Source: Promethearchaeota archaeon Loki_b32 (GTDB lineage Archaea; Asgardarchaeota; Lokiarchaeia; Sigyniarchaeales; SOKP01). Taken from it: 64,000 nucleotides of DNA. Shown piece by piece: positions 1 to 64,000 of this stretch. Under the pieces are notes generated by a model, which was not told the origin of the DNA, ran no database searches, and saw only the letters and a list, made by a program, of their open reading frames with translations. A program made the translations under genes and the position numbers. The DNA lies in the NCBI GenBank assembly GCA_005223125.1, contig NJBH01000004.1:64001-128000 (forward strand). The letters are read 5' to 3'. Each line of letters begins with the position of its first letter. Positions within the stretch are counted from its first letter, which is position 1.

Positions 1-2568
1 TATTAAATCTGTATCAAATTTGATATTATCTTGTAAATTGGTATCAAAAACATTAATTTCAAACTTACTTGTTCCACTATTTTTCTCTTTAATTACAGGT
101 GGATCGTCTAAATCATATCTCAAAAAAATAGCATCTTTTCTTCGCTCACGATAATATCTTTCAAATTCTTTCTTTGCCATTTGAAGATCTCTATAAAGAA
201 CTATTAATTTGAGGTCTTGCTTTAATTCTTTTAGGATGTTAATATTTTTTATAGCACTTTCACAACATATATTTGAGCAATAAGTTATCCCTTTTTCTTG
301 TCTAGCATTAACACATAATAGTGTAGTAATATGATTAAGTTTGGTAAGCCATGAGTTATCTTCATCTTTTAATTTCTGTTCTAGTTGTAATTGCGTAATT
401 ACATTGTGGTTTGTATATTTATATTCAAAAAATTCATTAGGTTTTAATTCTTGTCCTCCAGTGGCAACAATAATAGTGCCAATTTTTAACTCATGAATTT
501 TTTTATCTGAATCGATAAGTGAAACATTATAATTACCAAGAAATCCATTAATATCTTTTAAATCAGAATTTGAAAAGATTTGAATGTTCTTATTCTGTTC
601 AACCTTTTCTATGGTTTCGTTTAGTAAGATTGAAGCATCCTCTTGAGTAGGATATAGCATATTTAAGTATCTTAAATTTCCACCTAAATATTTCTCTTTT
701 TCTATAAGATAAACAATAAATCCTTGATTAGCTATATTTAAAGCAGCAGTCATTCCGGATATTCCTCCGCCAATTACCATTGCAGTTTGAGTAATTTTCA
801 ATTTCTTTTCTTCTTGTGATTTTAATAATCTTGATTTAGCAACACCCATTCTTATTAAATCAATTGCTTTTTCCGTAGCAAGCTCCTTTTCTGTCATATG
901 TACCCATGAACATTGATCACGGATATTCACCATTTCAAATAAGTATTTATTTAATCCCGCTTCTTGACATGTCTCCTGGAATAAAGATTCGTGTGTTCTT
1001 GGCGTACAAGAAGCTACAATAAATCTATTTAAATTATATTCACCTATTACTTCTCTAATTCGTTCTTGAGAATCTGAACTACAAGAATACAAGTTATCTT
1101 CACAAAAAACTACATTAGGCAACGTTTTTATGTGTTCTATAACCTGAGGAATATCAATATATTTTCCAATATTAATACCACAATGACAGATAAGGACCCC
1201 AATTCTAGGTATATCTGTTTCTTTAACTATTTTTTCTGGTATCCTAATAACTTTTTCTTTTGTTTCAGTAAATTTAAAGGAATTAAGTAAAGTCGCTACT
1301 TGTGAAGCCACCCCACTAGCGTCAGCTACCGTTTCTGGTATATCCATTGGACCTTGACAAAAACCAACTAAAAAAATACCTTCTTTAGAGGATAAAGATT
1401 TATTATAATATGATTTCTCTTTAAAAAAATTATAATCATCCAACTCGATATCTAAAACTTTAGATAATTCTTTAGTTCCAGCTGAAGGGACAAGAGGTGT
1501 AGCTAATACTACAAGATTTGCATTAAAGTCCTTAAATTCACCCGTTTTTAGATCTTCATAATGAATTACTAAATCATTTGTTTCTGGATCTTCTTTTATT
1601 CTGCTAATTTTAGTTTGGAAATATTTTACTCCATATTCTTCCTGAGCTCTCTGGGTAAATTCATAAAAATTTTTACCGTAAGCTCTAACATCATGCCTAA
1701 ATACAAAACATTTTGAGTTTTCAGAATGTTCCCGAGTTATGATCGCTTCTTTGGCACTATACATACAACATACTGATGAACAATAGGGAATTCCCTCACG
1801 TAAATCCCTTGAGCCCGCACACTGAATAAATGCTATTTTTTCTGGCTCTTTCTCATCACTAGGTCGTAAAATTTGACCCTCAAATGGTCCAGAGGCCGAT
1901 AATATTCGTTCATATTCTAAAGCACTTACCACATTTTTATAATTATAACCCCATCTTGAGGTTAACTCTTCTCCTAACACATCATATCCAGTAGCAACAA
2001 CGAGAGCACCAACGTTTAAATTGATTTCTTGAGGTTTTTGTTCATAATCTATTGCTTCTGCCGTACAAACTTTCTCACAAACCCCGCATACTCCTTTAGT
2101 GAGTTTTAAGCATAACTCAGGGTCAATTAAATATACAGGAGGTACTGCTTGAAGAAATGGAATGTAAACAGATTTCCTTTTACCTAGATTCATATCAAAG
2201 ATATTAGGGAATTCAATCTTCGGACATTTAACTGCACAGTCACCACATCCTTTACATTTAGTCTCGTCAATATAACGAGGTTTCTTAAGGACTGTAACCA
2301 CAAAATTTCCTGGCTTTCCAGAAACTTTTTGAACTTCATGATAAGTCATTAATTCAATGTTAGGATTTCTAAATACTTCTACCATTTTAGGGGCAAGAAT
2401 ACATAAACTGCAATCGTTTGTAGGAAAGGTTTTATCAAGTTGAGCCATTCTTCCTCCAATTGAAGGTGTCTTTTCTACTAAATAAACTTTAAATCCCAAT
2501 TCAGTTAAATCTAAAGAAGTTTGTATCCCTGCTATCCCACCACCAATAACTAACACTGATCCTTCCAT
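1..2568 (-). CDS. hdrA: Large HdrA-like FAD/Fe-S protein (two fused HdrA modules), Cys form; runs off the window start
   Basis: Manual translation from ATG at 2568: MEGSVLVIGGGIAGIQTSLDL...RMAQLDKTFPTNDCSLCILAPKM; later ICHCGINIG and DQCSWVH; same architecture as 5437-8478. Absent from the ORF track, consistent with no stop inside the window. Confidence 0.92.
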   Translation of the reverse strand, partial: MEGSVLVIGGGIAGIQTSLDLTELGFKVYLVEKTPSIGGRMAQLDKTFPTNDCSLCILAPKMVEVFRNPNIELMTYHEVQKVSGKPGNFVVTVLKKPRYIDETKCKGCGDCAVKCPKIEFPNIFDMNLGKRKSVYIPFLQAVPPVYLIDPELCLKLTKGVCGVCEKVCTAEAIDYEQKPQEINLNVGALVVATGYDVLGEELTSRWGYNYKNVVSALEYERILSASGPFEGQILRPSDEKEPEKIAFIQCAGSRDLREGIPYCSSVCCMYSAKEAIITREHSENSKCFVFRHDVRAYGKNFYEFTQRAQEEYGVKYFQTKISRIKEDPETNDLVIHYEDLKTGEFKDFNANLVVLATPLVPSAGTKELSKVLDIELDDYNFFKEKSYYNKSLSSKEGIFLVGFCQGPMDIPETVADASGVASQVATLLNSFKFTETKEKVIRIPEKIVKETDIPRIGVLICHCGINIGKYIDIPQVIEHIKTLPNVVFCEDNLYSCSSDSQERIREVIGEYNLNRFIVASCTPRTHESLFQETCQEAGLNKYLFEMVNIRDQCSWVHMTEKELATEKAIDLIRMGVAKSRLLKSQEEKKLKITQTAMVIGGGISGMTAALNIANQGFIVYLIEKEKYLGGNLRYLNMLYPTQEDASILLNETIEKVEQNKNIQIFSNSDLKDINGFLGNYNVSLIDSDKKIHELKIGTIIVATGGQELKPNEFFEYKYTNHNVITQLQLEQKLKDEDNSWLTKLNHITTLLCVNARQEKGITYCSNICCESAIKNINILKELKQDLKLIVLYRDLQMAKKEFERYYRERRKDAIFLRYDLDDPPVIKEKNSGTSKFEINVFDTNLQDNIKFDTDLI

Positions 2569-3062
2569 TATTTACCACTTTCTAATTTTTTTGATAAAGA
2601 TTTGTTTTCCACATCTTTTTATCCGTTGATTAAAAAATAAAGAAATGTAATTATATAAATATTTTTATGAAAAATGATCAAGGTCCGACACTTTTTATTT
2701 TTAAATGGTCGGATTTCATGCATCTTTCACGTTTATTCTTTCATAAACAATCATAATTCTTTTGAGATTTAATTTTATACGACATTATGGGTATATTTAG
2801 TTAAATTTAACTTTCTCAGCGATCAATATTCTACATTATGCATGTTTACGAAAAAAATTAAACCCGAAATATCATAAAGTTACAAAATAATAAAAAAAAT
2901 CATTAATTCTGATAATTGTGTATGTCTTCCAAGAACTCTCATTTTAAAAGATTCATATAAAAGAAGATAAAATAATATAATATGATGAGCACACAGGAAA
3001 GGAAGATAGTAGAATAAAAGGGAAAATAAAAAAGTAGCTTAATTAGATTCAGTCATATAAAA

Positions 3063-3340
3063 AGATCCTTATACTTTTCTTTGATTTTTTTTAGAAGATC
3101 TTTTTTTTCCTTCTCATCCATTTCAGAAAGTTTTTCTCTTATTTTATGAATTTCCTCTAAAGATTTTTCTTCTTTTAATAAACCATTTCCTCTGGAGTAC
3201 AAATAATCACATCTTTTTCTTTTAATCTTTCATTTATGTTTCTAACTTGAAATTTAGTTTTGAATTTAACTATGTGGGTTAAATTCCAACTAACTATTGC
3301 ATCTATTTTATATTTTGTTGCTATAGCAATATGGAGGGCA
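3063..3340 (-). pseudogene. Truncated copy of the 3' part of the PIN-domain gene plus downstream mini-ORF (paralog of 19458-19735)
   Basis: 278-nt colinear, highly similar copy of 19458-19735; similarity stops at GGGCA where the 20-bp GC-rich repeat begins. Confidence 0.85.
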
Positions 3341-3355
3341 CCACGGGGGAGGGAG
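3336..3355 (+). repeat. 20-bp GC-rich direct repeat, copy 1 (GGGCACCACGGGGGAGGGAG)
   Basis: Identical to 4929-4948; conspicuous in AT-rich DNA. Confidence 0.9.
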
Positions 3356-3556
3356 GGAACATTTTTTCTAAAAAAATCATTCTGTTCTCGTATTATTCTT
3401 TGATCTTCCCCCTAATATTCCTTTTATTTGAATGATCTGGAATAAGGAGTGTGTTTAAAAATCCTATCAACTTTTTTTGAATAAATATTAAAGCAATAAT
3501 TTTGATCAAAAATTATTTATAAATATATTTAGATATTTTTATTGAGGTAAATAATA

Positions 3557-3742
3557 ATGGCAACGGAAAAAGAAAATGTCATGCAAATGATAAAAGAACT
3601 CCCTGATGATATTACATTAGAGGATATCATGTATCATTTATATGCTAGGGAAAAGATCATCCGTGGTCTAAAGGATGCTAACGAAGGAAGAAAAGTATCG
3701 AACGAAAAAGCAAAAGAAGTTATTGAAAAATGGTTCGAATAG
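3557..3742 (+). CDS. Putative antitoxin of the RelE/ParE module
   Basis: 61-aa acidic protein overlapping the downstream RelE/ParE toxin; GAGGT ribosome-binding site upstream. Confidence 0.75.
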   Translation: MATEKENVMQMIKELPDDITLEDIMYHLYAREKIIRGLKDANEGRKVSNEKAKEVIEKWFE

Positions 3743-4014
3743 AATGGACTGAACGCTCTTTAGAAGACTTAAATGAGATACATGATTATATAGCGCGGGA
3801 TTCTAAAAGTTATGCAAACCTTTTTGTTAATAAGTTATATGATGCCGTTCAGAAACTAAAGGAGTTTCCGAATATAGGTAGAATTGTGCCGGAAGTCAAT
3901 ATTGCATCCGTAAGAGAAATCATTTTTCAAAATTATAGAATTATTTATAGAAATATGAATGATTATGTTGAAATCATTACAATATTTCATGGAAGTCGTT
4001 TGTTGAGATTATAA
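3730..4014 (+). CDS. Type II TA RelE/ParE-family toxin
   Basis: IEWTERSLEDLNEIHDYIA...FPNIGRIVPE...YRIIY...IITIFHG is the typical ParE/RelE pattern. Confidence 0.9.
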   Translation: MVRIEWTERSLEDLNEIHDYIARDSKSYANLFVNKLYDAVQKLKEFPNIGRIVPEVNIASVREIIFQNYRIIYRNMNDYVEIITIFHGSRLLRL

Positions 4015-4150
4015 GAATATAAATATTACAAAATTAATAACGGGAGGATATTTTCTCCCGATCCTGATCCCTGGAAGTAGGAAGAATACGATAAAATTAA
4101 TCAGGCAGTAAGAGTTTTCCAAAAAAAAAATGCCAAGTTAAGTCTCAAAA

Positions 4151-4552
4151 CTACCAAGATCTTAGTTGTAAATTGAACATTTCTTTAAGTTTTTTATCAT
4201 TAGAGTAAATAATGTTCGTATCGTGCTTTTTACACGTCATGGCGATGATTTCATCATGCGATTCGTGACTTTTAGCATTATTTAACATCAATTTAATGAT
4301 TGTCATATTAAAATCATCGATAATGATATTTTCTGAGCTTTCCCATCGATTGAGAGCCTCCTTAAATGCGCTTGTTTTCCCAGCTTTTCTCATTTTCCAA
4401 AGCAATTCTGCGATTGCAATTGTAGGTAGGATTACTGTTATTTCTCCATTTATTACTTTTTTTTTCAATTGTTGGAGTATTGGGGGAATTTTTTGATAGT
4501 CATAATGAAAATAGAATAGAACCTGAGCACCAATTACTGCCTTTTCTATCAT
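4151..4552 (-). CDS. PIN-domain (VapC-like) toxin
   Basis: PTIAIAE, HDEIIAMT and IYSNDKKL PIN motifs; the first catalytic Asp appears replaced (VIGAQV); lies downstream of an AbrB antitoxin. Confidence 0.75.
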   Translation of the reverse strand: MIEKAVIGAQVLFYFHYDYQKIPPILQQLKKKVINGEITVILPTIAIAELLWKMRKAGKTSAFKEALNRWESSENIIIDDFNMTIIKLMLNNAKSHESHDEIIAMTCKKHDTNIIYSNDKKLKEMFNLQLRSW

Positions 4553-4580
4553 TTTATATCAAGAACCATCTATTTTTTGA

Positions 4581-4856
4581 TTATTCCTCAATAGGAAATA
4601 ACGATTTTTTTGCTTGATCTAACTCTTCCTCTGTAAATGGAGGTACATCTTCAAATAAATTATCTTCAATCTCAAGAGGATGTATTTTTTTTTTGATTAG
4701 AATAGTCTTATCGTCCTTCAATTCCATCTCAACCTCATTTTTATCTTCAATAGCTAACTTGTCTCTCCATTCTTTTGGTATTACAATCCTTCCATTTGAT
4801 GAGACTTTTTGAGTAATTTTTTCGGTCATTTGTATTTTCATTTTTCTAATTGTCAT
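4581..4856 (-). CDS. AbrB/MazE/SpoVT-family antitoxin
   Basis: KVSSNGRIVIPKEWRDKLAI motif. Confidence 0.88.
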   Translation of the reverse strand: MTIRKMKIQMTEKITQKVSSNGRIVIPKEWRDKLAIEDKNEVEMELKDDKTILIKKKIHPLEIEDNLFEDVPPFTEEELDQAKKSLFPIEE

Positions 4857-4928
4857 TATAATATAGTAAATGACAGTTATTATATTTTTTCAAAACTAGC
4901 AATAGCTAAGAACTTATTCTTTAGGAGG

Positions 4929-4948
4929 GGGCACCACGGGGGAGGGAG
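4929..4948 (+). repeat. 20-bp GC-rich direct repeat, copy 2
   Basis: Identical to 3336-3355. Confidence 0.9.
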
Positions 4949-4984
4949 ATAATAGCGAAAGTAATAAATAAAAAATTTGTTATT

Positions 4985-5416
4985 TTAAATTGCTTGTAAT
5001 GGACCTAGTTTTTTAATTTTATTAGTAAATTCAGTGATAACTTCAGCGAATCGTTTTCCTTCAGAGGCACTTACCCATTCAAGCCTAAATCTTTTATCAA
5101 GATTAAATATTTTTAAAACTTCTCGAAAACGTTCAAATCTATCTCTCGCAAACTCATTTCCTTTCAAGTAATGACAATCACCAATATGACATCCGGTTAC
5201 AATAACTCCATCGATACCATCTTTAAATGCCTCTAAAATGAAAGCGGGGTCTACTCTACCAGAACACATTACACGTACTATTCTAATTGTGGGGGGGTAT
5301 TGAAATCGTGAGACTCCAGCTAAATCTGCTCCAGCATAACTACACCAATTACAACAAAAACATAAGATATTTGGGTGAAATTCCTTATTTTTTACTTTCT
5401 TTTCTTTACTTATCAT
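4985..5416 (-). CDS. mvhD: MvhD/FlpD hydrogenase Fe-S subunit (Cys form)
   Basis: CCNWCSYAGADLAG, VMCSGRVD, GCHIGDCHY, WVSASEG. Confidence 0.95.
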   Translation of the reverse strand: MISKEKKVKNKEFHPNILCFCCNWCSYAGADLAGVSRFQYPPTIRIVRVMCSGRVDPAFILEAFKDGIDGVIVTGCHIGDCHYLKGNEFARDRFERFREVLKIFNLDKRFRLEWVSASEGKRFAEVITEFTNKIKKLGPLQAI

Positions 5417-5436
5417 TTTCTTTTATTAATTATAAT

Positions 5437-8400
5437 TTAACTTTGAACTAAAAGTGCAGAAATCATAGCGTGAATTTGCTCAAAACCAAAATGTTTAATA
5501 ACTATTGTTGAGTTAGGGCATTGAGCACCACATGTACCACATCCTTTGCAAAGTGCAGGATTTATGTGGGATTTCAATATAGTCATTGTGAAATCTTCGA
5601 ACGTTCTTTCTTCCTCTATTAATTCTATAGCGTTAAATTGACAAACTTCAAGACAACTTCCACAACCAATGCAATTTTCTTCTATTACAACAGCTACAAG
5701 CCCAGATGTTACAAGTTTTTCAGCGCTTAAAATTTTTACTGCTTGGGCAGCAGCTCCATTGGATTGTGCTATTGATTCTCGAAGATCTTTAGGTGAATGT
5801 GCGCTCCCACATAAATATATACCATCTGTTGCAAAATCAATTGGTCTCAATTTAACATGAGCTTCCAAAAAGAATTTGTCCTCATTAAGTGGAACTTTTA
5901 ACATTTTTGCTAAATCTTCATTTTCTTTTATAGGTGCTACGAGACCTGTACTTAATACAATTAAATCAGGATTTATTTCAATTTCTCCTAAATCTGGATT
6001 GTTTACTATTATTTTTAATTGTTTATTTTTAATATTTAATTCTGGAGGTTTAGTTTCATCAAATCTTATGAAGATAACCTTTTTATCTCGTGCTAGGTTA
6101 TAATATTTTTCTTTAAAACCATATGTCCTAATATCACGATAAAGAATCACTATTTCTATTTTAGGATTGATTTCTTTTGCTTTTAACGCATTTTTAATGG
6201 CTTCTGAACAACAGATTCTGCTACAATATGGGTGATCTTCATTTCTGGATCCAACGCATTGAATCATAACTATTGATTTCACTCCTTTTACTTTATCTGT
6301 AGTAAAAAGATCTTTTTCAAATTCAGTTTGGGTTATAATTCTTTGGTCTTGTCCAAAATTGTATTCATTTGGTTGATATTCTTTTGCTCCAGTCGCTACA
6401 ACTATTATTCCAAGTTCAAGATCAACACTTTTGTTATTATTTCCGTAGTTTATATTTGTGGAAAAATTTCCAATATACCCTGATATTGAATTGATTTGAG
6501 CATTTTTAAATACTTGAATAAGTTGATTATTTTCAACATTTTTAATTAAATTTTTAAGATATTCCTGAATATTATCATTTTCAAGGGTCCGATAAAGATT
6601 TTTAGCAATTCCCCCTAGAGAATCTTCCTTTTCAATTAAGTAAACTTCATAACCTTGAGAAGCTAGATTTAATGCTGCTGACATTCCAGATACACCACCA
6701 CCTATAATCAAACCTTTATTTATTACAGCTATTTCTTGTTCCTGTAACGGGATTAATTGGCTAGCCTTTGCTACTGACATGCGCAATAAGTCTTTTGATT
6801 TTGCCGTTGCTTTTTCAGGTTCATGCATATGGACCCACGAACATTGATCTCGAATATTTACCATTTCAAATAGATATTTATTTAAACCAACTTCTCTTAT
6901 TGTCGCTTGAAATAAAGCTTCATGAGTTCTTGGAGTACATGATGCAACAATCACTCTATTCAGTTTGTTATTTTCTATTTTTTCTTTAATATTAGTTTGA
7001 GTATCTGCTGAACAGGTATATAAATTATGTTCGGCATAAACAACATTGGGTAAAGTTTTAACATATTCTACTACATTAGGAACATCAACAACCCCACCAA
7101 TATTTATTCCGCAGTGACATATAAATACTCCTATTCGCGGTGGTTGATCAGTTACATCCAATTCTTCGGGAAGTTCTTTCTTAGAGACTAATTTGTTTCT
7201 TGCTTCTGATAGAAGAACATTTACACATCCAGCAGCAGCACTAGCTTCAATAACAGTTTCTGGAATATCTTTAGGTGTTGCGAAAGACCCACAAACATAA
7301 ATCCCTGGTCTTGAAGTATCTACGGGAGTAAAAGTTTCAGTTTTACAAAACCCATATTCATTTAATTGGATATTTAATTTCTGTGCTAATTCTTTTGCTT
7401 GTTGATTAGGTTGCATTCCTACAGAAAGGACGACTAGATTAAAAAATTCTTCAATAATTTTTCCATTTCCTGTTTCATAATAAACTTTTAAATCTTTAGA
7501 GTCCGGAATTTCTTTAATAGAAGATATTCTGCGCCTGATATATCTTATTCCATACTCATCCTTTGCTCGTTCAATATATTTATCAAAATCTTTACCATAT
7601 GCTCTGATATCCATTGTAAAAATGGTTGGATCTATAATATTCATATGCTCTTTCGCTATAACTGCTTCTTTTGTAGTATACATACAACATACTGAAGAGC
7701 AATAATCATTACCCTGCTTTCTGTCCCTTGAACCAATACAATTTAAAAAGGCAATTTTTTTAGGAATAATTCCATCAGAAGGGCGAATTATTAAACCTGA
7801 GTGTGGTCCACTAGCACTTAGAATACGCTCAAATTCAATACTAGTGATTACATTTAGATATTTACCATAGCCGAATTGCTTTAAAGGGGTAGGATCGTAT
7901 TCATCAAACCCTATTGCTAATACTACAGCACCTACATTAAGGTTAATTTCTTTATTTTGAAGTTCATAATCTATAGCTTTTACTTTACATATTCCCTTAC
8001 ATATTCCACAACCTATACATTTGTCTTTGTCAATTGAAAACACTAATGGAACTGCCTGTGGAAATTTTACGGATATTGCTGCTATATTAGAAAGTTTCTC
8101 ATTAAAAAAATCTATAGCCTCTATTGGACATTGTTGAGCACACAAACCACATCCAGTACATTTATTTTGATCTAAACGAAGTGTTCTTTGAGTTAAATCA
8201 ACCTTAAAATTACCAGGTTCACCTTCAATTTTTTCTATTGAAGAATTAATTAAAATATCGATATTTTCATGTCGTCCAGTTTCTACTAATTTCGGGGCAA
8301 GAATACATATTGCACAGTCATTAGTTGGAAATGTTTTATCTAATTGAGACATAACTCCACCAATACTGGTTGTTGATTCTGCGAGATAAACTTTATAACC

Positions 8401-8478
8401 TGAATCTGCTAAATCTATAGAAGTTTGAATACCTGCAATTCCACCACCAATTACTAGAACAGCTCCGACTTTCTCCAT
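5437..8478 (-). CDS. hdrA: Large HdrA-like heterodisulfide reductase subunit A (fused modules), Cys form
   Basis: Two GGGxxG FAD motifs, DKTFPTNDC, CHCGINI, CTPRTHE, CVGSR and ferredoxin CxxCxxCxxxC motifs. Confidence 0.93.
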   Translation of the reverse strand: MEKVGAVLVIGGGIAGIQTSIDLADSGYKVYLAESTTSIGGVMSQLDKTFPTNDCAICILAPKLVETGRHENIDILINSSIEKIEGEPGNFKVDLTQRTLRLDQNKCTGCGLCAQQCPIEAIDFFNEKLSNIAAISVKFPQAVPLVFSIDKDKCIGCGICKGICKVKAIDYELQNKEINLNVGAVVLAIGFDEYDPTPLKQFGYGKYLNVITSIEFERILSASGPHSGLIIRPSDGIIPKKIAFLNCIGSRDRKQGNDYCSSVCCMYTTKEAVIAKEHMNIIDPTIFTMDIRAYGKDFDKYIERAKDEYGIRYIRRRISSIKEIPDSKDLKVYYETGNGKIIEEFFNLVVLSVGMQPNQQAKELAQKLNIQLNEYGFCKTETFTPVDTSRPGIYVCGSFATPKDIPETVIEASAAAGCVNVLLSEARNKLVSKKELPEELDVTDQPPRIGVFICHCGINIGGVVDVPNVVEYVKTLPNVVYAEHNLYTCSADTQTNIKEKIENNKLNRVIVASCTPRTHEALFQATIREVGLNKYLFEMVNIRDQCSWVHMHEPEKATAKSKDLLRMSVAKASQLIPLQEQEIAVINKGLIIGGGVSGMSAALNLASQGYEVYLIEKEDSLGGIAKNLYRTLENDNIQEYLKNLIKNVENNQLIQVFKNAQINSISGYIGNFSTNINYGNNNKSVDLELGIIVVATGAKEYQPNEYNFGQDQRIITQTEFEKDLFTTDKVKGVKSIVMIQCVGSRNEDHPYCSRICCSEAIKNALKAKEINPKIEIVILYRDIRTYGFKEKYYNLARDKKVIFIRFDETKPPELNIKNKQLKIIVNNPDLGEIEINPDLIVLSTGLVAPIKENEDLAKMLKVPLNEDKFFLEAHVKLRPIDFATDGIYLCGSAHSPKDLRESIAQSNGAAAQAVKILSAEKLVTSGLVAVVIEENCIGCGSCLEVCQFNAIELIEEERTFEDFTMTILKSHINPALCKGCGTCGAQCPNSTIVIKHFGFEQIHAMISALLVQS

Positions 8479-9755
8479 TACTTTCCCTCAACATTTTTAT
8501 TGGGTTCTATTATTTTTATCAGATCTACTAAAAACTCTGAAAAATCTAAAATTTCAATAGAAGAAAAGTCTTCATAGTCTTTTTTTAGACAATTTAGATG
8601 CATGCGACATTTTGGACAAGATGTAATCATTTTGGTTCCAACAGCTTTAGCTTCTAAAAGACGTTTATATCGCAATGCTTTAGACCGCTCATTACAATTC
8701 ATCCAAGAATTTACTCCACAACAATAAGAATTTTCTTTATTGTGTTCCATTTCTTTAAAATTATAACCAATAATTTTCAAATGCTTGAAGATTTCTCGGA
8801 CTTCCTCAATTATTTTATTATCCTTTGGTAAAAATCTACTTAACCTACAAGGGTCATGATAAGTAAAAGGAATAACCTCATCAGATTTATTAGGATTTTT
8901 AAATAGAACTTTTCCCTGCTTCCATTTATCAAAAATATATTCAATTATGTGTTTAACTTCAAATTTTTTATTAAACTCTTCAAACAGTTTTGGATAATCA
9001 ATTTTAAAGGTTCTATAACATTCAGCACAAGCAGTAACAATTGTTGTAGCTCCCGTTTCTTCAAACCGTTTAACATTTTTTTTTGCTAATTCAATAAAGC
9101 TTTCGAATTTTGCTTGACCCCAATATAAATCGTGTCCACAGCATATCTCATCTTTTAGAATCACTACCGGATCTTTTTCTAATTGACAAATAATCTTAAG
9201 TGTGCTTTCTGCTATAGATAATGAGTCTTCAAATTCATAGTTAAAAAAAGGTAAACATCCGACATAATATAAAATATTTCCCTTATCTGAAGTTTTACAT
9301 CCTTTTGGAATCCAATCTAAAGGTCTCTCAATTTCCATATTGTCTTGACTCATCATTTCTGACATCAAAGGATAAATACCTTTATGAGCAATAGAACGAT
9401 CAGGATTTTGAATATCTTTTAATCGCATTTTATATCTAGCAATTCTGACAATATCAGCAAAATTAATATCTTTAGGGCAATGTTCTAGGCAACTATTACA
9501 CATTAAACAATCCCATAATACCTGACTATTAATTATCTCATCTTCAAAGCCTTCTAATATCATTTGAATAATTCTACTAGGTGTAAATTTTTGAACCTTA
9601 CTGATTTGACATACACCCGAGCAACGGGCACATTGATAACACTTTTTTAGCAAATTAATTAAATCTGGTTCATAAATCTTTCTTAAGTATAAATTAGAAT
9701 CATTTTCTTCTTGTTTTACCTTTTTAAGATTTTCGATTTCAGTTATGAGATTCAC
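8478..9755 (-). CDS. HdrD/GlcF-like (Fe-S)-binding protein with CCG domains
   Basis: CYQCARCSGVC, CLMCNSCLEHCP, CCG, YHDPC, TSCPKC; its stop overlaps the hdrA start (TAATG). Confidence 0.88.
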   Translation of the reverse strand: MNLITEIENLKKVKQEENDSNLYLRKIYEPDLINLLKKCYQCARCSGVCQISKVQKFTPSRIIQMILEGFEDEIINSQVLWDCLMCNSCLEHCPKDINFADIVRIARYKMRLKDIQNPDRSIAHKGIYPLMSEMMSQDNMEIERPLDWIPKGCKTSDKGNILYYVGCLPFFNYEFEDSLSIAESTLKIICQLEKDPVVILKDEICCGHDLYWGQAKFESFIELAKKNVKRFEETGATTIVTACAECYRTFKIDYPKLFEEFNKKFEVKHIIEYIFDKWKQGKVLFKNPNKSDEVIPFTYHDPCRLSRFLPKDNKIIEEVREIFKHLKIIGYNFKEMEHNKENSYCCGVNSWMNCNERSKALRYKRLLEAKAVGTKMITSCPKCRMHLNCLKKDYEDFSSIEILDFSEFLVDLIKIIEPNKNVEGK

Positions 9756-9759
9756 TTCC

Positions 9760-10872
9760 TTATTTTAAGTTTTTCATGAATTCTTTTCTTCGTTCTATTT
9801 TTGATTCTGAAAATTTAGCTATTAGGGTTTTTATATTTCCTTTTGTATTTTCATCAAGTTTTAAGTTTTTAATAATGTTTTTATCTAATGCCTTCTGGAG
9901 TAACTGCCTACCTTTTTCAGTTCGGGGTATTACAGTAGTAAATCTATCTGGGGATCCAAGCCCTCCAAACGAAATATCTGAATAAATATTGGTAAAATCA
10001 ATACATGAATGACAAGCTGGGCGTATATAATTAACTAATTTATTAAAAGGAATATGGATTATCTTTTCTTTTGAGTCTTTATCTTCTAGCTTTAAAATTA
10101 AATCCTCCTTAATATTTATTTTTATAATATCTTCGAATTTTATCTTAAATTCTTTTTCAAATATCTCGATTTGAGATTTTTCAAATAGAAAATTGTGATA
10201 ACAGAATAAACCTAAACAAATCTCAACATGTTCTGAAGGGGTAACTCCTAAAGTCTGCATACATCTTATAGTATAAATTTGACAAGGTGTTCCCACAATT
10301 GCTAACTTTTTAAATTTATAATGACTTAATTGAGGAATTGAGGTTGTATAAGTGCTAAACCTTTGTATTTCATCTACTTGTGGAGATATATTTAAAATTG
10401 TACCCGATGCTTTAATTAGGTCGTCTTTATTCTCTGCCAACATAGCTTCTCGAGAAAATGGACTCTCAGCTTTAGAGACTATTGCTCCATCGATAATTTT
10501 ATTTTCTAATAAGAAATTTAAAAGTGTATTTACCACACCTCCATCTGTCCCATGTTTTAGAAATTCTTTATCCGTACTTTGACAAGAATAGAAATCTTCA
10601 GCAAATCCGTAAGGCATTGATTTAAAATCAGTGAATTGATATGTCTTATTAAGATCATCATCTAAAATATGTGTTTGAGGGCACAAGTAATAACATATAC
10701 CACATTCAAGGCATGCATCCTTATTTATATATTCAGGAGGGGATTTAGGCTCTTTAAAGCCTATTACATTCTCGAATGTTGCCGAACAGAAAGAAGTACA
10801 TCCACCACATTCTTGGCAGATCCCTTTTTCATGAACTTCCTTAATTAAATCTTGAAATGTTTTTATACTCAT
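9760..10872 (-). CDS. F420-reducing hydrogenase/dehydrogenase beta-subunit (FrhB/FdhB) family
   Basis: Ferredoxin motifs, DGGVV, VGTPCQ, GLFC, CxxCxDF, DISFG; start moved to ATG 10872 (MSIKTF) to avoid overlapping the upstream gene. Confidence 0.88.
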   Translation of the reverse strand: MSIKTFQDLIKEVHEKGICQECGGCTSFCSATFENVIGFKEPKSPPEYINKDACLECGICYYLCPQTHILDDDLNKTYQFTDFKSMPYGFAEDFYSCQSTDKEFLKHGTDGGVVNTLLNFLLENKIIDGAIVSKAESPFSREAMLAENKDDLIKASGTILNISPQVDEIQRFSTYTTSIPQLSHYKFKKLAIVGTPCQIYTIRCMQTLGVTPSEHVEICLGLFCYHNFLFEKSQIEIFEKEFKIKFEDIIKINIKEDLILKLEDKDSKEKIIHIPFNKLVNYIRPACHSCIDFTNIYSDISFGGLGSPDRFTTVIPRTEKGRQLLQKALDKNIIKNLKLDENTKGNIKTLIAKFSESKIERRKEFMKNLK

Positions 10873-10888
10873 ATTAATAATTTTTATA

Positions 10889-12385
10889 TTACTCCTTTTC
10901 CAATTTGATTGGTTTACAATTTTTTCTTTTGATACCAGCAATCCTTTCTAATAAGGGTTGCCCTGGTTTAACCTCCTTTAAGCTTTTAGATTCTATTAAA
11001 CCTGCTTTAATTGCCTCTTTATAGATTTTTTCACCTATTTTTGTTCTTGTTATTACTGATGACCAGCCACTAGGTGAACCTATTGATCCTACAGAAATAT
11101 CAGCAAAATCGGCTGTTAAATCTTCACAATAATGACAATTATGGCGAGCATAGGACTTAACTTCTTTTAAGGGTACTCTTAGGTCCTCACCAGAATCTAA
11201 GTATATAATGAATTTACCTCCACTTATGTCCATTTTTGTTACTTTATTAAAATCTTTTTGAAATTGTTCTTTAATTAAGTTAAGTACGCCCTCGTAAGGA
11301 AAAGATTCCATGCAGAAAAGTCCTATTCTATATTTGATATTTTTGAAAAATGGTAATCCACTCGGAAACAAAGTACCCTTTTCAATAGCATTCATTATAC
11401 ATGGAGTACCTACAACAGCTATTTTGTCATATTTCTTGGCTTTATCTATAATAGCTAAAGTAGATGCATTTGCATATTTAGTTCCCCCAGTCTTATATAA
11501 ATCTTTCAAATCATCCACAATGACGGGTTCAGGCTTCCATTTCTCTTCTGAGTGCTGTACTGCTACAATTGCGTCAACCAGTTTATTTTCTAATAAGTAT
11601 TGTAAAATGGATGTAACAACACCACCATCTTGTCTTACTTTTTTAATATCATCCTTAGTGGTGCTGGCAGAATAAGTATTGATATAACCATTAATTTTTT
11701 CTGAAAATTTTAAAGATTTATCAAGCTTATTTATACTTCTGCCCGCTTGCTCAATTGAAAATGATTTCGGGCAAACAGAATAACATATGCCGCATTTCAT
11801 ACAAGTTTCATCATCGATCTCCAAAATATCTGCTGTTACTGTAATTGCGTTTACAGGACAAATTGATGAGCACCAACCACATTGACAGCATACTTCAGAA
11901 TCAAACACAATAGAAACAGGTTCAAAAAAATGTTCAATGAAGTCATCAGGCAGATCTTTAACTTGATATCTATAGAAATATTCTTTTTCCTCGACTTTTT
12001 TTTCTTCTCCCTTTATTTTCTTGATAACAGTTTTAGTCTTTATTTCGATATGTTCTTCAATATATCCCTGTTCTTTAAGATAAATTACATCACGAATTAC
12101 ATTTTCTCTAGGAAACTCTTTTAGAATTTTTGCAATTTCCTCTAAAAATAATGGTTCCTTACCTTTTAATGATTCTAACACTAATTTACGCTCTGTTTCA
12201 GCATCGATCATAGCATCCAGAATTTCATAAAACTCCTCCTCAGAAAGTTTTCCTACACTTAGAATATCATTCTTTGCTTCGAAGAAAGCTCGAATTTGAA
12301 AATTCTCAACTGCTTTATAGGTTGCATCCATTAAATTTTTTGGAGATACTCCATTGAAATTTACATTGTTTGAAATTTGAACCAT
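10889..12385 (-). CDS. FrhB/FdhB-family protein with extra N-terminal (helical/wHTH-like) region
   Basis: CCQCGWCSSIC, QDGGVVT, VGTPC, GLFCME, CHYCEDLTADFADISVGSIG. Confidence 0.88.
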   Translation of the reverse strand: MVQISNNVNFNGVSPKNLMDATYKAVENFQIRAFFEAKNDILSVGKLSEEEFYEILDAMIDAETERKLVLESLKGKEPLFLEEIAKILKEFPRENVIRDVIYLKEQGYIEEHIEIKTKTVIKKIKGEEKKVEEKEYFYRYQVKDLPDDFIEHFFEPVSIVFDSEVCCQCGWCSSICPVNAITVTADILEIDDETCMKCGICYSVCPKSFSIEQAGRSINKLDKSLKFSEKINGYINTYSASTTKDDIKKVRQDGGVVTSILQYLLENKLVDAIVAVQHSEEKWKPEPVIVDDLKDLYKTGGTKYANASTLAIIDKAKKYDKIAVVGTPCIMNAIEKGTLFPSGLPFFKNIKYRIGLFCMESFPYEGVLNLIKEQFQKDFNKVTKMDISGGKFIIYLDSGEDLRVPLKEVKSYARHNCHYCEDLTADFADISVGSIGSPSGWSSVITRTKIGEKIYKEAIKAGLIESKSLKEVKPGQPLLERIAGIKRKNCKPIKLEKE

Positions 12386-12448
12386 ATTTACATCCTTTTG
12401 GATTACATTTTTTAAAAAATTTTATTTTTACTTGAATACTATTTAAAA

Positions 12449-12516
12449 ACCCCTTCCCTTGCGAGGTTGGTCTTCTTATAACTAGAATTTGTTTATAAGA
12501 ATCATTCCGTAGGGGT
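12449..12516 (-). promoter_or_regulatory. Eukaryote-like SECIS element (AUGA...GA kink-turn core)
   Basis: Minus strand: ACCCCU..GGA-AUGA-UUCUUAUAA-[ACAAAUUCUAG]-UUAUAAGAA-GA-CC..AGGGGU. Perfect 9-bp upper stem, adenosines in the loop, lower ACCCCU/AGGGGU helix; directly 3' of two UGA-containing genes. Confidence 0.8.
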
Positions 12517-12963
12517 AGTTATAACTTGTTTTGCTTCAACTTTCGATTTATCATCTACTAAGTTAAGTGGACTTGGTCCGGCTTTGCTAACCTTTTTGTA
12601 AGCGTCCTCAACAGATTCGACAAATTTCCCAGCATCTCCTCCACTTAACCAATACATATTTATTCTTTGATTTCCGAAACCTCTGGATTCTAAGATCCTA
12701 TTTGCTAAGTCTACATGTCTTTGAGCAGTGAAATTTCCGTTTTTAAATTGACACTCATTAGGTCGTCAACCAACAATCATGACACCATCAGCTCCCGCGC
12801 GAATGCTATATAAAATGTGCTTAATGTCAATTCTTCCAGTACATCTTACTTTGATAATTTTTACTGCAGGAGTGTATTTCATTCGAGAAACCCCAGCTAA
12901 ATCCGCCGCGCTATATCCTCATTTTATGCAAGCAAAAACGATTAAATTATAAGTATTTTCCAT
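12502..12963 (-). CDS. mvhD: Selenocysteine-containing MvhD/VhuD (153 aa; Sec UGA at 12919-12921 and 12766-12768)
   Basis: Manual translation: MENTYNLIVFACIK-U-GYSAADLAGVSR...VRCTGRID...ADGVMIVG-U-RPNECQF...WLSGGDAGKF. Both UGAs align with Cys in the paralog at 4985-5416 (CNWC, GCHIGDC). Confidence 0.92.
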
Positions 12964-12969
12964 GTTTTT

Positions 12970-15008
12970 TTAACCACCTCCTAAAAGACCATCAATTTCA
13001 GCGAATAATTGGTGATCTCGATAATATCTGATGTCAATTGCTTGAGTAGGACAACAAGTAGCACAAATACCGCAACCGTCACAATTTATTTCATCAATAA
13101 ACGCTCCGATATCTTCTTCAATTCTAATAGCATTTTTAGGACATTCTTTTTCACATCGTCTACATGAAATGCAGAATTCACTATCTACTTCAGCAGTAAT
13201 AAGTTCAATATCAATTTCTCCTGGTGATGTTACTTCAGCAACTTTACTAGCCGCAGCTCTAGCTTGAGAAACGGAGTAAGAAATATTTTTCGGTCCTTGA
13301 GCAAATCCAGCAATAAAAATTCCTTTTGCCTTTGTTTCTTGTGGCATTAAACCGAAATGTGATTCTGTAAGAAAGCCATATATATTAGTATCAAGATTTA
13401 ATACCTTTACAATCTGTTCAGTACCTTTTGAAGGAAGTGCTGCTGTAGATAAAACGACTAAATCAGCATCAATTTTTACAATCTTATCTGTTAATGACGA
13501 ATATACACGAACTTTCACGTTTTTGGTTTCGGGATCTTCAGAGATTTCACCGACTTTTCCACGAATCATTCTGATACCTGCATCTTTAGCTCGTTCGTAG
13601 TATTCTTCAAATCCTTTTTCAGGAGTTCTTATGTCAATATAGCAAATAGTAATGTTCGCATCGGGAAATTCTTCGAGCAATAAGCGTCCATTTTTTAGAG
13701 CAAGCATACAGCATACACCACTACAATAGGTTCGTTCAGTTTCTCGACTTCCTACGCATTGTATAAATACAATTTCTTTGGGTTGTTTATTATCTGAAAG
13801 CCGGTGTACATGTCCTTCAAGTGGTCCATTCGGAGCTAGTATTCGTTCTAATTGAACTTGAGTTATAACATTTTCGAATTCTCCATACCCATATTCACCA
13901 AAAGGTTCATGTATGTCCCAACCAGTTGTTATAATGATCGTACCAACTTCGATATTGACTTCCATAGGTACTTGACTAAAATCAATGGCATCTAATTCAC
14001 AGGCATCTACACATGAGAAACATTCAACACAAGCATCTCGGTCAATATCATATAAAAACGGTACTGCTTGACCAAATGGTATATCAATTGCTCTTCGAGC
14101 TCCTAAATGTTCATCGAAATAATTACTTACATATACGGGGCAAACCTCACTGCATGCACCACACCCATTGCATTCGTCTGTTGTATATCGCGGTTTTTTT
14201 TCAATTGTTACGTTATAATTACCAACATAACCCTCGATTTTTTTGACTTCACTATAGGTTAATAATTCAATGTTCTCATTTCTGTTGATATTTAGCATAA
14301 CAGGACCGCAGATTCATATTGCACAATCATCAGTGGGAAAAGTTCTGTCCAATTGAGCCATTCGTCCTCCGATTGTCGTTTTCTGTTCGACTAAGTAAAC
14401 TTTTATACCTTGGTTGGCAAGATCGAGCGCGGCATTCATTCCAGCTATACCCCCACCGACGATTAAAGTGGCCTTCTTAACTGGAACAGTCTTAATAGGA
14501 ATGGGTTCTAAAAGTTTAGCTCTTTCAATACCGCTTTTTACTAATGTTTTTGCTTTTTCTGTAGCCTCTTCTTTACTATCCGTGCACCAATTTTGCATTG
14601 AGCAGTAAATCTGCTTAAAAAAAATCTGCAATGTTCACGGACGTTAACCATCTGAAAGTAATAAGGATTTAAATCTGTTTTAGCAATTGTACCCCGGTAA
14701 ATCACTTCATGCGTACGCGGTGTTCAAGCTGATGCCACAATCCTATTTAAACCTTTTTCCTTGATATCTTCTATTATCTCATTTTGAGCGTTATCAGTTC
14801 ATAGAAAAGCGTTTTTCTTAGAAATTACAATATCATCAAAATTTTTGGTTGCAAACTCTACGAGCTCGTCGCAATCAACCTTAGAACGGATATTAATCCC
14901 TCATTTGCCAAAAACAAGGAAATCATACTTTTTTTGGCAGGCATAATATCCAATCCTTAGCTGTTCATTATCTTTATTAATCTTCGTATCATTCCATTGA
15001 CTATTCAT
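12970..15008 (-). CDS. hdrA: Selenoprotein HdrA (~657 aa after splicing): join(15008-14934, 14903-14626, 14590-12970); Sec UGA at 14901, 14799, 14724, 14314
   Basis: Manual translation: RIGYYACQ-U-GINI, AFL-U-TDNAQ, ASA-U-TPRTHE, VREHCSWCTD, PTDDCAI-U-ICGP. Each U aligns with Cys in both Cys-form paralogs here. Removing 30+35 nt gives a 1974-nt frame of typical HdrA length. Confidence 0.88.
14591..14625 (-). other. Putative 35-nt BHB-type (tRNA-endonuclease) mRNA intron 2 in hdrA
   Basis: UUGC/GCAA central helix, bulges AG^A and AA^U, outer CCGUG/CACGG helix, inner AGCAG/CUGCU hairpin. Excision gives CAT TGC AGT TGG (HCSW) and repairs the frame. Confidence 0.8.
14904..14933 (-). other. Putative 30-nt BHB-type mRNA intron 1 in hdrA
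   Basis: UGCC/GGCA central helix, bulges AA^A and AA^U, A/U intron stem, outer GAUAUUA/UAAUAUC helix. Excision gives TGC CAA TGA GGG (C-Q-U-G), matching CHCG. Confidence 0.75.
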
Positions 15009-15467
15009 TTTTTTCCCTCTTTCTTTTTTTCCACCTCTTATTTTTGTGACAATTCAACACTTATTTATGCGCAATAGTAAACATACTTACTGATATATAC
15101 AGTAGTGTAAAAATCTCTATGATAGCATAAATTTTGTAAATTAATATTATATCATTTAGATTTTATTCTTTTTAATATTTTTATTTCTTACTATTTATCT
15201 ATGTAAGCAAATTTTAGGATTGTGATTATAGATTCAAACCAAATTTTATCTTTATGAAAATTTAAGAACAAGAAATTTCGATAAGCATTAGGAAAAAAAG
15301 GGAGAATTGATTATTTTTGCACATTTTAATGAGAAAATTTGAGTTCATTATAAAAAAGAAAATATAAATTTAAATAAATTATAAGAAAAAAAAATTTAAA
15401 TAAAAATCAGATAATAATCTTACCATTAGAAATTTCATTGAATAAAATGTCTTAAAGATGTGAGAAT

Positions 15468-16277
15468 ATGGCGGATGGAATCTTTATAATACGAGGTGGT
15501 TTTTTCGGATGGGAATTTACTCTTAAACTCCTTTACGTTATATTTGGACTTATCCTTTGCATTTATGATTGGAAGAAAAATAAAAGAAAAGATTATTTCT
15601 GGGTATTTATATTTGGGACAATGTTGTATCTTGGATCTGAAATGATGCTATATTTCTTTGGAGGGCGCGTTATGCAGGAAAAGCTTTTATTCGGTATGGA
15701 TATCACTTCCATGGTTTGGCTATGGCTTCCCCTATTGGCAGTGGGGGATGTCGTAATGTTAGCAGTAATCGCTCTATTTTTCGCTGATAGAATAAGAAAC
15801 TCAGAAACGCGAAAAAAGTGGGGAATTCTTTTCATAGTATGGTTAGTTTGTAGAGATGTATTACCATACATAATCCTTTTTGGTTTGGGTTACACATTTG
15901 ACACTATTTCTATTGGAGACCCTCTCATTTATTCTAGAAGAAATATGATAGAAATGGGCACACTAATATCTTTATCAATTCTTGTTGTTATTGCAATAAT
16001 CTGGCTCGTTAAAACAGATAAGAAATCAAGAAAGCGAGGATTATATATGATTGGTATAATGCTTATTCTGATGATAGCATGGAGTTTCGGAGAATGGTTC
16101 TCAGGTCAACGATGGATCGAGGTTGGACCAGAAGAAGGTCCTTGGACTCTTGCTCCCCCTCTCCTACAGTTTGCGATGTTCGCATATGATATAGTAATTG
16201 AAATGGGGCTTTTTACAGTGTGTTTTCTAGCATTTCCCTATTTTTTCAAATTGATAAAATCTGAAAAACAAGATTAA
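15468..16277 (+). CDS. Multi-pass membrane protein, unknown function
   Basis: 269-aa ORF with about 7 hydrophobic segments. Confidence 0.75.
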   Translation: MADGIFIIRGGFFGWEFTLKLLYVIFGLILCIYDWKKNKRKDYFWVFIFGTMLYLGSEMMLYFFGGRVMQEKLLFGMDITSMVWLWLPLLAVGDVVMLAVIALFFADRIRNSETRKKWGILFIVWLVCRDVLPYIILFGLGYTFDTISIGDPLIYSRRNMIEMGTLISLSILVVIAIIWLVKTDKKSRKRGLYMIGIMLILMIAWSFGEWFSGQRWIEVGPEEGPWTLAPPLLQFAMFAYDIVIEMGLFTVCFLAFPYFFKLIKSEKQD

Positions 16278-16421
16278 ATTTTCATTTTTTTTAACCAAAG
16301 GTAAGCAAAACCCTTTCTTCATTTAGTAATGCTTTCTTTATGATAAATGAGAAAAATTCTATATTATAATCAAAAAAGGATTAATAGAAATTAATGAATA
16401 ATCAATATAAAAATACGAAAT

Positions 16422-17417
16422 TTATTGATTGAATTTGATAGGACCAGGATGATTGTTATTTAAATATTCTCTATAATAATGAGACTTATTCAATAGGTAT
16501 TTTTGCGCTATTGGTTTAAACATCATAGTAAAGAATCGTGAGAATACAACTTTTTTTCTTACTGCATTAAAGTAATCTTCGAGAGTATACCTTTGATAAT
16601 TCAGAAGTGCTTGACTTTTATCTGTTGTCATAAATCCGCAGTGAAAGCCCCTTCTACTAAAAGCTTCCTCAGGTAATTCATTAAAACCAATCCCAAAAAT
16701 ACCTAACATTTCATTAAGATATTCTCGATATGAAATCCGACATTTGTCTCCACCAGCAATATGCATAACTTCTCCCCAAATCTCTTCGCTTTCCACCGCA
16801 TTAGTAAGCGCGAGACCGACATCTTTTGTATCACAAATTTCAATACATGTTTCGAGGGGCATTTCAAACATTAAAGGATCCATTTGAAGTTTATTCAAAG
16901 AGACGATATATGTTAAGCGAAAGATTGCCCACTCCAGACTAGATTTTTTAATCAATTCTTCGCATATGATTTTTTGTTTTGCATATTCATCGTCATGATT
17001 AGGATTTAATGGATCCTCAGGTGTTATTAAAGGATTCTCGAGTCGATCTCCATAGATAGCAACTGAACTTGTAAATATAAGTTTCGGCTTTTTGGGTTGA
17101 CTTTCCATTGCTCTAATAATATTTGAGGTTCCGCCAATATTAACCGATTCTGCAAATTTAGGTTTTTTATCGGCTAAAGGTGGGATTATCGCCGCGACAT
17201 GAACAACAACATCTCTATCAGAAACAGCTCTTTCTACATCTTTATAATTTCTTAAATCGCCCCAAACAACTTCTACATCTTTTTTATATTTGTTTGCTAA
17301 TCTTTTGTTTCTTTTAGTTTTAATATCAAAAATTCTAATATCATAATTTCTTTTCATCAATTCTTTTAAAGTACTCAATCCAACATTACCAAAAGCTCCT
17401 GTCAATAAAACTTTCAT
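16422..17417 (-). CDS. NAD-dependent epimerase/dehydratase (extended SDR, 3-beta-HSD-like)
   Basis: TGAFGNVG, HVAAII, TSSVAIYG, YxxxK (YAKQK). Confidence 0.9.
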   Translation of the reverse strand: MKVLLTGAFGNVGLSTLKELMKRNYDIRIFDIKTKRNKRLANKYKKDVEVVWGDLRNYKDVERAVSDRDVVVHVAAIIPPLADKKPKFAESVNIGGTSNIIRAMESQPKKPKLIFTSSVAIYGDRLENPLITPEDPLNPNHDDEYAKQKIICEELIKKSSLEWAIFRLTYIVSLNKLQMDPLMFEMPLETCIEICDTKDVGLALTNAVESEEIWGEVMHIAGGDKCRISYREYLNEMLGIFGIGFNELPEEAFSRRGFHCGFMTTDKSQALLNYQRYTLEDYFNAVRKKVVFSRFFTMMFKPIAQKYLLNKSHYYREYLNNNHPGPIKFNQ

Positions 17418-17484
17418 AAATAAATACCTCTAACCTTTATGATTTGATTTTTATATTCTTGTCTGACTGATATTCAGTATTAAG

Positions 17485-17526
17485 ATATATCAGAATCTAC
17501 TATAATATATATCTGAATCTACCATA
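17485..17526. promoter_or_regulatory. Tandem 20-bp direct repeat in the SDR promoter region (possible operator)
   Basis: ATATATCAGAATCTACTATA (17485-17504) and ATATATCTGAATCTACCATA (17507-17526), 22-bp period. Confidence 0.45.
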
Positions 17527-17707
17527 TATAAATCTTTGCATAAAAAAAACAATATAAGTAGAATTAAAAAATACTTTAATATTCGATAATGCTAAGAAAG
17601 ATTGAGTACTCCAAAAAGTTCAATTTAAATTATATGTATATATAACTTTTATATTATTGTGAAAATAACTATAAAAAAGTAAAATAATTATAAATAAGTG
17701 AAAGATA

Positions 17708-18457
17708 TTGATGAGTTTGAGTTTTGAAGATCTGAGAACTATTATAAGTTCTGGAAAAAAGACAGAATTTGCTAAAGCGATGGGTAATGTATTAACAGAA
17801 AAACAGAATAATCTTCCAGATTTTTACGATTTCTATGGTAAATTGATCAAAGAAGATATTATTTTTACATTGAGTAAATGCTATATTCGTTTTAGGAAAT
17901 ATGCACAAAGAATACTTTCACTAGATCAATTAATGGAAATGGATAAGATTCTAATGGAAAATTATGCATTAAGTAAGCATGAACCTATAGAATATTGTTT
18001 TTTAGGATCAATTTATAGAATAGGTGCTACGTGGGCTAGTTCGCTTTTTGGCGTTATATATATCACAAAATTAAGAGTAATAGGATTAGGAATATATCAT
18101 CAATCTTCTGGAGTAAGGGCTATTGCAAAAGCTGTATCCAGTTCGATCTATGACACATCACATAAGGCATTCAGACACTCGATGCAAAAAACACTGGGTG
18201 ATGATTTTTCTGAAGCGGAATTAACTAAATTCGATCATTTCTATCCTATTATTAATATGTATAATATTAAAAAAAAGAAGGATATCATAGTGTATACAAC
18301 TAAGCTTGAATATGAAAAAAAGGGTAAAACAAAGACAATAAAATTAACTATTAAATTAAAACCTGAAAAAGAGAAAAACGAAGATAAAATAGCTTTTACT
18401 ACAAAAAAGGAAGACCTTCTGAATAAAATTGAATCTTTCCTATTATCTTATCAGTAA
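17708..18457 (+). CDS. Hypothetical protein
   Basis: 249-aa ORF; no family recognised. Confidence 0.65.
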   Translation: MMSLSFEDLRTIISSGKKTEFAKAMGNVLTEKQNNLPDFYDFYGKLIKEDIIFTLSKCYIRFRKYAQRILSLDQLMEMDKILMENYALSKHEPIEYCFLGSIYRIGATWASSLFGVIYITKLRVIGLGIYHQSSGVRAIAKAVSSSIYDTSHKAFRHSMQKTLGDDFSEAELTKFDHFYPIINMYNIKKKKDIIVYTTKLEYEKKGKTKTIKLTIKLKPEKEKNEDKIAFTTKKEDLLNKIESFLLSYQ

Positions 18458-18634
18458 GTTCAACTATGTTTCGCAAGACGATGCTTGTAAAAGATTAATC
18501 TTAAAGTTTTAATGAATATTTTTGGATTTAGTTTTGCATTGATAGTATTTTTTCAAACATGGTTTTTTGGTGAAATCGTGTTATATTTGCTATTTTTTAG
18601 AATACCTAATCTCTTTTATCTATTCTATATTGAA

Positions 18635-19273
18635 TTAATTTTTACTAAGGTTTAAGGTATCAATTCGATGGTTAATTTCATTGACGACATTTTGTAATTT
18701 TTCGATTATTTTTGATAACACTCCCTTTCTTTTTGAAAGGATTTTTAGTTTTTCATCATCTGTTTTTCCAATTAAACTTGTATCTTCAATTAATTCAGGT
18801 CCAAATAAGCTTTCAAAATCATTTGGGATATTCGTATCAGTTATTCCTATAGTTGACATTATCATTGAAAGAAGTGATTTTCGCATGTTTTGTTGTCTTT
18901 CAATAAGTTTTTTCAACGTTTTTTTGCCTTTCTCTGTAATTTCATAAACCTTTCGTTCCCGTTTTCCATCCATTTTAGTTGTAAATTGAATTAATTCTTT
19001 ATCTGTTAATGATGATAGATGCGGGTATAATGAAGAGGCAGTTGGGTTCCATACACCATATGTATCTTCCTTAATTGTCTGCATTAAACTATAACCGTGA
19101 GAGGGGCTTTTTTCTAATGCTAATAATATTAATGTACTAATATGACCTTTCTTCATGGATTGTTCAATAGCATCAGCAATCACATCAATTTTTTCTGAAT
19201 TTTTTACATTTTGGTTGTTATTAGTCGGAGTCATGTGAAAGATACCATAAAAAATAAAATGATCAAATATCAA
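18635..19273 (-). CDS. PadR-family transcriptional regulator (true start probably at MTPTNN)
   Basis: SHGYSLM, SLYPHLSSL, RKVYEITEKGK. Confidence 0.9.
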   Translation of the reverse strand: MIFDHFIFYGIFHMTPTNNNQNVKNSEKIDVIADAIEQSMKKGHISTLILLALEKSPSHGYSLMQTIKEDTYGVWNPTASSLYPHLSSLTDKELIQFTTKMDGKRERKVYEITEKGKKTLKKLIERQQNMRKSLLSMIMSTIGITDTNIPNDFESLFGPELIEDTSLIGKTDDEKLKILSKRKGVLSKIIEKLQNVVNEINHRIDTLNLSKN

Positions 19274-19450
19274 TTATAGATATATCAAAATACATAATAA
19301 ATATTTATTTTCTATAATAATAGAGTTAAAATAAAGTTAAAATTTTGAAGAATTTACTGATCTTGTTTTCTTTTTCTCAATGTTATCCATAAAAAGAATC
19401 CCGATATTTTCAGGCGCAATTTCTCCTGCGGGATAAAACCATAAAATAAA

Positions 19451-19572
19451 TTAAAATAGATCCTTATACTTTTCTTTGATTTTTTTCAGAAGATCTTTTA
19501 TTTTCTTCTCATCCATTTCAGAAAGTTTTTCTCTTATCTTATGAATTTCCTCTAAAGATTTTTCTTCTTTTA
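19451..19572 (-). CDS. Putative ~40-aa partner/antitoxin downstream of the PIN gene; start uncertain
   Basis: Frame KEEKSLEEIHKIREKLSEMDEKKIKDLLKKIKEKYKDLF*, also present in the 3063 copy; no clear ATG. Confidence 0.4.
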
Positions 19573-20082
19573 ATAAACCATTTCCTCTGGAGTACAAATA
19601 ATCACATCCTTTTCTTTTAATTTTTCATTAATAGCTTTTACTTGAAATTTAGTTTTGAATTTAACTATGTGGGTTAAATTCCAACTAACTATTGCATCCA
19701 TTTTATATTTAGTTGCGATAGCAATATGGAGGGCATCATTATAGTATTTTTTTGGAATAATCCCCTCATCTACATAAACTTTTGCTAAGTTTTCTACCTG
19801 TTCTGAACTTTCTAAAGCTCTCATTTTATATTCATTAATAACATTTGATAACAATTCTTTTTTTTGCTCTGTCGCTTGTTCAATTTCCAATAACACAATA
19901 TCAGAAATAAACACTTCATACTCATTTATTACATTAAAAAACTCCTGTGTAATTTTCATTTTCTCTGGGGCATCTTCAGCAAATAGAAAATTTATAACTG
20001 AAGTTTCTAAATATATTTTCATAGTTATCTCTTGCTGTGTTTCAATTATTATATCTTCTATTAAGTTTATATATTCTTCCAT
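19570..20082 (-). CDS. PIN-domain protein (likely start MKIYLETSV)
   Basis: YLETSV, SDIVLLE, DALHIAIA, SWN...HIV, ICTPEE. Confidence 0.88.
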   Translation of the reverse strand: MEEYINLIEDIIIETQQEITMKIYLETSVINFLFAEDAPEKMKITQEFFNVINEYEVFISDIVLLEIEQATEQKKELLSNVINEYKMRALESSEQVENLAKVYVDEGIIPKKYYNDALHIAIATKYKMDAIVSWNLTHIVKFKTKFQVKAINEKLKEKDVIICTPEEMVY

Positions 20083-20320
20083 TCATTCTTTTAATTAAAG
20101 ATCCTATTAATTTAATGAAATAAATTTGAAAAAATTGTATAGATAGAAAAATACGCTCAATAAAAGATTGATATTAACTGCGTCGAATATTATAATTTTA
20201 GATTGTGTAGCAGATTCATATTTTATGGGTAATAATGGTTTTTTCCTGAAAATATATCCTTCCACACTTACTTTTTTTATTAAAGTTAATAAAAAAAAGA
20301 GATATTCAAATTAGATAGAA

Positions 20321-21061
20321 TTACTCAATAGGTCGAAATTCTTCTTTCATAAATAATATCAACGAAAGAGGGATGATCCAGACTAATATAGAGAAGAGTA
20401 ATAGCCATTCTAAGAGCGGGGTACTATCTATTAGATTTATAATAGCTACTGTTAATGGTCCAAGTATTCCATAGATACCAAGAAACTTTGGAATCTTAGT
20501 ATTATATAAAACTATCAACCAACCCATAAAGAATGCGCCAAGGGTAAATCCTCCAAAGGCCAAATATGACATAATACCATGTGGTCCTTGTCCTAGAACA
20601 GATAAATTTTCAAAATCACGATCCGCACTAAAGATTCCTACTCCGATATACCCAAAGTTTCCGATGATACTGAATAAGAAAGCATAACTACTTAAACGAA
20701 AACGCAGTCGTGAGAAATGTTCCCCTGTTGATTGAGTTCTCTTATGAAAAGGAGCGAGTAAATTTTCCATATAAAATGTTAGTGGTATAGTCATAGAGCC
20801 TGCTATGATACAAGCAATATCATATAAAAACGGAACTGGAGTGTGATTAAGTGACCCAAGATCAGAAATCCAGTTACTCCAAATAGTATAACCATCAGGA
20901 TCAAAAATTGCTGCTACGACAACTCCAATTATAAGCAATAAGACATACCCAATCATAACTATAAATGCACAATGTTTCACAATATTGAAATTGGTTACGA
21001 TTTTGTAAAATTTAGCTCTTGCCTTATTTATAGATTGACGTATTGACATAATGAATTTCAT
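20321..21061 (-). CDS. DUF998-like membrane protein
   Basis: YTIWSNWISDLG motif, GVGIF, multiple TM helices. Confidence 0.7.
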   Translation of the reverse strand: MKFIMSIRQSINKARAKFYKIVTNFNIVKHCAFIVMIGYVLLLIIGVVVAAIFDPDGYTIWSNWISDLGSLNHTPVPFLYDIACIIAGSMTIPLTFYMENLLAPFHKRTQSTGEHFSRLRFRLSSYAFLFSIIGNFGYIGVGIFSADRDFENLSVLGQGPHGIMSYLAFGGFTLGAFFMGWLIVLYNTKIPKFLGIYGILGPLTVAIINLIDSTPLLEWLLLFSILVWIIPLSLILFMKEEFRPIE

Positions 21062-21231
21062 ACTTTATTTATTTTAAATATATTGAATGGATAATTTCAT
21101 TACTATAGAAAAAATATAATATTTAGTTTACTAATGTTATATTTGGATAATATTTTTATATTGTTATGATGTAATTTGATAATAATTATAGAATAAATTT
21201 ATAATTTCGAAAATAATTAGAGTCTTATCAA

Positions 21232-22827
21232 ATGCAGAAAATTAAGATTCAGCCGATAGAAATTTACCAAAAGAGCCAAGAATTTGGTTTAAAAACATCA
21301 GCAAATATGTTAACAGAAATAATAGAAACAGCTAAAGATGATAAAATAAGAAAGGACGCAATTAAATATCTCACGATGATATGTATCAACTCAAATGCCT
21401 TAAAAGAGGATTACTATGAAACTTTTGAAAGCCTTCTTATATCAGATGATACAATTGAAATTAAATGTGAGGCCGCCAAAGCATTAGGCAAAATTAAGTA
21501 CGAAAAAGCATTGAAACCATTAAAATGGGTATTGGAACAAGATCCTACCGATTATAATATCAGAATCTCAGCACTAAAAGCCATACATAAAACTCGTTTT
21601 GAGGAACCAGAGATAAGACTTTTTATAGATGAGTTAGATAGTACATATAATTCCATCAAAGATTATGTTTCAATTCAATTATTAAGTTTACCACCCAAAA
21701 AACTTATAGAAATTTTATTAGATTCATTAAAAAATAAAGGTTTTTCAAATATACATAAAGTAGAGTTTATAAAATTAATTGGATATGAGTTATCAAGCAT
21801 TAATGTCTCTTTTGAGGATATTAGTTATATAAAAGTGAAATATCCTGAAATTTTATCTAATTTAATTCAAAATAAAATCATTTTATTAGAAACTATCACC
21901 CAAATTTTAAAACAAGAAGATTCCAGTTTAATGGACTCTATTATTATAATTTTAAAAATATTAGGAAAGGAGATCGAAAAGGATATTACCAAATTATTAT
22001 TAATTGATGATTTTATTGTAAAGAAAAATGCTGTTGTGTTATGTGGAAAATTAAAATTCAATGATGCCGTAGATTTTTTAATTACTAACTTAGATAATAT
22101 TTATAATGAAGTAAGTATAGCTGCAATTGAAGCTTTGGGGGAGATCGGAGATTTATCAGCAGTACCAGAACTATTAGATATCTTAGATATTGAGGATGTG
22201 AGTTTTGAATATACAGACTTGGATATGAAGCTTTATATTTTAGATGCGATAAAAAAAATATATACCAATAATGCTGATGCTTCATTTGACTATCTGTATT
22301 CATCTTTAGCTAGAGATAATAATACTATAAGAGAAAGCGTTGCCTTCATTTTGGGTGAACTAGGGAAGGATAAATCCATTAAACCATTAGTAAAATTATT
22401 AGAAGTGAGGAATATTGATGTAAAGAAAAATACCATTATTGCTTTAGGAAAAATTGGCAATATCCAATCTTTAGAGCATTTACTTAAGATTTTAAGAGAT
22501 GAAAATGCTTATTGGCTTATAAAAAAAGTTATTGTTGACGCTATTTATAATATATATCAAAATAATTGGTATAGAGTCAAAGATGATAAACAAGAGATAG
22601 CAAGATTATTAAATAAAAATTTAGCAATTCTAACAGATCATTTGAGAACTCAAGAAGATGAAAATTATAAGGTAAAACTTAGTTTAATTAAGTTATTAGA
22701 GAATTATGGCGGAGAACAAACCTTAAGTGCTTTAATTAAAAGGGTTAATGATTTCCACAGAGTTGTTCGAATTTATGCCTCAAATGCGATTAAGAAAATT
22801 GAAGAAAGGCTCGAATTAGAAAATTAA
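21232..22827 (+). CDS. HEAT/PBS-lyase repeat protein
   Basis: Repeated AAKALGKI / AIEALGEIG / AFILGELG / IALGKIG units. Confidence 0.9.
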   Translation: MQKIKIQPIEIYQKSQEFGLKTSANMLTEIIETAKDDKIRKDAIKYLTMICINSNALKEDYYETFESLLISDDTIEIKCEAAKALGKIKYEKALKPLKWVLEQDPTDYNIRISALKAIHKTRFEEPEIRLFIDELDSTYNSIKDYVSIQLLSLPPKKLIEILLDSLKNKGFSNIHKVEFIKLIGYELSSINVSFEDISYIKVKYPEILSNLIQNKIILLETITQILKQEDSSLMDSIIIILKILGKEIEKDITKLLLIDDFIVKKNAVVLCGKLKFNDAVDFLITNLDNIYNEVSIAAIEALGEIGDLSAVPELLDILDIEDVSFEYTDLDMKLYILDAIKKIYTNNADASFDYLYSSLARDNNTIRESVAFILGELGKDKSIKPLVKLLEVRNIDVKKNTIIALGKIGNIQSLEHLLKILRDENAYWLIKKVIVDAIYNIYQNNWYRVKDDKQEIARLLNKNLAILTDHLRTQEDENYKVKLSLIKLLENYGGEQTLSALIKRVNDFHRVVRIYASNAIKKIEERLELEN

Positions 22828-23026
22828 TACTGTTTTTACTGACTTTTATAATTATTTGTAACTTACTCTTCCAAAAGTGTCTATTTTTAATCTCTATTTA
22901 TACTAGAAGCAAATACAATACTTCAAAAAGATATCATATTTAAATAGGATTATTGATACATTCATTTAATTTCTCACATAAGTTTACAAGAAATTAAAAT
23001 ATTGAAAATAATCTAAAGGTGATTTT

Positions 23027-23677
23027 ATAATAAAAAAATTTAATAAAAAAATATCGATTTTTGCAATTATTTTGCTTAGCGTAGTCATATTCGTTTCCAG
23101 TTTTCCATTAAATGTAGCAGGTGCTTATTTAGTGAATGCCGGTGACGAATAGACGTATATGACAAAAGAACAAGGCATTTCTCAAGGCACCGAAGGAATA
23201 AAATTAACTTCCGTACCCGCTCCTCCAGATTATCCGCTTGGAACAATGTATATTAACGGTACAGAATCCTCCATCAATCAAACGATAGATGAAGAATATT
23301 TAGTAAATGGGACTCTGATAGCCGCGTTGGAAGCAAATTACACTATAAAAACTAGAAGTTATGGTGGTATATCTTGTAGATGTGTTTATATTACATCAGA
23401 TTTTGGATATTTGTATGTTGATACTGCAACAGGAATTGTAGTAGAGATTTACGCCGTTTACACTCTTTTATTTGTTGAGGAGCAAATTAAGGTTCATACA
23501 TGGGTTATCTCGTGGTCAATTACAGACATTCCAGAAGATCCAAAAGAACCCTCTACTGGTGGTGGTGATGAAATTCCAGGATATGATATTTTATTCATTA
23601 TCGGAATAATAGCTGTTATTTCAACTGTATTAACAATAGGATTTAAAAAAAAGTTTAAAACTCAAAAAATTAGATAA
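23027..23677 (+). pseudogene. Surface protein with signal peptide and Loki-CTERM-like anchor, interrupted by in-frame TAG (23150-23152)
   Basis: Upstream in-frame signal peptide IKKFNKKISIFAIILLSVVIFVSSFPLNVAGA, then GDE*TY; C-terminal IPGYDILFIIGII...KKK. Confidence 0.6.
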
Positions 23678-23864
23678 CGATCTTACCGATTAAGGTACAA
23701 TTAGATTTAATGGGGGATTTTTAATTCCTTCCTTTTTTTTGACTAAAATTTCAAAAAACAGATTTCGTTATCTTTTAATTAATAATCTTTTTTTTACAAA
23801 ACCTATTTTATTTACTTGAACTTTCAAATATTTAATAATCAATTTAGAGTTTCAATACAAAATC

Positions 23865-25358
23865 ATGACCGAAGAGAAAACTGATCAAACAGAAACTCCA
23901 TATGAATACTCTTTTGAATACATTCAGAAAAAGCTTCAAGGCTCGAAAGATTCGTTCGGCATGCTGATGAAAGAGATCGTACGTACAGGAATATGTACTG
24001 AGTGCGGAACATGTGCAGCAGTTTGTGCTGTTCTAGAATGGGATGATCTGGTAGGACAACCAAAATTAATAGGAAAATGCACAGGGTGTGGTATTTGTTA
24101 TAATCAATGTCCAAGAACTATAACAGATCCTTATCAACTCATGGGAGAGTTTAAAACGGGATATGTAGCAAATACGAACATCCCAGAAGTAATTGGAGGT
24201 CAGGATGGTGGAACTGTAACAAGTCTACTCTGTTATTTATTTGATGAGCATTTAATAGATGCTGCTGTAGTCACAATGCGAGATCCCAATAAACCATGGC
24301 ATCCAGTAGCTCAAATTATAACAAGTAAAGATGATGCTATTAAATCTTCAGGTTCTATTTATTGTCATTCTCAAACTGTTGAGGCATTAATGGACGCTGT
24401 TAGGGAGGATTTCAGATCAATTGCATTCGTGGGTACTCCATGTAATATAGATGCTGTTTCTAAAATGTTCGACAGCCCTACTGGAATGTTAAAGTATTTC
24501 ATGCGATGTCATGTCTTAAAGATTGGATTATTTTGTATGGATTCATTTGCTCCGGAAGCGATATATCCATTTTTCGAGAAAGAAGGGATTGATTTATCAA
24601 AAGTACAAAAGATGGACATAAACAAAGGGAAATTTCACATTTTTTATGATCCACAAGGAGAACCTGTTAAATCATATACGATTAAGCAATTAGATAAGTT
24701 TAAATCCTCAAGTTGTAGTTTTTGTACAGACCTAGGTGCTGAAAATGCAGATATTTCTGTTGGCTCAGTTGGAAGTGGGGCAAATAAGAATACGGTCTTT
24801 GCTAGAACTGGTATTGGGGCCGAAATTATGGAAGATGCTGCTGAAAAAGGATATCTTAAAATCGAACCATTTAATGCTATTAATTTAAATGCTGTCTTGT
24901 TCTTAGCAAAACTTAAAAAAGTATCCCAATATACTGTACGGAAACGGAAAGTATTTATTGTTAGAGATGCTGCTGTTAAAGAAGAAAAAGCAAGAATAGA
25001 AACAAAACCAGAAGTAGAACAAGTAGATGTAAAACCTCCTCTAGGTACAAGAAAATTCCTCAGGGTTTCAAAAGATTTAAATGAAGAAAACAGAATTCTG
25101 AACGTTTCATTGACAAATACCATAGGTTATGTTTTAGAGGATATGAAAATAAGAATTGTAACTGTTGAAGAACTTTTTGAAAAAAAACCTTGGATAACAA
25201 CTATCACGGAATTATTTCCTTTTGAAACTATTGAAATAGGGTATCCTTTGGATGGTGAAGCTGGTGAACCTAATAAAGCTAACGTATTAGTTGAAGCTTC
25301 AACAGAAGCGTTTGGAAAAATCTTTTCCAGAACACTAAAAGTAGCACCAAAAGAATAA
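23865..25358 (+). CDS. FrhB-family protein with ferredoxin domain and C-terminal Ig-like extension
   Basis: CTECGTCAAVC, QDGGTVT, VGTPC, GLFCMD, CSFCTDLGAENADISVG. Confidence 0.88.
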   Translation: MTEEKTDQTETPYEYSFEYIQKKLQGSKDSFGMLMKEIVRTGICTECGTCAAVCAVLEWDDLVGQPKLIGKCTGCGICYNQCPRTITDPYQLMGEFKTGYVANTNIPEVIGGQDGGTVTSLLCYLFDEHLIDAAVVTMRDPNKPWHPVAQIITSKDDAIKSSGSIYCHSQTVEALMDAVREDFRSIAFVGTPCNIDAVSKMFDSPTGMLKYFMRCHVLKIGLFCMDSFAPEAIYPFFEKEGIDLSKVQKMDINKGKFHIFYDPQGEPVKSYTIKQLDKFKSSSCSFCTDLGAENADISVGSVGSGANKNTVFARTGIGAEIMEDAAEKGYLKIEPFNAINLNAVLFLAKLKKVSQYTVRKRKVFIVRDAAVKEEKARIETKPEVEQVDVKPPLGTRKFLRVSKDLNEENRILNVSLTNTIGYVLEDMKIRIVTVEELFEKKPWITTITELFPFETIEIGYPLDGEAGEPNKANVLVEASTEAFGKIFSRTLKVAPKE

Positions 25359-25451
25359 CAATCTAAATTATATTTTATTAAAAAAGTTAAAAGAAATGTA
25401 AAATTAAAAAAAAATATTAATAACTGAAAAGCAAAAAAGGTGAAATGTTAG

Positions 25452-26360
25452 TTGAAAATCGCTTTGATCGGATTAAGCGGCTGTGGTAAGACAAGCGTAT
25501 ATTCTGTTGCTTTTGCTGCTAAAAAGCCAGAAGAAACAAAAGGTTTAGCACCAACAATTCTTTATGAAACAAGGAGACACCCATTTTTAGGTTTACAAGT
25601 AGGTATCTTTGATTTCGGTGGACAGGAAGAGTTCCGTAAAGAATACATGGAAAAACCGGAAATTTTTCGAGGAACAGACATTCTTATCCCTATAGTTGAT
25701 TTGCACGATCCAAATTCCTATGAAGAAGCAAAAAAATATTTTATCGACCTATTAGATCTATATCGAAGGAATAATGAAAAACCCAAGATATTCTTATTTC
25801 TCCATAAATGGGACGTTGAGGATTATCAGAAAGAGCTCTTGGATACCAATGTCAAAAATGCAAAAGAAATTTTTTTGGAAATGTTTAAAGATTACGATTT
25901 TGATTACATGCTTACAAGTATTTATGAAGAAGACAAATTAGCAAAAGTTTTCAGAGATATTTTGATTTCTGAGTATGCGGATCTAAAAGCTCATGTAGAA
26001 AAAGCAGAAAAGCAACTTGATGAAATTAAAGCTAAAGTAATTATTGCTGATATTTCTGGAAATGTAATAGTTCATAATGTCCAAGGAGTTAGTAGTGGTT
26101 TAACATTACGAGGAGACTTAAGAGATTTCATCAATGCATGTAATACTGTTAGGGAAAACATCTTTATGTCTGACTCTGCAAAGTTTGGTGGGCGAGACGG
26201 AGATGGTAAGGAAATTGAGTTACATATCTTTAAATACATCATTTCTGTGTTGGTAATGAAGCAGGGAGAACTAAGCAGAGAGTCTCAAGATAAATTGAAC
26301 ATGCTACTTAATGACATGAAGCTTTTTGCAGATTTGATTATATCCGCACATACGGATTAA
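25452..26360 (+). CDS. Rag/Gtr-like small GTPase with C-terminal roadblock-like domain
   Basis: GLSGCGKTS, APT, DFGGQ, HKWD, TSI motifs as in Rag/Gtr GTPases. Confidence 0.8.
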   Translation: MKIALIGLSGCGKTSVYSVAFAAKKPEETKGLAPTILYETRRHPFLGLQVGIFDFGGQEEFRKEYMEKPEIFRGTDILIPIVDLHDPNSYEEAKKYFIDLLDLYRRNNEKPKIFLFLHKWDVEDYQKELLDTNVKNAKEIFLEMFKDYDFDYMLTSIYEEDKLAKVFRDILISEYADLKAHVEKAEKQLDEIKAKVIIADISGNVIVHNVQGVSSGLTLRGDLRDFINACNTVRENIFMSDSAKFGGRDGDGKEIELHIFKYIISVLVMKQGELSRESQDKLNMLLNDMKLFADLIISAHTD

Positions 26361-26497
26361 TCTTTAAAATAATAACAAATATTATTTTCTTCATATCTTT
26401 TTTTCATTTCAAGAATTAATAAAAAAAAACCTTTGCCTATTAATTATGAAATTTTTAGAACAAAGATTTTATTTGATATATCCAATTAATAAATAAA

Positions 26498-27070
26498 ATG
26501 GTAAAAAGGTGTACGTGGGCTTCTAACGATCCACAGATGATAGAATATCATGATAAAGAGTGGAGTACTCCTGTTCATGATGAACAACTTCTTTTTGAAT
26601 TTTTAATATTAGAAGGTGCTCAAGCGGGGTTAAGTTGGAGTACTATTTTACATAAACGTGAGAATTTCCGAAAAGCATTTAATAATTTCGATTATAATAA
26701 GATTTCAAAATACACCGAACAACAAATTGAAGTTCTGATGAATAATAAAGGAATCATAAGAAATAGACGTAAAATCGAAGCTGTGATTGCTAATGCTAAA
26801 GCATTCTTACAGGTACAAAAAGAGTTTGGTTCTTTTGATAAATTTATTTGGAAATTTGTGAATTATAAAACAGTTGATAATAAGTTTAAAGAACTTTCAG
26901 AACTACCCTCTAAAACTGAGCAATCTGAACAAATGAGTAAAGATTTGAAGAAAAGAGGATTTAAATTTATAGGTCCTACAATTTGCTATGCTTTTATGCA
27001 AGCGGTTGGTATGGTAAATGATCACGTACAAGATTGTTTTAGATATGATGAAATCAATAACATTTCTTAA
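26498..27070 (+). CDS. tag: DNA-3-methyladenine glycosylase I
   Basis: RCTW, YHDKEW, LEGAQAGLSW, IIRNRRKI, GMVNDH..C. Confidence 0.95.
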   Translation: MVKRCTWASNDPQMIEYHDKEWSTPVHDEQLLFEFLILEGAQAGLSWSTILHKRENFRKAFNNFDYNKISKYTEQQIEVLMNNKGIIRNRRKIEAVIANAKAFLQVQKEFGSFDKFIWKFVNYKTVDNKFKELSELPSKTEQSEQMSKDLKKRGFKFIGPTICYAFMQAVGMVNDHVQDCFRYDEINNIS

Positions 27071-27410
27071 TACGTTTATCTAGTGCTAATAATATATAAT
27101 TGAATGTATTTATTAAACACAGATATTATTAGCGGGAATAGTGATTATATCTCTACTTAAGAGTTTAAAAATAATAAGGTTAAAAATAAATTATGTCATA
27201 TATAAAAGCCTTATATATTTGATTATAGAATAATTATTATTGCTTTTAGGGATATCATTCATTAAATTTTTATCAAAGAAAAGTATAATAGATTTTGTAT
27301 TTAATCTTAACTTTTATATAATAAATTTTGATGTAAAATTTTGGACAAAGGTTTATTGAGAATTTAATAGTAAAATTTTTATTCTTTTGTAAGAGAATGT
27401 ATGATGAATA

Positions 27411-27584
27411 ATGAGGTGCGAAGGATGCCTTCATCAAGAAAATTTGTACATGTGCTTCTTTACTGATAAAAACAAAGAGGTGTATTTATGTGCCAAATGT
27501 CTTGGTAAGAGGTTATTAGAGGAGCCTCCACCACCAATATATAATATGAGCAAACTTGCTTATACTTGGAAAAAGACTGACTAA
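27411..27584 (+). CDS. Small 57-aa zinc-finger protein (below ORF-track cutoff)
   Basis: MRCEGCLHQENLYMCFFTDKNKEVYLCAKCLGKRLLEEPPPPIYNMSKLAYTWKKTD; two CxxC pairs. Confidence 0.7.
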   Translation: MRCEGCLHQENLYMCFFTDKNKEVYLCAKCLGKRLLEEPPPPIYNMSKLAYTWKKTD

Positions 27585-27589
27585 TTTTT

Positions 27590-28306
27590 TTAAAGTAATT
27601 GTTTTAGATCCTCGAGTGTACCCCGATAATCAGGTTCAGGTATGTCGATCCCTAATTTAGTATTACGGCTATTTATTAGGAAAGTATGGATTCCTAAACG
27701 TTTTGAGACTAAATCCTTATCTTCATCCCCTACCATCAGACATGCTTCTGCAGGATACCCTATCTTACCTAAAATCTGCTCATAATAAAGTAAGTGAGTT
27801 AAGGATTTAGTAGCATGGCTATTTTCGATTGTTGTAATTAAACGATAGGGAAAGTCGGCAACCCCTGCCCATTCCAGGCGTTGTTCTATAGCTGTTGCTG
27901 GAAGGAGAGGTGTTGTAGCTATTACTACATCATAACCTTTATCGAAAACAGATTGAACTACAGACCTTGTTTCAGGTTTTTTTTTAGTATATTGGCGTAG
28001 CGCTGAAAAATCTTGCTCATAGAATTTATCAATAAACGGTTGAATTTCTTCACGAGTATACCCTTCTAAGGGAAAACATATTTCGGTATAAATATCATCA
28101 TTTGTATTTGTTCCATTATTTTCTTCGACAGCTTTCGAAGCCATCATGATTTTGGATATAAACTTCTTAGGTGTAATTATATGAGCCACACTTTGTGCTA
28201 ATAAATTTAAGTATTGTGGAATAAATTTATCTAAATTAACATCTAACAATGTTCCATCTAGATCGAATAGTATAGCTTTGATTTTACCATCAATTTTATC
28301 TTTCAT
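27590..28306 (-). CDS. HAD-superfamily hydrolase
   Basis: FDLDGTL and MVGD motifs. Confidence 0.92.
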   Translation of the reverse strand: MKDKIDGKIKAILFDLDGTLLDVNLDKFIPQYLNLLAQSVAHIITPKKFISKIMMASKAVEENNGTNTNDDIYTEICFPLEGYTREEIQPFIDKFYEQDFSALRQYTKKKPETRSVVQSVFDKGYDVVIATTPLLPATAIEQRLEWAGVADFPYRLITTIENSHATKSLTHLLYYEQILGKIGYPAEACLMVGDEDKDLVSKRLGIHTFLINSRNTKLGIDIPEPDYRGTLEDLKQLL

Positions 28307-28538
28307 TGCACAGATTCATTATGATATTTAATCTTAAATAGTATAATTAAAAGTGATTCAAATTATTTACCTTTTAGATTCTTAATATTGACAAAAAAAT
28401 TGACATTCTTGAACAAAGAATCATCTATTAAAAGAGAGAATGGTTATTTCCATATTTCTTATTTAATAATAAAAAGTTTTTATAAAATTCTATCTTTTTA
28501 TAAAATTAATATAATAAATATCATGATATCTGTTTGGT

Positions 28539-29750
28539 TTGGTAAAGTTAGAGCTAAGCGACTTAAATAATGGAACTGCCTTTATTGGGGATAAGTTTAG
28601 AATTAATGTAAAATTCACGTTTGAGGAAGGGATGGACATTTTTTGGAGTGGAATTAGACTAATCACTAATCCTCCATGTGCCAAAGAACTTCAAGTTTCA
28701 AAAGAAGAAATATTTAGCAAAGGTAATTTTGAAGCAGGAGAATATATTCGTGAGAAATCGCTCTTAATCGCTAGTAATATTGTACCAACAATAAAAAACA
28801 GAAATCTAAATTATATTCTAAAATTGATCTTAAGACAACCAAATCCAATCAACCCAGAAGACGATTTAGTTATTAGTAAAACTCATGATGTTGAGATTAA
28901 AGCGAAAGATTCAGGTCTTCAAGCAAAATCACCTAAACCAATATCATTTTCAATTTCAGGATTAAATATTCTTCTAACAAAAGATATTTATAAACCTGGT
29001 GAAACTATAAAAATCAGTTATAGTTCGGAAGAGTTAAAACAAATAGAAGTTAGATTACTCCAAAATTCAAACCTAGTCTGTTATTGTGAAGCTTATGGCC
29101 AAAATTGTAGTAAAGTTGAGGAATTACCTCCCGCAATAGCAGGAGATGCAAGAACTCAGAATTTTGATAAAGATTTTCTACTATTAAAAGTCCCAGAAGT
29201 AGCTGAACCAACTTGTAATTGGCTATGGTCACCTTCTGAAAAAGAACAATTTGGTTTTAGATATGGTGCATATACAAAGTGGAGCTTACTGGTAATCGGA
29301 AAGAAAAAACCAGAATATGGCTTAGAACCAATAAAGTTTGAAGTTCCTATAACAATCTCATCAGGTCCGATATCCGTAGAAAAAGTTGGAATTGATTTTT
29401 TCTCAGAAGGAAATGCTGGAGCATCATCCTTGTTTGATGGTATTTCAAGATTCCAGAAAACCTATAAAGTACTCTCTATAGATTCTGATATTGATAAATA
29501 TAAATTAAGAATTAAGAATATCTCAAAGGAAGACCTTCAAGGTGTTACAGTAAAAATCACTGGATTGCAAGAAGGGTTATTTGAAACTGCTCCAATCTTA
29601 AAAGGATTTAACACGTGGAAAAAGGGAGAAGAGAAAGAAATTGTCTATGAAACTAAGCAAAATGTTACTGCATTGATTTCTATTTTGGAAGATAATAGCC
29701 AACAAACTATTAGGATACAATCCCCAGTAGCAGAAGCAAGTTTTTTCTAA
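28539..29750 (+). CDS. Arrestin/Vps26-like beta-sandwich protein
   Basis: Beta-rich tandem domains with YKPGETI and KFEVPITI, reminiscent of arrestin N/C domains; fold assigned by eye. Confidence 0.5.
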   Translation: MVKLELSDLNNGTAFIGDKFRINVKFTFEEGMDIFWSGIRLITNPPCAKELQVSKEEIFSKGNFEAGEYIREKSLLIASNIVPTIKNRNLNYILKLILRQPNPINPEDDLVISKTHDVEIKAKDSGLQAKSPKPISFSISGLNILLTKDIYKPGETIKISYSSEELKQIEVRLLQNSNLVCYCEAYGQNCSKVEELPPAIAGDARTQNFDKDFLLLKVPEVAEPTCNWLWSPSEKEQFGFRYGAYTKWSLLVIGKKKPEYGLEPIKFEVPITISSGPISVEKVGIDFFSEGNAGASSLFDGISRFQKTYKVLSIDSDIDKYKLRIKNISKEDLQGVTVKITGLQEGLFETAPILKGFNTWKKGEEKEIVYETKQNVTALISILEDNSQQTIRIQSPVAEASFF

Positions 29751-29764
29751 TTAAGGTTAATATT

Positions 29765-32008
29765 TTATATTATAGGCTGAAAAATTCTTTTTTGAATTAG
29801 GTTGAGAATTGTTTCAGCATCCTTTACTTGAAATCCTTTCTTTTTCTCATGCAAGGATGACACAAAGAAATGGTCGGTATTTTTTTCTTTCATTATTTTT
29901 ATGGCTCGATTTATAATTATTTGTTCGTCCGGAGTAATTCTCTTAGCTTGAGTTATCACTTTTAATGGGTAGATTAAGGAAGTGGGGAGATGGTGATCAA
30001 GTAAACCTTTTATCTCACTGAATTGAGTAATATCTCCATCAAAATCTTTCAATAAATATCCAAATTTTTCTTCGATATCATATGATAAAGCGTTCAATGA
30101 ATCTAAAAAATCATGAGAAGGATTTTTCTCCATAATCAGAATTATTCTAATATTTTTATAATCTGACATTAAAATCTTTGAATTCTGATAATCCAATTTG
30201 ACACTTCGAGTTTGTTCATTAGCATCCGTTAATTCTATTCCAAAAACGCTCACCGCCTGTAAGAATCCAGATATTAATGAACTATTTAAACTTTTACCTG
30301 CAAAAAATTGTTCATAAACTGTTAGTCCAGAATTTTTATCAGACATAATAAAATAGTGAAGATTTAGCACATCAGCATATTTATTAAATATTTTTTGTCG
30401 ATATTCGTGTTTAATCTTTCTTTTTCTTTTTACTAAAACATAACTTGTTATGCTTGCTCCTAGAATAAGAGTTGCAAGTAAAATAACATTTAAAATAACT
30501 TCAAATTGTATTTTAAAAGGAACATTAACTGAAAATTCTTGAGTTTTAATACCTGCATCAGTACTATTATACCAAAATAAGTAAGCTTTATATATTCCCT
30601 CAATTGGATTTGCAGATAAATTACAACAAAATAAAGTTTCTTGAGAAATAACTATTTTTGTTTCCCTATATTCTTCAAAACCCAAAGCATCTATCAAGAT
30701 ATAGGTTATATTACCTTGAATATCTGGAACTATTACTGACAATTTAAGATCTTGTAATGGTCCAAATTCCGTTTTCGGGACATTTAAAGTAAAATCCACA
30801 GTGGGAGAATAAGCAGATATTAACCAAGTTTCTCCACTTGTTATTGTATTATTTGATATGAAGATAAAATTATCAGTGAGATTAAGATCTACATCAAATG
30901 TAATATCAATCCCATTTCTATATACTGTAAGATTATACCAACCTTTTGGATAGTAAAATTTTATTGAACAATTTGAATAAACTCTTGTAAATTCAGGAGT
31001 AACCGTCCATTTATTATCCAAATTTTCTCGTATCAAAGCTGAACCGTCCGAGAGAAATAAATGTTTAAGAGAAATATAATAGCTAAAATTTACTTTTAAA
31101 CTTATAGATAAATTATTTCTAAGAAATATGTTTAATTCCTCTTCCTGTGTAGAGAAATCAAGATTCTTTATAGAAAGAATCCCAGTACCTAATTTTGTTC
31201 CATCGGTTATAACATATGAATTACCATCGATTTCTACTGTCATATTAATTTCAGAGGGGAAATAAGATCGATTAACTCGTTGTACTATCTTATGGAGAAA
31301 CACATCTCCAGTCCTATTCTGCCATTCATTTAAATATTCATCATACCAGCTCATAGACAATTGTGATGTTGGATTATCATTATTAATATACCAGTAATAT
31401 CTATCATTCCAACTTATCCCAGTTCCATCAAGCACTAAACAGTACAATCCTGAAGATAAATAGACTGGAAATTGAAATTCTTGTTTATTCCATTGAGGAA
31501 TTCCTTCTGTCATATTTAATATGAAGGGAATACTATAAATTACTCCATTTGGTCTTCCTTCAATAGAATCCCATCCCTCTATTCGAACAATTACTGGTGA
31601 TGGGGAAGCGGTTTTAATCAACTTATAACCGAATATATCTACCGAATAAATAATCGTAGGTTCTGTAATATTTAGTTGCATCCCTAGAATTTCATAATAA
31701 TAACCTCTTAAAGTTTCAAATCCAGTTGCTTCTTCTTCAATTACCTTTATTTCAGAATTCATCTTAATACTAGTAAAATTAATATCTACTTCTGTTAGAG
31801 TCCAATTTGGAGATGGTAGATAAAGATTTACTGAAGTAGAATTTTCTATTACCCCATAATCTTCTGAAAATTCAATCATTTGAAAATTTGAAGTAATTAC
31901 TAGAGATTCCCCATTTTCTTGAGCATAGGAATAATTTATGCCTTGAACTATTCCAGCTACAAAAACAACTAATATAGAAAAGATAAATAAATGATTTTTA
32001 ATCTTCAA
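29765..32008 (-). CDS. Single-pass membrane protein: large extracellular region plus cytoplasmic longin-like domain
   Basis: Signal peptide, TM helix followed by KRKRK, then SGLTVYEQ...LISGFLQAVSVFG...FDGDITQF longin-like signature. Confidence 0.75.
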   Translation of the reverse strand: MKIKNHLFIFSILVVFVAGIVQGINYSYAQENGESLVITSNFQMIEFSEDYGVIENSTSVNLYLPSPNWTLTEVDINFTSIKMNSEIKVIEEEATGFETLRGYYYEILGMQLNITEPTIIYSVDIFGYKLIKTASPSPVIVRIEGWDSIEGRPNGVIYSIPFILNMTEGIPQWNKQEFQFPVYLSSGLYCLVLDGTGISWNDRYYWYINNDNPTSQLSMSWYDEYLNEWQNRTGDVFLHKIVQRVNRSYFPSEINMTVEIDGNSYVITDGTKLGTGILSIKNLDFSTQEEELNIFLRNNLSISLKVNFSYYISLKHLFLSDGSALIRENLDNKWTVTPEFTRVYSNCSIKFYYPKGWYNLTVYRNGIDITFDVDLNLTDNFIFISNNTITSGETWLISAYSPTVDFTLNVPKTEFGPLQDLKLSVIVPDIQGNITYILIDALGFEEYRETKIVISQETLFCCNLSANPIEGIYKAYLFWYNSTDAGIKTQEFSVNVPFKIQFEVILNVILLATLILGASITSYVLVKRKRKIKHEYRQKIFNKYADVLNLHYFIMSDKNSGLTVYEQFFAGKSLNSSLISGFLQAVSVFGIELTDANEQTRSVKLDYQNSKILMSDYKNIRIILIMEKNPSHDFLDSLNALSYDIEEKFGYLLKDFDGDITQFSEIKGLLDHHLPTSLIYPLKVITQAKRITPDEQIIINRAIKIMKEKNTDHFFVSSLHEKKKGFQVKDAETILNLIQKRIFQPII

Positions 32009-32197
32009 GAGTCTTATACCAAAGGATACAAATAAACATTTATATATATATTTTTGTCAATTTCTATCTTTTTGTCAAAATTCAGAATGGAATGAAACAA
32101 ATAAAATGTTATTTACTACATGAGATTTACTCACAAGATCGCAAATTAGCTAAATTCAATAAGGAAGAAAACAGAAGATTATGTAAAGTTTAATATT

Positions 32198-32791
32198 TCA
32201 ATTTATTGCGGAAATTAATTTATGATCATAATATTTTTTTAAAATCTGTCTCAAAATATCTTCAAAACATTCTATAATTCCTTCTCCTTTTAATGCACTA
32301 GTATATCTTGAATCAATATTTTTATATTTTTGAAATCTAATTTCTTTTAAGAAATCTATAGAATTGAATTTATTTTCTAAATCTTGTTTATTAAAAGCAA
32401 TAATAATCGGAAGGTTATCAATTGATTCCTTGAAGTATCCTATTAATTCATTCCAAGATATTAAATTTCTATCATATACGTCTTCATGAGAATCTATGAC
32501 GAATATTACACCATCTACAGCTCTTAAGGTGATGGGGCGTGTTACAAAATAGAAGTCTTGACCTGTTGTTGTATATATATGAATTTTTAGTTTCCATTCT
32601 TGATTTTGAAATGTAACCGTACCATAATCAAAAAATAAGGTTCGTTCGATGGTACTTTCGATACTACACACTTCTTCTTCTTTTCCAAATTCAGAAAATA
32701 GAGCCTTTATTGATGTTGTTTTCCCTGACATAGCAGGTCCAAAATAAACAATTTTAATGCTGATGGTCTTAGCTAAATGGTCAATAATCAA
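32198..32791 (-). CDS. MglA-like small GTPase
   Basis: KIVYFGPAMSGKTT, RTLFFDY, TTTGQ, NKQD, SA. Confidence 0.88.
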   Translation of the reverse strand: MIIDHLAKTISIKIVYFGPAMSGKTTSIKALFSEFGKEEEVCSIESTIERTLFFDYGTVTFQNQEWKLKIHIYTTTGQDFYFVTRPITLRAVDGVIFVIDSHEDVYDRNLISWNELIGYFKESIDNLPIIIAFNKQDLENKFNSIDFLKEIRFQKYKNIDSRYTSALKGEGIIECFEDILRQILKKYYDHKLISAIN

Positions 32792-32916
32792 TCTAAACTC
32801 AACATCTTTTTAATTGTTAATTTTAAAATAGCTTTAAAAAAACCATGTTTTTTTCTTATTCAATTCAAAACAAGGAGGAATAAGAATAGATAAGAAGAAT
32901 TCTTCTTTCGGGAAAT

Positions 32917-33294
32917 CTAAAATATAAGTTTTTCTCGATCAATTTTACAAGAGATAAGATTCCGTAATATTAAAATCTCAATTTCTCGTTGTAAAATATC
33001 ATTACTAAGATTTAATTTATGTTTCTCATTAAGAACTTGGTTTAATTCTTGAAAACTTATGGAATCACAACTACTATAAAGCTCATTGATAATTTTAAGA
33101 ATTTTTTGTTGGTTAAAGAGAGAACGAGCATTAGAATCTAACTGATATAATCTGTGTGTTAGGTTGTAGTTATAATCACTCTCAGTTTCTATTTCTTTTA
33201 ATTTTTCAATTATAGAGATTGCTTCTTTATAATTCTCTTTTTGCATTAACTCTTGAACTTGATTTAGTTGTTTAATGAAATCCTGAATATCCAT
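32917..33294 (-). CDS. Small helical protein ending in a PCI-like winged helix
   Basis: ISFQEL...IEILILRNLISCKIDREKLIF resembles the C-terminus of PCI domains. Confidence 0.5.
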   Translation of the reverse strand: MDIQDFIKQLNQVQELMQKENYKEAISIIEKLKEIETESDYNYNLTHRLYQLDSNARSLFNQQKILKIINELYSSCDSISFQELNQVLNEKHKLNLSNDILQREIEILILRNLISCKIDREKLIF

Positions 33295-33669
33295 GTAAAA
33301 TCAAATTTTAGTAATCGATATCTTCAATTTATTTATTGAAGAAATTCTTAATTTATTATTATATTTTCTATTACTTACCTTAATTAAACTCCAATGCAAA
33401 ATTTATACTTAAATGAAATGTGTCTTGAAAGAAGTCTTTGGAAAAAATTTAATAAATCGATTAAAAAATACGGTGTAGGTTTTTATCCTGAAATCTTAAC
33501 TTTAGTTTTTAGAAAAGAATGATAAAGATGAATTTTTATATCATTAGTATTAAGCGAAAACTCCTTGCTAGAAATAACTGCAATACAGAAAGATTAATAA
33601 AATATAAAGAGAATCCTTTAAAAGGTTATTCACCTTTTTCTTATTAAAGAATATAATGATTATTAACAA

Positions 33670-33906
33670 GTGAAAGTAATGGACGAAGAAAAAATAAAAC
33701 AAGTTATTGAGAAAATTAGGCCTCAGCTTCAACTTGATGGAGGCGATATTGAGTTTGTTTCGGCAGAGAATGACGGAACAGTGAAAGTAAGACTAATGGG
33801 ACATTGTGCTGGATGTATGCACGCTCAACAAACCTTAACTTATGGTGTAGAGAGAGCAATTAAACAGTTTGTTCCAGAAGTAAAGCAAGTTGTAAACGTC
33901 GCCTAA
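33670..33906 (+). CDS. NifU C-terminal/NfuA-like Fe-S scaffold
   Basis: IRPQLQLDGGDIEFV...GHCAGC. Confidence 0.92.
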   Translation: MKVMDEEKIKQVIEKIRPQLQLDGGDIEFVSAENDGTVKVRLMGHCAGCMHAQQTLTYGVERAIKQFVPEVKQVVNVA

Positions 33907-33935
33907 AATTATTCTTTTTCTTTTTAATTTCTTTT

Positions 33936-34277
33936 TTATACCTTAAGATTTAAATCATAATATAATTTGTCGATAATAGTGTTAAATGCATTTAAGACAT
34001 TTTCGCCAGTTTTTGCCGACGTTAAATAATAGCCAAGAAAATTCCGTTCGTCCACCAAGTTTTGAATTTCAGTGTGATCCAGATTAGCTTCATTAACTAA
34101 ATCAATTTTATTCGCAAATACGACAATTGGGATATCTCCGTAGAATTTTTTAGTTTCATTATGCCAATATATTATATGTCTAAAACTCCGTTCCCCAAGT
34201 TCATTCTCTTCAAGAATATATACAATAATAGCTGCGTTGCTCTCTCTATAGAATGAAGGACGTAGAAAATCAAACTC
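33936..34277 (-). pseudogene. Rab-like GTPase remnant (C-terminal half only)
   Basis: EFDFLRPSFYRESNAAIIVY...FANKIDL...YLTSAKTGENV; preceded by an in-frame TGA; no P-loop or start found upstream. Confidence 0.75.
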
Positions 34278-34640
34278 TCATTATTCTTCTAAAAAAGTAA
34301 TAGATAAATCTGAAACAAAAGAAGATGATGATATTGTTATTATCTTAGATTAATTATGTTTGAGAATTTGAGTTGTTATTATCTTCTACAATTTTATAAA
34401 AGATGATTTTGTCATTTGGAGGTTTTTTTTCTTCGATTTCTGGATCGAGATGTTCTATAACTTTTGGTTCTTGATCGTCAGATTGTGAAATATCTTCTTT
34501 TTCACTCAATAAATTTCACAATTGTATATATATATTAGGAAAATTAATTAAATATTGTAGAAATTTCATTTAGTTAATTAGAATAATCAACCTATCTAAT
34601 ATTAAATTAATTATTAATTGGTTATATTTAGGAATCTAAA

Positions 34641-35537
34641 ATGATATCTAAAATCCTTATAATAATGTTAAACGGCGTATTATGTTATGGAAAAACATTT
34701 GTTGGAGATACTGATATTGATGACGATTTAGTTAGTGGATTTCTCACAGCAATAAGTAGCATCGCAAAAAAGATTGGTGGAGGAGAAATAAGATCATTAA
34801 ACTTCAGAAATTTTAATTTCATATATACTCGGGATGATGAAAACCTATGTATGTTTATTATAGTAACTGATATTGATGACCCTGAAGAAGAAGCAAGAGA
34901 TAAATTAGAATTACTAAAAAACGAATTTATCAACCGGTTTCATGATGATTTGAAAAACTGGGATTGTGAAACCGGAAAGTTTGAGGTTTTTGATGAATTT
35001 GTTGAAAAACGTCTTTTCATCCCGCCAAAGATATTATTAGTAGGTGAAGAAGGAGTAGGTAAATCAACAATCATGGATTTATTTCCAGGAGAAACTATTT
35101 TAGAATTGGATGACGATCTGAATGAGATTATTCAAAAACCTATCACCTTATCTAATCTTAAGAGGATAAATGAGTGTATTTTAAGGGAAATGGATTTAAA
35201 AGAATTAATTGATAATTCAAAAATTTATAGATCATTATTAGATTCAGTTGATATAATTATAATTGTTACGAATTCAGGAGCAAGTAATCTAGGGAGAACA
35301 CAAAGATTATACTCCCAATTAGAAAAGAAAGTGAAAAAAGCGAATTTTTATATAATAGCAAATTTTCAAGATCTGCCAAATACATCATATGAGCCAGAAA
35401 AAGTAGAAGAAATGTTTGGAATTCAGACTTATGGATTCTGTGCAATTAAAAGAGAAGCAAAAGAAATAATCTATGAAATAATTAGTGAAATGTTAAGAAT
35501 TTCAATCGTACAGAAAATAGTAAGTAAACAAACCTAA
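34641..35537 (+). CDS. Longin-like domain plus divergent small GTPase, copy 1
   Basis: LVSGFLTAI longin-like signature; GEEGVGKST; ANFQD in place of NKxD. Confidence 0.8.
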   Translation: MISKILIIMLNGVLCYGKTFVGDTDIDDDLVSGFLTAISSIAKKIGGGEIRSLNFRNFNFIYTRDDENLCMFIIVTDIDDPEEEARDKLELLKNEFINRFHDDLKNWDCETGKFEVFDEFVEKRLFIPPKILLVGEEGVGKSTIMDLFPGETILELDDDLNEIIQKPITLSNLKRINECILREMDLKELIDNSKIYRSLLDSVDIIIIVTNSGASNLGRTQRLYSQLEKKVKKANFYIIANFQDLPNTSYEPEKVEEMFGIQTYGFCAIKREAKEIIYEIISEMLRISIVQKIVSKQT

Positions 35538-35658
35538 AGAGGAATTTGTGAAAATAGTAAAAACTATGTGCATGATATTCGAATTTATGAAATTGAAATG
35601 GCAAAAATTATTATTAGTGAATAAACCCTCACTAGTTAGGAAAGATTAGAAACCTGAA

Positions 35659-36558
35659 ATGATATCAAAAATATTTATTATTGCGAAGGATGGTGTTTTG
35701 TGCTATTCTAAATCATTTTTTGGTTCCGGACATAGAGATACTGAGATTGTAAACTTTCTCACTTCTATTAATCATGTTGGTAAAACCGTTGGGTTAGGGG
35801 AAATCAAATCATTAAACTTTTCAAATCTTAATATAATTTATTCCTATGATGATTATAATTGTATGTATATTATAACAGCTGATATCGATGATCCTGAAGA
35901 AGAGATAAGAGATAAATTAGAATTAATAAAAAAAGAATTTATCACAAGATATCATACACAATTAGAAAATTGGAATGGGAAAGCTAAGAAATTTAAGGAT
36001 TTTGACCGATTTACTGAAAGCCATGTTTTTATTCCACCGAAGATATTATTAGCAGGCGAAGATGGCGTCGGAAAATCAACTATCATGGGTTTATTTCCAG
36101 GCGAGACTATTTTGGAATTGGATGATGACATGAATGAAATCATTCAGAAAACAATAAATTCACCTAACTTCGAAGGAATTAGTGAATTCATATTACGAGA
36201 AGTTAATATTCAAGATTTAGTTGGCTATTCTAAAATCTACAAAATGCTTTTAGATTCAGCTGATATTATTTGCCTCGTTACTAATTCGGGAGCAGGCAAT
36301 TTAAGTAGAACAAAGCAATTATTTTTAGAGTTAAAACAGAAAACAATTAAGGCGGATTTTTACATAATTGCAAATTTTCAAGATTTAGTAAATACTTCAT
36401 TTGAACCTGAAAAAATAAACGAGTCATTTGAGATTAAAACTTTCGGCTTTTCTGCCATCCGAGCTGATGCAAAAGATATTATATATAAAGTAATCAGTAT
36501 AATATTGAAAAATTCAATCATAGATAAATTTGAGAACAAATACAACCATTTTATATAG
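35659..36558 (+). CDS. Longin-like domain plus divergent small GTPase, copy 2 (tandem paralog)
   Basis: GEDGVGKST, FPGETILELDDD and ANFQD shared with copy 1. Confidence 0.8.
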   Translation: MISKIFIIAKDGVLCYSKSFFGSGHRDTEIVNFLTSINHVGKTVGLGEIKSLNFSNLNIIYSYDDYNCMYIITADIDDPEEEIRDKLELIKKEFITRYHTQLENWNGKAKKFKDFDRFTESHVFIPPKILLAGEDGVGKSTIMGLFPGETILELDDDMNEIIQKTINSPNFEGISEFILREVNIQDLVGYSKIYKMLLDSADIICLVTNSGAGNLSRTKQLFLELKQKTIKADFYIIANFQDLVNTSFEPEKINESFEIKTFGFSAIRADAKDIIYKVISIILKNSIIDKFENKYNHFI

Positions 36559-36585
36559 GATTATTATAAAGAGAATTAGAGAAAA

Positions 36586-37080
36586 ATGACATTAACGGAA
36601 ATTGAAGAAGATTTTGTTTTCCCCGTATATATTTACCGAGATACTATACAAAAGATTCACCTATTAACGAAAGATTTTGAAAATGAAATTTTTGGATATC
36701 TTATTGGCAATATATTAGAATGGAAAGGACAAATATATGTTGTAATTGAGGAGATCCTTTTTATTTTAGGAGCGGTCCATAGTGATAAATTTTCGACTTC
36801 TCAAATAGAAGGTACTGCTGGAAAATACGAAAAGAGATTCCAGAGATTAAAGGAAAAAAGAGAAAATGAAAATTTAAGAATTGTAGGATGGTGGCATTCG
36901 CATCCTGGATTTGGGTGTTTTTTATCCACAACAGATTTAAAAACCCAAGAATATTTTTTCCCGGAATCATATCAAGTAGCTTTAGTAAATGATCCACATC
37001 AAGATGAGCTTAAATTTTTTACTTTAGACAAAAATTCAAAAAATGGTTATAAACCAATTAATTATGCTATTCTAACTTGA
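36586..37080 (+). CDS. JAB/MPN+ (JAMM, Rpn11-like) isopeptidase
   Basis: EIFGYLIG and VGWWHSHPGFGCFLSTTD. Confidence 0.93.
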   Translation: MTLTEIEEDFVFPVYIYRDTIQKIHLLTKDFENEIFGYLIGNILEWKGQIYVVIEEILFILGAVHSDKFSTSQIEGTAGKYEKRFQRLKEKRENENLRIVGWWHSHPGFGCFLSTTDLKTQEYFFPESYQVALVNDPHQDELKFFTLDKNSKNGYKPINYAILT

Positions 37081-37108
37081 ATTTAAAATAACTCATTAAT
37101 TCGAATAA

Positions 37109-37993
37109 ATGCAAAAAGAAGAAAAAAAGAGAGAAGATGTGAAAGTCTTTGAGATTGACTCCATAGATTCCGACATTTTCGATCGGCAAAAAAGAATTTT
37201 AGGTTGGGACCAAAAGAAAATTTCAGATGCCTCAGTTATGGTGATTGGTGTAGGAGCGACAGGTAATGAAGTTGTTAAAAACTTAATTTTAACAGGAATA
37301 GGCAAATTAATTTTAATAGACTACGATTTCATAAACATCTCAAATTTAAATCGTTGTGTGCTATTTAATAGTCAGAGCGCTCAAAATAAAGATTATAAAG
37401 TCGATGTTGTGAAAAATGCGTGTGAAGAATTAAATCCTGATACAGAAGTCATAGCGATAAAAAAGGATTTAAAAGATATTGATAAAACACTCTATGAAAA
37501 ATCTGACGTCGTTTGCTCATGTTTAGACAACGTTGAAGCTAGAATAGAAGCAAATAATTATGCTTATTATAATGGGGTCCCTTTTGTGGACTCTGGGATT
37601 GAGGAATTTTTTGGGAGTATTCAATCAGTCTATTCTGGAGAAGATGATGCCGCATGCTTACAATGTAATGTTTCTAATGCAGATTTAGATTTAATGTGGA
37701 AAAAATATTCATGCACGGGGCAAGAAATTGAAGGTGAAAATGGAGAAACTATAGCAAAAATTGCAACAATCATAACCACAACCTCAATTATTGGAGGATT
37801 ACAATCACAACAAGTATTGAAATTTCTTTTAGGGATAGATTATTTTAAAGAAAAAGGTAAATGGAATCCTCATATTGGGAGCCCTTTAATTGGCAAACAA
37901 TTGAATTATAATGGTTTATTAAATAGATTTAATATAATTGAAAAATTAAAGAATCCCGATTGTTGGACTTGCTCCTATAAAAAGAAGGACTAG
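37109..37993 (+). CDS. Ubiquitin-activating E1-like enzyme (ThiF/UBA)
   Basis: FDRQKRI, GVGATG, SNLNR, CLDN, CLQC/CWTC Zn sites, putative catalytic Cys in YSCT. Confidence 0.92.
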   Translation: MQKEEKKREDVKVFEIDSIDSDIFDRQKRILGWDQKKISDASVMVIGVGATGNEVVKNLILTGIGKLILIDYDFINISNLNRCVLFNSQSAQNKDYKVDVVKNACEELNPDTEVIAIKKDLKDIDKTLYEKSDVVCSCLDNVEARIEANNYAYYNGVPFVDSGIEEFFGSIQSVYSGEDDAACLQCNVSNADLDLMWKKYSCTGQEIEGENGETIAKIATIITTTSIIGGLQSQQVLKFLLGIDYFKEKGKWNPHIGSPLIGKQLNYNGLLNRFNIIEKLKNPDCWTCSYKKKD

Positions 37994-38098
37994 TTTAAGT
38001 TCGAAAAGAATATAATTAATTAAACAAAAAGTAATAAATAATAAGATCATCATTTTATAAGTTAATATCTAATAAATTTAAATTAAGGGTTAATAAAA

Positions 38099-38662
38099 AT
38101 GCCTGAGCTGCCTTTTGAAATATGGAAAGATAGAATTGAAAATGAACTTAAATCTATTAAGAAATTAGAAGTATTGGATGAGAAATCATTAATTAGAGCT
38201 AATAATAGTGTAGAATTCACGATAAAATTAAATGCCTTAGGAATAATAAAAAAAGGTGAGGATTATATTCCTCAAAAGTCTCATAGAATCTTTTTGAAAA
38301 TCAATAGAGCATTTCCTTATCCTGGAGGAATAGATTTTTCATGGCTAACCAATATCTTTCACCCAAATATCCATCCTGTTGGTATTTCTTTGAATTCCCC
38401 GGGCACAGGTTATATTTGTTTAAATGTTTTAAAAAAATGGTCTAGATTATCTGATTTGGAAACTACAGTTAAAGCCTTAAAACTCTTGGTTAAAAATCCT
38501 AATCCTGATGATCCACTCAATTATCCAATTTGTTTAGAAGCAGCAGAATTCTTTAGAAAAAAAACTATGGAAGATTTTGAAAAAGATTTAGATCTTAAGG
38601 AAGTTGTTGTAGAAGAGGTTGAAGAAAATGATGATGATGATATCATTATCATCGATGATTAA
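38099..38662 (+). CDS. Ubiquitin-conjugating E2-like enzyme
   Basis: FPY, IFHPNI, GYICLNVLKKWS, PNPDDPLN. Confidence 0.93.
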   Translation: MPELPFEIWKDRIENELKSIKKLEVLDEKSLIRANNSVEFTIKLNALGIIKKGEDYIPQKSHRIFLKINRAFPYPGGIDFSWLTNIFHPNIHPVGISLNSPGTGYICLNVLKKWSRLSDLETTVKALKLLVKNPNPDDPLNYPICLEAAEFFRKKTMEDFEKDLDLKEVVVEEVEENDDDDIIIIDD

Positions 38663-38681
38663 AAGTCATTTCTACTTATTT

Positions 38682-38957
38682 TTATAGATATCTGCCACCA
38701 ATAACTTTTGCCCATAGAATTAATTTATCATTCTCTTCTAAGCCAAATTTATGAATCGCATCAGCAACTGTTATTGTACTCGGTAGCTCTTGATCCTTAA
38801 GAACCAAAGAATAAGATCTTTGCTCCGCACTAATAATACCCATATGTTTAATAATTATATCGACTATCCGCTCAATTTGATGATGTGTTTTTACATCTAA
38901 TTTAATTAACTTTCCCGTTCTTGAATCTTCAACTGTTATTCTCACTTTTTTTCGCAC
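38682..38957 (-). CDS. Ubiquitin-like (beta-grasp) protein with GG motif and RYL extension
   Basis: Beta-grasp pattern; C-terminus ...AKVIGG-RYL; convergent with JAB-E1-E2. Confidence 0.85.
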   Translation of the reverse strand: MRKKVRITVEDSRTGKLIKLDVKTHHQIERIVDIIIKHMGIISAEQRSYSLVLKDQELPSTITVADAIHKFGLEENDKLILWAKVIGGRYL

Positions 38958-39491
38958 CTTTCATTTTATTATATAATTTAAATATTGTTTAAGTTATTTT
39001 ATAATCTTTTTCATTTAATTATTGATTCCATACTTTTTATCTTAATTAGAGGTTTTAAGTAGAATTTTCTATATTTCTATTTCTAACTATTAAATAAACT
39101 ATAAATCCAAAGAAAAAGGGGATTATCCAGACAATTAGATAACTTCTCCGTGAAAATTAAAGATTAATTTAAATATTAACAAGTCTTATCAAATCAACGA
39201 GTGTTAACTCTTATGTATCGATCTAAAGATGACGAATAAGAGTATCCTTCCACTTTTTATACTCATTGTCTCTGGTTTACATTGTTATGAGATTTTACAA
39301 TTATGTAGCAATTTATTAATTAAATGTATTTACATGATCCAATAAGAATTTAACCTAATTTAACAATCATTATAATACTTCCTTTTTTCATTTTTCTGTT
39401 TGTTCTTTCGTGCTAAACATTTTTACGAAAGTTAATTATCTGTCAATAATTTCTTAGTTTATAACTTAAAACACTAATTATTGAATACGTC

Positions 39492-40745
39492 ATGAACGAT
39501 ACTGAAAATGATGAAATAAAAAAGTCTGCGAATTCTGAGAATCAAGAAGAAAAAAGGAAGAAACCAGAAAAGCGAGCAAGAAAGTCGCAAGGTCAAATGA
39601 TTCAAGAAGCACTTGGTTTAGGTCCGACAGATATTCAAGATGTTGAGAAGAAGCTCTTTATTGTACGCTTTTTAGATTATTTCTCTGAAGAAACTTTAGA
39701 CTTCATCTTTAAGGATAACACAATAAATCAATATACCAAACAAATTACAACTCATATGGAGGATTTTAGTACAAAGGGGGAAGAAGATATACTTTTAAAG
39801 CAAAGTTTCGAATCAAAAAGGATTTTAGAAACAGTTCATAAATTAAAAGGGAAAGCGGAAGAAATTGCCTCTAGTAAAGGGATAAAAGGGTCAATGGATA
39901 AACGTTTGCGTAGGCTTACTTTGTATCTTACAGCACCAATGTTTGCTCTGATTATAGTCTCATTCTTTTTCACACAAATAACCTACTTTATACTTCCAGT
40001 TTTGTGTGTATTTTGTATGTTGCCTCAAGTAGTTAGAGGTAGGGTTACTAAGAAATGGTTTGAATTTAAAGAGCAGAATAAAAATCAGATTTATTCTGAA
40101 TATCGAGAAGATATTATGATTTTGAAAGGTTTTACGGGAGAAACTTTAGATAATGTTAGAGCGAGGCTAATAGAACTGAAAGTACCATTACAGTTGATTA
40201 AATTTATGCTATATAGCAGAGATTATGAAAATCTAAGATTATTAAATCAAAAGAATATAAGAGGTACAAAGCAATATTTCTATACTTTTGAATACCCTCA
40301 AGGAGTAGAACCATTTCCAATACCACAGCAACTTCTACAATATCAACAACCTATAATCCCAAAGAAAGCAGAAAAATTGGAGAAAAATTTCATCGTTCTT
40401 TCTGAAATGAAAGGGAGAGATGGAGTTATCAATTATTTTGTACCGACTCTGAAAGATAAATATGCAGAGAAAATTAATGAGATGTTAAATAATTCTAAAT
40501 TTAGCAAAGCTCCAAATGATTTCGCTACTATTATGCCTAATTATTCAGAAAATATGGTGATTTATTGCGTCTGTGGTCAAGTAGTAGAAATTAACAATGT
40601 ACAAATTTGCAATTGGAAAGACCAATTCAAATTTTACCTATTTGAAGGAGAACAATGTAATTGTGAAGAAACTGTATACGCTCTTTCTTTAATGGATGAA
40701 TCTGCAGAAGTACCCGAAGAATTAAAAGATATTTTCTTAAGTTAA
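39492..40745 (+). CDS. Two-TM membrane protein with C-terminal CxC...CxC motifs
   Basis: Central hydrophobic hairpin; CVCG and CNCE. Confidence 0.7.
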   Translation: MNDTENDEIKKSANSENQEEKRKKPEKRARKSQGQMIQEALGLGPTDIQDVEKKLFIVRFLDYFSEETLDFIFKDNTINQYTKQITTHMEDFSTKGEEDILLKQSFESKRILETVHKLKGKAEEIASSKGIKGSMDKRLRRLTLYLTAPMFALIIVSFFFTQITYFILPVLCVFCMLPQVVRGRVTKKWFEFKEQNKNQIYSEYREDIMILKGFTGETLDNVRARLIELKVPLQLIKFMLYSRDYENLRLLNQKNIRGTKQYFYTFEYPQGVEPFPIPQQLLQYQQPIIPKKAEKLEKNFIVLSEMKGRDGVINYFVPTLKDKYAEKINEMLNNSKFSKAPNDFATIMPNYSENMVIYCVCGQVVEINNVQICNWKDQFKFYLFEGEQCNCEETVYALSLMDESAEVPEELKDIFLS

Positions 40746-40755
40746 TTTATTATTT

Positions 40756-42105
40756 CTATTTCTTTTTTATTTTTGAATGCCAATCAAAAAGTAATTTATA
40801 TCCTCTAACAGCTCGTTCTATCTCATTTTTAAAAATAGGAATTTTTAGTTCTGAAGCAGATTTAATAACTCTTTTAGCTCCTTCACGTTCTGCTTGAATT
40901 AGTATTGTAATTATTGGTTTGTTAGGAAAAGTTTTTTTAATTTTCTCAAAGATATTAAAATCGAATTCAATTTCGATGAAAAATTCTAAAGCTAATATTA
41001 AACCATCAACAGCATTATCTTGTAATAATGTTTTTGAAGATGTATTATAGATTTCACAAATTTTAGTACCAACAAACCTTTCTGGTGGCCAATAATCAAC
41101 TGGATTCCCTAAATTACATGTCGAACCCCTTACCTTATTAAGAATAATGTCTTTATGTTCTTTACTTACTTTAGCAAGTGATAATCCCTGATTTCTCATT
41201 TCTTTGACAATTAAATAAATTGCTCCTGAACTTGGCCCAACTATTCCCAGATTAGACCCTTTAGGTTCTGGACACCATAAAAATATTTTTGCTAAATCAA
41301 ATAGTTCTATATAATTTAAAACGCTGATCCCACCAACTTCAATTAACTTTTGTTCCCTAAATTCATCTTTCCCTACATAAAAAAATAAAACGGGCTTAAT
41401 CATAGCAACCTCTTCCACAGCATCAATTATACCATCTGTAATTTCTCTTAAAAAAAGAGAAATTACTTTGGTTTTCTCATCTTCTTTGAAATATTCTAAG
41501 ACATCTGCGTCATTAATGTCGAAGCCGTATCCTAAATGTATCACCTTAGAAATGGGTAATTCTTGAGATGGTGCCCACCACCCCATAGCTCCAGCTAATC
41601 CTCCTGATTGGGCAATAAAACTAATCCCTTCCTTTACTTTTCTATGTCTTTGCATAAGATACTGTCTTACAGGTATTATAGAGGTAGTAAAATTATTATT
41701 GAAATTAATAATACCCAACATTGAAGGTCCCATAAATGAGACTCCATACTTCTCACTTATATTAAGTAACTCATCTATCAATATTGGATCTTCAGTTTCA
41801 ATTCGAAATTCTGATTCAATAGCAATATTTTTTACTCCAAATTTCGCTAATTTTTCAAAAATTTCAGCTATTTTTCTCCCTACTACTACTACAGTTAATT
41901 CGGGAACCTCGGGGAGCTCGTCTAAAGAATGATAGGATTTAATACCCAAAATCTCATCTGCATTAGGATTTAAAACATATAATTTTCCGCGATAAAAAAT
42001 TTCTAAAAGATTCTTTAAAATAGTGTAGCTAAAAGTATAGGCTTTTCTTGAGACTCCGACTATTAAAATACTTTTCGGGTTAAAGAAAGGTTCGAGGTTT
42101 TTCAA
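40756..42105 (-). CDS. Acyl-CoA synthetase (ADP-forming) alpha-like / CoA-binding protein
   Basis: FFNPKSI, GPSMLG, AQSGG, NPVD. Confidence 0.8.
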   Translation of the reverse strand: MKNLEPFFNPKSILIVGVSRKAYTFSYTILKNLLEIFYRGKLYVLNPNADEILGIKSYHSLDELPEVPELTVVVVGRKIAEIFEKLAKFGVKNIAIESEFRIETEDPILIDELLNISEKYGVSFMGPSMLGIINFNNNFTTSIIPVRQYLMQRHRKVKEGISFIAQSGGLAGAMGWWAPSQELPISKVIHLGYGFDINDADVLEYFKEDEKTKVISLFLREITDGIIDAVEEVAMIKPVLFFYVGKDEFREQKLIEVGGISVLNYIELFDLAKIFLWCPEPKGSNLGIVGPSSGAIYLIVKEMRNQGLSLAKVSKEHKDIILNKVRGSTCNLGNPVDYWPPERFVGTKICEIYNTSSKTLLQDNAVDGLILALEFFIEIEFDFNIFEKIKKTFPNKPIITILIQAEREGAKRVIKSASELKIPIFKNEIERAVRGYKLLFDWHSKIKKK

Positions 42106-42263
42106 GATAAGTTTTCAAATGGTTATAAAATTATTTAATTTTAGAATAATTGCAATCTATAATATTTCATAATTAAAACAGACTTATTTAAGTATTTTAT
42201 ATAAATCATAAATAATAGATTATTCAATGATTTTATATAGCAGAAATAATTGTTCTAGGTCTT

Positions 42264-42822
42264 TTGTTTGGAATAGTTAATACTATGGTTCTACATTTAG
42301 CAAAAGCTATGGAGATGCATGGAATAGAAATTTTTTCAAGAAAGAAAACTTTCAAGCAAAAAGGAAAGAAGCCTTTAATCTATATAATTGGTTTTGCTTT
42401 GAATAATACAGTAATTATTTGGCAAATTTTAGGAACAACTTTTGCCTCAGCAGCTGTTTTTTCTAGTGGTTTTGGTTTAGGATTAATATTGTTGATGTTA
42501 TATTCACATTATATTTTACATGAAGAAATCAAAACTCCTGAGCTAATTGGAGCCCTATTAATTTTTTCTTGGATTATTAGCCCTTACCCTTACTCAAATA
42601 GGTTATGCTAAGGGGACTGAAGCATCAAAATTAGTCCCAATGTATAATTCATTATATATAACAGGTCCTGTTATTTTTGAACTAATAATTATAGAAGGAG
42701 CAACAGTCTCAATTGGGATAATTCTTTCAATCATAGTTATTATAGGAGGTGTTTTCTTAATGAATATCTTCAAAAAAAATGAAGAAGAATTGAATAGTGA
42801 AAAAATGAATTCTCTGAACTGA
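42264..42822 (+). pseudogene. DMT/NIPA-like transporter, frameshifted or internally deleted
   Basis: Two hydrophobic ORFs in different frames; the second frame opens near 42565 (FLGLLALTLTQIGYAKG...VPMYNS). Confidence 0.55.
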
Positions 42823-42900
42823 ATTTAAATTATCTAATAAAATACAGCATCAGGTATTCTGCAATATAAAACAATAATATAATTTTAAATTAGGATTAAT

Positions 42901-43533
42901 CTAAGTTTTAGCAAGCTCTAATTCATAAATAGGGATTTCTCTCCTCTTCTTGGCATCATATAAAGGCAATCCCGATTTTTTTAAAAATTCTGGAGTTTTA
43001 TATTTCAGAATTACAGTTTGGCAACTGCTAGAGATCTTCATACGGGCAACACGAAGCCTATCTCGTACTAATGGTAAATCTCTAAGATAAGCACCCACTT
43101 CGAGTACTATTTGTCCTGCTCGAACACGGGCACAAACTCCAGTGGATCTTCCAAATGAGTTTCTCATGCCTGATTGTACGCGATCTGCACCGGCAAATGC
43201 CAACATTCTGTTCTCTCTATATTTTTGAAATGGTTTTGGTCGTATTCGAAGTCGATAATTTTGTCTACCAAGTTTTCTTTGGAGAACACCGTTGACAGTG
43301 ATTCTAATTGCTTCAAGAGTGTTTGAAGATATCTGAATTTGAGAATTTACCTTCAAACCAACTACAAGCTCAAAGTCTTCCCAAGGTATCTCTTTAGCCC
43401 CACCCCAGAACCTTACAATCTTGCTTTGCGCGCCACCACGTGCATATTCGCGTCTGCGATTTGATGATCTTTTATATTGATAAGGTCTCCTTGACCATTT
43501 TGAATAACAATGCCATGGACGCTTATGGGCGAT
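42901..43533 (-). CDS. rpl10e: 50S ribosomal protein uL16 (L10e); apparent ATC start
   Basis: RENRMLAFAGADRVQSGMRNSFG. The frame extends 59 codons upstream of the track start to (I)AHKRPWHCYS, bounded by an in-frame TGA inside the AGGTGA RBS. Confidence 0.93.
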   Translation of the reverse strand: MAHKRPWHCYSKWSRRPYQYKRSSNRRREYARGGAQSKIVRFWGGAKEIPWEDFELVVGLKVNSQIQISSNTLEAIRITVNGVLQRKLGRQNYRLRIRPKPFQKYRENRMLAFAGADRVQSGMRNSFGRSTGVCARVRAGQIVLEVGAYLRDLPLVRDRLRVARMKISSSCQTVILKYKTPEFLKKSGLPLYDAKKRREIPIYELELAKT

Positions 43534-43738
43534 GCCAAATCACCTTTTTGGTTAATCTATTTCAAGTTATTTGAGAATTGGTTAATTTAATTAAATAAAA
43601 TTTTTTTTATTACAATTGTTTAAAATTTGTTATTTCTAATAAGTTTTATTATAGCTATTGTCTACTGGATTGTTCAAATGATAATAAAAAGAAAACTTAC
43701 CTTGAGATAATAATTAAAAAAAAAATCATTAAGATTGG

Positions 43739-44152
43739 TTATTTTTTATTGAATTCATCTGGATTTCCACCAGATTCAAGGTGTTCTGCGTACTTTTTTA
43801 AACTTTTTAAGAGCATTTCTCCAGCGATTCCTAAAATAGTTTCTTGGTTTGCATCATCAAATTCAGTCCAGATTGTAGCTTCTATAATATCCCCCTTAGG
43901 TTTTAAAATATAACCCAAGCTTGTCATGGGGCTCCCTTCTTGAGTTGCAGCAAGACTTTCAGGTGCATTTGTTTCTATACGAGTAGACGTTATATCTCCA
44001 ACATTAGTTTTAAAAAAGTAATTACCTTCACCAAGTTTAGTAACTTCATTAACAACAATATTCCACTTGGGATAATTATCATCATCGTCAATAATTTGCC
44101 AAACTTTATCTTGAGATGCAGCAATATCGATTGTTCTTTCCAATTTTGGCAT
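43739..44152 (-). CDS. SRPBCC/START-like (polyketide cyclase) family protein
   Basis: ERTIDIAASQDKVWQIIDD..YPKWN. Confidence 0.82.
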   Translation of the reverse strand: MPKLERTIDIAASQDKVWQIIDDDDNYPKWNIVVNEVTKLGEGNYFFKTNVGDITSTRIETNAPESLAATQEGSPMTSLGYILKPKGDIIEATIWTEFDDANQETILGIAGEMLLKSLKKYAEHLESGGNPDEFNKK

Positions 44153-44354
44153 TACTTTAACACCATTAGAATTTCTTTTATTAATAATAATAATGTGTAA
44201 AGAGATTGTTTAAAGTTATTAATAAAAGTTTTGATTTGTGTTTTTATATTCAATAACACTCAAAATTAAATAAGCTCCACATTTAAATTCTATATAGAAT
44301 AACCACATTATTCTCCTTAAACTTGATTTGAGAAATGTTTTCATCTTATAAATT

Positions 44355-45497
44355 ATGATAAATCAAGAAACCGCGTTAAGTCAAAAAACCGAATTATTGT
44401 GTAAAGGGTTGTATCTCGATAATTCTTTAATCCCCCAGTATAAAGAACAAGGAATTAACATAGATTTCGGACGAAAAGGAGGAGCAGGTCCATCTGGAGG
44501 AAGATATTTTTTATTAGAAGAAGGTTCCAGTTTAGTAAATGTTGCTCTCTGGAATACACCCAATAATAGGGAATTATTTTTAAAAGATTACAAGAATGGT
44601 TATTTTGAAGTGTTTAATGAAAAGAATAAAGAATCATTTGGAAGATTAAAGTTAATTCAAAACCCCCGATTTTATAGTCCTAATTTTAAAACTTCTGACG
44701 GAATTCCAATGAAAAAGATAGCTTTAGTACATGGAATAGACTGTCTTGCAAGTACAATATATCAAAAATGTGTTTATTGGGGATGTGGAGAGGCATGTAC
44801 CTTCTGTGGTATTGAAGTTAGTCTACAAAATGATGCAACTATATTAGAAAAGAATGCTAAACAGATGTCAGAGGTAATCACCATGGCGAAAAAAGAAGGT
44901 AGATGCTCTCACATGACACTAACAAGTGGTACAGATGAAACTGTCGACAAGGGAGCTAATCGTTATGTAAAATTATTAAAAGGAGTTAAAAGTGACCATC
45001 CAGATATTCCAATTCATGTACAAATTGAAGCCTTAGAAGATTTAATCTATATTAATAAATTAAAAGAAGCGGGAGCAGATACCATTGGGATTCATATAGA
45101 AGTTTTAGATAATACTTTAAGAAAGGAAATTACCCCAGGTAAATTCAGTATTTCCTATAATTTATTTGAAAAAAACTGGAAGCATGCGATTGATACTTTT
45201 GGCAAAAACCAAGTTAGTAGTTATGTTTTAACGGGATTTGGAGAATCTAAGGGTGAGTTCATAAAAGATATTGAAAAAGTCATCTCATTAGGAGTTATAC
45301 CGTATATAACACCAGTAAGACCTATTCCAGGTAAAAGATATTTACCTAACACCAATTTTGAAGATTTACTAGACATATATAAAGACAGTGGAAAACTGAT
45401 GAGGGTATATGGAGTTAATCCTTTAGAAAATAAAGCTGGATGTGTTCGATGCGGGGGTTGCTCAGCGATTAAAGAAGCTTACATTGAAGCGAAATAA
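44355..45497 (+). CDS. Radical SAM protein, MSMEG_0568-like
   Basis: RKGGAGPSG, IALVHG..CLASTI, CVYW..CTFCGI, C-terminal GCVRCGGC. Confidence 0.8.
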   Translation: MINQETALSQKTELLCKGLYLDNSLIPQYKEQGINIDFGRKGGAGPSGGRYFLLEEGSSLVNVALWNTPNNRELFLKDYKNGYFEVFNEKNKESFGRLKLIQNPRFYSPNFKTSDGIPMKKIALVHGIDCLASTIYQKCVYWGCGEACTFCGIEVSLQNDATILEKNAKQMSEVITMAKKEGRCSHMTLTSGTDETVDKGANRYVKLLKGVKSDHPDIPIHVQIEALEDLIYINKLKEAGADTIGIHIEVLDNTLRKEITPGKFSISYNLFEKNWKHAIDTFGKNQVSSYVLTGFGESKGEFIKDIEKVISLGVIPYITPVRPIPGKRYLPNTNFEDLLDIYKDSGKLMRVYGVNPLENKAGCVRCGGCSAIKEAYIEAK

Positions 45498-45547
45498 ATC
45501 AGTAAAAAAGTAGAAAAAAATAAAAAAAAAATAACATATCTTTCAAT

Positions 45548-46354
45548 TTAATCTCTTACTTGCGTTCCGCATTCACCGCAAAATTTCCCAGTATCATTTA
45601 ATTTAGCCCCACATAATGGACAAAATTTAATGAGGTCTGTTACTTCTTGAACGGGAACTGGAGCAGGGGCTACAACATGAGTGGAAGCAGGAATATAAGC
45701 AGGTTGTTGTTCTGGGACTAAGCCTGGTTGTTTGCTTATTACTGGTTTCTGATCAGCAATTTTCGATAATGTGAAATACCCAATTAATTGGAATATCCAA
45801 CCTATTACTATAGGTATGATTAAAAATCCGAGTACCCATAACATAGCTCCACTTCGTAATTTTTCTACGCCATCGATCGCATCTTTCCCCATCTTTGGAA
45901 ACATTTCTCTGTTTTGTACAATAAAAGATTTTAAATTATCCCAAGCACCTACTTCAATGGCAGATCCTACTATCATAAGAATAAATCCAATAATAAACAA
46001 GGTTATTATAGGAATAAATCTCATAAATGGTCCACCAATATATGGAATATAAGCACCATAAAAGCCTAATAGGACACCAGCTAACCACACACACGCTACA
46101 TTGAGGATTATTGCTCCAATAAATTTGATTATACTCGCGGTTAAATACCTTGTACGAAATTCCTCTAGATGTGGATTCTTCAGTTCGCGATTTATTTTAT
46201 TAAAATCGTTTATTAGTACAATTATTAAAATTAACTGAATAATGAGAGCAACAAAAGCAATATATGGAATAATTATCAGGATTAAAAGTCCACCAACGTT
46301 TCGTAAATTTTTTCCAAACTTCATCCATTTCATTTCTAAATTCGAACTTGACAT
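45548..46354 (-). CDS. Membrane protein with C-terminal zinc ribbon
   Basis: TM helices, Pro-rich linker, FCPLCG...FCGECG. Confidence 0.82.
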   Translation of the reverse strand: MSSSNLEMKWMKFGKNLRNVGGLLILIIIPYIAFVALIIQLILIIVLINDFNKINRELKNPHLEEFRTRYLTASIIKFIGAIILNVACVWLAGVLLGFYGAYIPYIGGPFMRFIPIITLFIIGFILMIVGSAIEVGAWDNLKSFIVQNREMFPKMGKDAIDGVEKLRSGAMLWVLGFLIIPIVIGWIFQLIGYFTLSKIADQKPVISKQPGLVPEQQPAYIPASTHVVAPAPVPVQEVTDLIKFCPLCGAKLNDTGKFCGECGTQVRD

Positions 46355-46699
46355 TTGTAAATACCAATTTACGTACTTTAATTTTTAATTAAAGTGTATT
46401 TTTTATAATTATTATAATTATTGGGGACCAATTTTTAAGTTCTCTGATCTTTCGGGCAATGAGCTTAGATAAATGAAGAAGGATGTTAACAATAATAATA
46501 ATAAAATACAGAAATTATTTGATTTTTTTGGTGATTTTGAAAAGAATATATCAATATCACTATGAAAGATATTATTAAGTTTATTAGGGAGGATGCAAAA
46601 TCTAAATTGCATTAAGTTTAAATATACCTTATAATCTATTAACAAATACTATTTCAAATTTATTTAACAAAAAATAACTGTAATAGCTAGGCGAATAAT

Positions 46700-47635
46700 A
46701 TGACAGAATTAATTTTTAAAATAGGATTCCCCGTAGTACTACTTGTACTTCTAATAATTATTTTCATAAGTAGTAGATCTAATAAAAGACCAGACCAAGA
46801 GTTTATGAGTTGTGATGAATTTTTAAAAGATTGGCTAAAAGATCACGGACAAGCTCATAAGTTGGAGGAACAATTTGCACAAATGAAAAAAGATCCAGCT
46901 GGTAAACTTTATATGCCGATTACTTATAAAGGTGGAAAGTTCTTTATAAAATGGGGTTTAACTCCAAATAAAGTATCATATATAAATTTAATATTCTCAT
47001 TTCTTATATTTTACGGCGTCTTAATGGCGGGTGAAGGACATACACTTGATTTATTTACTAAACAACCCTTATATGGTTCTTGGTTTTTTGCACTTGGTGT
47101 ACTAGTATTGTTTACAGGGATAATTGATGGGATTGATGGTGCAATAGCAAGATTACTGGATATAAAATCTAAAAGTGGAGCATGGTTAGATAATGTGATT
47201 GACAGGGTCAGTGATACATTAATGCTAGTATGTCTAATTCCTACTAGCCTTTCTGTTTTATCAATCAATAGCTTTGATTTTGATTTTAAGTGGATGATTT
47301 GGACTAACATATTTCTGATTTTCATCTATGAATATATGAGAGCTAGACATGAAGGGTTAGGATTACATGAAACAAAGCCATTTGTTGGTGAAAGGATAAC
47401 TCGAGTATTAGTTATTACCACGTTTTTTATAATCTATGGTGCTTCGAGCTTTACGATGTTATTAACAACTTTGATAAATCCGTCAGCTACAATTTGGTCT
47501 GTATCACATGAGGGAGTAACAACTTGGTGTATGTTTATTTTTCAAATCCTTTTATTGGGGATTATGATCTATTCATTAATGGGATTTGGGAAATATATCT
47601 GGAAAAACCTAAAAATATTGGATAAAGAAAAATAA
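46700..47635 (+). CDS. CDP-alcohol phosphatidyltransferase family
   Basis: TPN, DGIDGAIAR...GAWLDNVIDRVSD. Confidence 0.9.
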   Translation: MTELIFKIGFPVVLLVLLIIIFISSRSNKRPDQEFMSCDEFLKDWLKDHGQAHKLEEQFAQMKKDPAGKLYMPITYKGGKFFIKWGLTPNKVSYINLIFSFLIFYGVLMAGEGHTLDLFTKQPLYGSWFFALGVLVLFTGIIDGIDGAIARLLDIKSKSGAWLDNVIDRVSDTLMLVCLIPTSLSVLSINSFDFDFKWMIWTNIFLIFIYEYMRARHEGLGLHETKPFVGERITRVLVITTFFIIYGASSFTMLLTTLINPSATIWSVSHEGVTTWCMFIFQILLLGIMIYSLMGFGKYIWKNLKILDKEK

Positions 47636-47652
47636 AAAAGAGATTTTAAAAA

Positions 47653-49005
47653 ATGAAAACATCAAAACTAATATTATATGGTTCCATTTGCGTAGCATTA
47701 TTTGTTCTCTTTCATATGTATTCTCCCCCTATTTTTTCATCAGGTGTAAAGAGAGCAATTGACCGGTTCATTCTTGATCCTTTAGCTTACTGGTTGTTCA
47801 TATTTCCATTAATAGGATTACTCATGTTGTTAGGATTTATAATTTATTATGGAATGCATTTCTTTGCATCTTTTGGTAGTGGATATCGAGCTAAAACACC
47901 TTATTATGCTGACATAAGTATATTAATTGCGTCTAAAAATGAGAAAGTATTATTAGAAAGAACCTTGAATTCCATTGTTGACTCAGATTATCCTAAAGAA
48001 AAAATTCAATTAATTGTAATTACTAGTGGATCAACTGATGGTACAGCTGAATTTTGTAATAATTTTGCTAAAGAACATAGTACAATCGATATGAAAGTTT
48101 TATCAGAGGATCTCCCAAAAAAAGGAAAGCCTCCAGCCCTAAATTATGGTCTAAAGTACGTAAAAAATGAGATTGTTGTTCTTTATGATTCTGGTTGCAT
48201 TTTACAGAAAAACACTTTAAAAAGTCTAATAGCTCCTTTTCAAAAACCTAAAATTCATGCCGTAATTGGCCCTGTCTTGGTTAAAAATTGGAAAGATAAT
48301 AAATTGACAAGAGGAATTGTTCTTGATTATGCTATTGTATCTGGTGGTGGATTGCTTTTTGAAATTAAAAATAGATTAGGAGCATCAGCTTATTCATTTG
48401 GACGAAATTTTGCGGTTAGCACGAAATATCTTCAGAAATATGGTGGTTTTAATGAAGATTCGATGACAGAAGATCTTTATCTTTCAGTACTTTTGAGTTT
48501 GGATGGTGTACAAATATTCTTTTCTCCAAAAGCAAAGGTTTATGAATACGTCCCAAACACCTGGGAGATTTTAACAAAACAACGCACCCGGTGGTTAGCG
48601 GGATTTATTTTTGATATGCCACAATTAATGTCGATGAAAAGTGAAAATAAAAATGGGAAAACCTTAATTATCTCGAGAAATATGACCATGATGATTATAG
48701 GAAATATTGATACATGGATACCAATAGTAATTGGATTTTCAATCCTTCATTTTTTGATTGGGGAATATTATTTACTAATTTGGGATCTTGCCTGCTTATT
48801 TTTCCAAGTTGGCTTCTTGTTCAATGCCGTCCGAAAATATGGAGATAAGCATTATAGTGTTTTATTAATATTTCTAATTAGTGGTTATATCCATCTCTAT
48901 ATGTTCTTACGTCAATTTTCTCTTCCGAAAGAAATAAGTTGGGAAAAAACTCCTATGATATTAGAAAAACAAGAGATTGAAATAAAGGCTTTATCTACGG
49001 CATAA
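47653..49005 (+). CDS. Membrane GT2 glycosyltransferase (processive/cellulose-synthase-like)
   Basis: GKPPALN, TED and QRTRW motifs; flanking TM helices. Confidence 0.88.
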   Translation: MKTSKLILYGSICVALFVLFHMYSPPIFSSGVKRAIDRFILDPLAYWLFIFPLIGLLMLLGFIIYYGMHFFASFGSGYRAKTPYYADISILIASKNEKVLLERTLNSIVDSDYPKEKIQLIVITSGSTDGTAEFCNNFAKEHSTIDMKVLSEDLPKKGKPPALNYGLKYVKNEIVVLYDSGCILQKNTLKSLIAPFQKPKIHAVIGPVLVKNWKDNKLTRGIVLDYAIVSGGGLLFEIKNRLGASAYSFGRNFAVSTKYLQKYGGFNEDSMTEDLYLSVLLSLDGVQIFFSPKAKVYEYVPNTWEILTKQRTRWLAGFIFDMPQLMSMKSENKNGKTLIISRNMTMMIIGNIDTWIPIVIGFSILHFLIGEYYLLIWDLACLFFQVGFLFNAVRKYGDKHYSVLLIFLISGYIHLYMFLRQFSLPKEISWEKTPMILEKQEIEIKALSTA

Positions 49006-49062
49006 CTTTTTTATATTTTAATTAATATTTTTTTATATTTAATAGTATATATACTAAAATAT

Positions 49063-50373
49063 GTGGTGAAATTGTTGTTTAAATTCCAGGATCATCTACC
49101 AACAGAATTAGAAAGAAAATATTTTGATTTTAAAGCACGAGATTACCCAGAAGAGAAATTTTGTGAGGATTTACTAACACAAATTAGTCAATCTTATAAT
49201 AATTGTAAATATTATCAAGAGAATGTATGTAAGAAGTTCGGATTTACAATTCCAGACGAATTATCAATTAAGGATTTAGAAAACATTCCTTATATACCAA
49301 CTGATATTTATAAAAAGTCAGAAAACCGAACAGTAGGACTTTTAAAAGCACCTCTTAATAAGATAGGTTTATTCTCATGTTCCTCCTCCACAACAGGAGA
49401 TCCCTCGATAGTGCCTCGAACAATAGATGATTTTGATCAATTACAATATAACTCAATTAAGGTATTTACAGAATTTTTCAGATGGAAGGATTTAAAAATT
49501 GGTCCAAAAAGATGTGTCGTTTTTAATTTTTCCCCAAATCGTAAATTTATGACAATGATGGCAAAAAGGAGAGTAAAAGGATTTGAGTACGTTAATAAAA
49601 CTCGTTATTTCACAGCATGTATGAATAAACCTTGGGAATATTATGGACATGAAGAATATATGGTAAAAATAAAATGGTTAAAGACAATTTGGGCTATAAT
49701 TTCAACCTTTTCATTAAAAGGGGGCTTTATTTTAGATGTAAGCAAAATGTTGAAAATGGTTAAAAAAATTAAAGAAACAGGGTTTTGGAAAGGAATAGAA
49801 GTAAGCAAAATTGTATTTGGCGGAAGTGCACTTCTAATGAATAATATGTTCAATAAAAGGTTATTGCAAGAAAATGTATTTTATGATCTCGAAAATATCT
49901 CTTTTGTTGGGTGTGGTGGAGGAGGATGGGATGGAGTTAAAGGTGAAGCAAAAATGGATGCTGTAGATAAAGTCAATTTTATTGAAAATTATGAAAAAGT
50001 GTTTAATATTAAACCTAAAAACATTGGAGATATTTACGCATTTACCGAAGGACCGACTCTTTTTGGGGGTCATTGGTCTGAAAAATACCAAGATTTCTTG
50101 CTACATTGTCCTAATACATCTAGGATTATCGTTAGAGATCTAGAAGATTTAAATCCTGTTAATAAAAATATGGAAGGTTTACTTGAGGTAATAACTCCTT
50201 ATGGGGTGAATGGGAGCATAAATCAAGCAGTGATTGTTGATGATATTGTGGAACTTATTTCAAAAGATAAATGTCCAGAATGTGGTTATGAAGGTGCTAC
50301 ATTTAGAGTCATAGGAAGATTAAAAAATGCTCAGGGAAAAAGTTGTTCTTCGTTAATTGATTGGCTTCACTAA
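49063..50373 (+). CDS. LuxE/PaaK-like acyl-protein synthetase
   Basis: PYIPTDIYK, SSSTTG, GGGGW, DIYAFTE, FRVIGRLKNAQGKSCS. Confidence 0.8.
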   Translation: MVKLLFKFQDHLPTELERKYFDFKARDYPEEKFCEDLLTQISQSYNNCKYYQENVCKKFGFTIPDELSIKDLENIPYIPTDIYKKSENRTVGLLKAPLNKIGLFSCSSSTTGDPSIVPRTIDDFDQLQYNSIKVFTEFFRWKDLKIGPKRCVVFNFSPNRKFMTMMAKRRVKGFEYVNKTRYFTACMNKPWEYYGHEEYMVKIKWLKTIWAIISTFSLKGGFILDVSKMLKMVKKIKETGFWKGIEVSKIVFGGSALLMNNMFNKRLLQENVFYDLENISFVGCGGGGWDGVKGEAKMDAVDKVNFIENYEKVFNIKPKNIGDIYAFTEGPTLFGGHWSEKYQDFLLHCPNTSRIIVRDLEDLNPVNKNMEGLLEVITPYGVNGSINQAVIVDDIVELISKDKCPECGYEGATFRVIGRLKNAQGKSCSSLIDWLH

Positions 50374-50408
50374 TTTTTTTAAATTAAATGGTATTATTAC
50401 TACCCTAT

Positions 50409-51524
50409 TTAATAGTCTTTATTCACCATTTTTTTTTCATCTTTAGTTAATTCCCGTACAGCTCTGGCAGGAGAACCAAACGCAATCGAAAATGGGGGAA
50501 TATCTTCGCTTACTAATGAATTTGCTCCAATTATCGATCCCTCTCCGATTGTAACTCCTGGTAAAACAACAGAATATGCACCTATTCTCGCATTTTTACC
50601 TATTTTAATAGGTCCAAAACTGAAACTTCCATGCTGTATATTCATTGCATTATGAGTTAATAATTTTACACCAATACCACAACCACTACCATCTTCAAAT
50701 TCAATTAATTCAGGTAAGAGAGGATCAGGTATTGCCTTCTGTGAAATATGGCAATTATTACCGATTTTCATTCCAGTAAACCGAAATAATACATTTCTTG
50801 CTCGTGGCCACCCTGTTAAATATGTAATTATTAATGATATTAAGTGATTAAAAGCACCTCTTACAAACCAAGATACAGAATAACCTTTAGACTGAAGATA
50901 TTGTGCAATAATTAACATTGGTACAGGAGTGAAGATATGTTCATCAGTGTCTATATTAATATTAGTTATTTTACCCTTAACTTCAATTTCAAATTCTGGT
51001 CTTCTCTTTTTCCATATTTTTCTAGCTTTAATCAAATCCTTAAAAAAAATAAGAAAATCAGTACTCACTAAAAATAAGAATAACCCTAATGCAAATATTA
51101 TTGGTAAAAAGAGTATAAGAAACATTAACCTTGTATTAAGAGTTATTTCTTGATTGAATATAATACTAAAATAAGCATAATGACTTGCTATAAATGTAAC
51201 TAATACAAATCCACATAAACTAAAGACATATATTATGGAACCTGTCATATGTTTTACTTTTGCTAAATTATATCCAAAAACATATAATACAAGAAAAAGC
51301 GCATAGCAAATAAAAATCCCAGCATAGACAAATATAGTATAATTATAAAATAACAATAATAACCATGGTCTTAACAAATTGTAAATGAAATCCATCCATG
51401 GAATCGATAGAAAAATCTGATTAAATATTAATAATACTATAAATAATGCGCTTAAAATTAAGAAAATAAATGAAAAAATGAATCCCTTCGTCCAAAATTT
51501 CATTTTACCTGAGACTTTAGACAT
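50409..51524 (-). CDS. Membrane-anchored hexapeptide-repeat (LbH) acyltransferase
   Basis: N-terminal TMs; IKIGKNARIGAYSVVLPGVTIGEGSIIGANS..GSPAR. Confidence 0.85.
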   Translation of the reverse strand: MSKVSGKMKFWTKGFIFSFIFLILSALFIVLLIFNQIFLSIPWMDFIYNLLRPWLLLLFYNYTIFVYAGIFICYALFLVLYVFGYNLAKVKHMTGSIIYVFSLCGFVLVTFIASHYAYFSIIFNQEITLNTRLMFLILFLPIIFALGLFLFLVSTDFLIFFKDLIKARKIWKKRRPEFEIEVKGKITNINIDTDEHIFTPVPMLIIAQYLQSKGYSVSWFVRGAFNHLISLIITYLTGWPRARNVLFRFTGMKIGNNCHISQKAIPDPLLPELIEFEDGSGCGIGVKLLTHNAMNIQHGSFSFGPIKIGKNARIGAYSVVLPGVTIGEGSIIGANSLVSEDIPPFSIAFGSPARAVRELTKDEKKMVNKDY

Positions 51525-51642
51525 TGTCTTGAATTAAATCAATTAATTATTTAAAAAATCTAATACTTGTATAGAATAATAAAACAACATCTTCTAATAA
51601 TATATAGATTTTCTGTTTTCAATTTACTTTAGACAAAAAGAT

Positions 51643-52410
51643 ATGAATTCTAAACCTAAGATTTCAGTTATAATCCCCACTTATAATGAGGAAACTAATA
51701 TAAAAAAATCATTAATCGCAGTCAAAAAACAACGCTGTAATATTCCTTATGAAATTATTGTAGCTGATGGACAAAGTTCAGATGAAACTGTTTCTATAGC
51801 TAAAAAATTTGCGAAAGTGTATATTGCTCCAAAAAAAGGTAAATCTTTTCAAGTAAATTATGTTGTACCAAAGACTTCTGGTGATTTACTTGTATTTTTA
51901 GACGCAGATACATTAATAGATGAATTTTTCTTACAAAAGATTTACAAAATCTTTGAGAAACATAAAAATCTTTTTGCATGTAGCGCTAGAGTTAAATATT
52001 ATGATGGAAAAGCCATTTCATTTAAATTGGGTTCCCAAGTATTTTCTATAACAAATTACTTTTTTCTTAATTTTAGTATGCATTTATATTACTTTTTTAA
52101 AACATTGCTTCGATATCCTGAACTCATAGGATGTAATATTATTATTAGAAGAGGTATATTCCTAAAAGTAGGGGGATTTAAGCAATTACCCCCAAATTTA
52201 ATAGGAATGGACAAGGTCTTTTCAGATTCTTTAATATACTTAAGTAGAAAAATGAAAAAGGGTAAAATTAGAACTTTAAATTTTATTTCGGTTTTAACAA
52301 GTGGAAGATTCTTAAACAGACGTCGTAGTTTAGGACGTATTACCCAATATCATTCAAAAAAAAACATTTTTTATAATTTAGCAAAAGATACTGATTTGAA
52401 AACAGAATAA
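51643..52410 (+). CDS. GT2 glycosyltransferase
   Basis: SVIIPTYNEE, DGQSSD, FLDAD. Confidence 0.9.
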   Translation: MNSKPKISVIIPTYNEETNIKKSLIAVKKQRCNIPYEIIVADGQSSDETVSIAKKFAKVYIAPKKGKSFQVNYVVPKTSGDLLVFLDADTLIDEFFLQKIYKIFEKHKNLFACSARVKYYDGKAISFKLGSQVFSITNYFFLNFSMHLYYFFKTLLRYPELIGCNIIIRRGIFLKVGGFKQLPPNLIGMDKVFSDSLIYLSRKMKKGKIRTLNFISVLTSGRFLNRRRSLGRITQYHSKKNIFYNLAKDTDLKTE

Positions 52411-52425
52411 TTGTCTAATTTAAAT

Positions 52426-53562
52426 TCATAAATTATTTAATAACTTCCTTATTTCAAGATATCTGCTTTTAAGGGTCAATTTTTTCCATTTATCTATTAG
52501 AGGGATCATGTTCATTGCCAAAGAAAGAGCTTGGCTCATTTCTAAATATTTGTATAACCCTAAACGCCCAACAGGAATAATTTTATCAGATTTACATGCT
52601 TCATTTAGGTATTTATCAAAAATTTTAATATTTCGTTTTGTATATATCGGATACATTGGCAAATTACCATCGTTAAATGACATAGGTTCTTGATATTGGA
52701 TCCATGATTTGTCTGTTTCCTGTTGATGCATAACTTTAAAATTTACTTTTCGGATATAATCTGTATGTTGCGGAAGGTTGATTGTTCCGTAATTCTCATT
52801 TTCCCAATTATCACTATCCTTATAATCAAATCGTAAAGATCTATATTGGAGATTACCAAATTTTAACTGTAATAATTCATCTATACGACCGGAGTATAAA
52901 ATGAGATCATATAACGACTCGTTAAATTCACTTGTATTTAATTCTAAAGGAATTTCTTGTATCATATTTCTGAGGAATTCGGTATATCCATTAACAGGTA
53001 GACCTTGAAAATCATCTTCAAACATTTGAGAATTAGAGTCTGTCAGTTCAATGCGATTTAAAATATATTCTGTTGATAATTCTTTGGGTTCTAAACCCCA
53101 CATTTTTTTGGAATAATTATATATAAATAATCTATATAAAGTAGTTCCAAATTTAGAAACTGAATAAGTTTCAAAGTTAGATAAATCAGGAACATCCGGT
53201 AGTTCTTCTAATTCCTTAAGAATTTGTTCACTATCTTTCATCTCACGAATAGTTTTCTTACTCAGAGGAAAATGTCTCAATATGCCATTGATAAAAATTC
53301 CTTTCTTATGTTTATAATTATTAAAGTCTGAAAATTTTAACACAAATTCTTTAATTCGACTATCTTTAGTGTGAAAAGCATGTCCACCATATGGTTCATA
53401 CTTTATGCCATTAGAACTTGTTTTTGTATAACACAATCCTCCAATATGATCCTCTTTTTCTTTGATTGAAACGATATGACCTTTATTTTTCATCAAAAAT
53501 GCTAAGGTGCAACCAGTAATCCCAGCACCTAATATTAATACTCGCATTGTTTTATCTAACAC
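52426..53562 (-). CDS. glf: UDP-galactopyranose mutase
   Basis: GAGITG, HIGGLC, YGGHAFHT, QGLPVNGY, GRLGLYKYLEM. Confidence 0.88.
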   Translation of the reverse strand: MLDKTMRVLILGAGITGCTLAFLMKNKGHIVSIKEKEDHIGGLCYTKTSSNGIKYEPYGGHAFHTKDSRIKEFVLKFSDFNNYKHKKGIFINGILRHFPLSKKTIREMKDSEQILKELEELPDVPDLSNFETYSVSKFGTTLYRLFIYNYSKKMWGLEPKELSTEYILNRIELTDSNSQMFEDDFQGLPVNGYTEFLRNMIQEIPLELNTSEFNESLYDLILYSGRIDELLQLKFGNLQYRSLRFDYKDSDNWENENYGTINLPQHTDYIRKVNFKVMHQQETDKSWIQYQEPMSFNDGNLPMYPIYTKRNIKIFDKYLNEACKSDKIIPVGRLGLYKYLEMSQALSLAMNMIPLIDKWKKLTLKSRYLEIRKLLNNL

Positions 53563-54158
53563 AATCCTCCAATGAAAATTCTTATTTAAGTTTTTATAGC
53601 GAATTAAAAAATTAATTTATGAATATTTTTACTTCACCATGATCTCAACTAAAGGAATGCGGGATTCGTGAAAAAAGTAGTCATATTTCTTAGAATACCC
53701 TTAGAATAGACTTTATTGCTCTAACTCTGTAAAAATGCGAAAGATAGCCATATCAAGATAACAACAAAATCTACAACAGTGAGCTCCATAAATATTCAGC
53801 TCATTCAAGCCACTAGAACTTTCTAAGTTCTCGGAGTAATTGCGGTGTGGATAATTTTAGATGCATTGATTTATACCCTCCAATGCCTCTCCTATCATAC
53901 ACCACATAAAACTTCTTATCAAAAAAAGGGCGAAGCACTTCTCGGTAATATTTACCCATGATAAGAATTCAACCATATGAACTATTAACTTCTTTAAATT
54001 TCGAAAAAAAAACATTATAATAGGTAATATATATATAACTACAAAACAAGTAATCTTTGTAAAATAAAGTAAAGAGTGAGGTATATTTTTAGTAATATAA
54101 TTAGATATTATATACAGTTTAATAGGGAAAATAAATAAAATTTCAAAAATTATTAAAA

Positions 54159-55283
54159 ATGATGAAAATAGAAAAGCTTCCAAAAGAATGCGAAGAATAT
54201 ATGACCCCAAAAGAAAGAATTTTAGGGCTTATAATGCGCAAAAAACTTGATAGGATACCCGTTTTTCCATTTGTCTCAGCAGCAGCAGCTCAAATTTTGC
54301 ATTTAAACTATGGGGAATATGCACAAAAGCCAGAATTATTTTTAAAAGCTCAAATAGAAGCTCAAAAATTAATTGGATACGATGCAATAACAGCAATGCC
54401 AGATTTATGTGTTGAGGCTCAGGGTTTTGGAGCAAAAATTATATATCCAGATAATAACGCTGCTTATCCAGATCCATATAATCCCATTATTAAATCTCCA
54501 AGTGAATATAAAAACATCGATAAATTATTCGATTGGTCACATGCAGACCGGATGAAAAATCAAATTGAGGTAGTAAGTATTATAAATGATCAATTACCTG
54601 ATATGATGATAGGCGGAATGTCAATAGGTCCTTTAGGACTCATTTCAAGGCTTCGAAATGTGAATGAACTTATACGTGATTTTGTCTACAATAAAGATAA
54701 ACTTCATGATGCTTGTGAAAAAGTAACTGAAATTCAGATCGAATATATAGAGAAACAAATTGAGGCTGGAGCAAAAATTATTATGCTACCAGTAGTTTTA
54801 GCCGAAAGGGAACTTATGAGTAAAGAAATGTGGTTAGAATTAGATATGCCATACCAAGCAAAAATAGCCAAATTTATAAGGAGAAAAAGAGCTCTCTACT
54901 GTGTCCATACATGTGGTCGAGGCCCATATTTTGATCTCTTAATTGAGCACCTCCGACCAGTCCTTATTCAGAACGCTTTTTTACCCGATGGTGTTAAAAC
55001 CGAAGAAGAGATGATAGAAAAATATGGAAAGAAGTTAATTTTCTTAGGTTTTTTAAGTGTTTCAATGCTTGCTTGGTCAAGTCCTAGTGAAGTAATTGCA
55101 GAATGTAAAAGAGAAATCGAAGTTTTCGGAAAATCCCCCGCAGGATATTTACTTGGAGCATCTTGTGAATATCCTCCATATGCGCCTTTATATAATGCAA
55201 TGGCGGTGGTTAAGGCAGCTAGAATATATGGAGTTAATTTTAAAGCTGGAGAAGGAGCTAATTATGAAGATGGAGGCACCTAA
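54159..55283 (+). CDS. MtaA/CmuA (URO-D family) methylcobamide methyltransferase
   Basis: MTPKER, DLCVEAQGFG, HTCG, GASCE; adjacent to a corrinoid protein. Confidence 0.85.
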   Translation: MMKIEKLPKECEEYMTPKERILGLIMRKKLDRIPVFPFVSAAAAQILHLNYGEYAQKPELFLKAQIEAQKLIGYDAITAMPDLCVEAQGFGAKIIYPDNNAAYPDPYNPIIKSPSEYKNIDKLFDWSHADRMKNQIEVVSIINDQLPDMMIGGMSIGPLGLISRLRNVNELIRDFVYNKDKLHDACEKVTEIQIEYIEKQIEAGAKIIMLPVVLAERELMSKEMWLELDMPYQAKIAKFIRRKRALYCVHTCGRGPYFDLLIEHLRPVLIQNAFLPDGVKTEEEMIEKYGKKLIFLGFLSVSMLAWSSPSEVIAECKREIEVFGKSPAGYLLGASCEYPPYAPLYNAMAVVKAARIYGVNFKAGEGANYEDGGT

Positions 55284-55289
55284 ATAAAA

Positions 55290-55934
55290 ATGTTAAAAGA
55301 AGATATATTAAAAAAACTTAAAGAAAGTGTTTTAGATTATGACAGTAAGGCGGCAAAAGAAGCAGCAAAAGAAGCTTTAGAGGCTGGAATTGATCCAATT
55401 GAAGCTATACAGAAAGGCCTTTATTTCGGTTTAAAAGAAGTATGCGACCAATATGAAGACACTGTCTTTCTTACTGATATAATTTTAGCTTCAGATGCTT
55501 TTTATGATGGTGTAAACATTTTAAAGTCTATCATAAGTCCTGAAAAAGCACAATTAATGAAGAAAGGAGTAGCTATTATTGGTGTTGTAGAGGGAGATAT
55601 TCACGATCTTGGAAAAAATATCCTAAAATATCTGATGGAAGCTGAAGGTTTTGAAATGATTGATTTGGGCTTTGATGTAAAAGCTGAAAAATTTATAGAA
55701 GAGGCAGAAAAACACGACGCAGACCTTATATTAATATCCTTAATGTTAAGTTCAATGTTTCCTCAAATAGGAAAGCTCGTTGATTTGGCTAAAAAAAAAA
55801 ATCTAAGAGCAAAAATTATGGCAGGAGGAGGACCAGTTACGGAAGGAATTGCGATGAAATATGGAGCAGATGGATGGGCTCTAACTGCCCCTTTAGCTGT
55901 AAAAAAAGTGTGGGAACTGTTAAAAAAATCTTAA
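55290..55934 (+). CDS. Corrinoid (B12-binding) methyltransferase protein
   Basis: VEGDIHDLGKNI, DLGFDV, GGGP. Confidence 0.92.
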   Translation: MLKEDILKKLKESVLDYDSKAAKEAAKEALEAGIDPIEAIQKGLYFGLKEVCDQYEDTVFLTDIILASDAFYDGVNILKSIISPEKAQLMKKGVAIIGVVEGDIHDLGKNILKYLMEAEGFEMIDLGFDVKAEKFIEEAEKHDADLILISLMLSSMFPQIGKLVDLAKKKNLRAKIMAGGGPVTEGIAMKYGADGWALTAPLAVKKVWELLKKS

Positions 55935-56072
55935 TTTACAAAAATTAAAATCAACAGAAATAGATTAAATTCTTATAAAAGTTTTTAATTCAGCTAAAAA
56001 TGATATCAAAAATCTCTTAATCCCGATAGACTGGTTATTACCATTTCATCCTTACATAATTCGCTTGAGACC

Positions 56073-56456
56073 TTGGATGGAAATTTGATAACAAATCTAG
56101 TTGGCCAGATGCTAGATTGGAGCAGTGATTCTTGTCCAAATTATTATAAAAATTCTTATCCAGATACTGGGAGAGCTAAGTGGCAAAAAGTTATTGACAG
56201 CCGTAACTTCATCAAAAGAGAAGGAGTTGGAGAATTTTTATTACAGTATTATCCTGATGCAGTAAAACGAGTCTTTGGTTACAGCGTGAAGAAAGCTAGC
56301 ACTGTGGAGAGTAAAATTAGAAGCATACTTAATAACTGGGCTAATGAATATGGTTCGATGCCAAAACTGCCAAATATTGTTCTAAATAAACTTGGATTAG
56401 TTACAACTCAGACTCAAATCACAAATTTCCTTGGTAATCCAAATCCAAACCCATAA
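56073..56456 (+). CDS. Hypothetical protein, possibly a gene remnant
   Basis: 127-aa ORF with a weak start; no family recognised. Confidence 0.4.
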   Translation: MDGNLITNLVGQMLDWSSDSCPNYYKNSYPDTGRAKWQKVIDSRNFIKREGVGEFLLQYYPDAVKRVFGYSVKKASTVESKIRSILNNWANEYGSMPKLPNIVLNKLGLVTTQTQITNFLGNPNPNP

Positions 56457-56569
56457 TTTTAAATTATAAATTTTTTATTTTATTATTAAGAATGTTAAAA
56501 AAACAAAAAATCATAAGAATTAAAGATCCACGATTAAAAGGTATATGACTTAATTTAAGAAGAGTTCTA

Positions 56570-56827
56570 ATGAACACATTTTATGATCAGGAGGCAACTC
56601 TTCAAGCTATTTGGTTGGGTTCAAAGGGAGATGAGCAGTTATCACTTCTTCGAAAGCTTGAAGATTTTCGTCATAATTATCGTGATTCGATTTTAGTGTG
56701 TAGTGTATGCTCTAAGTTGGACGGTGATAGAGTCTACATTCCACGACATAAACGTTGGTACTGTACTGATTGTCTAAAGAAAGGAGTTATACCTTCTTTA
56801 AGAAAATTAAAAAGAAAAGCTTTTTAG
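56570..56827 (+). CDS. Small CxxC...CxxC zinc-binding protein
   Basis: CSVC and CTDC. Confidence 0.65.
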   Translation: MNTFYDQEATLQAIWLGSKGDEQLSLLRKLEDFRHNYRDSILVCSVCSKLDGDRVYIPRHKRWYCTDCLKKGVIPSLRKLKRKAF

Positions 56828-57006
56828 CTTACTCTTTAATCCGGTCTATTGTTTATCATTCAGGTTTTGTAGTTTATAAAGTAAGAGTTCTCAGTGTTGG
56901 TTAAGAAGACTTCGAGATTCTATTGAGCAACGAAGAACAATTTTTATTAAAATTTTAAAAGTAATATATAATTTCTTAAGGAAATAAGTATATCTATACT
57001 CTGATA

Positions 57007-57753
57007 ATGAAAATTGCTCTGACTTTCGATATTGAAAGAGATATTCCTAACGTTCTAGATACATATTTTGGGGTAAAATTTGGTGTAAGAACAATATTGA
57101 AACTATTAGATGATTTTAATATCAAGGGCACATTTTTCTGTACAGGAACAGTTGCTAATCAGCACCCTTGGGCTATAAGCCTAATAGAGAGTAAAGGACA
57201 TGAAATAGGTTGTCATAGTCTAAATCATGAACGGATATCCAGATTAAGTTATGAAGAATGTAAAAAGATTATCTCTTCGAATAAAGAAACAATTGAAAAT
57301 ATATGCCAAAAATCAGAAATCATTGGTTTTCGAGCTCCTTACCTTAAACCTCCAAAATTTCTATTTCAAGTGCTAAATGATTTGGGATTTACATATGATT
57401 CTTCAATTAGTTCTCGAAAGAAGATGAAATATTATCCAATAAGTTATGGAATTCAAGAATTTCATCCCTCTAAACTATTTCCTTATTTTCGATTTCCATT
57501 AAGTTCTTTTTTTATTCCATTGTGGATGATGAAAAAGAAATTTATTGTACCGTATTTCCATTGTTGGGAAGCAATTGATATTAAAAATGTATTGGACGAT
57601 CTAAACTTATTTAAAAACTCCCTTTATAGAATAGATCGTTGGATAAACACGGGAGATTCATTTATTAAAAGAATTAGGAAATTAATCATCAAAGCTCTCT
57701 TTAAAAAAACTGAATTTGTAACTTTAAAGCAATTATCTACCAATCTAGATTAA
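57007..57753 (+). CDS. Polysaccharide deacetylase (NodB/CE4)
   Basis: LTFDIE, GTFF, HEIGCHSLNH, GFRAP, YDSS, FHCWE. Confidence 0.9.
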   Translation: MKIALTFDIERDIPNVLDTYFGVKFGVRTILKLLDDFNIKGTFFCTGTVANQHPWAISLIESKGHEIGCHSLNHERISRLSYEECKKIISSNKETIENICQKSEIIGFRAPYLKPPKFLFQVLNDLGFTYDSSISSRKKMKYYPISYGIQEFHPSKLFPYFRFPLSSFFIPLWMMKKKFIVPYFHCWEAIDIKNVLDDLNLFKNSLYRIDRWINTGDSFIKRIRKLIIKALFKKTEFVTLKQLSTNLD

Positions 57754-59193
57754 CTAAAACTCTAACTTTTCTCTCATTCTTCTAATATCCAAAAAGAAAT
57801 TTAAAAAATCTTTTATTGCTCTAAATATCTTTTTTGAATTAAATATGAATTGTAAACCTTTTTTTTTAATCAATCTTATAAAAGTATCTTTCCACCCTCT
57901 ATTAAAATAAGCATAATAATACGCCTTAGATAAAAGTTGTTCTAATTTATCTTTTGATAATTTGTCTAATCGATTTACTGCCGTTGTAAAATTATATTCA
58001 CCCCAATTACTAGATAATAAATAATCTTTTTCAATCAAAATATCTCTAAATTTTGTACCAGGTAAGGGAGTCATTATAGAATACAACGGAAAATCTACAC
58101 CTAGCTTTTTAACCATTTTTATCATAAGATCTGTATCTTTCTCTTCTTCATTTAAACTTGAACCAATTAATAGACTACCAATTATTACTATATCATTATC
58201 ATGAAGTATCCTAATTGCCTCTACAATATCTCGAAATTGAACTTTTTTCTCCATTTCGTTTAATGATTTTTGATTGAATGATTCAATACCAAGGAAAAAC
58301 AACCAGAATCCTGCTTTAGACATTTTTTTAATAACATTTGGATTTTTTTTAATAACATCAATTCGACTTTGACAAATTAAATCTAATTTTATGTCTTCCG
58401 CAATTATTAGATCACAAATCTCTTCTACTCTTTTCATATTTGCAGTGAAGTTATCATCCACTATCAACACATTCTTACTTACATTTTGACTCGAAATAAT
58501 TTTTAACTCTTGAATAACCCGTTCTGTGCTTTTTGTTCTATAAGTTCCTCGATAAAAGAGATGTATATTACAGAAAGTACAATTAAAAGGGCAACCTCTT
58601 GAAGTCTCAATAACATCTATAGGCATCTGAAAAATTTGAAAATAAGCTCTATTATTTCTCAGTTTTCTTGCTGGAAATGGTAATTTATTTAAATCTCTAA
58701 TTAAAGGACGATCTGGATTATTAACTATATTCCCGTTATCTTTAAAAGAAATTCCTTTTATCTCATTTAGATTTTTATTTTTAACTATTTCCCTAAATGT
58801 AATTTCTCCTTCTCCTCGGACTATAACATCTACGAATGAATATTTTATAACTTCAGAATAGGTAAAACTTGGATGCCATCCTCCTAAAACGACTGAATAT
58901 CCTTTATTTTTTGATTCTTTTGCGATTCTTAAAGCAAAATTAATTCCTATAGTGAAACAACATGAAATTCCAACAATATCGGGGCTAAATTCATTAATTT
59001 CTTCCATTATCTGCTTTAAGTCTAAATTTCTGACTTTAGCATCAATTATCTTCACTTTAACTAAATCTAAAATGTTAGCCGCAATATATTCTAAACCCAA
59101 AGCTGGAATTGTAAATTTATCCGTAATACTCTTAGTAATAAAATTTGGATTCAATAAAGCTACTCTTTGGATTTTCTTATCAACTAATTTCAT
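57754..59193 (-). CDS. B12-binding radical SAM protein
   Basis: GGWHPS, GEGE, TSRGCPFNCTFC, GIES, PLPGT. Confidence 0.92.
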   Translation of the reverse strand: MKLVDKKIQRVALLNPNFITKSITDKFTIPALGLEYIAANILDLVKVKIIDAKVRNLDLKQIMEEINEFSPDIVGISCCFTIGINFALRIAKESKNKGYSVVLGGWHPSFTYSEVIKYSFVDVIVRGEGEITFREIVKNKNLNEIKGISFKDNGNIVNNPDRPLIRDLNKLPFPARKLRNNRAYFQIFQMPIDVIETSRGCPFNCTFCNIHLFYRGTYRTKSTERVIQELKIISSQNVSKNVLIVDDNFTANMKRVEEICDLIIAEDIKLDLICQSRIDVIKKNPNVIKKMSKAGFWLFFLGIESFNQKSLNEMEKKVQFRDIVEAIRILHDNDIVIIGSLLIGSSLNEEEKDTDLMIKMVKKLGVDFPLYSIMTPLPGTKFRDILIEKDYLLSSNWGEYNFTTAVNRLDKLSKDKLEQLLSKAYYYAYFNRGWKDTFIRLIKKKGLQFIFNSKKIFRAIKDFLNFFLDIRRMREKLEF

Positions 59194-59367
59194 TTAATCT
59201 ACCAATATTACAAGTGGGAAGATAATTTTCATTCTTTTAATTTTATATTTTTTTTTAGACTTATATAATATGTAAAATAATAAATATTGAATTTAATTGA
59301 TACTATCAATCAGTATTATTAGACTCTGTATTTTTTTATATACCGACAATCCTATTTAAATATTAAC

Positions 59368-60576
59368 TTGAGATTATCTGAAACAATATACATAAATTCT
59401 TCTGCCCAAATATCTAAATTGTGTCATTCAGCTAAGAATTTATACAATTTAGCTAATTGGTATGTAAGACAAGATTTTTTTAAACTAAATATTTTTCTCA
59501 ATTACTACGATCTGGATTATATCTTAAAAGATAAAAATGTTTATCGAGAACTACCTTCTCAGTCTTCTCAACAGATTCTAAAGCTTGTTAATAGAAACTG
59601 GAGATCATATTTTGGAGCATTAAAAGTATATAGAGCGAATCCTAATAAATTTAAGAACAAACCAAAAATTCCACACTATAAAAAGAAGAACGGAGAATTT
59701 ATCGTTATTTTTACAAACCAGCAATGCAGAATTAAGGAGGGTTATTTATACTTTCCAAAAAAGGTTAATCTCAAAAGAATAAAAACAAGAATAAAGGAAA
59801 AACTAAAAGAAGTAAGGATTATACCGTTAAGTATAAAATATAAGATAGAAATTATATATAAAAAAGAAGAGAAGGATTTAGGATTAAATAAAAATAATAT
59901 ATTATCAATTGATTTAGGATTGAATAACCTTATAACTGCTGTAAATAATATTGGGTTAGATCCAATTATTATTAAAGGTAAGGTTGTAAAATCTATTAAT
60001 CAATATTATAACAAGCAATTAGCATTCTATAGAAGCATTGAAAACAAGAAGAGTAATTTCCAAGACACAAAAAGAATCCAAAAATTACACCTAAAGAGAG
60101 ATAATAAAATAAATACCATATTTCACAGAATTTCTAGATTTATAATTAACTATTGCATCAAAAATAATCTTGGCACTATTATAATTGGATATAATAATGG
60201 GTGGAAGCAAAATATAAATATTGGCAAGAAAAATAACCAGAAATTTGTTCAGATTCCATTTTTAAGATTAATTAATCAAGTTAAATATAAATCAGAATTG
60301 GTTGGAATTTCTGTAATAACAATTAATGAGAACCACACATCTAAGTGTAGTTTTCTCGATAATGAAGAGATTAGACATCATAAGAAATATCTAGGTAAAA
60401 GAATTAGTAGGGGATTATTTAGAACTTCCAATGGTACACTCATCAATGCTGATGTAAAAGCAGGTTATAATATAATGAAAAAAGTATTCCCAAATTCCAT
60501 ACAGGTTGATGGGATAGAGGCATTCGGACTGATGCCACAAATAATACAACAAAACATCGTTGATCCTATTATTTGA
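59368..60576 (+). mobile_element. tnpB: Solo TnpB (IS200/IS605-superfamily RNA-guided nuclease); no transposase nearby
   Basis: AKNLYN, SIDLGLNN, IIIGYN, ENHTSKCS, NADV; inserted between two divergent radical SAM genes. Confidence 0.9.
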
Positions 60577-60626
60577 AATGAAATGAGTATATTTTTATTC
60601 ATTTTGATGGTCTCTATGTCTTAACA
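60505..60626 (+). ncRNA. Putative omega-RNA scaffold / right end of the TnpB element
   Basis: Nested hairpins GGCAT/ATGCC (60519-60536), AAATGAGTA/TATTCATTT (60581-60604) and ATAGAGG/TCTCTAT (60514/60617) overlapping the tnpB 3' end; boundaries uncertain. Confidence 0.45.
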
Positions 60627-60717
60627 GCTATATCATTTAAATGATGAGGTTTTAATTTTAATGCTGAATTTACACATTTATTAATTATTAATTTTAATTG
60701 AAATTTTAGATGATTTT

Positions 60718-62181
60718 TTGAAAGTATCGTTAATTTTTCCAAGACCCCCAGAAAAAGGAACTTTTTGTGGTACAGTTAAAGGAGCTGAGCAGTACTACAA
60801 AGATAAGATAGAATTTTACGGATTTCCGCCAATGGGAATTCTTTACCTTGCTACATACTTAAGCAAAAAAAATTTTAATGTTTCGATTCTTGATCAATTT
60901 GCTAGAGGATATTCGATTGAGAGAACGCTAGAGTGGATAAAACGTGAAGATCCAGATATTTTAGGATTTTCAACGATAACTACTGCTGGAACAGGTATAA
61001 TTTCTGCTGAAATTAGCAAAAGAGTAAAAGAAGAAATAAATCCGAATGTAAAAGTTCTGTTTGGGAATTATCATGCCACATTCAATGATACTAGAATTTT
61101 AAATAAATATCCATTCATTGATGCTTGTATAAGAGGAGAAGGGGAACAAACTCTTTTAGAAATTGCTGAAAAAACTGAGAAGGGTCAAGGTTTTGAAGAT
61201 ATTAGAGGAGTTACGTATAGAGACAATAATAGATTTGTGAGGAACGATGATAGACCTCTTATAGAAAATATTGACACACTTCCATTTCCAGACAGGAGAT
61301 TGTTGGGAAATATTGAATATAAAAATGAGGTTGAAGGTCTTGAATTATCTATTGGAAAATTCACTTCTGCTGCTTCATCAAGAGGATGTGCATTTCAATG
61401 TTCATTCTGCTCAAGTTCGATGTTTTGGGGTAAATGGCGTCCGAGAACTCCAGAAAATATAATACAAGAATTATCTTATCTTGAAGAACAAGGCTTTCAA
61501 AACTTACTTTGGGTAGATGATAACTTTACTATAAGCAAAAAAAGGTTGCTGAAGTTATCAAGTTTAATAAAGAAAGAAAAGATGGATTTTAATTGGATGG
61601 CTGAAGGCAGAGTTACCCAGAGTTCAATAGAATTATTGAATGCTATGAAACAGATGGGATGTAAAATCCTAAGTTTTGGTGTAGAAAGCGGATCTCAGAG
61701 GATGTTAGACTGGTATAATAAGAAAATTAATTTAAATCAAATCTATGATGCAATAAAAAATTCCAATAAAGTTGGAATAGATATGATCTTAGCCAATTTT
61801 ATTGTGGGTTCCCCTGTTGAAACTCGAGAAGAAATTATTAAAACTCTAAATCTTTCTCTGAAATTAGATATTGATTTTCCACAATTTCATGTTTTAGGCA
61901 TAATTCCAGGAAATTGGATTTGGGACCAGATGGTAAAAGAAAAAAGAATTAATCCAGATGTATGTTGGGAAGTTGGTACCGCGGTTCTTCCGATTTCATT
62001 GAGTGAAATAATGGAAAGAATAAAAGAAACTCATAGAAAGTTCATGCAACGTCCTAGCTACATATCCAGGCAAATTGTTAAGACTTTTAAAAGCAGATAT
62101 AGGCAAAAAGCAATCTGGCAAAACTTTAAAAACGTTAAAAATTGGGATTTATGGAATAATTGGAAACCATTCTGGGGTTAA
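60718..62181 (+). CDS. B12-binding radical SAM protein
   Basis: PPMGILYLA, GNYHAT, GEGE, SSRGCAFQCSFC, GVESG. Confidence 0.92.
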   Translation: MKVSLIFPRPPEKGTFCGTVKGAEQYYKDKIEFYGFPPMGILYLATYLSKKNFNVSILDQFARGYSIERTLEWIKREDPDILGFSTITTAGTGIISAEISKRVKEEINPNVKVLFGNYHATFNDTRILNKYPFIDACIRGEGEQTLLEIAEKTEKGQGFEDIRGVTYRDNNRFVRNDDRPLIENIDTLPFPDRRLLGNIEYKNEVEGLELSIGKFTSAASSRGCAFQCSFCSSSMFWGKWRPRTPENIIQELSYLEEQGFQNLLWVDDNFTISKKRLLKLSSLIKKEKMDFNWMAEGRVTQSSIELLNAMKQMGCKILSFGVESGSQRMLDWYNKKINLNQIYDAIKNSNKVGIDMILANFIVGSPVETREEIIKTLNLSLKLDIDFPQFHVLGIIPGNWIWDQMVKEKRINPDVCWEVGTAVLPISLSEIMERIKETHRKFMQRPSYISRQIVKTFKSRYRQKAIWQNFKNVKNWDLWNNWKPFWG

Positions 62182-63158
62182 AATCCAGGGAAAAATAAAA
62201 ATCTTTGAAAAATTACTCTTACACATTATCTGGGTTCCAGAAGGATTTTACTCCATGGAAATCCTTGAAATTCTTTATATTGTGGGTAAGCATATTAATT
62301 AGTGAAGAGAATTTGTAGAAAATATAAAAAAGAAGCGAAAAGATTAGGGTGGACAGTGGATTATCTAAAAGCCCATATCAGAAAAGAAGAAAGGGTTAAG
62401 GAAGTATTTGAGAAACTAAATAAGAAGGAAAAATTCAAGAAGCTCTAATTCATTAAAAGAACAAAATTGTTCTCTTACTGACTATACTAAAATTTGTCGG
62501 AGTCTTGACATTTAAATCTCTATAAATCAATTTCTTTCCATGTGAGTAAATATTCATCTTATTATGATTGGGAATTACGATTCCGAAAGGCAAAAAAAAG
62601 ACATATGCGGGATAGAAAGAACCCTTTAGGATTATATCACCACCAATTTGAAGCATTCCTTAAAGAGTGGAAGAAAAAGAATTTTCCAACTAAAGAAAAG
62701 AAGGAAAATGGAAAATAATATCTTCCAAATACTCCAATATTTCTTTTGGAGTAAAATATTATAATAAAATTATCCATAAATTATGGGTATGACAAAATAG
62801 TATTTTAAGAGTCTGATCTCATTTATATTGAACCTTGAAATCATACTCTTTATGACAGAAACCCATAATTATTCAGCTTTTCAAGGAAAATCAGGGCTGA
62901 TTATAAATTCTAATACTTCCCAATGGATTTCTGCTTGCTGGCTCGGAGTACAACTTCAATTTTAATATCTTTTTACATATCTTCAATACAATATTTACAC
63001 ATACATTTTCCTTCGATAACTTTTAATTTATTTTTTCGAGTTCTTTCTCCACATAAACTAACATCTATGTAAAGGTAGAATTATTTAAACCGTGTAGATT
63101 CAGTTATGTTTTAACCTGTGTTAATTAAATTAGCATATTGAATATCGTCAATGAAAAG

Positions 63159-63503
63159 TCAAAACGTTCTTCCATTCCAACCCCACATTGATCCGTTTGC
63201 GTTGGCAAACTCGATGTAGATTCTTTCTTTATTGACTCCGAATTCTTCTTCTGCAAAATCACATAATGATTTAGAAAGATCAGCTGTTTTTGATTCTGCA
63301 AGTCCAATACTCTTAAGTTCCATGAATATTATCGGTTCACCTACTCCTGCAAAAACCATCTTTATTGATGGCTCAAGTGCGACCATCACATAACTTTCAG
63401 GTTTACCTAATCCCGTTGCAACAAGTTTTGAAGCTTTCTCTACTATTTCTAGTTTCTTTCCATCTTCTACATCTTGATTTGTTTGTATTTTTAGATATGG
63501 CAT
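63159..63503 (-). CDS. MIF / phenylpyruvate tautomerase family
   Basis: MPYLKIQTN (catalytic Pro1), LGKPESYVMV, KSIG, WGWNGRTF; start set at the second Met. Confidence 0.92.
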   Translation of the reverse strand: MPYLKIQTNQDVEDGKKLEIVEKASKLVATGLGKPESYVMVALEPSIKMVFAGVGEPIIFMELKSIGLAESKTADLSKSLCDFAEEEFGVNKERIYIEFANANGSMWGWNGRTF

Positions 63504-64000
63504 AAACATTCCTCCTGATAATAATCATTATTAGAATCCGAAAGAGGGAATAGCAAAATCATTCATTGCGCTAAGACTTTTTGAGACCAAATAGTTATTG
63601 TCGGGATTGGCTTTGGAAAATCGATGTAAGAAAAAGAAACTTACTACGGGGATAAAGGTTCCAAGATATATGGAAATAGTTAGTAATAAAGAGAATAAAA
63701 TTGCATTTCTAAAATTAGTTGTTTCTGACATGTTTAGATATAGGAAATTTATTATTAAAAAGTTAAGTATCTTTAGTTTTTTAGTAATTCCCAAAACAAA
63801 GGTTTTAAATTAAAAAAAAATGAGTTAGGTTTCATTAATTTTTCAGCCTATTTCTTTATTTCTTATTATCCATAATCAAACTCAGTTTCGAATTGTATTC
63901 CAAACTCTACTTCTAAAAATGGGACTATCTCTTTATAGTGTTTTTGGGTAATATAAGTATAATCTTTCCCTAAACTTAATTTAGAGTTAAAACTTAACCC

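Follow-up and report, generated by a model that had tools for sequence, protein, structure and literature searches.

How can a gene that is interrupted twice, in one place by a segment that shifts its reading frame, still evolve as a gene for a working protein? The question is raised by hdrA, on the minus strand of the window, that is, the whole stretch of 64,000 nucleotides from Promethearchaeota archaeon Loki_b32 (contig NJBH01000004.1, positions 64,001 to 128,000) that was analysed here. An earlier note, comparing this gene with two Cys-form HdrA paralogs in the window, had placed a 30-nt insert in its CxC motif and a 35-nt insert in its CSW motif, and had read both as tRNA-type introns with a bulge-helix-bulge (BHB) structure, to be cut by the splicing endonuclease EndA just after the second nucleotide of each bulge. 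The two paralogs are indeed there, and the coordinates, lengths and cut positions of the inserts are exactly those that had been claimed. Judged from sequence, it is very likely that the inserts are short archaeal BHB-type introns, spliced out of the pre-mRNA by EndA and RtcB.

The gene starts with an ATG at position 15008. Deleting the two inserts at the EndA cut positions (Table 1), the rule being applied with no adjustment, restores both motifs and a frame of 657 codons that matches the 28 same-genus orthologs of our comparison set. This frame has internal TGA codons at positions 26, 60, 85 and 210 and no other stop. All four fall at Cys/Sec positions and are conserved in orthologs, codon 60 being TGT in four of them; two orthologs (L018, L021) have additional in-frame TGA, at codons 311 and 624, which are possibly additional Sec positions. 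The vhuD gene that follows is probably carried on the same mRNA. A third in-frame TGA of vhuD (codon 154) overlaps the AUGA core of the SECIS element at 12502-12505, with a TAA three codons on. The same element was found in 18 of 20 relatives' loci, and both the hdrA-vhuD pairing and the lokiSECIS shape, a 9-bp stem with an 11-nt loop, have been described for Lokiarchaeia (PMC4989117). With UGA in frame at conserved Cys positions, vhuD downstream and a shared SECIS, the gene is a Lokiarchaeial multi-Sec hdrA. Alongside it the genome encodes another hdrA of the Sec type and several paralogs of the Cys type, so that this copy is not strictly essential.

Table 1. Features of the hdrA-vhuD locus (window positions) and candidate mRNA introns at other loci of this genome (G000) and its relatives.
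Feature	Location	Strand	Remarks
hdrA exon 1	14934..15008	-	codons 1-25, C-terminal ...YYACQ; from ortholog alignment
hdrA putative intron 1	14904..14933	-	30 nt, phase 0, directly 5' of Sec26 UGA
hdrA exon 2	14626..14903	-	Sec codons at 14903, 14801 and 14726; last bases are AG of the Ser codon
hdrA putative intron 2	14591..14625	-	35 nt, frameshifting, phase 2 within the Ser codon of C-S-W
hdrA exon 3	12970..14590	-	FAD-binding motif, canonical Sec210 at 14316-14314, 4Fe-4S domains, stop
vhuD/mvhD selenoprotein gene	12502..12963	-	directly 3' of hdrA; TGA at codons 15 and 66
lokiSECIS-type element	12471..12505	-	AUGA core, 9-bp stem, 11-nt loop, GA; common to hdrA and vhuD
EF-2 P-loop insert (between AH and IDHGKT)	G000 C3:75804-75833, L180	+	30 nt, BHB, in-frame stops
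uL11 insert	G000 C57:12438-12465, L182	+	28 nt, frameshifting, BHB; from motif scan
Proteasome alpha (psmA) insert	G000 C4:22685-22713, L054	+	29 nt, BHB
Ubiquitin E2 insert	G000 C30:11080-11110, L055	+	31 nt, BHB
cdhD insert	G000 C45:47178-47210		33 nt, BHB, stop inside
LOR/scramblase-like (LOR-family) gene insert	G000 C36:188607-188636		30 nt, BHB, stop inside
gyrB insert	G000 C56 near 37010	-	53 nt, BHB
E1-like gene insert, GxGxxG loop	L190 (G018)		30 nt; central helix 3/4 paired
IF2 P-loop insert	L203		30 nt, BHB
Unnamed gene near EF-2	L199/L220		32-nt inserts

In the second insert, the central helix pairs 14631-14628 with 14596-14593 (UUGC with GCAA, four Watson-Crick pairs of four) between bulges AGA and AAU, and the EndA rule leaves the junction TGC-AGT-TGG. 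The corresponding C-S-W is read directly in the 27 of 28 same-genus orthologs that have no insert. Carriers beyond the near-identical strains (genome G024 and five more assemblies) have inserts of 32, 33, 34 or 35 nt, so that all three frames are represented. Their interior has diverged; the central helix and a 2-bp exon helix are paired in 81 of 81 cells, one C-G having changed to U-A. L330/L331 have UC instead of AG as the exon bases of the 5' bulge, and the same cut still yields Ser, written TCT rather than AGT, which pins the register of the cut. No register but that of the BHB restores EHCSWCTD.

The helix of the first insert joins 14939-14936 to 14909-14906 (UGCC with GGCA, again entirely Watson-Crick), with bulges AAA and AAU, and removal of the insert creates TGC-CAA-TGA-GGG, hence the C-Q-U-G that all 28 orthologs, none of which has the insert, read directly. 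Here the insert is in frame and free of stops over its ten codons; taken alone it might be a loop of ten residues within the CxU motif, and its status as an intron therefore rests on relatives. It is carried by L277, L311-L315 and L276. An in-frame TAA lies within it in L276 and in L311-L313 (the latter 97% identical to the window), which means that it is not a protein loop. In L276, from a species 81% identical, the insert begins with TAA and keeps 17 of 17 pairs, three of them via G-C/G-U exchange. Three registers would restore the peptide of the orthologs; only the BHB register is fully paired. The central 4-bp helix of both introns is kept in all carriers, and the inserts are the only places where stops and changes of length have built up. 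The comparison of orthologs proposed in the earlier note thus went as expected, with inserts missing in orthologs and carriers that keep the helix through compensatory or wobble changes.

How good are these motifs? When the introns were shuffled 20,000 times, four Watson-Crick pairs of four arose at the frame-restoring register in 0.12% (intron 1) and 0.15% (intron 2) of the shuffles. Neither intron has the canonical form, in which both flanking helices adjoin the bulges: each is a relaxed BHB. The description we started from thus stands for the central helices and the bulges and falls short for the outer helices, one of which is weak in each intron. Intron 1 has a good helix on its intron side and a single exon pair beside the 3' bulge. 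Beside its bulge, intron 2 has the 2-bp exon helix and, in this genome, no adjacent helix on the intron side (G024 does have one); a test of paralog junctions in which the inner-helix filter was strict passed over intron 2 itself, showing its motif to be relaxed. The BHB form is the minimum-energy fold (ViennaRNA) of neither intron, the conformer of intron 2 being at -8.0 vs -10.5 for the minimum and that of intron 1, whose A-run can slip on its U-run, about 6-11 kcal/mol above it. Covariation counts are few, and for hdrA alone do not exceed shuffle controls.

The enzymes expected in the host are encoded: two EndA paralogs lie at C18:184.2-184.8 kb and C2:78.2-78.8 kb, and there is a full-length RtcB. 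Read by eye, one paralog has the catalytic Tyr/His/Lys motif and the other lacks the His. We propose that the host EndA is a two-subunit enzyme, catalytic and structural, of the type that accepts relaxed motifs. The relaxed state of the hdrA introns matters less than it might appear to, because it is typical of cbf5 introns, cut by hetero-oligomeric EndA (PMC2738675). The hdrA(-vhuD) pre-mRNA would fold locally, setting at each intron a 4-bp exon/intron helix between two bulges; two-subunit EndA would cut each bulge just past its second base, RtcB would join the exons, and the released intron would probably be circularised. The mature message would read C-Q-U-G and C-S-W, and SECIS-directed insertion of Sec would give an HdrA of 657 residues. 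We infer this cleavage, ligation and translation from what is observed: the sequence, the restoration of the frame, the pattern of conservation and the enzyme genes. What speaks against splicing is that a spliced transcript, a circular intron and a junction peptide were all not found; in particular, public assemblies held no contig of a spliced hdrA transcript. The closest intron-less protein, P0126 (contig L332), was considered as a splice product and rejected: its DNA is a mosaic, and its junction is TCA, not AGT. Just past the intron-2 site, the hdrA of L332 (JAGLVA010000853.1) switches from a lineage 95% identical to L319 to that of the window (98%). L332 is a recombinant or a chimeric assembly.

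In the same genome, a tRNA-Glu gene (C48, near 141.2 kb) has a 28-nt intron of the same size class and build. ARAGORN finds 15 tRNA genes only in this genome, which is 95% complete, probably because many of its tRNA genes have non-canonical introns.

Is this a peculiarity of hdrA, or of selenoproteins? The feature is broader than the first reading supposed, and the two hdrA introns belong to a lineage-wide set of mini-introns in mRNAs. A motif-free search, in which proteins were aligned to DNA first and the BHB was tested second, recovered the hdrA introns and yielded, over this genome and its relatives together, 16 different coding sites with a clean insert. Fifteen of the 16 have a fully paired 4-bp helix at the frame-restoring register, and nearly all sit in conserved motif codons. 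Seven further inserts were found or checked in this genome, in EF-2, uL11, proteasome alpha, ubiquitin E2, CdhD, GyrB and a LOR-family gene (Table 1), so that at least nine such putative introns interrupt eight unrelated genes; those in EF-2, proteasome alpha, ubiquitin E2, CdhD and the LOR-family gene came from the motif-free search. The EF-2 P-loop site is common to L203 and L218, and two other EF-2 sites are occupied in 12 further loci. Around EF-2, 16 of 17 clean inserts, many of which share a site, pass a preset BHB rule, vs 0-3 under seven altered geometries; 11 of these lie at one site, where pairing holds in 97% of a 13-pair structure and one pair is compensatory. The psmA site is common to G031 and G067, with compensatory changes in the stem, and G067 psmA has a second insert, of 32 nt, between 11-nt direct repeats. 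A second site in ubiquitin E2 is occupied in G061 and G018, by inserts of 30 nt that contain stops; in G012 the frame at this site is short. hdrA itself has a third and a fourth site in relatives (39 nt in G020, L019/L052, and in G076, L308; 30 nt in G067, L299). The remaining 1.6 kb of hdrA held no inserts in 29 orthologs, making its 5' 400 nt an intron hot spot.

Scanning the whole genome for BHB motifs, as the earlier note had suggested, gave a divided answer: a motif scan found the uL11 insert, and ab initio scans for BHB and for joined ORFs gave no excess over null geometries, adjacent genes swamping the signal. The lack of excess indicates that such introns are rare and number in the tens at the most. 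In four relatives, a sample of about 600 kb of coding DNA had no insert of this kind, so that the burden, low and uneven, differs between genomes.

Could the inserts be something other than introns, or be removed in another way? That they are artefacts of assembly is refuted, and we give this next to no credence: there are homopolymer runs within both inserts, and the public contig L332 is a mosaic, but the inserts recur in at least ten independent assemblies from NCBI, ENA, JGI and Logan (among them L277 and L311-L318, from strains 97-98% identical to the window), and diverged copies exist in other species. Group I or group II introns and IS elements are excluded by the size of the inserts, 30-35 nt, by their lack of an ORF and by the absence of copies elsewhere in the genome. 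Somewhat less negligible, yet still most improbable, is a pseudogene, a redundant hdrA copy broken by hairpin insertions through template switching or tiny mobile elements. The genome has many hdrA paralogs, and the inserts hold short inverted repeats. Purifying selection nevertheless acts on the exons (dN/dS is 0.098 for the pair of the window and L277, which have both introns in common, and 0.04-0.05 between the window and other species), and this largely refutes decay. Exon 3 is free of stops in every carrier checked, the SECIS and vhuD are intact, and inserts of the same kind would break uL11, psmA, gyrB and cdhD, which tblastn found to be single-copy, together with the canonical EF-2, which has a 45%-identical paralog only.

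A functional gene might also be read by translational bypass or programmed frameshifting, the ribosome hopping over each hairpin with no RNA being cut. Such a hop would restore the protein as well, both inserts being hairpins with runs of A or U, and frameshifting has been suggested as a reading of breaks like those in cbf5 (PMC2738675). We find it very improbable: at one site insert 2 comes in all three frames, it lacks matched take-off and landing codons, and what is conserved across unrelated genes is a helix with bulge geometry, the signature of EndA. Splicing by another route deserves about the same slight credit, whether a different nuclease acts or some of the population loses the inserts from its DNA by precise excision. 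It draws on the relaxed motifs, on which the action of EndA is only a prediction; against it, the cut positions obey the EndA rule as it stands, no repeats or recombinase sites flank the hdrA inserts, and every DNA assembly of near-identical strains keeps both of them. Removal by EndA and RtcB is the reading that we retain.

If the inserts are introns, how did they get there? Carriers of intron 1 form one clade on the whole-gene tree and not on that of the downstream part, which suggests recombination. For intron 2, whose carriers are patchy on the gene tree, a single clade is rejected (AU p 2e-6). Most of the window's intron 2 sequence recurs in two carriers whose exons match the window at only 79% identity, and the interior differs in the sister lineage, whose identity is 85%. 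The non-monophyly, together with the sequence shared at 79% exon identity, leads us to think that the intron travelled laterally with little flanking DNA, and intron 2 may move between species; repeated loss with chance conservation, or chimeric contigs, are possible alternatives. Three orthologs have intron-less AGT junctions, which might be intron losses, a possibility that the tree does not support. Neither a common intron sequence nor a tRNA-intron donor turned up in the genome, and the mRNA introns have no similarity to other loci. The hdrA introns probably serve no function and are tolerated as parasites, which codons of conserved motifs have acquired recently and more than once. Nothing that we saw points to a regulatory role. 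Although intron 1 lies right next to a Sec codon, a selenium-gating role is unsupported, because most of the introns found lie in non-Sec genes. We consider it very likely that Lokiarchaeia routinely splice many mRNAs, essential ones among them, via EndA and RtcB. The larger proposal, that introns of about 30 nt in addition spread actively, entering conserved motif codons and crossing species with almost no flanking DNA, is tentative, a little short of an even chance.

Should splicing occur as predicted, then in a large family of the Asgard archaea, the archaea closest to eukaryotes, genes for translation factors, ribosomal proteins, the proteasome, the ubiquitin system and energy metabolism would rely on the tRNA-splicing machinery. 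This would be a non-spliceosomal precedent for split genes in these organisms, with many recent gains available to study how such introns arise, and annotation pipelines would miscall the genes as broken. A parallel exists in the IRE1/RtcB-type mRNA splicing of eukaryotes.

With reference to known systems, Lokiarchaeial multi-Sec HdrA (PMC4989117, PMC11227280) has the four Sec codons, the hdrA-vhuD pair and the lokiSECIS shape seen here; these two papers report no hdrA introns, and the former reports a 31-nt intron in tRNA-Sec. The BHB introns of archaeal and Asgard tRNA genes (Marck and Grosjean, 2003; bioRxiv 10.64898/2026.10.13.758758) resemble those of hdrA in size, about 28-35 nt, in their hairpin build, in repeated independent gains and in a two-subunit EndA; they differ in being sited in tRNA genes, and the 2026 preprint makes no mention of mRNA or of cbf5. 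No paper on mRNA introns of Asgard archaea emerged from a search of the literature that had most subscription papers outside its reach. The earlier note had named a few archaeal genes such as cbf5 as having coding BHB introns; this holds for cbf5, and in the searchable papers crenarchaeal cbf5 is the only documented case, earlier predictions in other protein genes being unconfirmed (PMC2738675). A 2020 study names as mRNA examples only cbf5 and Haloferax volcanii HVO_1309 (PMC7714728), whose BHB intron lies in the 5' UTR; it is an EndA substrate in an mRNA, as predicted for those of hdrA, but a single case in a non-coding position. The closest known case is the intron in the cbf5 pre-mRNA of Desulfurococcales and Sulfolobales (Watanabe, 2002; Yoshinari, 2006; Yokobori, 2009, PMC2738675), which is likewise short, BHB-like, often relaxed, placed in a conserved motif codon of a coding gene, linked to a hetero-oligomeric EndA and gained or lost among relatives; its cut follows the second bulge base, as predicted for hdrA. 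The hdrA introns do not belong to the cbf5 family, which occupies a catalytic Asp codon: their host gene is another, and the two are analogous, not homologous. In cbf5 a single site of a single gene is spliced, as experiments have established, whereas in hdrA, where splicing is predicted from the DNA, there are two introns per gene and, across the genus, four sites in the 5' part, all in an Asgard lineage. What is new here is thus very probably a chemistry of the cbf5 type put to work in many genes of Asgard archaea, with several introns per gene.

Follow-up and report, generated by a model that had tools for sequence, protein, structure and literature searches.

A frameshifting intron in a lokiarchaeal selenoprotein hdrA gene, one of many short, patchy mRNA introns probably removed by the tRNA splicing machinery

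The window analysed here is a 64,000 nt stretch of DNA from Promethearchaeota archaeon Loki_b32 (GenBank assembly GCA_005223125.1, contig NJBH01000004.1, positions 64,001 to 128,000), in which a gene for a selenocysteine (Sec) containing HdrA is broken by a short insert that shifts the reading frame. The initial annotation took this insert for an intron with a relaxed splice site and suggested that splicing efficiency could gate production of the Sec enzyme relative to its Cys paralogues. The locus raises the question of whether the insert is removed from the RNA and, if it is, whether removal is a regulated step. We favour, at a probability of about 0.75, routine removal, with the insert (intron 2) being one of many short, patchily distributed mRNA introns excised by the tRNA machinery. 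The features of the locus are:

15008-12970, minus strand: Sec-hdrA, in three exons (15008-14934, 14903-14626 and 14590-12970)
14903, 14801, 14726 and 14316, minus strand: UGA-Sec codons of Sec-hdrA
14933-14904, minus strand: intron 1 of Sec-hdrA, 30 nt, in frame and free of stops, a bulge-helix-bulge (BHB) with a UGCC/GGCA central helix
14625-14591, minus strand: intron 2 of Sec-hdrA, 35 nt, frameshifting, a relaxed (BHL-like) BHB, from orthologue alignment, RNA contigs and folding
12963-12502, minus strand: Sec-mvhD/vhuD, uninterrupted, with two UGA-Sec codons, starting 6 nt past the hdrA stop
12505-12471, minus strand: lokiSECIS (AUGA, 9-bp stem, 11-nt loop, GA), overlapping the mvhD stop and common to hdrA and mvhD

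With UGA read as Sec and both inserts removed, the Sec-hdrA product is 657 aa long with Sec at positions 26, 60, 85 and 210. Conserved Cys positions occupied by UGA, the tandem gene order, the shared lokiSECIS and Sec machinery were all found, as in a lokiarchaeal Sec HdrA-VhuD pair, and the form of the lokiSECIS and the hdrA-mvhD arrangement match those of PMC4989117. A SepSecS gene is present in the genome and tRNA-Sec was matched only below the Rfam cut-off. Relatives with the same motif are labelled Promethearchaeota (Lokiarchaeia). Two further Sec-hdrA paralogues, at C36:16899-18842 (two Sec) and C50:16840-18804 (three Sec), each have their own lokiSECIS and are intron-free. The C50 paralogue is directly followed by a Sec-mvhD gene; the C36 paralogue is not, unlike the pairs reported in PMC4989117. 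Downstream of the Sec pair, positions 1-12385 of the window are occupied by a large Cys-type hdr cluster, which includes two FrhB-like genes, a CCG/Fe-S gene, a gene for a 1013-aa HdrA-like protein and a Cys mvhD, and ends with another HdrA-like gene crossing the window edge.

Intron 2 is in phase 2 and splits the AGU Ser codon of the conserved NxREHCSW motif. Within it, 14624-14617 form a U8 run and 14615-14611 pair with 14605-14601 in a 5-bp hairpin. The adjoining elements are:

14642-14626, minus strand: 5' exon flank, with an outer-helix arm (14642-14636), a central-helix arm (14631-14628) and the bulge AG before the cut
14590-14578, minus strand: 3' exon flank, with the last bulge base (U14590), a 2-bp helix and an outer-helix arm (14584-14578)
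14543-14541, minus strand: TAG ending the unspliced frame, giving a product of 155 aa with no FAD domain

If both inserts are kept, the frame from the ATG at 15008 runs for 155 codons, departs from HdrA after EHC and reaches the TAG at 14543-14541, which is followed by a TAA. In the spliced protein the FAD-binding GxGxxG motif is at residue 163, and it is lost from the unspliced product because the frame ends before it. Re-translation gave the same tail, stop codon and loss of the FAD domain as had been described, and agrees that this gene can yield full-length HdrA only after splicing. The interval originally assigned to the feature (14541-14630) was based on a correct observation but has to be narrowed, as the insert is only 14625-14591 and the remainder is read-through tail.

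The last six bases of the insert face the last six of the 5' exon in bulge-helix-bulge geometry, with a 4-bp central helix formed by UUGC (14631-14628) and GCAA (14596-14593) and cut sites at AG^A on the 5' side and in the 3' bulge at AA^U. Among shuffled inserts, 0.2% reached four Watson-Crick pairs in the central helix. A U14624-U14597 mismatch immediately follows the 5' bulge, as the initial annotation had noted. In folding, the strict BHB form lies +2.5 kcal/mol above the MFE and the pairing probability of the inner helix is 0; hence, the site is considered relaxed and BHL-like. The strict hBHBh' form, in which an intron-side helix closes the 5' bulge, is absent in this lineage and present in the four other lineages that bear the intron. 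Intron 2 is very probably a real intron of the tRNA type.

The joined form is observed in assembled RNA contigs. In X15 and X16, from study P3, 14626 is joined to 14590 with zero ambiguity and exactly 14591-14625 are skipped, the position of the join being that of the predicted BHB cuts. X15 also lacks the 30-nt intron 1. X18, from study P10, runs from 14590 into 14626-14638, a 13-nt loose end, with 1 difference in 138 nt, and consists of one 151-nt record at a depth of 3.2. No unspliced RNA contig was found among the assembled contigs of the three RNA runs (two studies), a data type from which rare forms are dropped and no spliced to unspliced ratio is obtainable. One contig, X6 (13899-15300), retains both inserts gap-free and is presumed to be DNA, its library type being unrecorded.

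The insert is absent in the three RNA runs and present in the assembly and the X6 contig, and the strains are unmatched between these. X15 and X16 have SNPs that are absent in X6. X15 also has a mosaic tract between introns 1 and 2 (14822-14887, ~45 nt divergent), whose likeness to other species in the genus points to recombination within hdrA. With the SNPs and the mosaic in view, the X15/X16 strains may have a precisely intron-less DNA allele; L099 was tried as a DNA reference for the strain of X15 and did not match, agreeing at only 3/24 SNPs. The RNA contigs have the exon flank typical of intron bearers, found in 6/6 bearers and 0/46 intron-less alleles.

Among relatives, intron 2 is missing in 27 of the 28 genus orthologues aligned, the remaining one bearing it. 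Inserts of 34-35 nt with differing interiors are found at the exact intron 2 site in five lineages (this genome with the 97.8% identical contig L099; G024; L075/L098; L082; and L088), which are ~15% apart and in all of which the rest of hdrA is intact. Helix cells are paired across the bearers in 97.9% of cases. Compensatory changes convert C-G to U-A in the central helix, which is UUGU/ACAA in G024, and U-A to C-G in the inner helix; these counts come from six related sequences, and 15/500 shuffles reach the same level. The pair closing the 5' bulge is U-U in this lineage and G-C in the four others, where the strict BHB form lies no more than 0.2 kcal/mol above the MFE. The weakness of the site is thus private to this lineage, and the RNA junctions indicate that cleavage there is precise all the same. 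The full 7/7 exon-exon helix is found in 6/6 intron-bearing alleles and 0/46 intron-less ones and is built from synonymous codons: bearers use AGU for the Ser together with helix-forming flanks, and most intron-less sisters use UCN.

In a tree of hdrA built with the flanks of both introns masked, the bearers are scattered over five positions, always next to intron-less sisters, and their monophyly is rejected (AU p=0.0002). Duplicates and partial loci were omitted (L079, L086, L091, L094, L098, L112, L115, L119, L120, L123 and L125). The AGU codon and flanks shared by the bearers fit either recombination that moved the intron with its flanks or repeated loss. Gain and loss are patchy and probably occurred through recombination carrying the intron together with the exon flanks, and lateral exchange of intron 2 in this way is probable, the alternative on the same data being an ancient intron that was lost many times over by the same means; either reading is drawn from one recombining gene. 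A search of the genome for copies of nine introns found none, the best matches being chance ones of 16-21 nt, and so there is no intragenomic donor or repeat family.

Intron 2 has company both in hdrA and elsewhere in the genome. The 3' cut of intron 1 is directly before the first UGA-Sec codon and, in this genome, the intron is flanked by an 8-bp exon-exon helix of synonymous codons. Different 30-nt BHB inserts occupy the site in L090 and L091, where the contigs are only 72% identical, and it is empty in 28 genus orthologues, which suggests that the site is recurrent or very old. At a third hdrA site, CDS position 334 in L009 (G020), 19 nt upstream of the intron 2 site, there is a 39-nt BHB-like insert. 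Further inserts in this genome (G000) are:

C57:12438-12465 (L131, L137-L166): uL11 intron, 28 nt, frameshifting BHB, in 10/30 genomes
C45:47178-47210 (L128, L167-L196): cdhD (Wood-Ljungdahl) intron, 33 nt, stop-containing BHB, in this genome only
C30:11080-11110 (L199): insert in a ubiquitin-conjugating E2 gene, 31 nt, frameshifting, between Pfam positions 55/56
C27:21006-21037: BHB insert in a GlcD-like oxidase gene, 32 nt
C32:33921-33892: BHB insert in a DeoC/LacD aldolase gene, 30 nt, with a stop
C36:188607-188636: BHB insert in a LURP/scramblase-like gene, 30 nt, with a stop; G002 has an insert three codons upstream
C32:11030-11060: candidate BHB insert in a CCG/Fe-S protein gene, 31 nt, removal of which restores CxxCxxC

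In total, the genome has at least eight such mRNA introns, including those in uL11, cdhD and the ubiquitin E2 gene. The uL11 introns hit a phylogenomic marker gene; there are two more sites in it (6 and 3 genomes) and G005 has all three. In relatives, cdhD is interrupted at two further positions, one of them 9 nt away, which makes three sites overall, and the E2 paralogue on C44 aligns across the insert junction. At G002 C2:6604 (L053), a 31-nt perfect BHB intron interrupts a gene that is uninterrupted in this genome. An ab initio BHB scan gave 34,408 raw candidates and was noisy even after coding and energy filters, and only homology-supported introns were counted for this reason; C27:40999, C50:15979, C13:16942 and C67:44990 were discarded because they proved to be intact genes or gene boundaries. 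In this Lokiarchaeia genus the introns are short and diverse in sequence, and they interrupt unrelated genes at motifs that are conserved. Non-canonically placed introns of 27-30 nt were also seen in tRNA genes (G000 C4:18478, and the tRNA-Arg of G024, L044), each occurring in only one of the two genomes, with a size and patchiness equal to those of the mRNA introns. ARAGORN detected only ~15 tRNAs in the genome.

The initial annotation had asked which type of EndA the genome encodes, and there are two subunits, with the broad-specificity loop present. The alpha subunit, which most resembles the catalytic subunit of Aeropyrum (E 2e-35), conserves Y143/H151/K182 and R176/W199 as well as a specificity-loop lysine, K60, corresponding to Aeropyrum K44; the second has no catalytic His, which fits a structural subunit. 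The Aeropyrum-type loop permits BHL cleavage (PMC3241643) and, judged by its sequence, the host EndA is a broad-specificity enzyme with a crenarchaeal-type loop. An intact RtcB gene is also present, and the cut geometry of intron 2 fits EndA. We infer that EndA and RtcB act on the hdrA mRNA. The exon arms would pair (7 bp and 2 bp), as would the 3' end of the intron and the 5' exon (4 bp), the two-subunit EndA would then cut at AG^A and AA^U, and RtcB would join the exons, restoring the HdrA frame. Splicing of intron 2 would be near-constitutive, with the intron tolerated rather than selected as a switch and the U-U mismatch representing drift permitted by a permissive EndA.

Two explanations dispense with splicing of this allele. 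Ribosomal slippage on the U8 at the 5' end of the insert, or internal initiation at an in-frame AUG near its 3' end, could in principle restore the frame with no excision, but the 97.8% identical allele in L099 has a U7 and a 34-nt insert, the U run is absent in four lineages, the AUG is unconserved and slippage would add ~12 foreign residues to the conserved NxREHCSW motif. RNA from which exactly 35 nt are missing refutes U8 slippage as the main route. A programmed ribosomal frameshift was likewise discarded, the run being variable in length or absent and the RNA having no insert, and we find this whole explanation hardly credible. Alternatively, the allele might be a pseudogene broken by a DNA lesion, and the joined RNA might derive from co-occurring strains with no insert in their DNA. 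Intron-less orthologues are in the majority, X15 and X16 are not from the X6 strain and strain mosaics exist, all of which suit this possibility. Against it, the remainder of the gene is intact in five lineages ~15% apart, the ends of the insert co-vary with the exon, the joined RNA has bearer-type flanks and a similar insert breaks uL11, the sole match per genome in the search. It is very improbable.

The other two accept splicing and make it a control point. The relaxed site could lead to condition-dependent splicing, such that Sec-HdrA is gated against the Cys paralogues by selenium or redox state, and it is true that splicing is obligatory for this gene, that the site is measurably suboptimal with competing pairings in folding, that Aeropyrum EndA cuts BHL more slowly than BHB (PMC3241643), that a negative-regulator role has been proposed for the cbf5 intron (PMC2738675) and that Sec-hdrA has two introns. 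However, the same Sec enzyme is made from 27 of 28 genus orthologues that lack the intron, the other four bearer lineages have canonical geometry and hence the relaxed site is unconserved, and the RNA contigs of all three runs are spliced. UGA codons 26, 60 and 85 precede the intron, so that a shortage of Sec would halt translation before it is reached, given the mechanism of Sec decoding. Intron 2 cannot gate the whole Sec branch because the two other Sec-hdrA genes, with their own SECIS and in one case a following Sec-mvhD, are intron-free, and mvhD itself is uninterrupted. Housekeeping genes, uL11 among them, have introns whose removal is just as obligatory, and the known archaeal Sec/Cys switch is transcriptional, via HrsM (PMC11097638). 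The gating originally proposed finds no support in these observations and is quite unlikely, as is condition-dependent retention of intron 2 more generally; a selenium switch, if true, would be a new regulatory layer, but the evidence points the other way. Limited EndA/RtcB capacity could instead slow all intron-bearing mRNAs under stress, the relaxed ones first, as a side effect. A single enzyme pair would have to serve the tRNA introns together with eight or more mRNA introns, among them those of uL11 and cdhD, and intron 2 is a weak substrate by folding, but such a throttle would have no conserved target set, because the intron-bearing genes differ from genome to genome, and none of the RNA contigs is unspliced. 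We consider it improbable. The same low standing is given to the broader proposal that Asgard mRNA splicing by EndA and RtcB is a condition-dependent control layer, in which weak sites are retained under stress or nutrient change to throttle energy-metabolism genes, and a forerunner of regulated RtcB-dependent splicing in eukaryotes. A sigma-70 promoter scan gave chance-level matches with a model that is inapplicable to archaea and was set aside.

Routine removal by the tRNA machinery has precedents. The closest is the cbf5 pre-mRNA intron of Desulfurococcales and Sulfolobales (Watanabe 2002; Yokobori 2009, PMC2738675), also a short CDS intron, often with a relaxed motif, in hosts with a hetero-oligomeric EndA, and with gains and losses and a regulatory role proposed but untested. 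It differs in involving one gene, one site, one gain and few losses, whereas in Lokiarchaeia many unrelated genes have several sites each, the introns vary within a genus, the host is an Asgard archaeon and a selenoprotein mRNA is included. The 5' UTR of HVO_1309 in Haloferax volcanii has a BHB intron (PMC7714728); this too is in an EndA-processed mRNA and its removal is apparently required for efficient expression, but it is untranslated, causes no frameshift, is conserved in haloarchaea and is handled by a narrow-specificity enzyme type. These two, cbf5 and the Haloferax 5' UTR intron, are the mRNA cases named as known in the 2020 paper (PMC7714728). Non-canonical tRNA introns of Asgard archaea and Thermoproteales (bioRxiv 10.64898/2026.10.13.758758; PMC11291895) fall in the same size range, have BHB boundaries, were gained repeatedly against a permissive background of two EndA paralogues and arrived by an unknown route, but they are in tRNA genes, and searching the text of these papers turned up no mRNA introns. 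In Asgard archaea they are abundant and repeatedly gained, and according to the preprint splicing has been demonstrated for none of those newly described (bioRxiv 10.64898/2026.10.13.758758). The lokiarchaeal multi-Sec HdrA-VhuD pairs (PMC4989117; PMC11227280) have the same gene order, six UGA-Sec codons, SECIS form and UAA stop on hdrA and, unlike here, no introns are reported in the text searched.

The likeness to HAC1/XBP1 drawn in the initial annotation extends only to the removal of an mRNA intron by a non-spliceosomal route and to the class of the putative ligase, a tRNA ligase that belongs to the RtcB family in animals and is Trl1 in yeast (PMC4090602). The stress-activated IRE1 nuclease, conserved single target and inducibility of that system (PMC4090602) were not found in the hdrA case. 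Conservation of the intron in its target gene does not extend beyond 1/28 other genus orthologues, and the IRE1 KEN domain (PF06479) had no match in the 95.5% complete genome, in a search whose control was also unmatched anywhere.

A literature search for Asgard mRNA introns found nothing relevant. In the literature searched, the BHB/BHL class is known and is documented within archaeal coding sequences only for cbf5; the multi-gene, patchy mRNA introns of Asgard archaea are new. For an Asgard metabolic gene, an exact spliced junction is now seen in environmental RNA. If the preferred reading is true, mRNA splicing by the tRNA machinery would be routine in close prokaryotic relatives of the eukaryotes, genes of Lokiarchaeia that appear frameshifted or split, among them marker genes and selenoproteins, would be misannotated, and the gain, loss and lateral spread of introns would become testable at the scale of populations.

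Follow-up and report, generated by a model that had tools for sequence, protein, structure and literature searches.

How does a message whose coding sequence is interrupted by two short inserts, one of them ending exactly at a selenocysteine (Sec) codon, come to encode an intact protein, and is there any bond between that junction and the decoding of UGA? Both questions are raised by the Sec-HdrA gene hdrA, which occupies 15008-12970 on the minus strand of the window (the whole 64-kb stretch of DNA analyzed here, 30% GC) in a Lokiarchaeia-type genome of 4.13 Mb that is 95.5% complete, with mvhD directly downstream. We consider it very probable that the inserts are two short BHB introns in a coding mRNA, cut by EndA and joined by RtcB, that they are passengers unrelated to each other, and that the Sec codon represents a conserved-motif landing site. 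A single message in a prokaryote closely related to eukaryotes would then require two endonuclease splices and four UGA recodings, with RNA supporting both splices.

The hdrA locus and the architecture of its inserts

Excision of 14933-14904 and 14625-14591 yields an HdrA of 657 aa with TGA at codons 26, 60, 85 and 210 (Table 1). Codon 26 is TGA in nearly all of 150 orthologous Sec-hdrA loci, and the N-terminal part of the protein matches a solved HdrA (5odc_A 12-101, E 6e-21). Cys24, Sec26 and Cys117 are presumably ligands of the N-terminal [4Fe-4S] cluster HA3/A3, as we take them to be in the HdrA structure of Wagner from 2017. The part of PMC13518236 available to us places cluster A3 in HdrA's N-terminal domain and gives no residue numbers there; Loki Sec sites have been called non-ligands, under a four-cluster model (PMC4989117).

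The locus resembles the multi-Sec HdrA-VhuD pair with one lokiSECIS (PMC4989117, PMC11227280): there are four in-frame UGA codons in hdrA and two in mvhD, and in both systems one AUGA-GA SECIS follows mvhD. Judged from sequence, the features of Loki multi-Sec HdrA are all present, including UGA at conserved Cys positions, a SECIS after vhuD, and Sec machinery, and the genome holds a tRNA-Sec with UCA anticodon. The SECIS-like hairpin 3' of mvhD, whose pattern is that of PMC4989117, is the predicted common Sec signal for hdrA-mvhD, although it lies ~2.4 kb downstream; an Rfam search that included it returned no match. Unlike hdrA here, the published pair has no reported coding-region intron (PMC4989117, PMC11227280), and the word 'intron' is absent from PMC11227280. 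The same cluster of the window (5437-8478) also contains a Cys-type HdrA-domain protein of 1013 aa, whose 120-aa domain is 87-98% identical across the genus and free of inserts.

Table 1. Features of the hdrA-mvhD locus (window positions) and BHB-type inserts in other protein genes of the genome (contig and strand-wise offset)
Feature	Position	Strand	Remarks
hdrA exon 1 (Met1-Gln25)	14934..15008	-	orthologues read YYACQ-U-G without a gap
Cys24 codon (TGC)	14939-14937	-	within BHB 1 central helix
Intron 1, 30 nt, phase 0, BHB type	14904..14933	-	absent from RNA run X15, present in DNA run X8
Intron 1 bulges	14935-14933 and 14905-14903	-	
BHB 1 central helix	14939-14936 with 14909-14906	-	
First Sec codon U26 (TGA)	14901..14903	-	its U is base 1 of exon 2
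BHB 1 exon-exon outer helix, 9 bp	14887..14952	-	14952-14944 with 14895-14887
hdrA exon 2	14626..14903	-	U26, U60 (14801-14799), U85 (14726-14724), Cys117 (14630-14628)
Intron 2, 35 nt, phase 2, frame-breaking, BHB type	14591..14625	-	skipped in RNA; 34-35-nt versions in relatives
Intron 2 central helix	14631-14628 with 14596-14593	-	
Intron 2 outer helix	14642-14636 with 14584-14578	-	
hdrA exon 3	12970..14590	-	contains U210 (14316-14314)
mvhD/vhuD	12502..12963	-	two in-frame TGA, intron-free
SECIS-like hairpin 3' of mvhD	12471..12505	-	AUGA, 9-bp stem, A-rich loop, GA
E2	C30, 11079	+	mRNA insert
cdhD	C45, 47177	+	mRNA insert
Zinc ribbon	C24, 174990	+	mRNA insert
MBL hydrolase	C64, 35432	-	mRNA insert
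Unnamed gene	C4, 12750	-	mRNA insert
Aldolase-like	C32, 26480	-	mRNA insert
Small GTPase	C63, 17589	+	mRNA insert
radA	C33, 1017	+	mRNA insert
EF-2 paralogue	C3, 75803	+	mRNA insert
gyrB	C56, 2572	-	mRNA insert

Reading along the minus strand, Cys24 (TGC) and Gln25 (CAA) are followed by the 30-nt insert (14933-14904) and then by TGA (14903-14901). The fold around this insert (BHB 1) has a central helix UGCC/GGCA of four Watson-Crick pairs, flanked by the bulges AA^A and AA^U. The second bulge ends in a U that is also the first base of UGA. Two readings of the initial annotation are plainly present in the sequence and its translation: this U is the third nucleotide of the 3' bulge, so that the cut falls directly before the Sec codon, and the insert is in frame, with KKYDFLVFGK as its unspliced reading. 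From sequence alone the cut is ambiguous by 2 nt, since shifts of -2, -1 and 0 give an identical product; only shift 0 provides the full 4-bp central helix. In BHB 2 the helix is UUGC/GCAA (4/4 Watson-Crick pairs), the bulges are AG^A and AA^U, and the junction is unique, 2 nt after the TGC of Cys117. The homology-defined junctions of both introns thus coincide exactly with four of four central pairs and A-first bulges, which is beyond chance. The TGC before each cut, the TGC in each helix and the GCA end had been listed as shared traits; all are in the sequence, but they are not three independent likenesses, because exon bases -6 to -3 form the central helix of a BHB, so that a TGC 2-3 nt before the cut lies in the helix and forces a GCA intron end.

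Folding was significant around intron 1 (z = -4.8, 91-nt region) and was not around intron 2 (z = -0.6 to -1.5). The strict BHB 1 conformer is predicted to lie 5.7 kcal/mol above a slipped hairpin (-18.8 vs -24.5 kcal/mol), and splicing may therefore be incomplete. Both flanking helices are present in intron 1. Intron 2 has the outer helix, its inner helix being detached here and adjacent in relatives, and BHB 2 here has no pair beside its 5' bulge; as modeled, it is a relaxed form of the motif. The inserts are not assembly errors, since an independent metagenome contig (L132) carries both and contigs of DNA run X8 cross both without gaps.

Removal from RNA and distribution among relatives

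Metatranscriptome and DNA contigs were placed on window positions 8400-15200; these are assembled contigs, not raw reads, and the RNA and DNA samples differ. Intron 2 is missing from RNA contigs in three runs of two studies, and intron 1 in one run. The RNA contigs of X15 and X17 skip 14591-14625 at an unambiguous position (joint 14590-14626), with 255 and 150 bases, respectively, on the shorter side of the joint, and an RNA contig of X19, from the second study, has a loose end past 14590 with the 13 bases of 14626-14638. A gap-free X8 DNA contig spans 14398-14775 and has variants 14482 and 14684 in common with the X15 and X17 RNA contigs. The X15 contig also omits 30 nt at 14904 (position ambiguous by 2 nt), and another X8 DNA contig crosses 14746-15168 without a gap, keeping intron 1. 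RNA support for intron 1 consists of this one X15 contig, from a strain whose DNA is not among the data. Around the junction this contig has flanks like those of carriers, with at most two unlisted differences in the whole piece; of the 36 bases that flank the junctions, at least 5 differ from the present allele in every one of the 80 intron-less alleles. Precise removal of both inserts as BHB introns, as initially proposed, is borne out by these data: the RNA contigs lack exactly these bases and DNA run X8 keeps them. Both inserts look like real, RNA-supported BHB introns that are spliced at the predicted sites.

The X15 allele contains a coherent diverged tract at 14832-14887, within exon 2 (~80% identity), which is absent from X8 and suggests intragenic recombination between relatives. 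The change at 14887 converts an outer-helix U-G pair into U-A.

We compared 150 Sec-hdrA loci, 100 of them distinct in the N-terminal part. Mapped across these orthologues, BHB inserts occupy four hdrA sites, at codons 26 (the source genome, L132, L133, L141 and L166), 29 (L234), 112 (39 nt; L017/L139/L242) and 118 (34-35 nt), and they occur independently, introns 1 and 2 being found singly as well as together across lineages. All four sites fall within the first 120 of 657 codons, with coverage of 134-149 loci up to codon 560, and those at codons 29 and 112 are separated by 10 and 19 nt from the sites used in the source genome, so that the four make up two close pairs. About 140 orthologous loci are without intron 1, both inserts are absent from 15 same-genus orthologues among those listed, and a narrow site-26 pattern matched only the source genome among 154 genomes.

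What is conserved is the fold and not the 10-aa peptide, in line with the initial annotation. Intron 1 versions give three different peptide readings, and that of L133 opens with an in-frame TAA. Around intron 1, 94.8% of cells of the BHB structure are paired (vs 38-49% when the structure is slid) and two pairs are changed on both sides; a shuffle control on five rows only was not significant (174/500). Relatives retain three to four of the four central pairs, and at the intron 2 site of L020 the Cys codon TGT is accompanied by an ACA intron end, a case of compensation. Synonymous flank codons of carriers build the exon-exon helix: all site-118 carriers (7/7) use AGT and ACG, found in 4/77 and 2/77 intron-less alleles, and 4/4 carriers use TAT and TGC, found in 6/80 and 11/80, though kin are not independent in either comparison. 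On the gene tree (genus g28 loci and short rows excluded) carriers are scattered among intron-less neighbors, a pattern that would fit either recurrent precise loss or dissemination on short tracts of recombination. The sharing of flanks among scattered carriers resembles co-conversion and also fits repeated loss. With ~150 orthologous loci and four intron sites that come and go together with flanking codons, Sec-hdrA offers a test case for the gain, synonymous fixation and loss of coding introns without a spliceosome.

In the mechanism we favor, exon bases -6 to -3 would pair with the intron 3' end in the precursor, the tRNA splicing endonuclease (EndA) would cleave each bulge 3' of its second base, and RtcB would join the exons into Cys-Gln-Sec-Gly and Cys-Ser-Trp. 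We infer these catalysts from the presence of their genes, two of the EndA family and one RtcB. Sec incorporation would then rely, like that of relatives without introns, on the distant SECIS 3' of mvhD. The two introns would be unrelated passengers, two of at least four that reached the first 120 hdrA codons across the genus; they would be kept in invariant motifs, which put up with nothing but precise excision or precise loss, and would move or vanish with short flanking tracts by recombination. Left unspliced, intron 2 would truncate the protein and intron 1 would lengthen C-x-U by ten residues, so exact removal would be enforced. Homing introns were rejected as an explanation for inserts of 30 and 35 nt with no ORF and no encoded endonuclease.

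The junction at the selenocysteine codon

The reading of the Sec codon as a conserved-motif landing site must be weighed against the view that introns, otherwise real, land or are retained by preference at Sec codons or in selenoprotein mRNAs, for example by way of ribosomes stalling at UGA, or that the splice gates or tunes Sec insertion. We judge this unlikely. Three intron sites lie 7 nt or less from a first Sec codon: codon 26 of hdrA (0 nt before the UGA), codon 29 of hdrA in L234 (7 nt after it), and a Sec-type mvhD (L323, G281:C13) with a BHB-like insert of 30 nt whose end is 1 nt short of the first UGA. However, one of the three is the very observation that was selected, a single near-Sec site among the three other hdrA sites has a 16% chance, and sites 112 and 118 are distant from any UGA. 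Moreover, intron 1 is missing from most orthologous loci, no intron adjoins the other three UGAs of hdrA, and none was found at the first motif in the two other Sec-hdrA genes of the source genome, in both Sec-mvhD genes (that of hdrA included) or in Cys paralogues. The two other Sec-type hdrA genes (C36+16934 and C50+16899) have no inserts at their C-x-U or REHC motifs.

Comparison with Cys-type genes speaks for a Sec preference. There are 3-4 Cys copies for each Sec copy, and no insert was seen in their C-x-C or C-N-W-C motifs: pattern searches for inserts, covering 400 genomes for Cys-type mvhD and 98 for Cys-type hdrA, produced false positives only. Pattern matches L322, L324, L325 and L326-L336 were discarded as unrelated or as intact motifs, those outside hdrA were judged chance from the matched text, without alignment, and a partial Cys-type match in G098 is a contig end. 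The best 150 Cys-type domain matches in the genus, 146 of them complete copies, had no insert. With the source genome left out, Sec-type copies carry introns in 2/28 cases and complete Cys-type copies in 0/146 (Fisher p 0.025), but kin are not independent, ranked match lists can drop split copies, and the value is p 0.23 against the single best-matched Cys orthologue group. Both carriers behind the 2/28 have their introns at codons 112 and 118, not near any UGA. That Sec-type genes seem to show introns where Cys paralogues show none is a weak hint; motif conservation alone does not explain this excess, which counts against the passenger view, yet it may reflect the gene (e.g., its expression level) and not the codon.

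Splicing also places the UGA of carriers in a hairpin loop, since the outer helix of BHB 1 persists after splicing. Around U26, 73 intron-less alleles fold at -5.05 kcal/mol, vs -5.47 kcal/mol for synonymous randomizations, and spliced carriers at -13.3 kcal/mol; folding of intron-less alleles revealed no hairpin at U26 or at sites 112/118. The helix therefore belongs to the intron and not to recoding, and a Sec redefinition element or UGA-proximal recoding hairpin was rejected, there being no conserved structure at the UGA of intron-less orthologues. The more general proposition, that Asgard BHB mini-introns prefer Sec codons or selenoprotein mRNAs and that tRNA-type splicing is mechanistically tied to UGA recoding (for example by intron capture at a ribosome-stalled UGA, or by a post-splicing hairpin that alters Sec insertion), we regard as quite unlikely. 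Were a Sec-codon excess true, translation stalls would be the suggested route of intron gain, a question that is open even for tRNA introns.

Intron origins and comparable systems

Ten further BHB-type inserts of 29-53 nt reside in unrelated protein genes of the genome, mostly in conserved motifs (Table 1). The catalogue stems from comparison with homologous sequence of relatives that were sampled (G006, 1.6 Mb; G024, 0.4 Mb) together with individually checked candidates, antisense mirror matches being discarded. In the eight introns compared with orthologues, at least 12 of 14 flanking residues are identical, vs 39% of background windows, though detection favors conserved flanks. Genome-wide de novo scans for BHB motifs with ORF rescue did not separate from frame-shifted controls; a tuned scan gave a rough excess of ~25 at one threshold. 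At C45:44216, comparison with G006 shows an in-frame insert of 30 nt with a poor BHB; it may be an ordinary indel or a degenerate intron and was not included. The gyrB insert is the longest (53 nt) and might be two nested introns.

These inserts bear on the view that the two hdrA introns have a common origin, target TGC alike or descend from a tRNA intron, which is very improbable. Both follow a TGC and have similar ends, as the initial annotation had stressed, but beyond the forced ends their inner parts are no more similar than shuffles (z -0.1 to -0.3), and they are distributed separately on the tree; intron 1, by comparison, shows clear homology to the versions in L133 and L141 (z 6.4 and 5.2). 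None of the ten other mRNA introns and neither of the two other hdrA sites (29 and 112) follows a Cys codon. Given a Cys-codon background of 3.3% (two codons before the cut), 0/12 is what is expected without preference, and the MBL-gene intron has an identical GCA end that comes from an out-of-frame TGC. Shared origin and Cys targeting are rejected. The proposed comparison with tRNA introns of the genome singled out no donor: the best match to intron 1, the D-arm intron of tRNA-Thr, is identical at 22/30 positions, but ~30 genome windows reach 22/30 or better and the versions of relatives fit tRNA-Thr less well, so this candidate was dismissed.

Extremely improbable is the notion that the 10 aa of intron 1 are translated, that ribosomes frameshift past intron 2 and that strains without introns gave rise to the RNA contigs. 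In its favor, the present insert 1 keeps the frame and has no stop, a U-run occurs in insert 2, most alleles are intron-less and the tract of X15 looks recombinant, but the stop in L133, the variants common to RNA and intron-bearing DNA contigs and the carrier-type flanks of X15 all speak against it, and a programmed -1 frameshift was rejected since intron 2 versions of 34 or 35 nt fit no single frameshift and lack the U-run in L020, L145 and L152.

Short BHB introns spliced from hdrA by tRNA-type enzymes would not be the first in archaeal messages. An intron in the cbf5 pre-mRNA of Crenarchaeota was reportedly described by Watanabe in 2002. The cbf5 intron splits a catalytic Asp codon (PMC2738675), and, as in hdrA, it is a short coding-sequence BHB intron in an essential motif, cut after the second bulge base (Yokobori 2009, PMC2738675). 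It is likewise known in in-frame cases (33 and 39 nt), with a variable interior and patchy gain and loss. Unlike cbf5, hdrA belongs to an Asgard archaeon, has two introns per mRNA and is accompanied by at least ten other intron genes in the genome; its message requires both splicing and UGA recoding, with a junction at a Sec codon. The 5' UTR BHB intron of Haloferax HVO_1309 (PMC7714728) is also an EndA substrate in an mRNA, as hdrA would be, but it lies in an untranslated region with no frame or codon at stake. In the literature searched, which was that outside subscription papers, the only record of BHB splicing in a coding region is cbf5, to which the Haloferax 5' UTR case is added.

Non-canonical tRNA introns of Asgard archaea (bioRxiv 10.64898/2026.10.13.758758) share with those of hdrA a length of ~30 nt, BHB boundaries and a motif half of which comes from the exon; the hdrA introns differ in residing in mRNA, and no sequence donor for them stood out among the tRNAs of the genome. 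According to that preprint, tRNA introns were gained repeatedly by a route that is an open question, and a term search of it found no mention of mRNA. Many tRNAs of the present genome carry 28-31-nt BHB introns; automatic tRNA intron calls are rough and were excluded from statistics. ARAGORN recovered only 23 tRNAs, several of them miscalled, because many have ~30-nt introns at non-canonical positions. The tRNA-Sec (UCA; C57 minus ~10080-10240) is among the tRNAs with BHB introns: one insert of ~30 nt lies in its D arm and another in its T loop. The latter, an intron already published (PMC4989117), is absent in the sampled relative.
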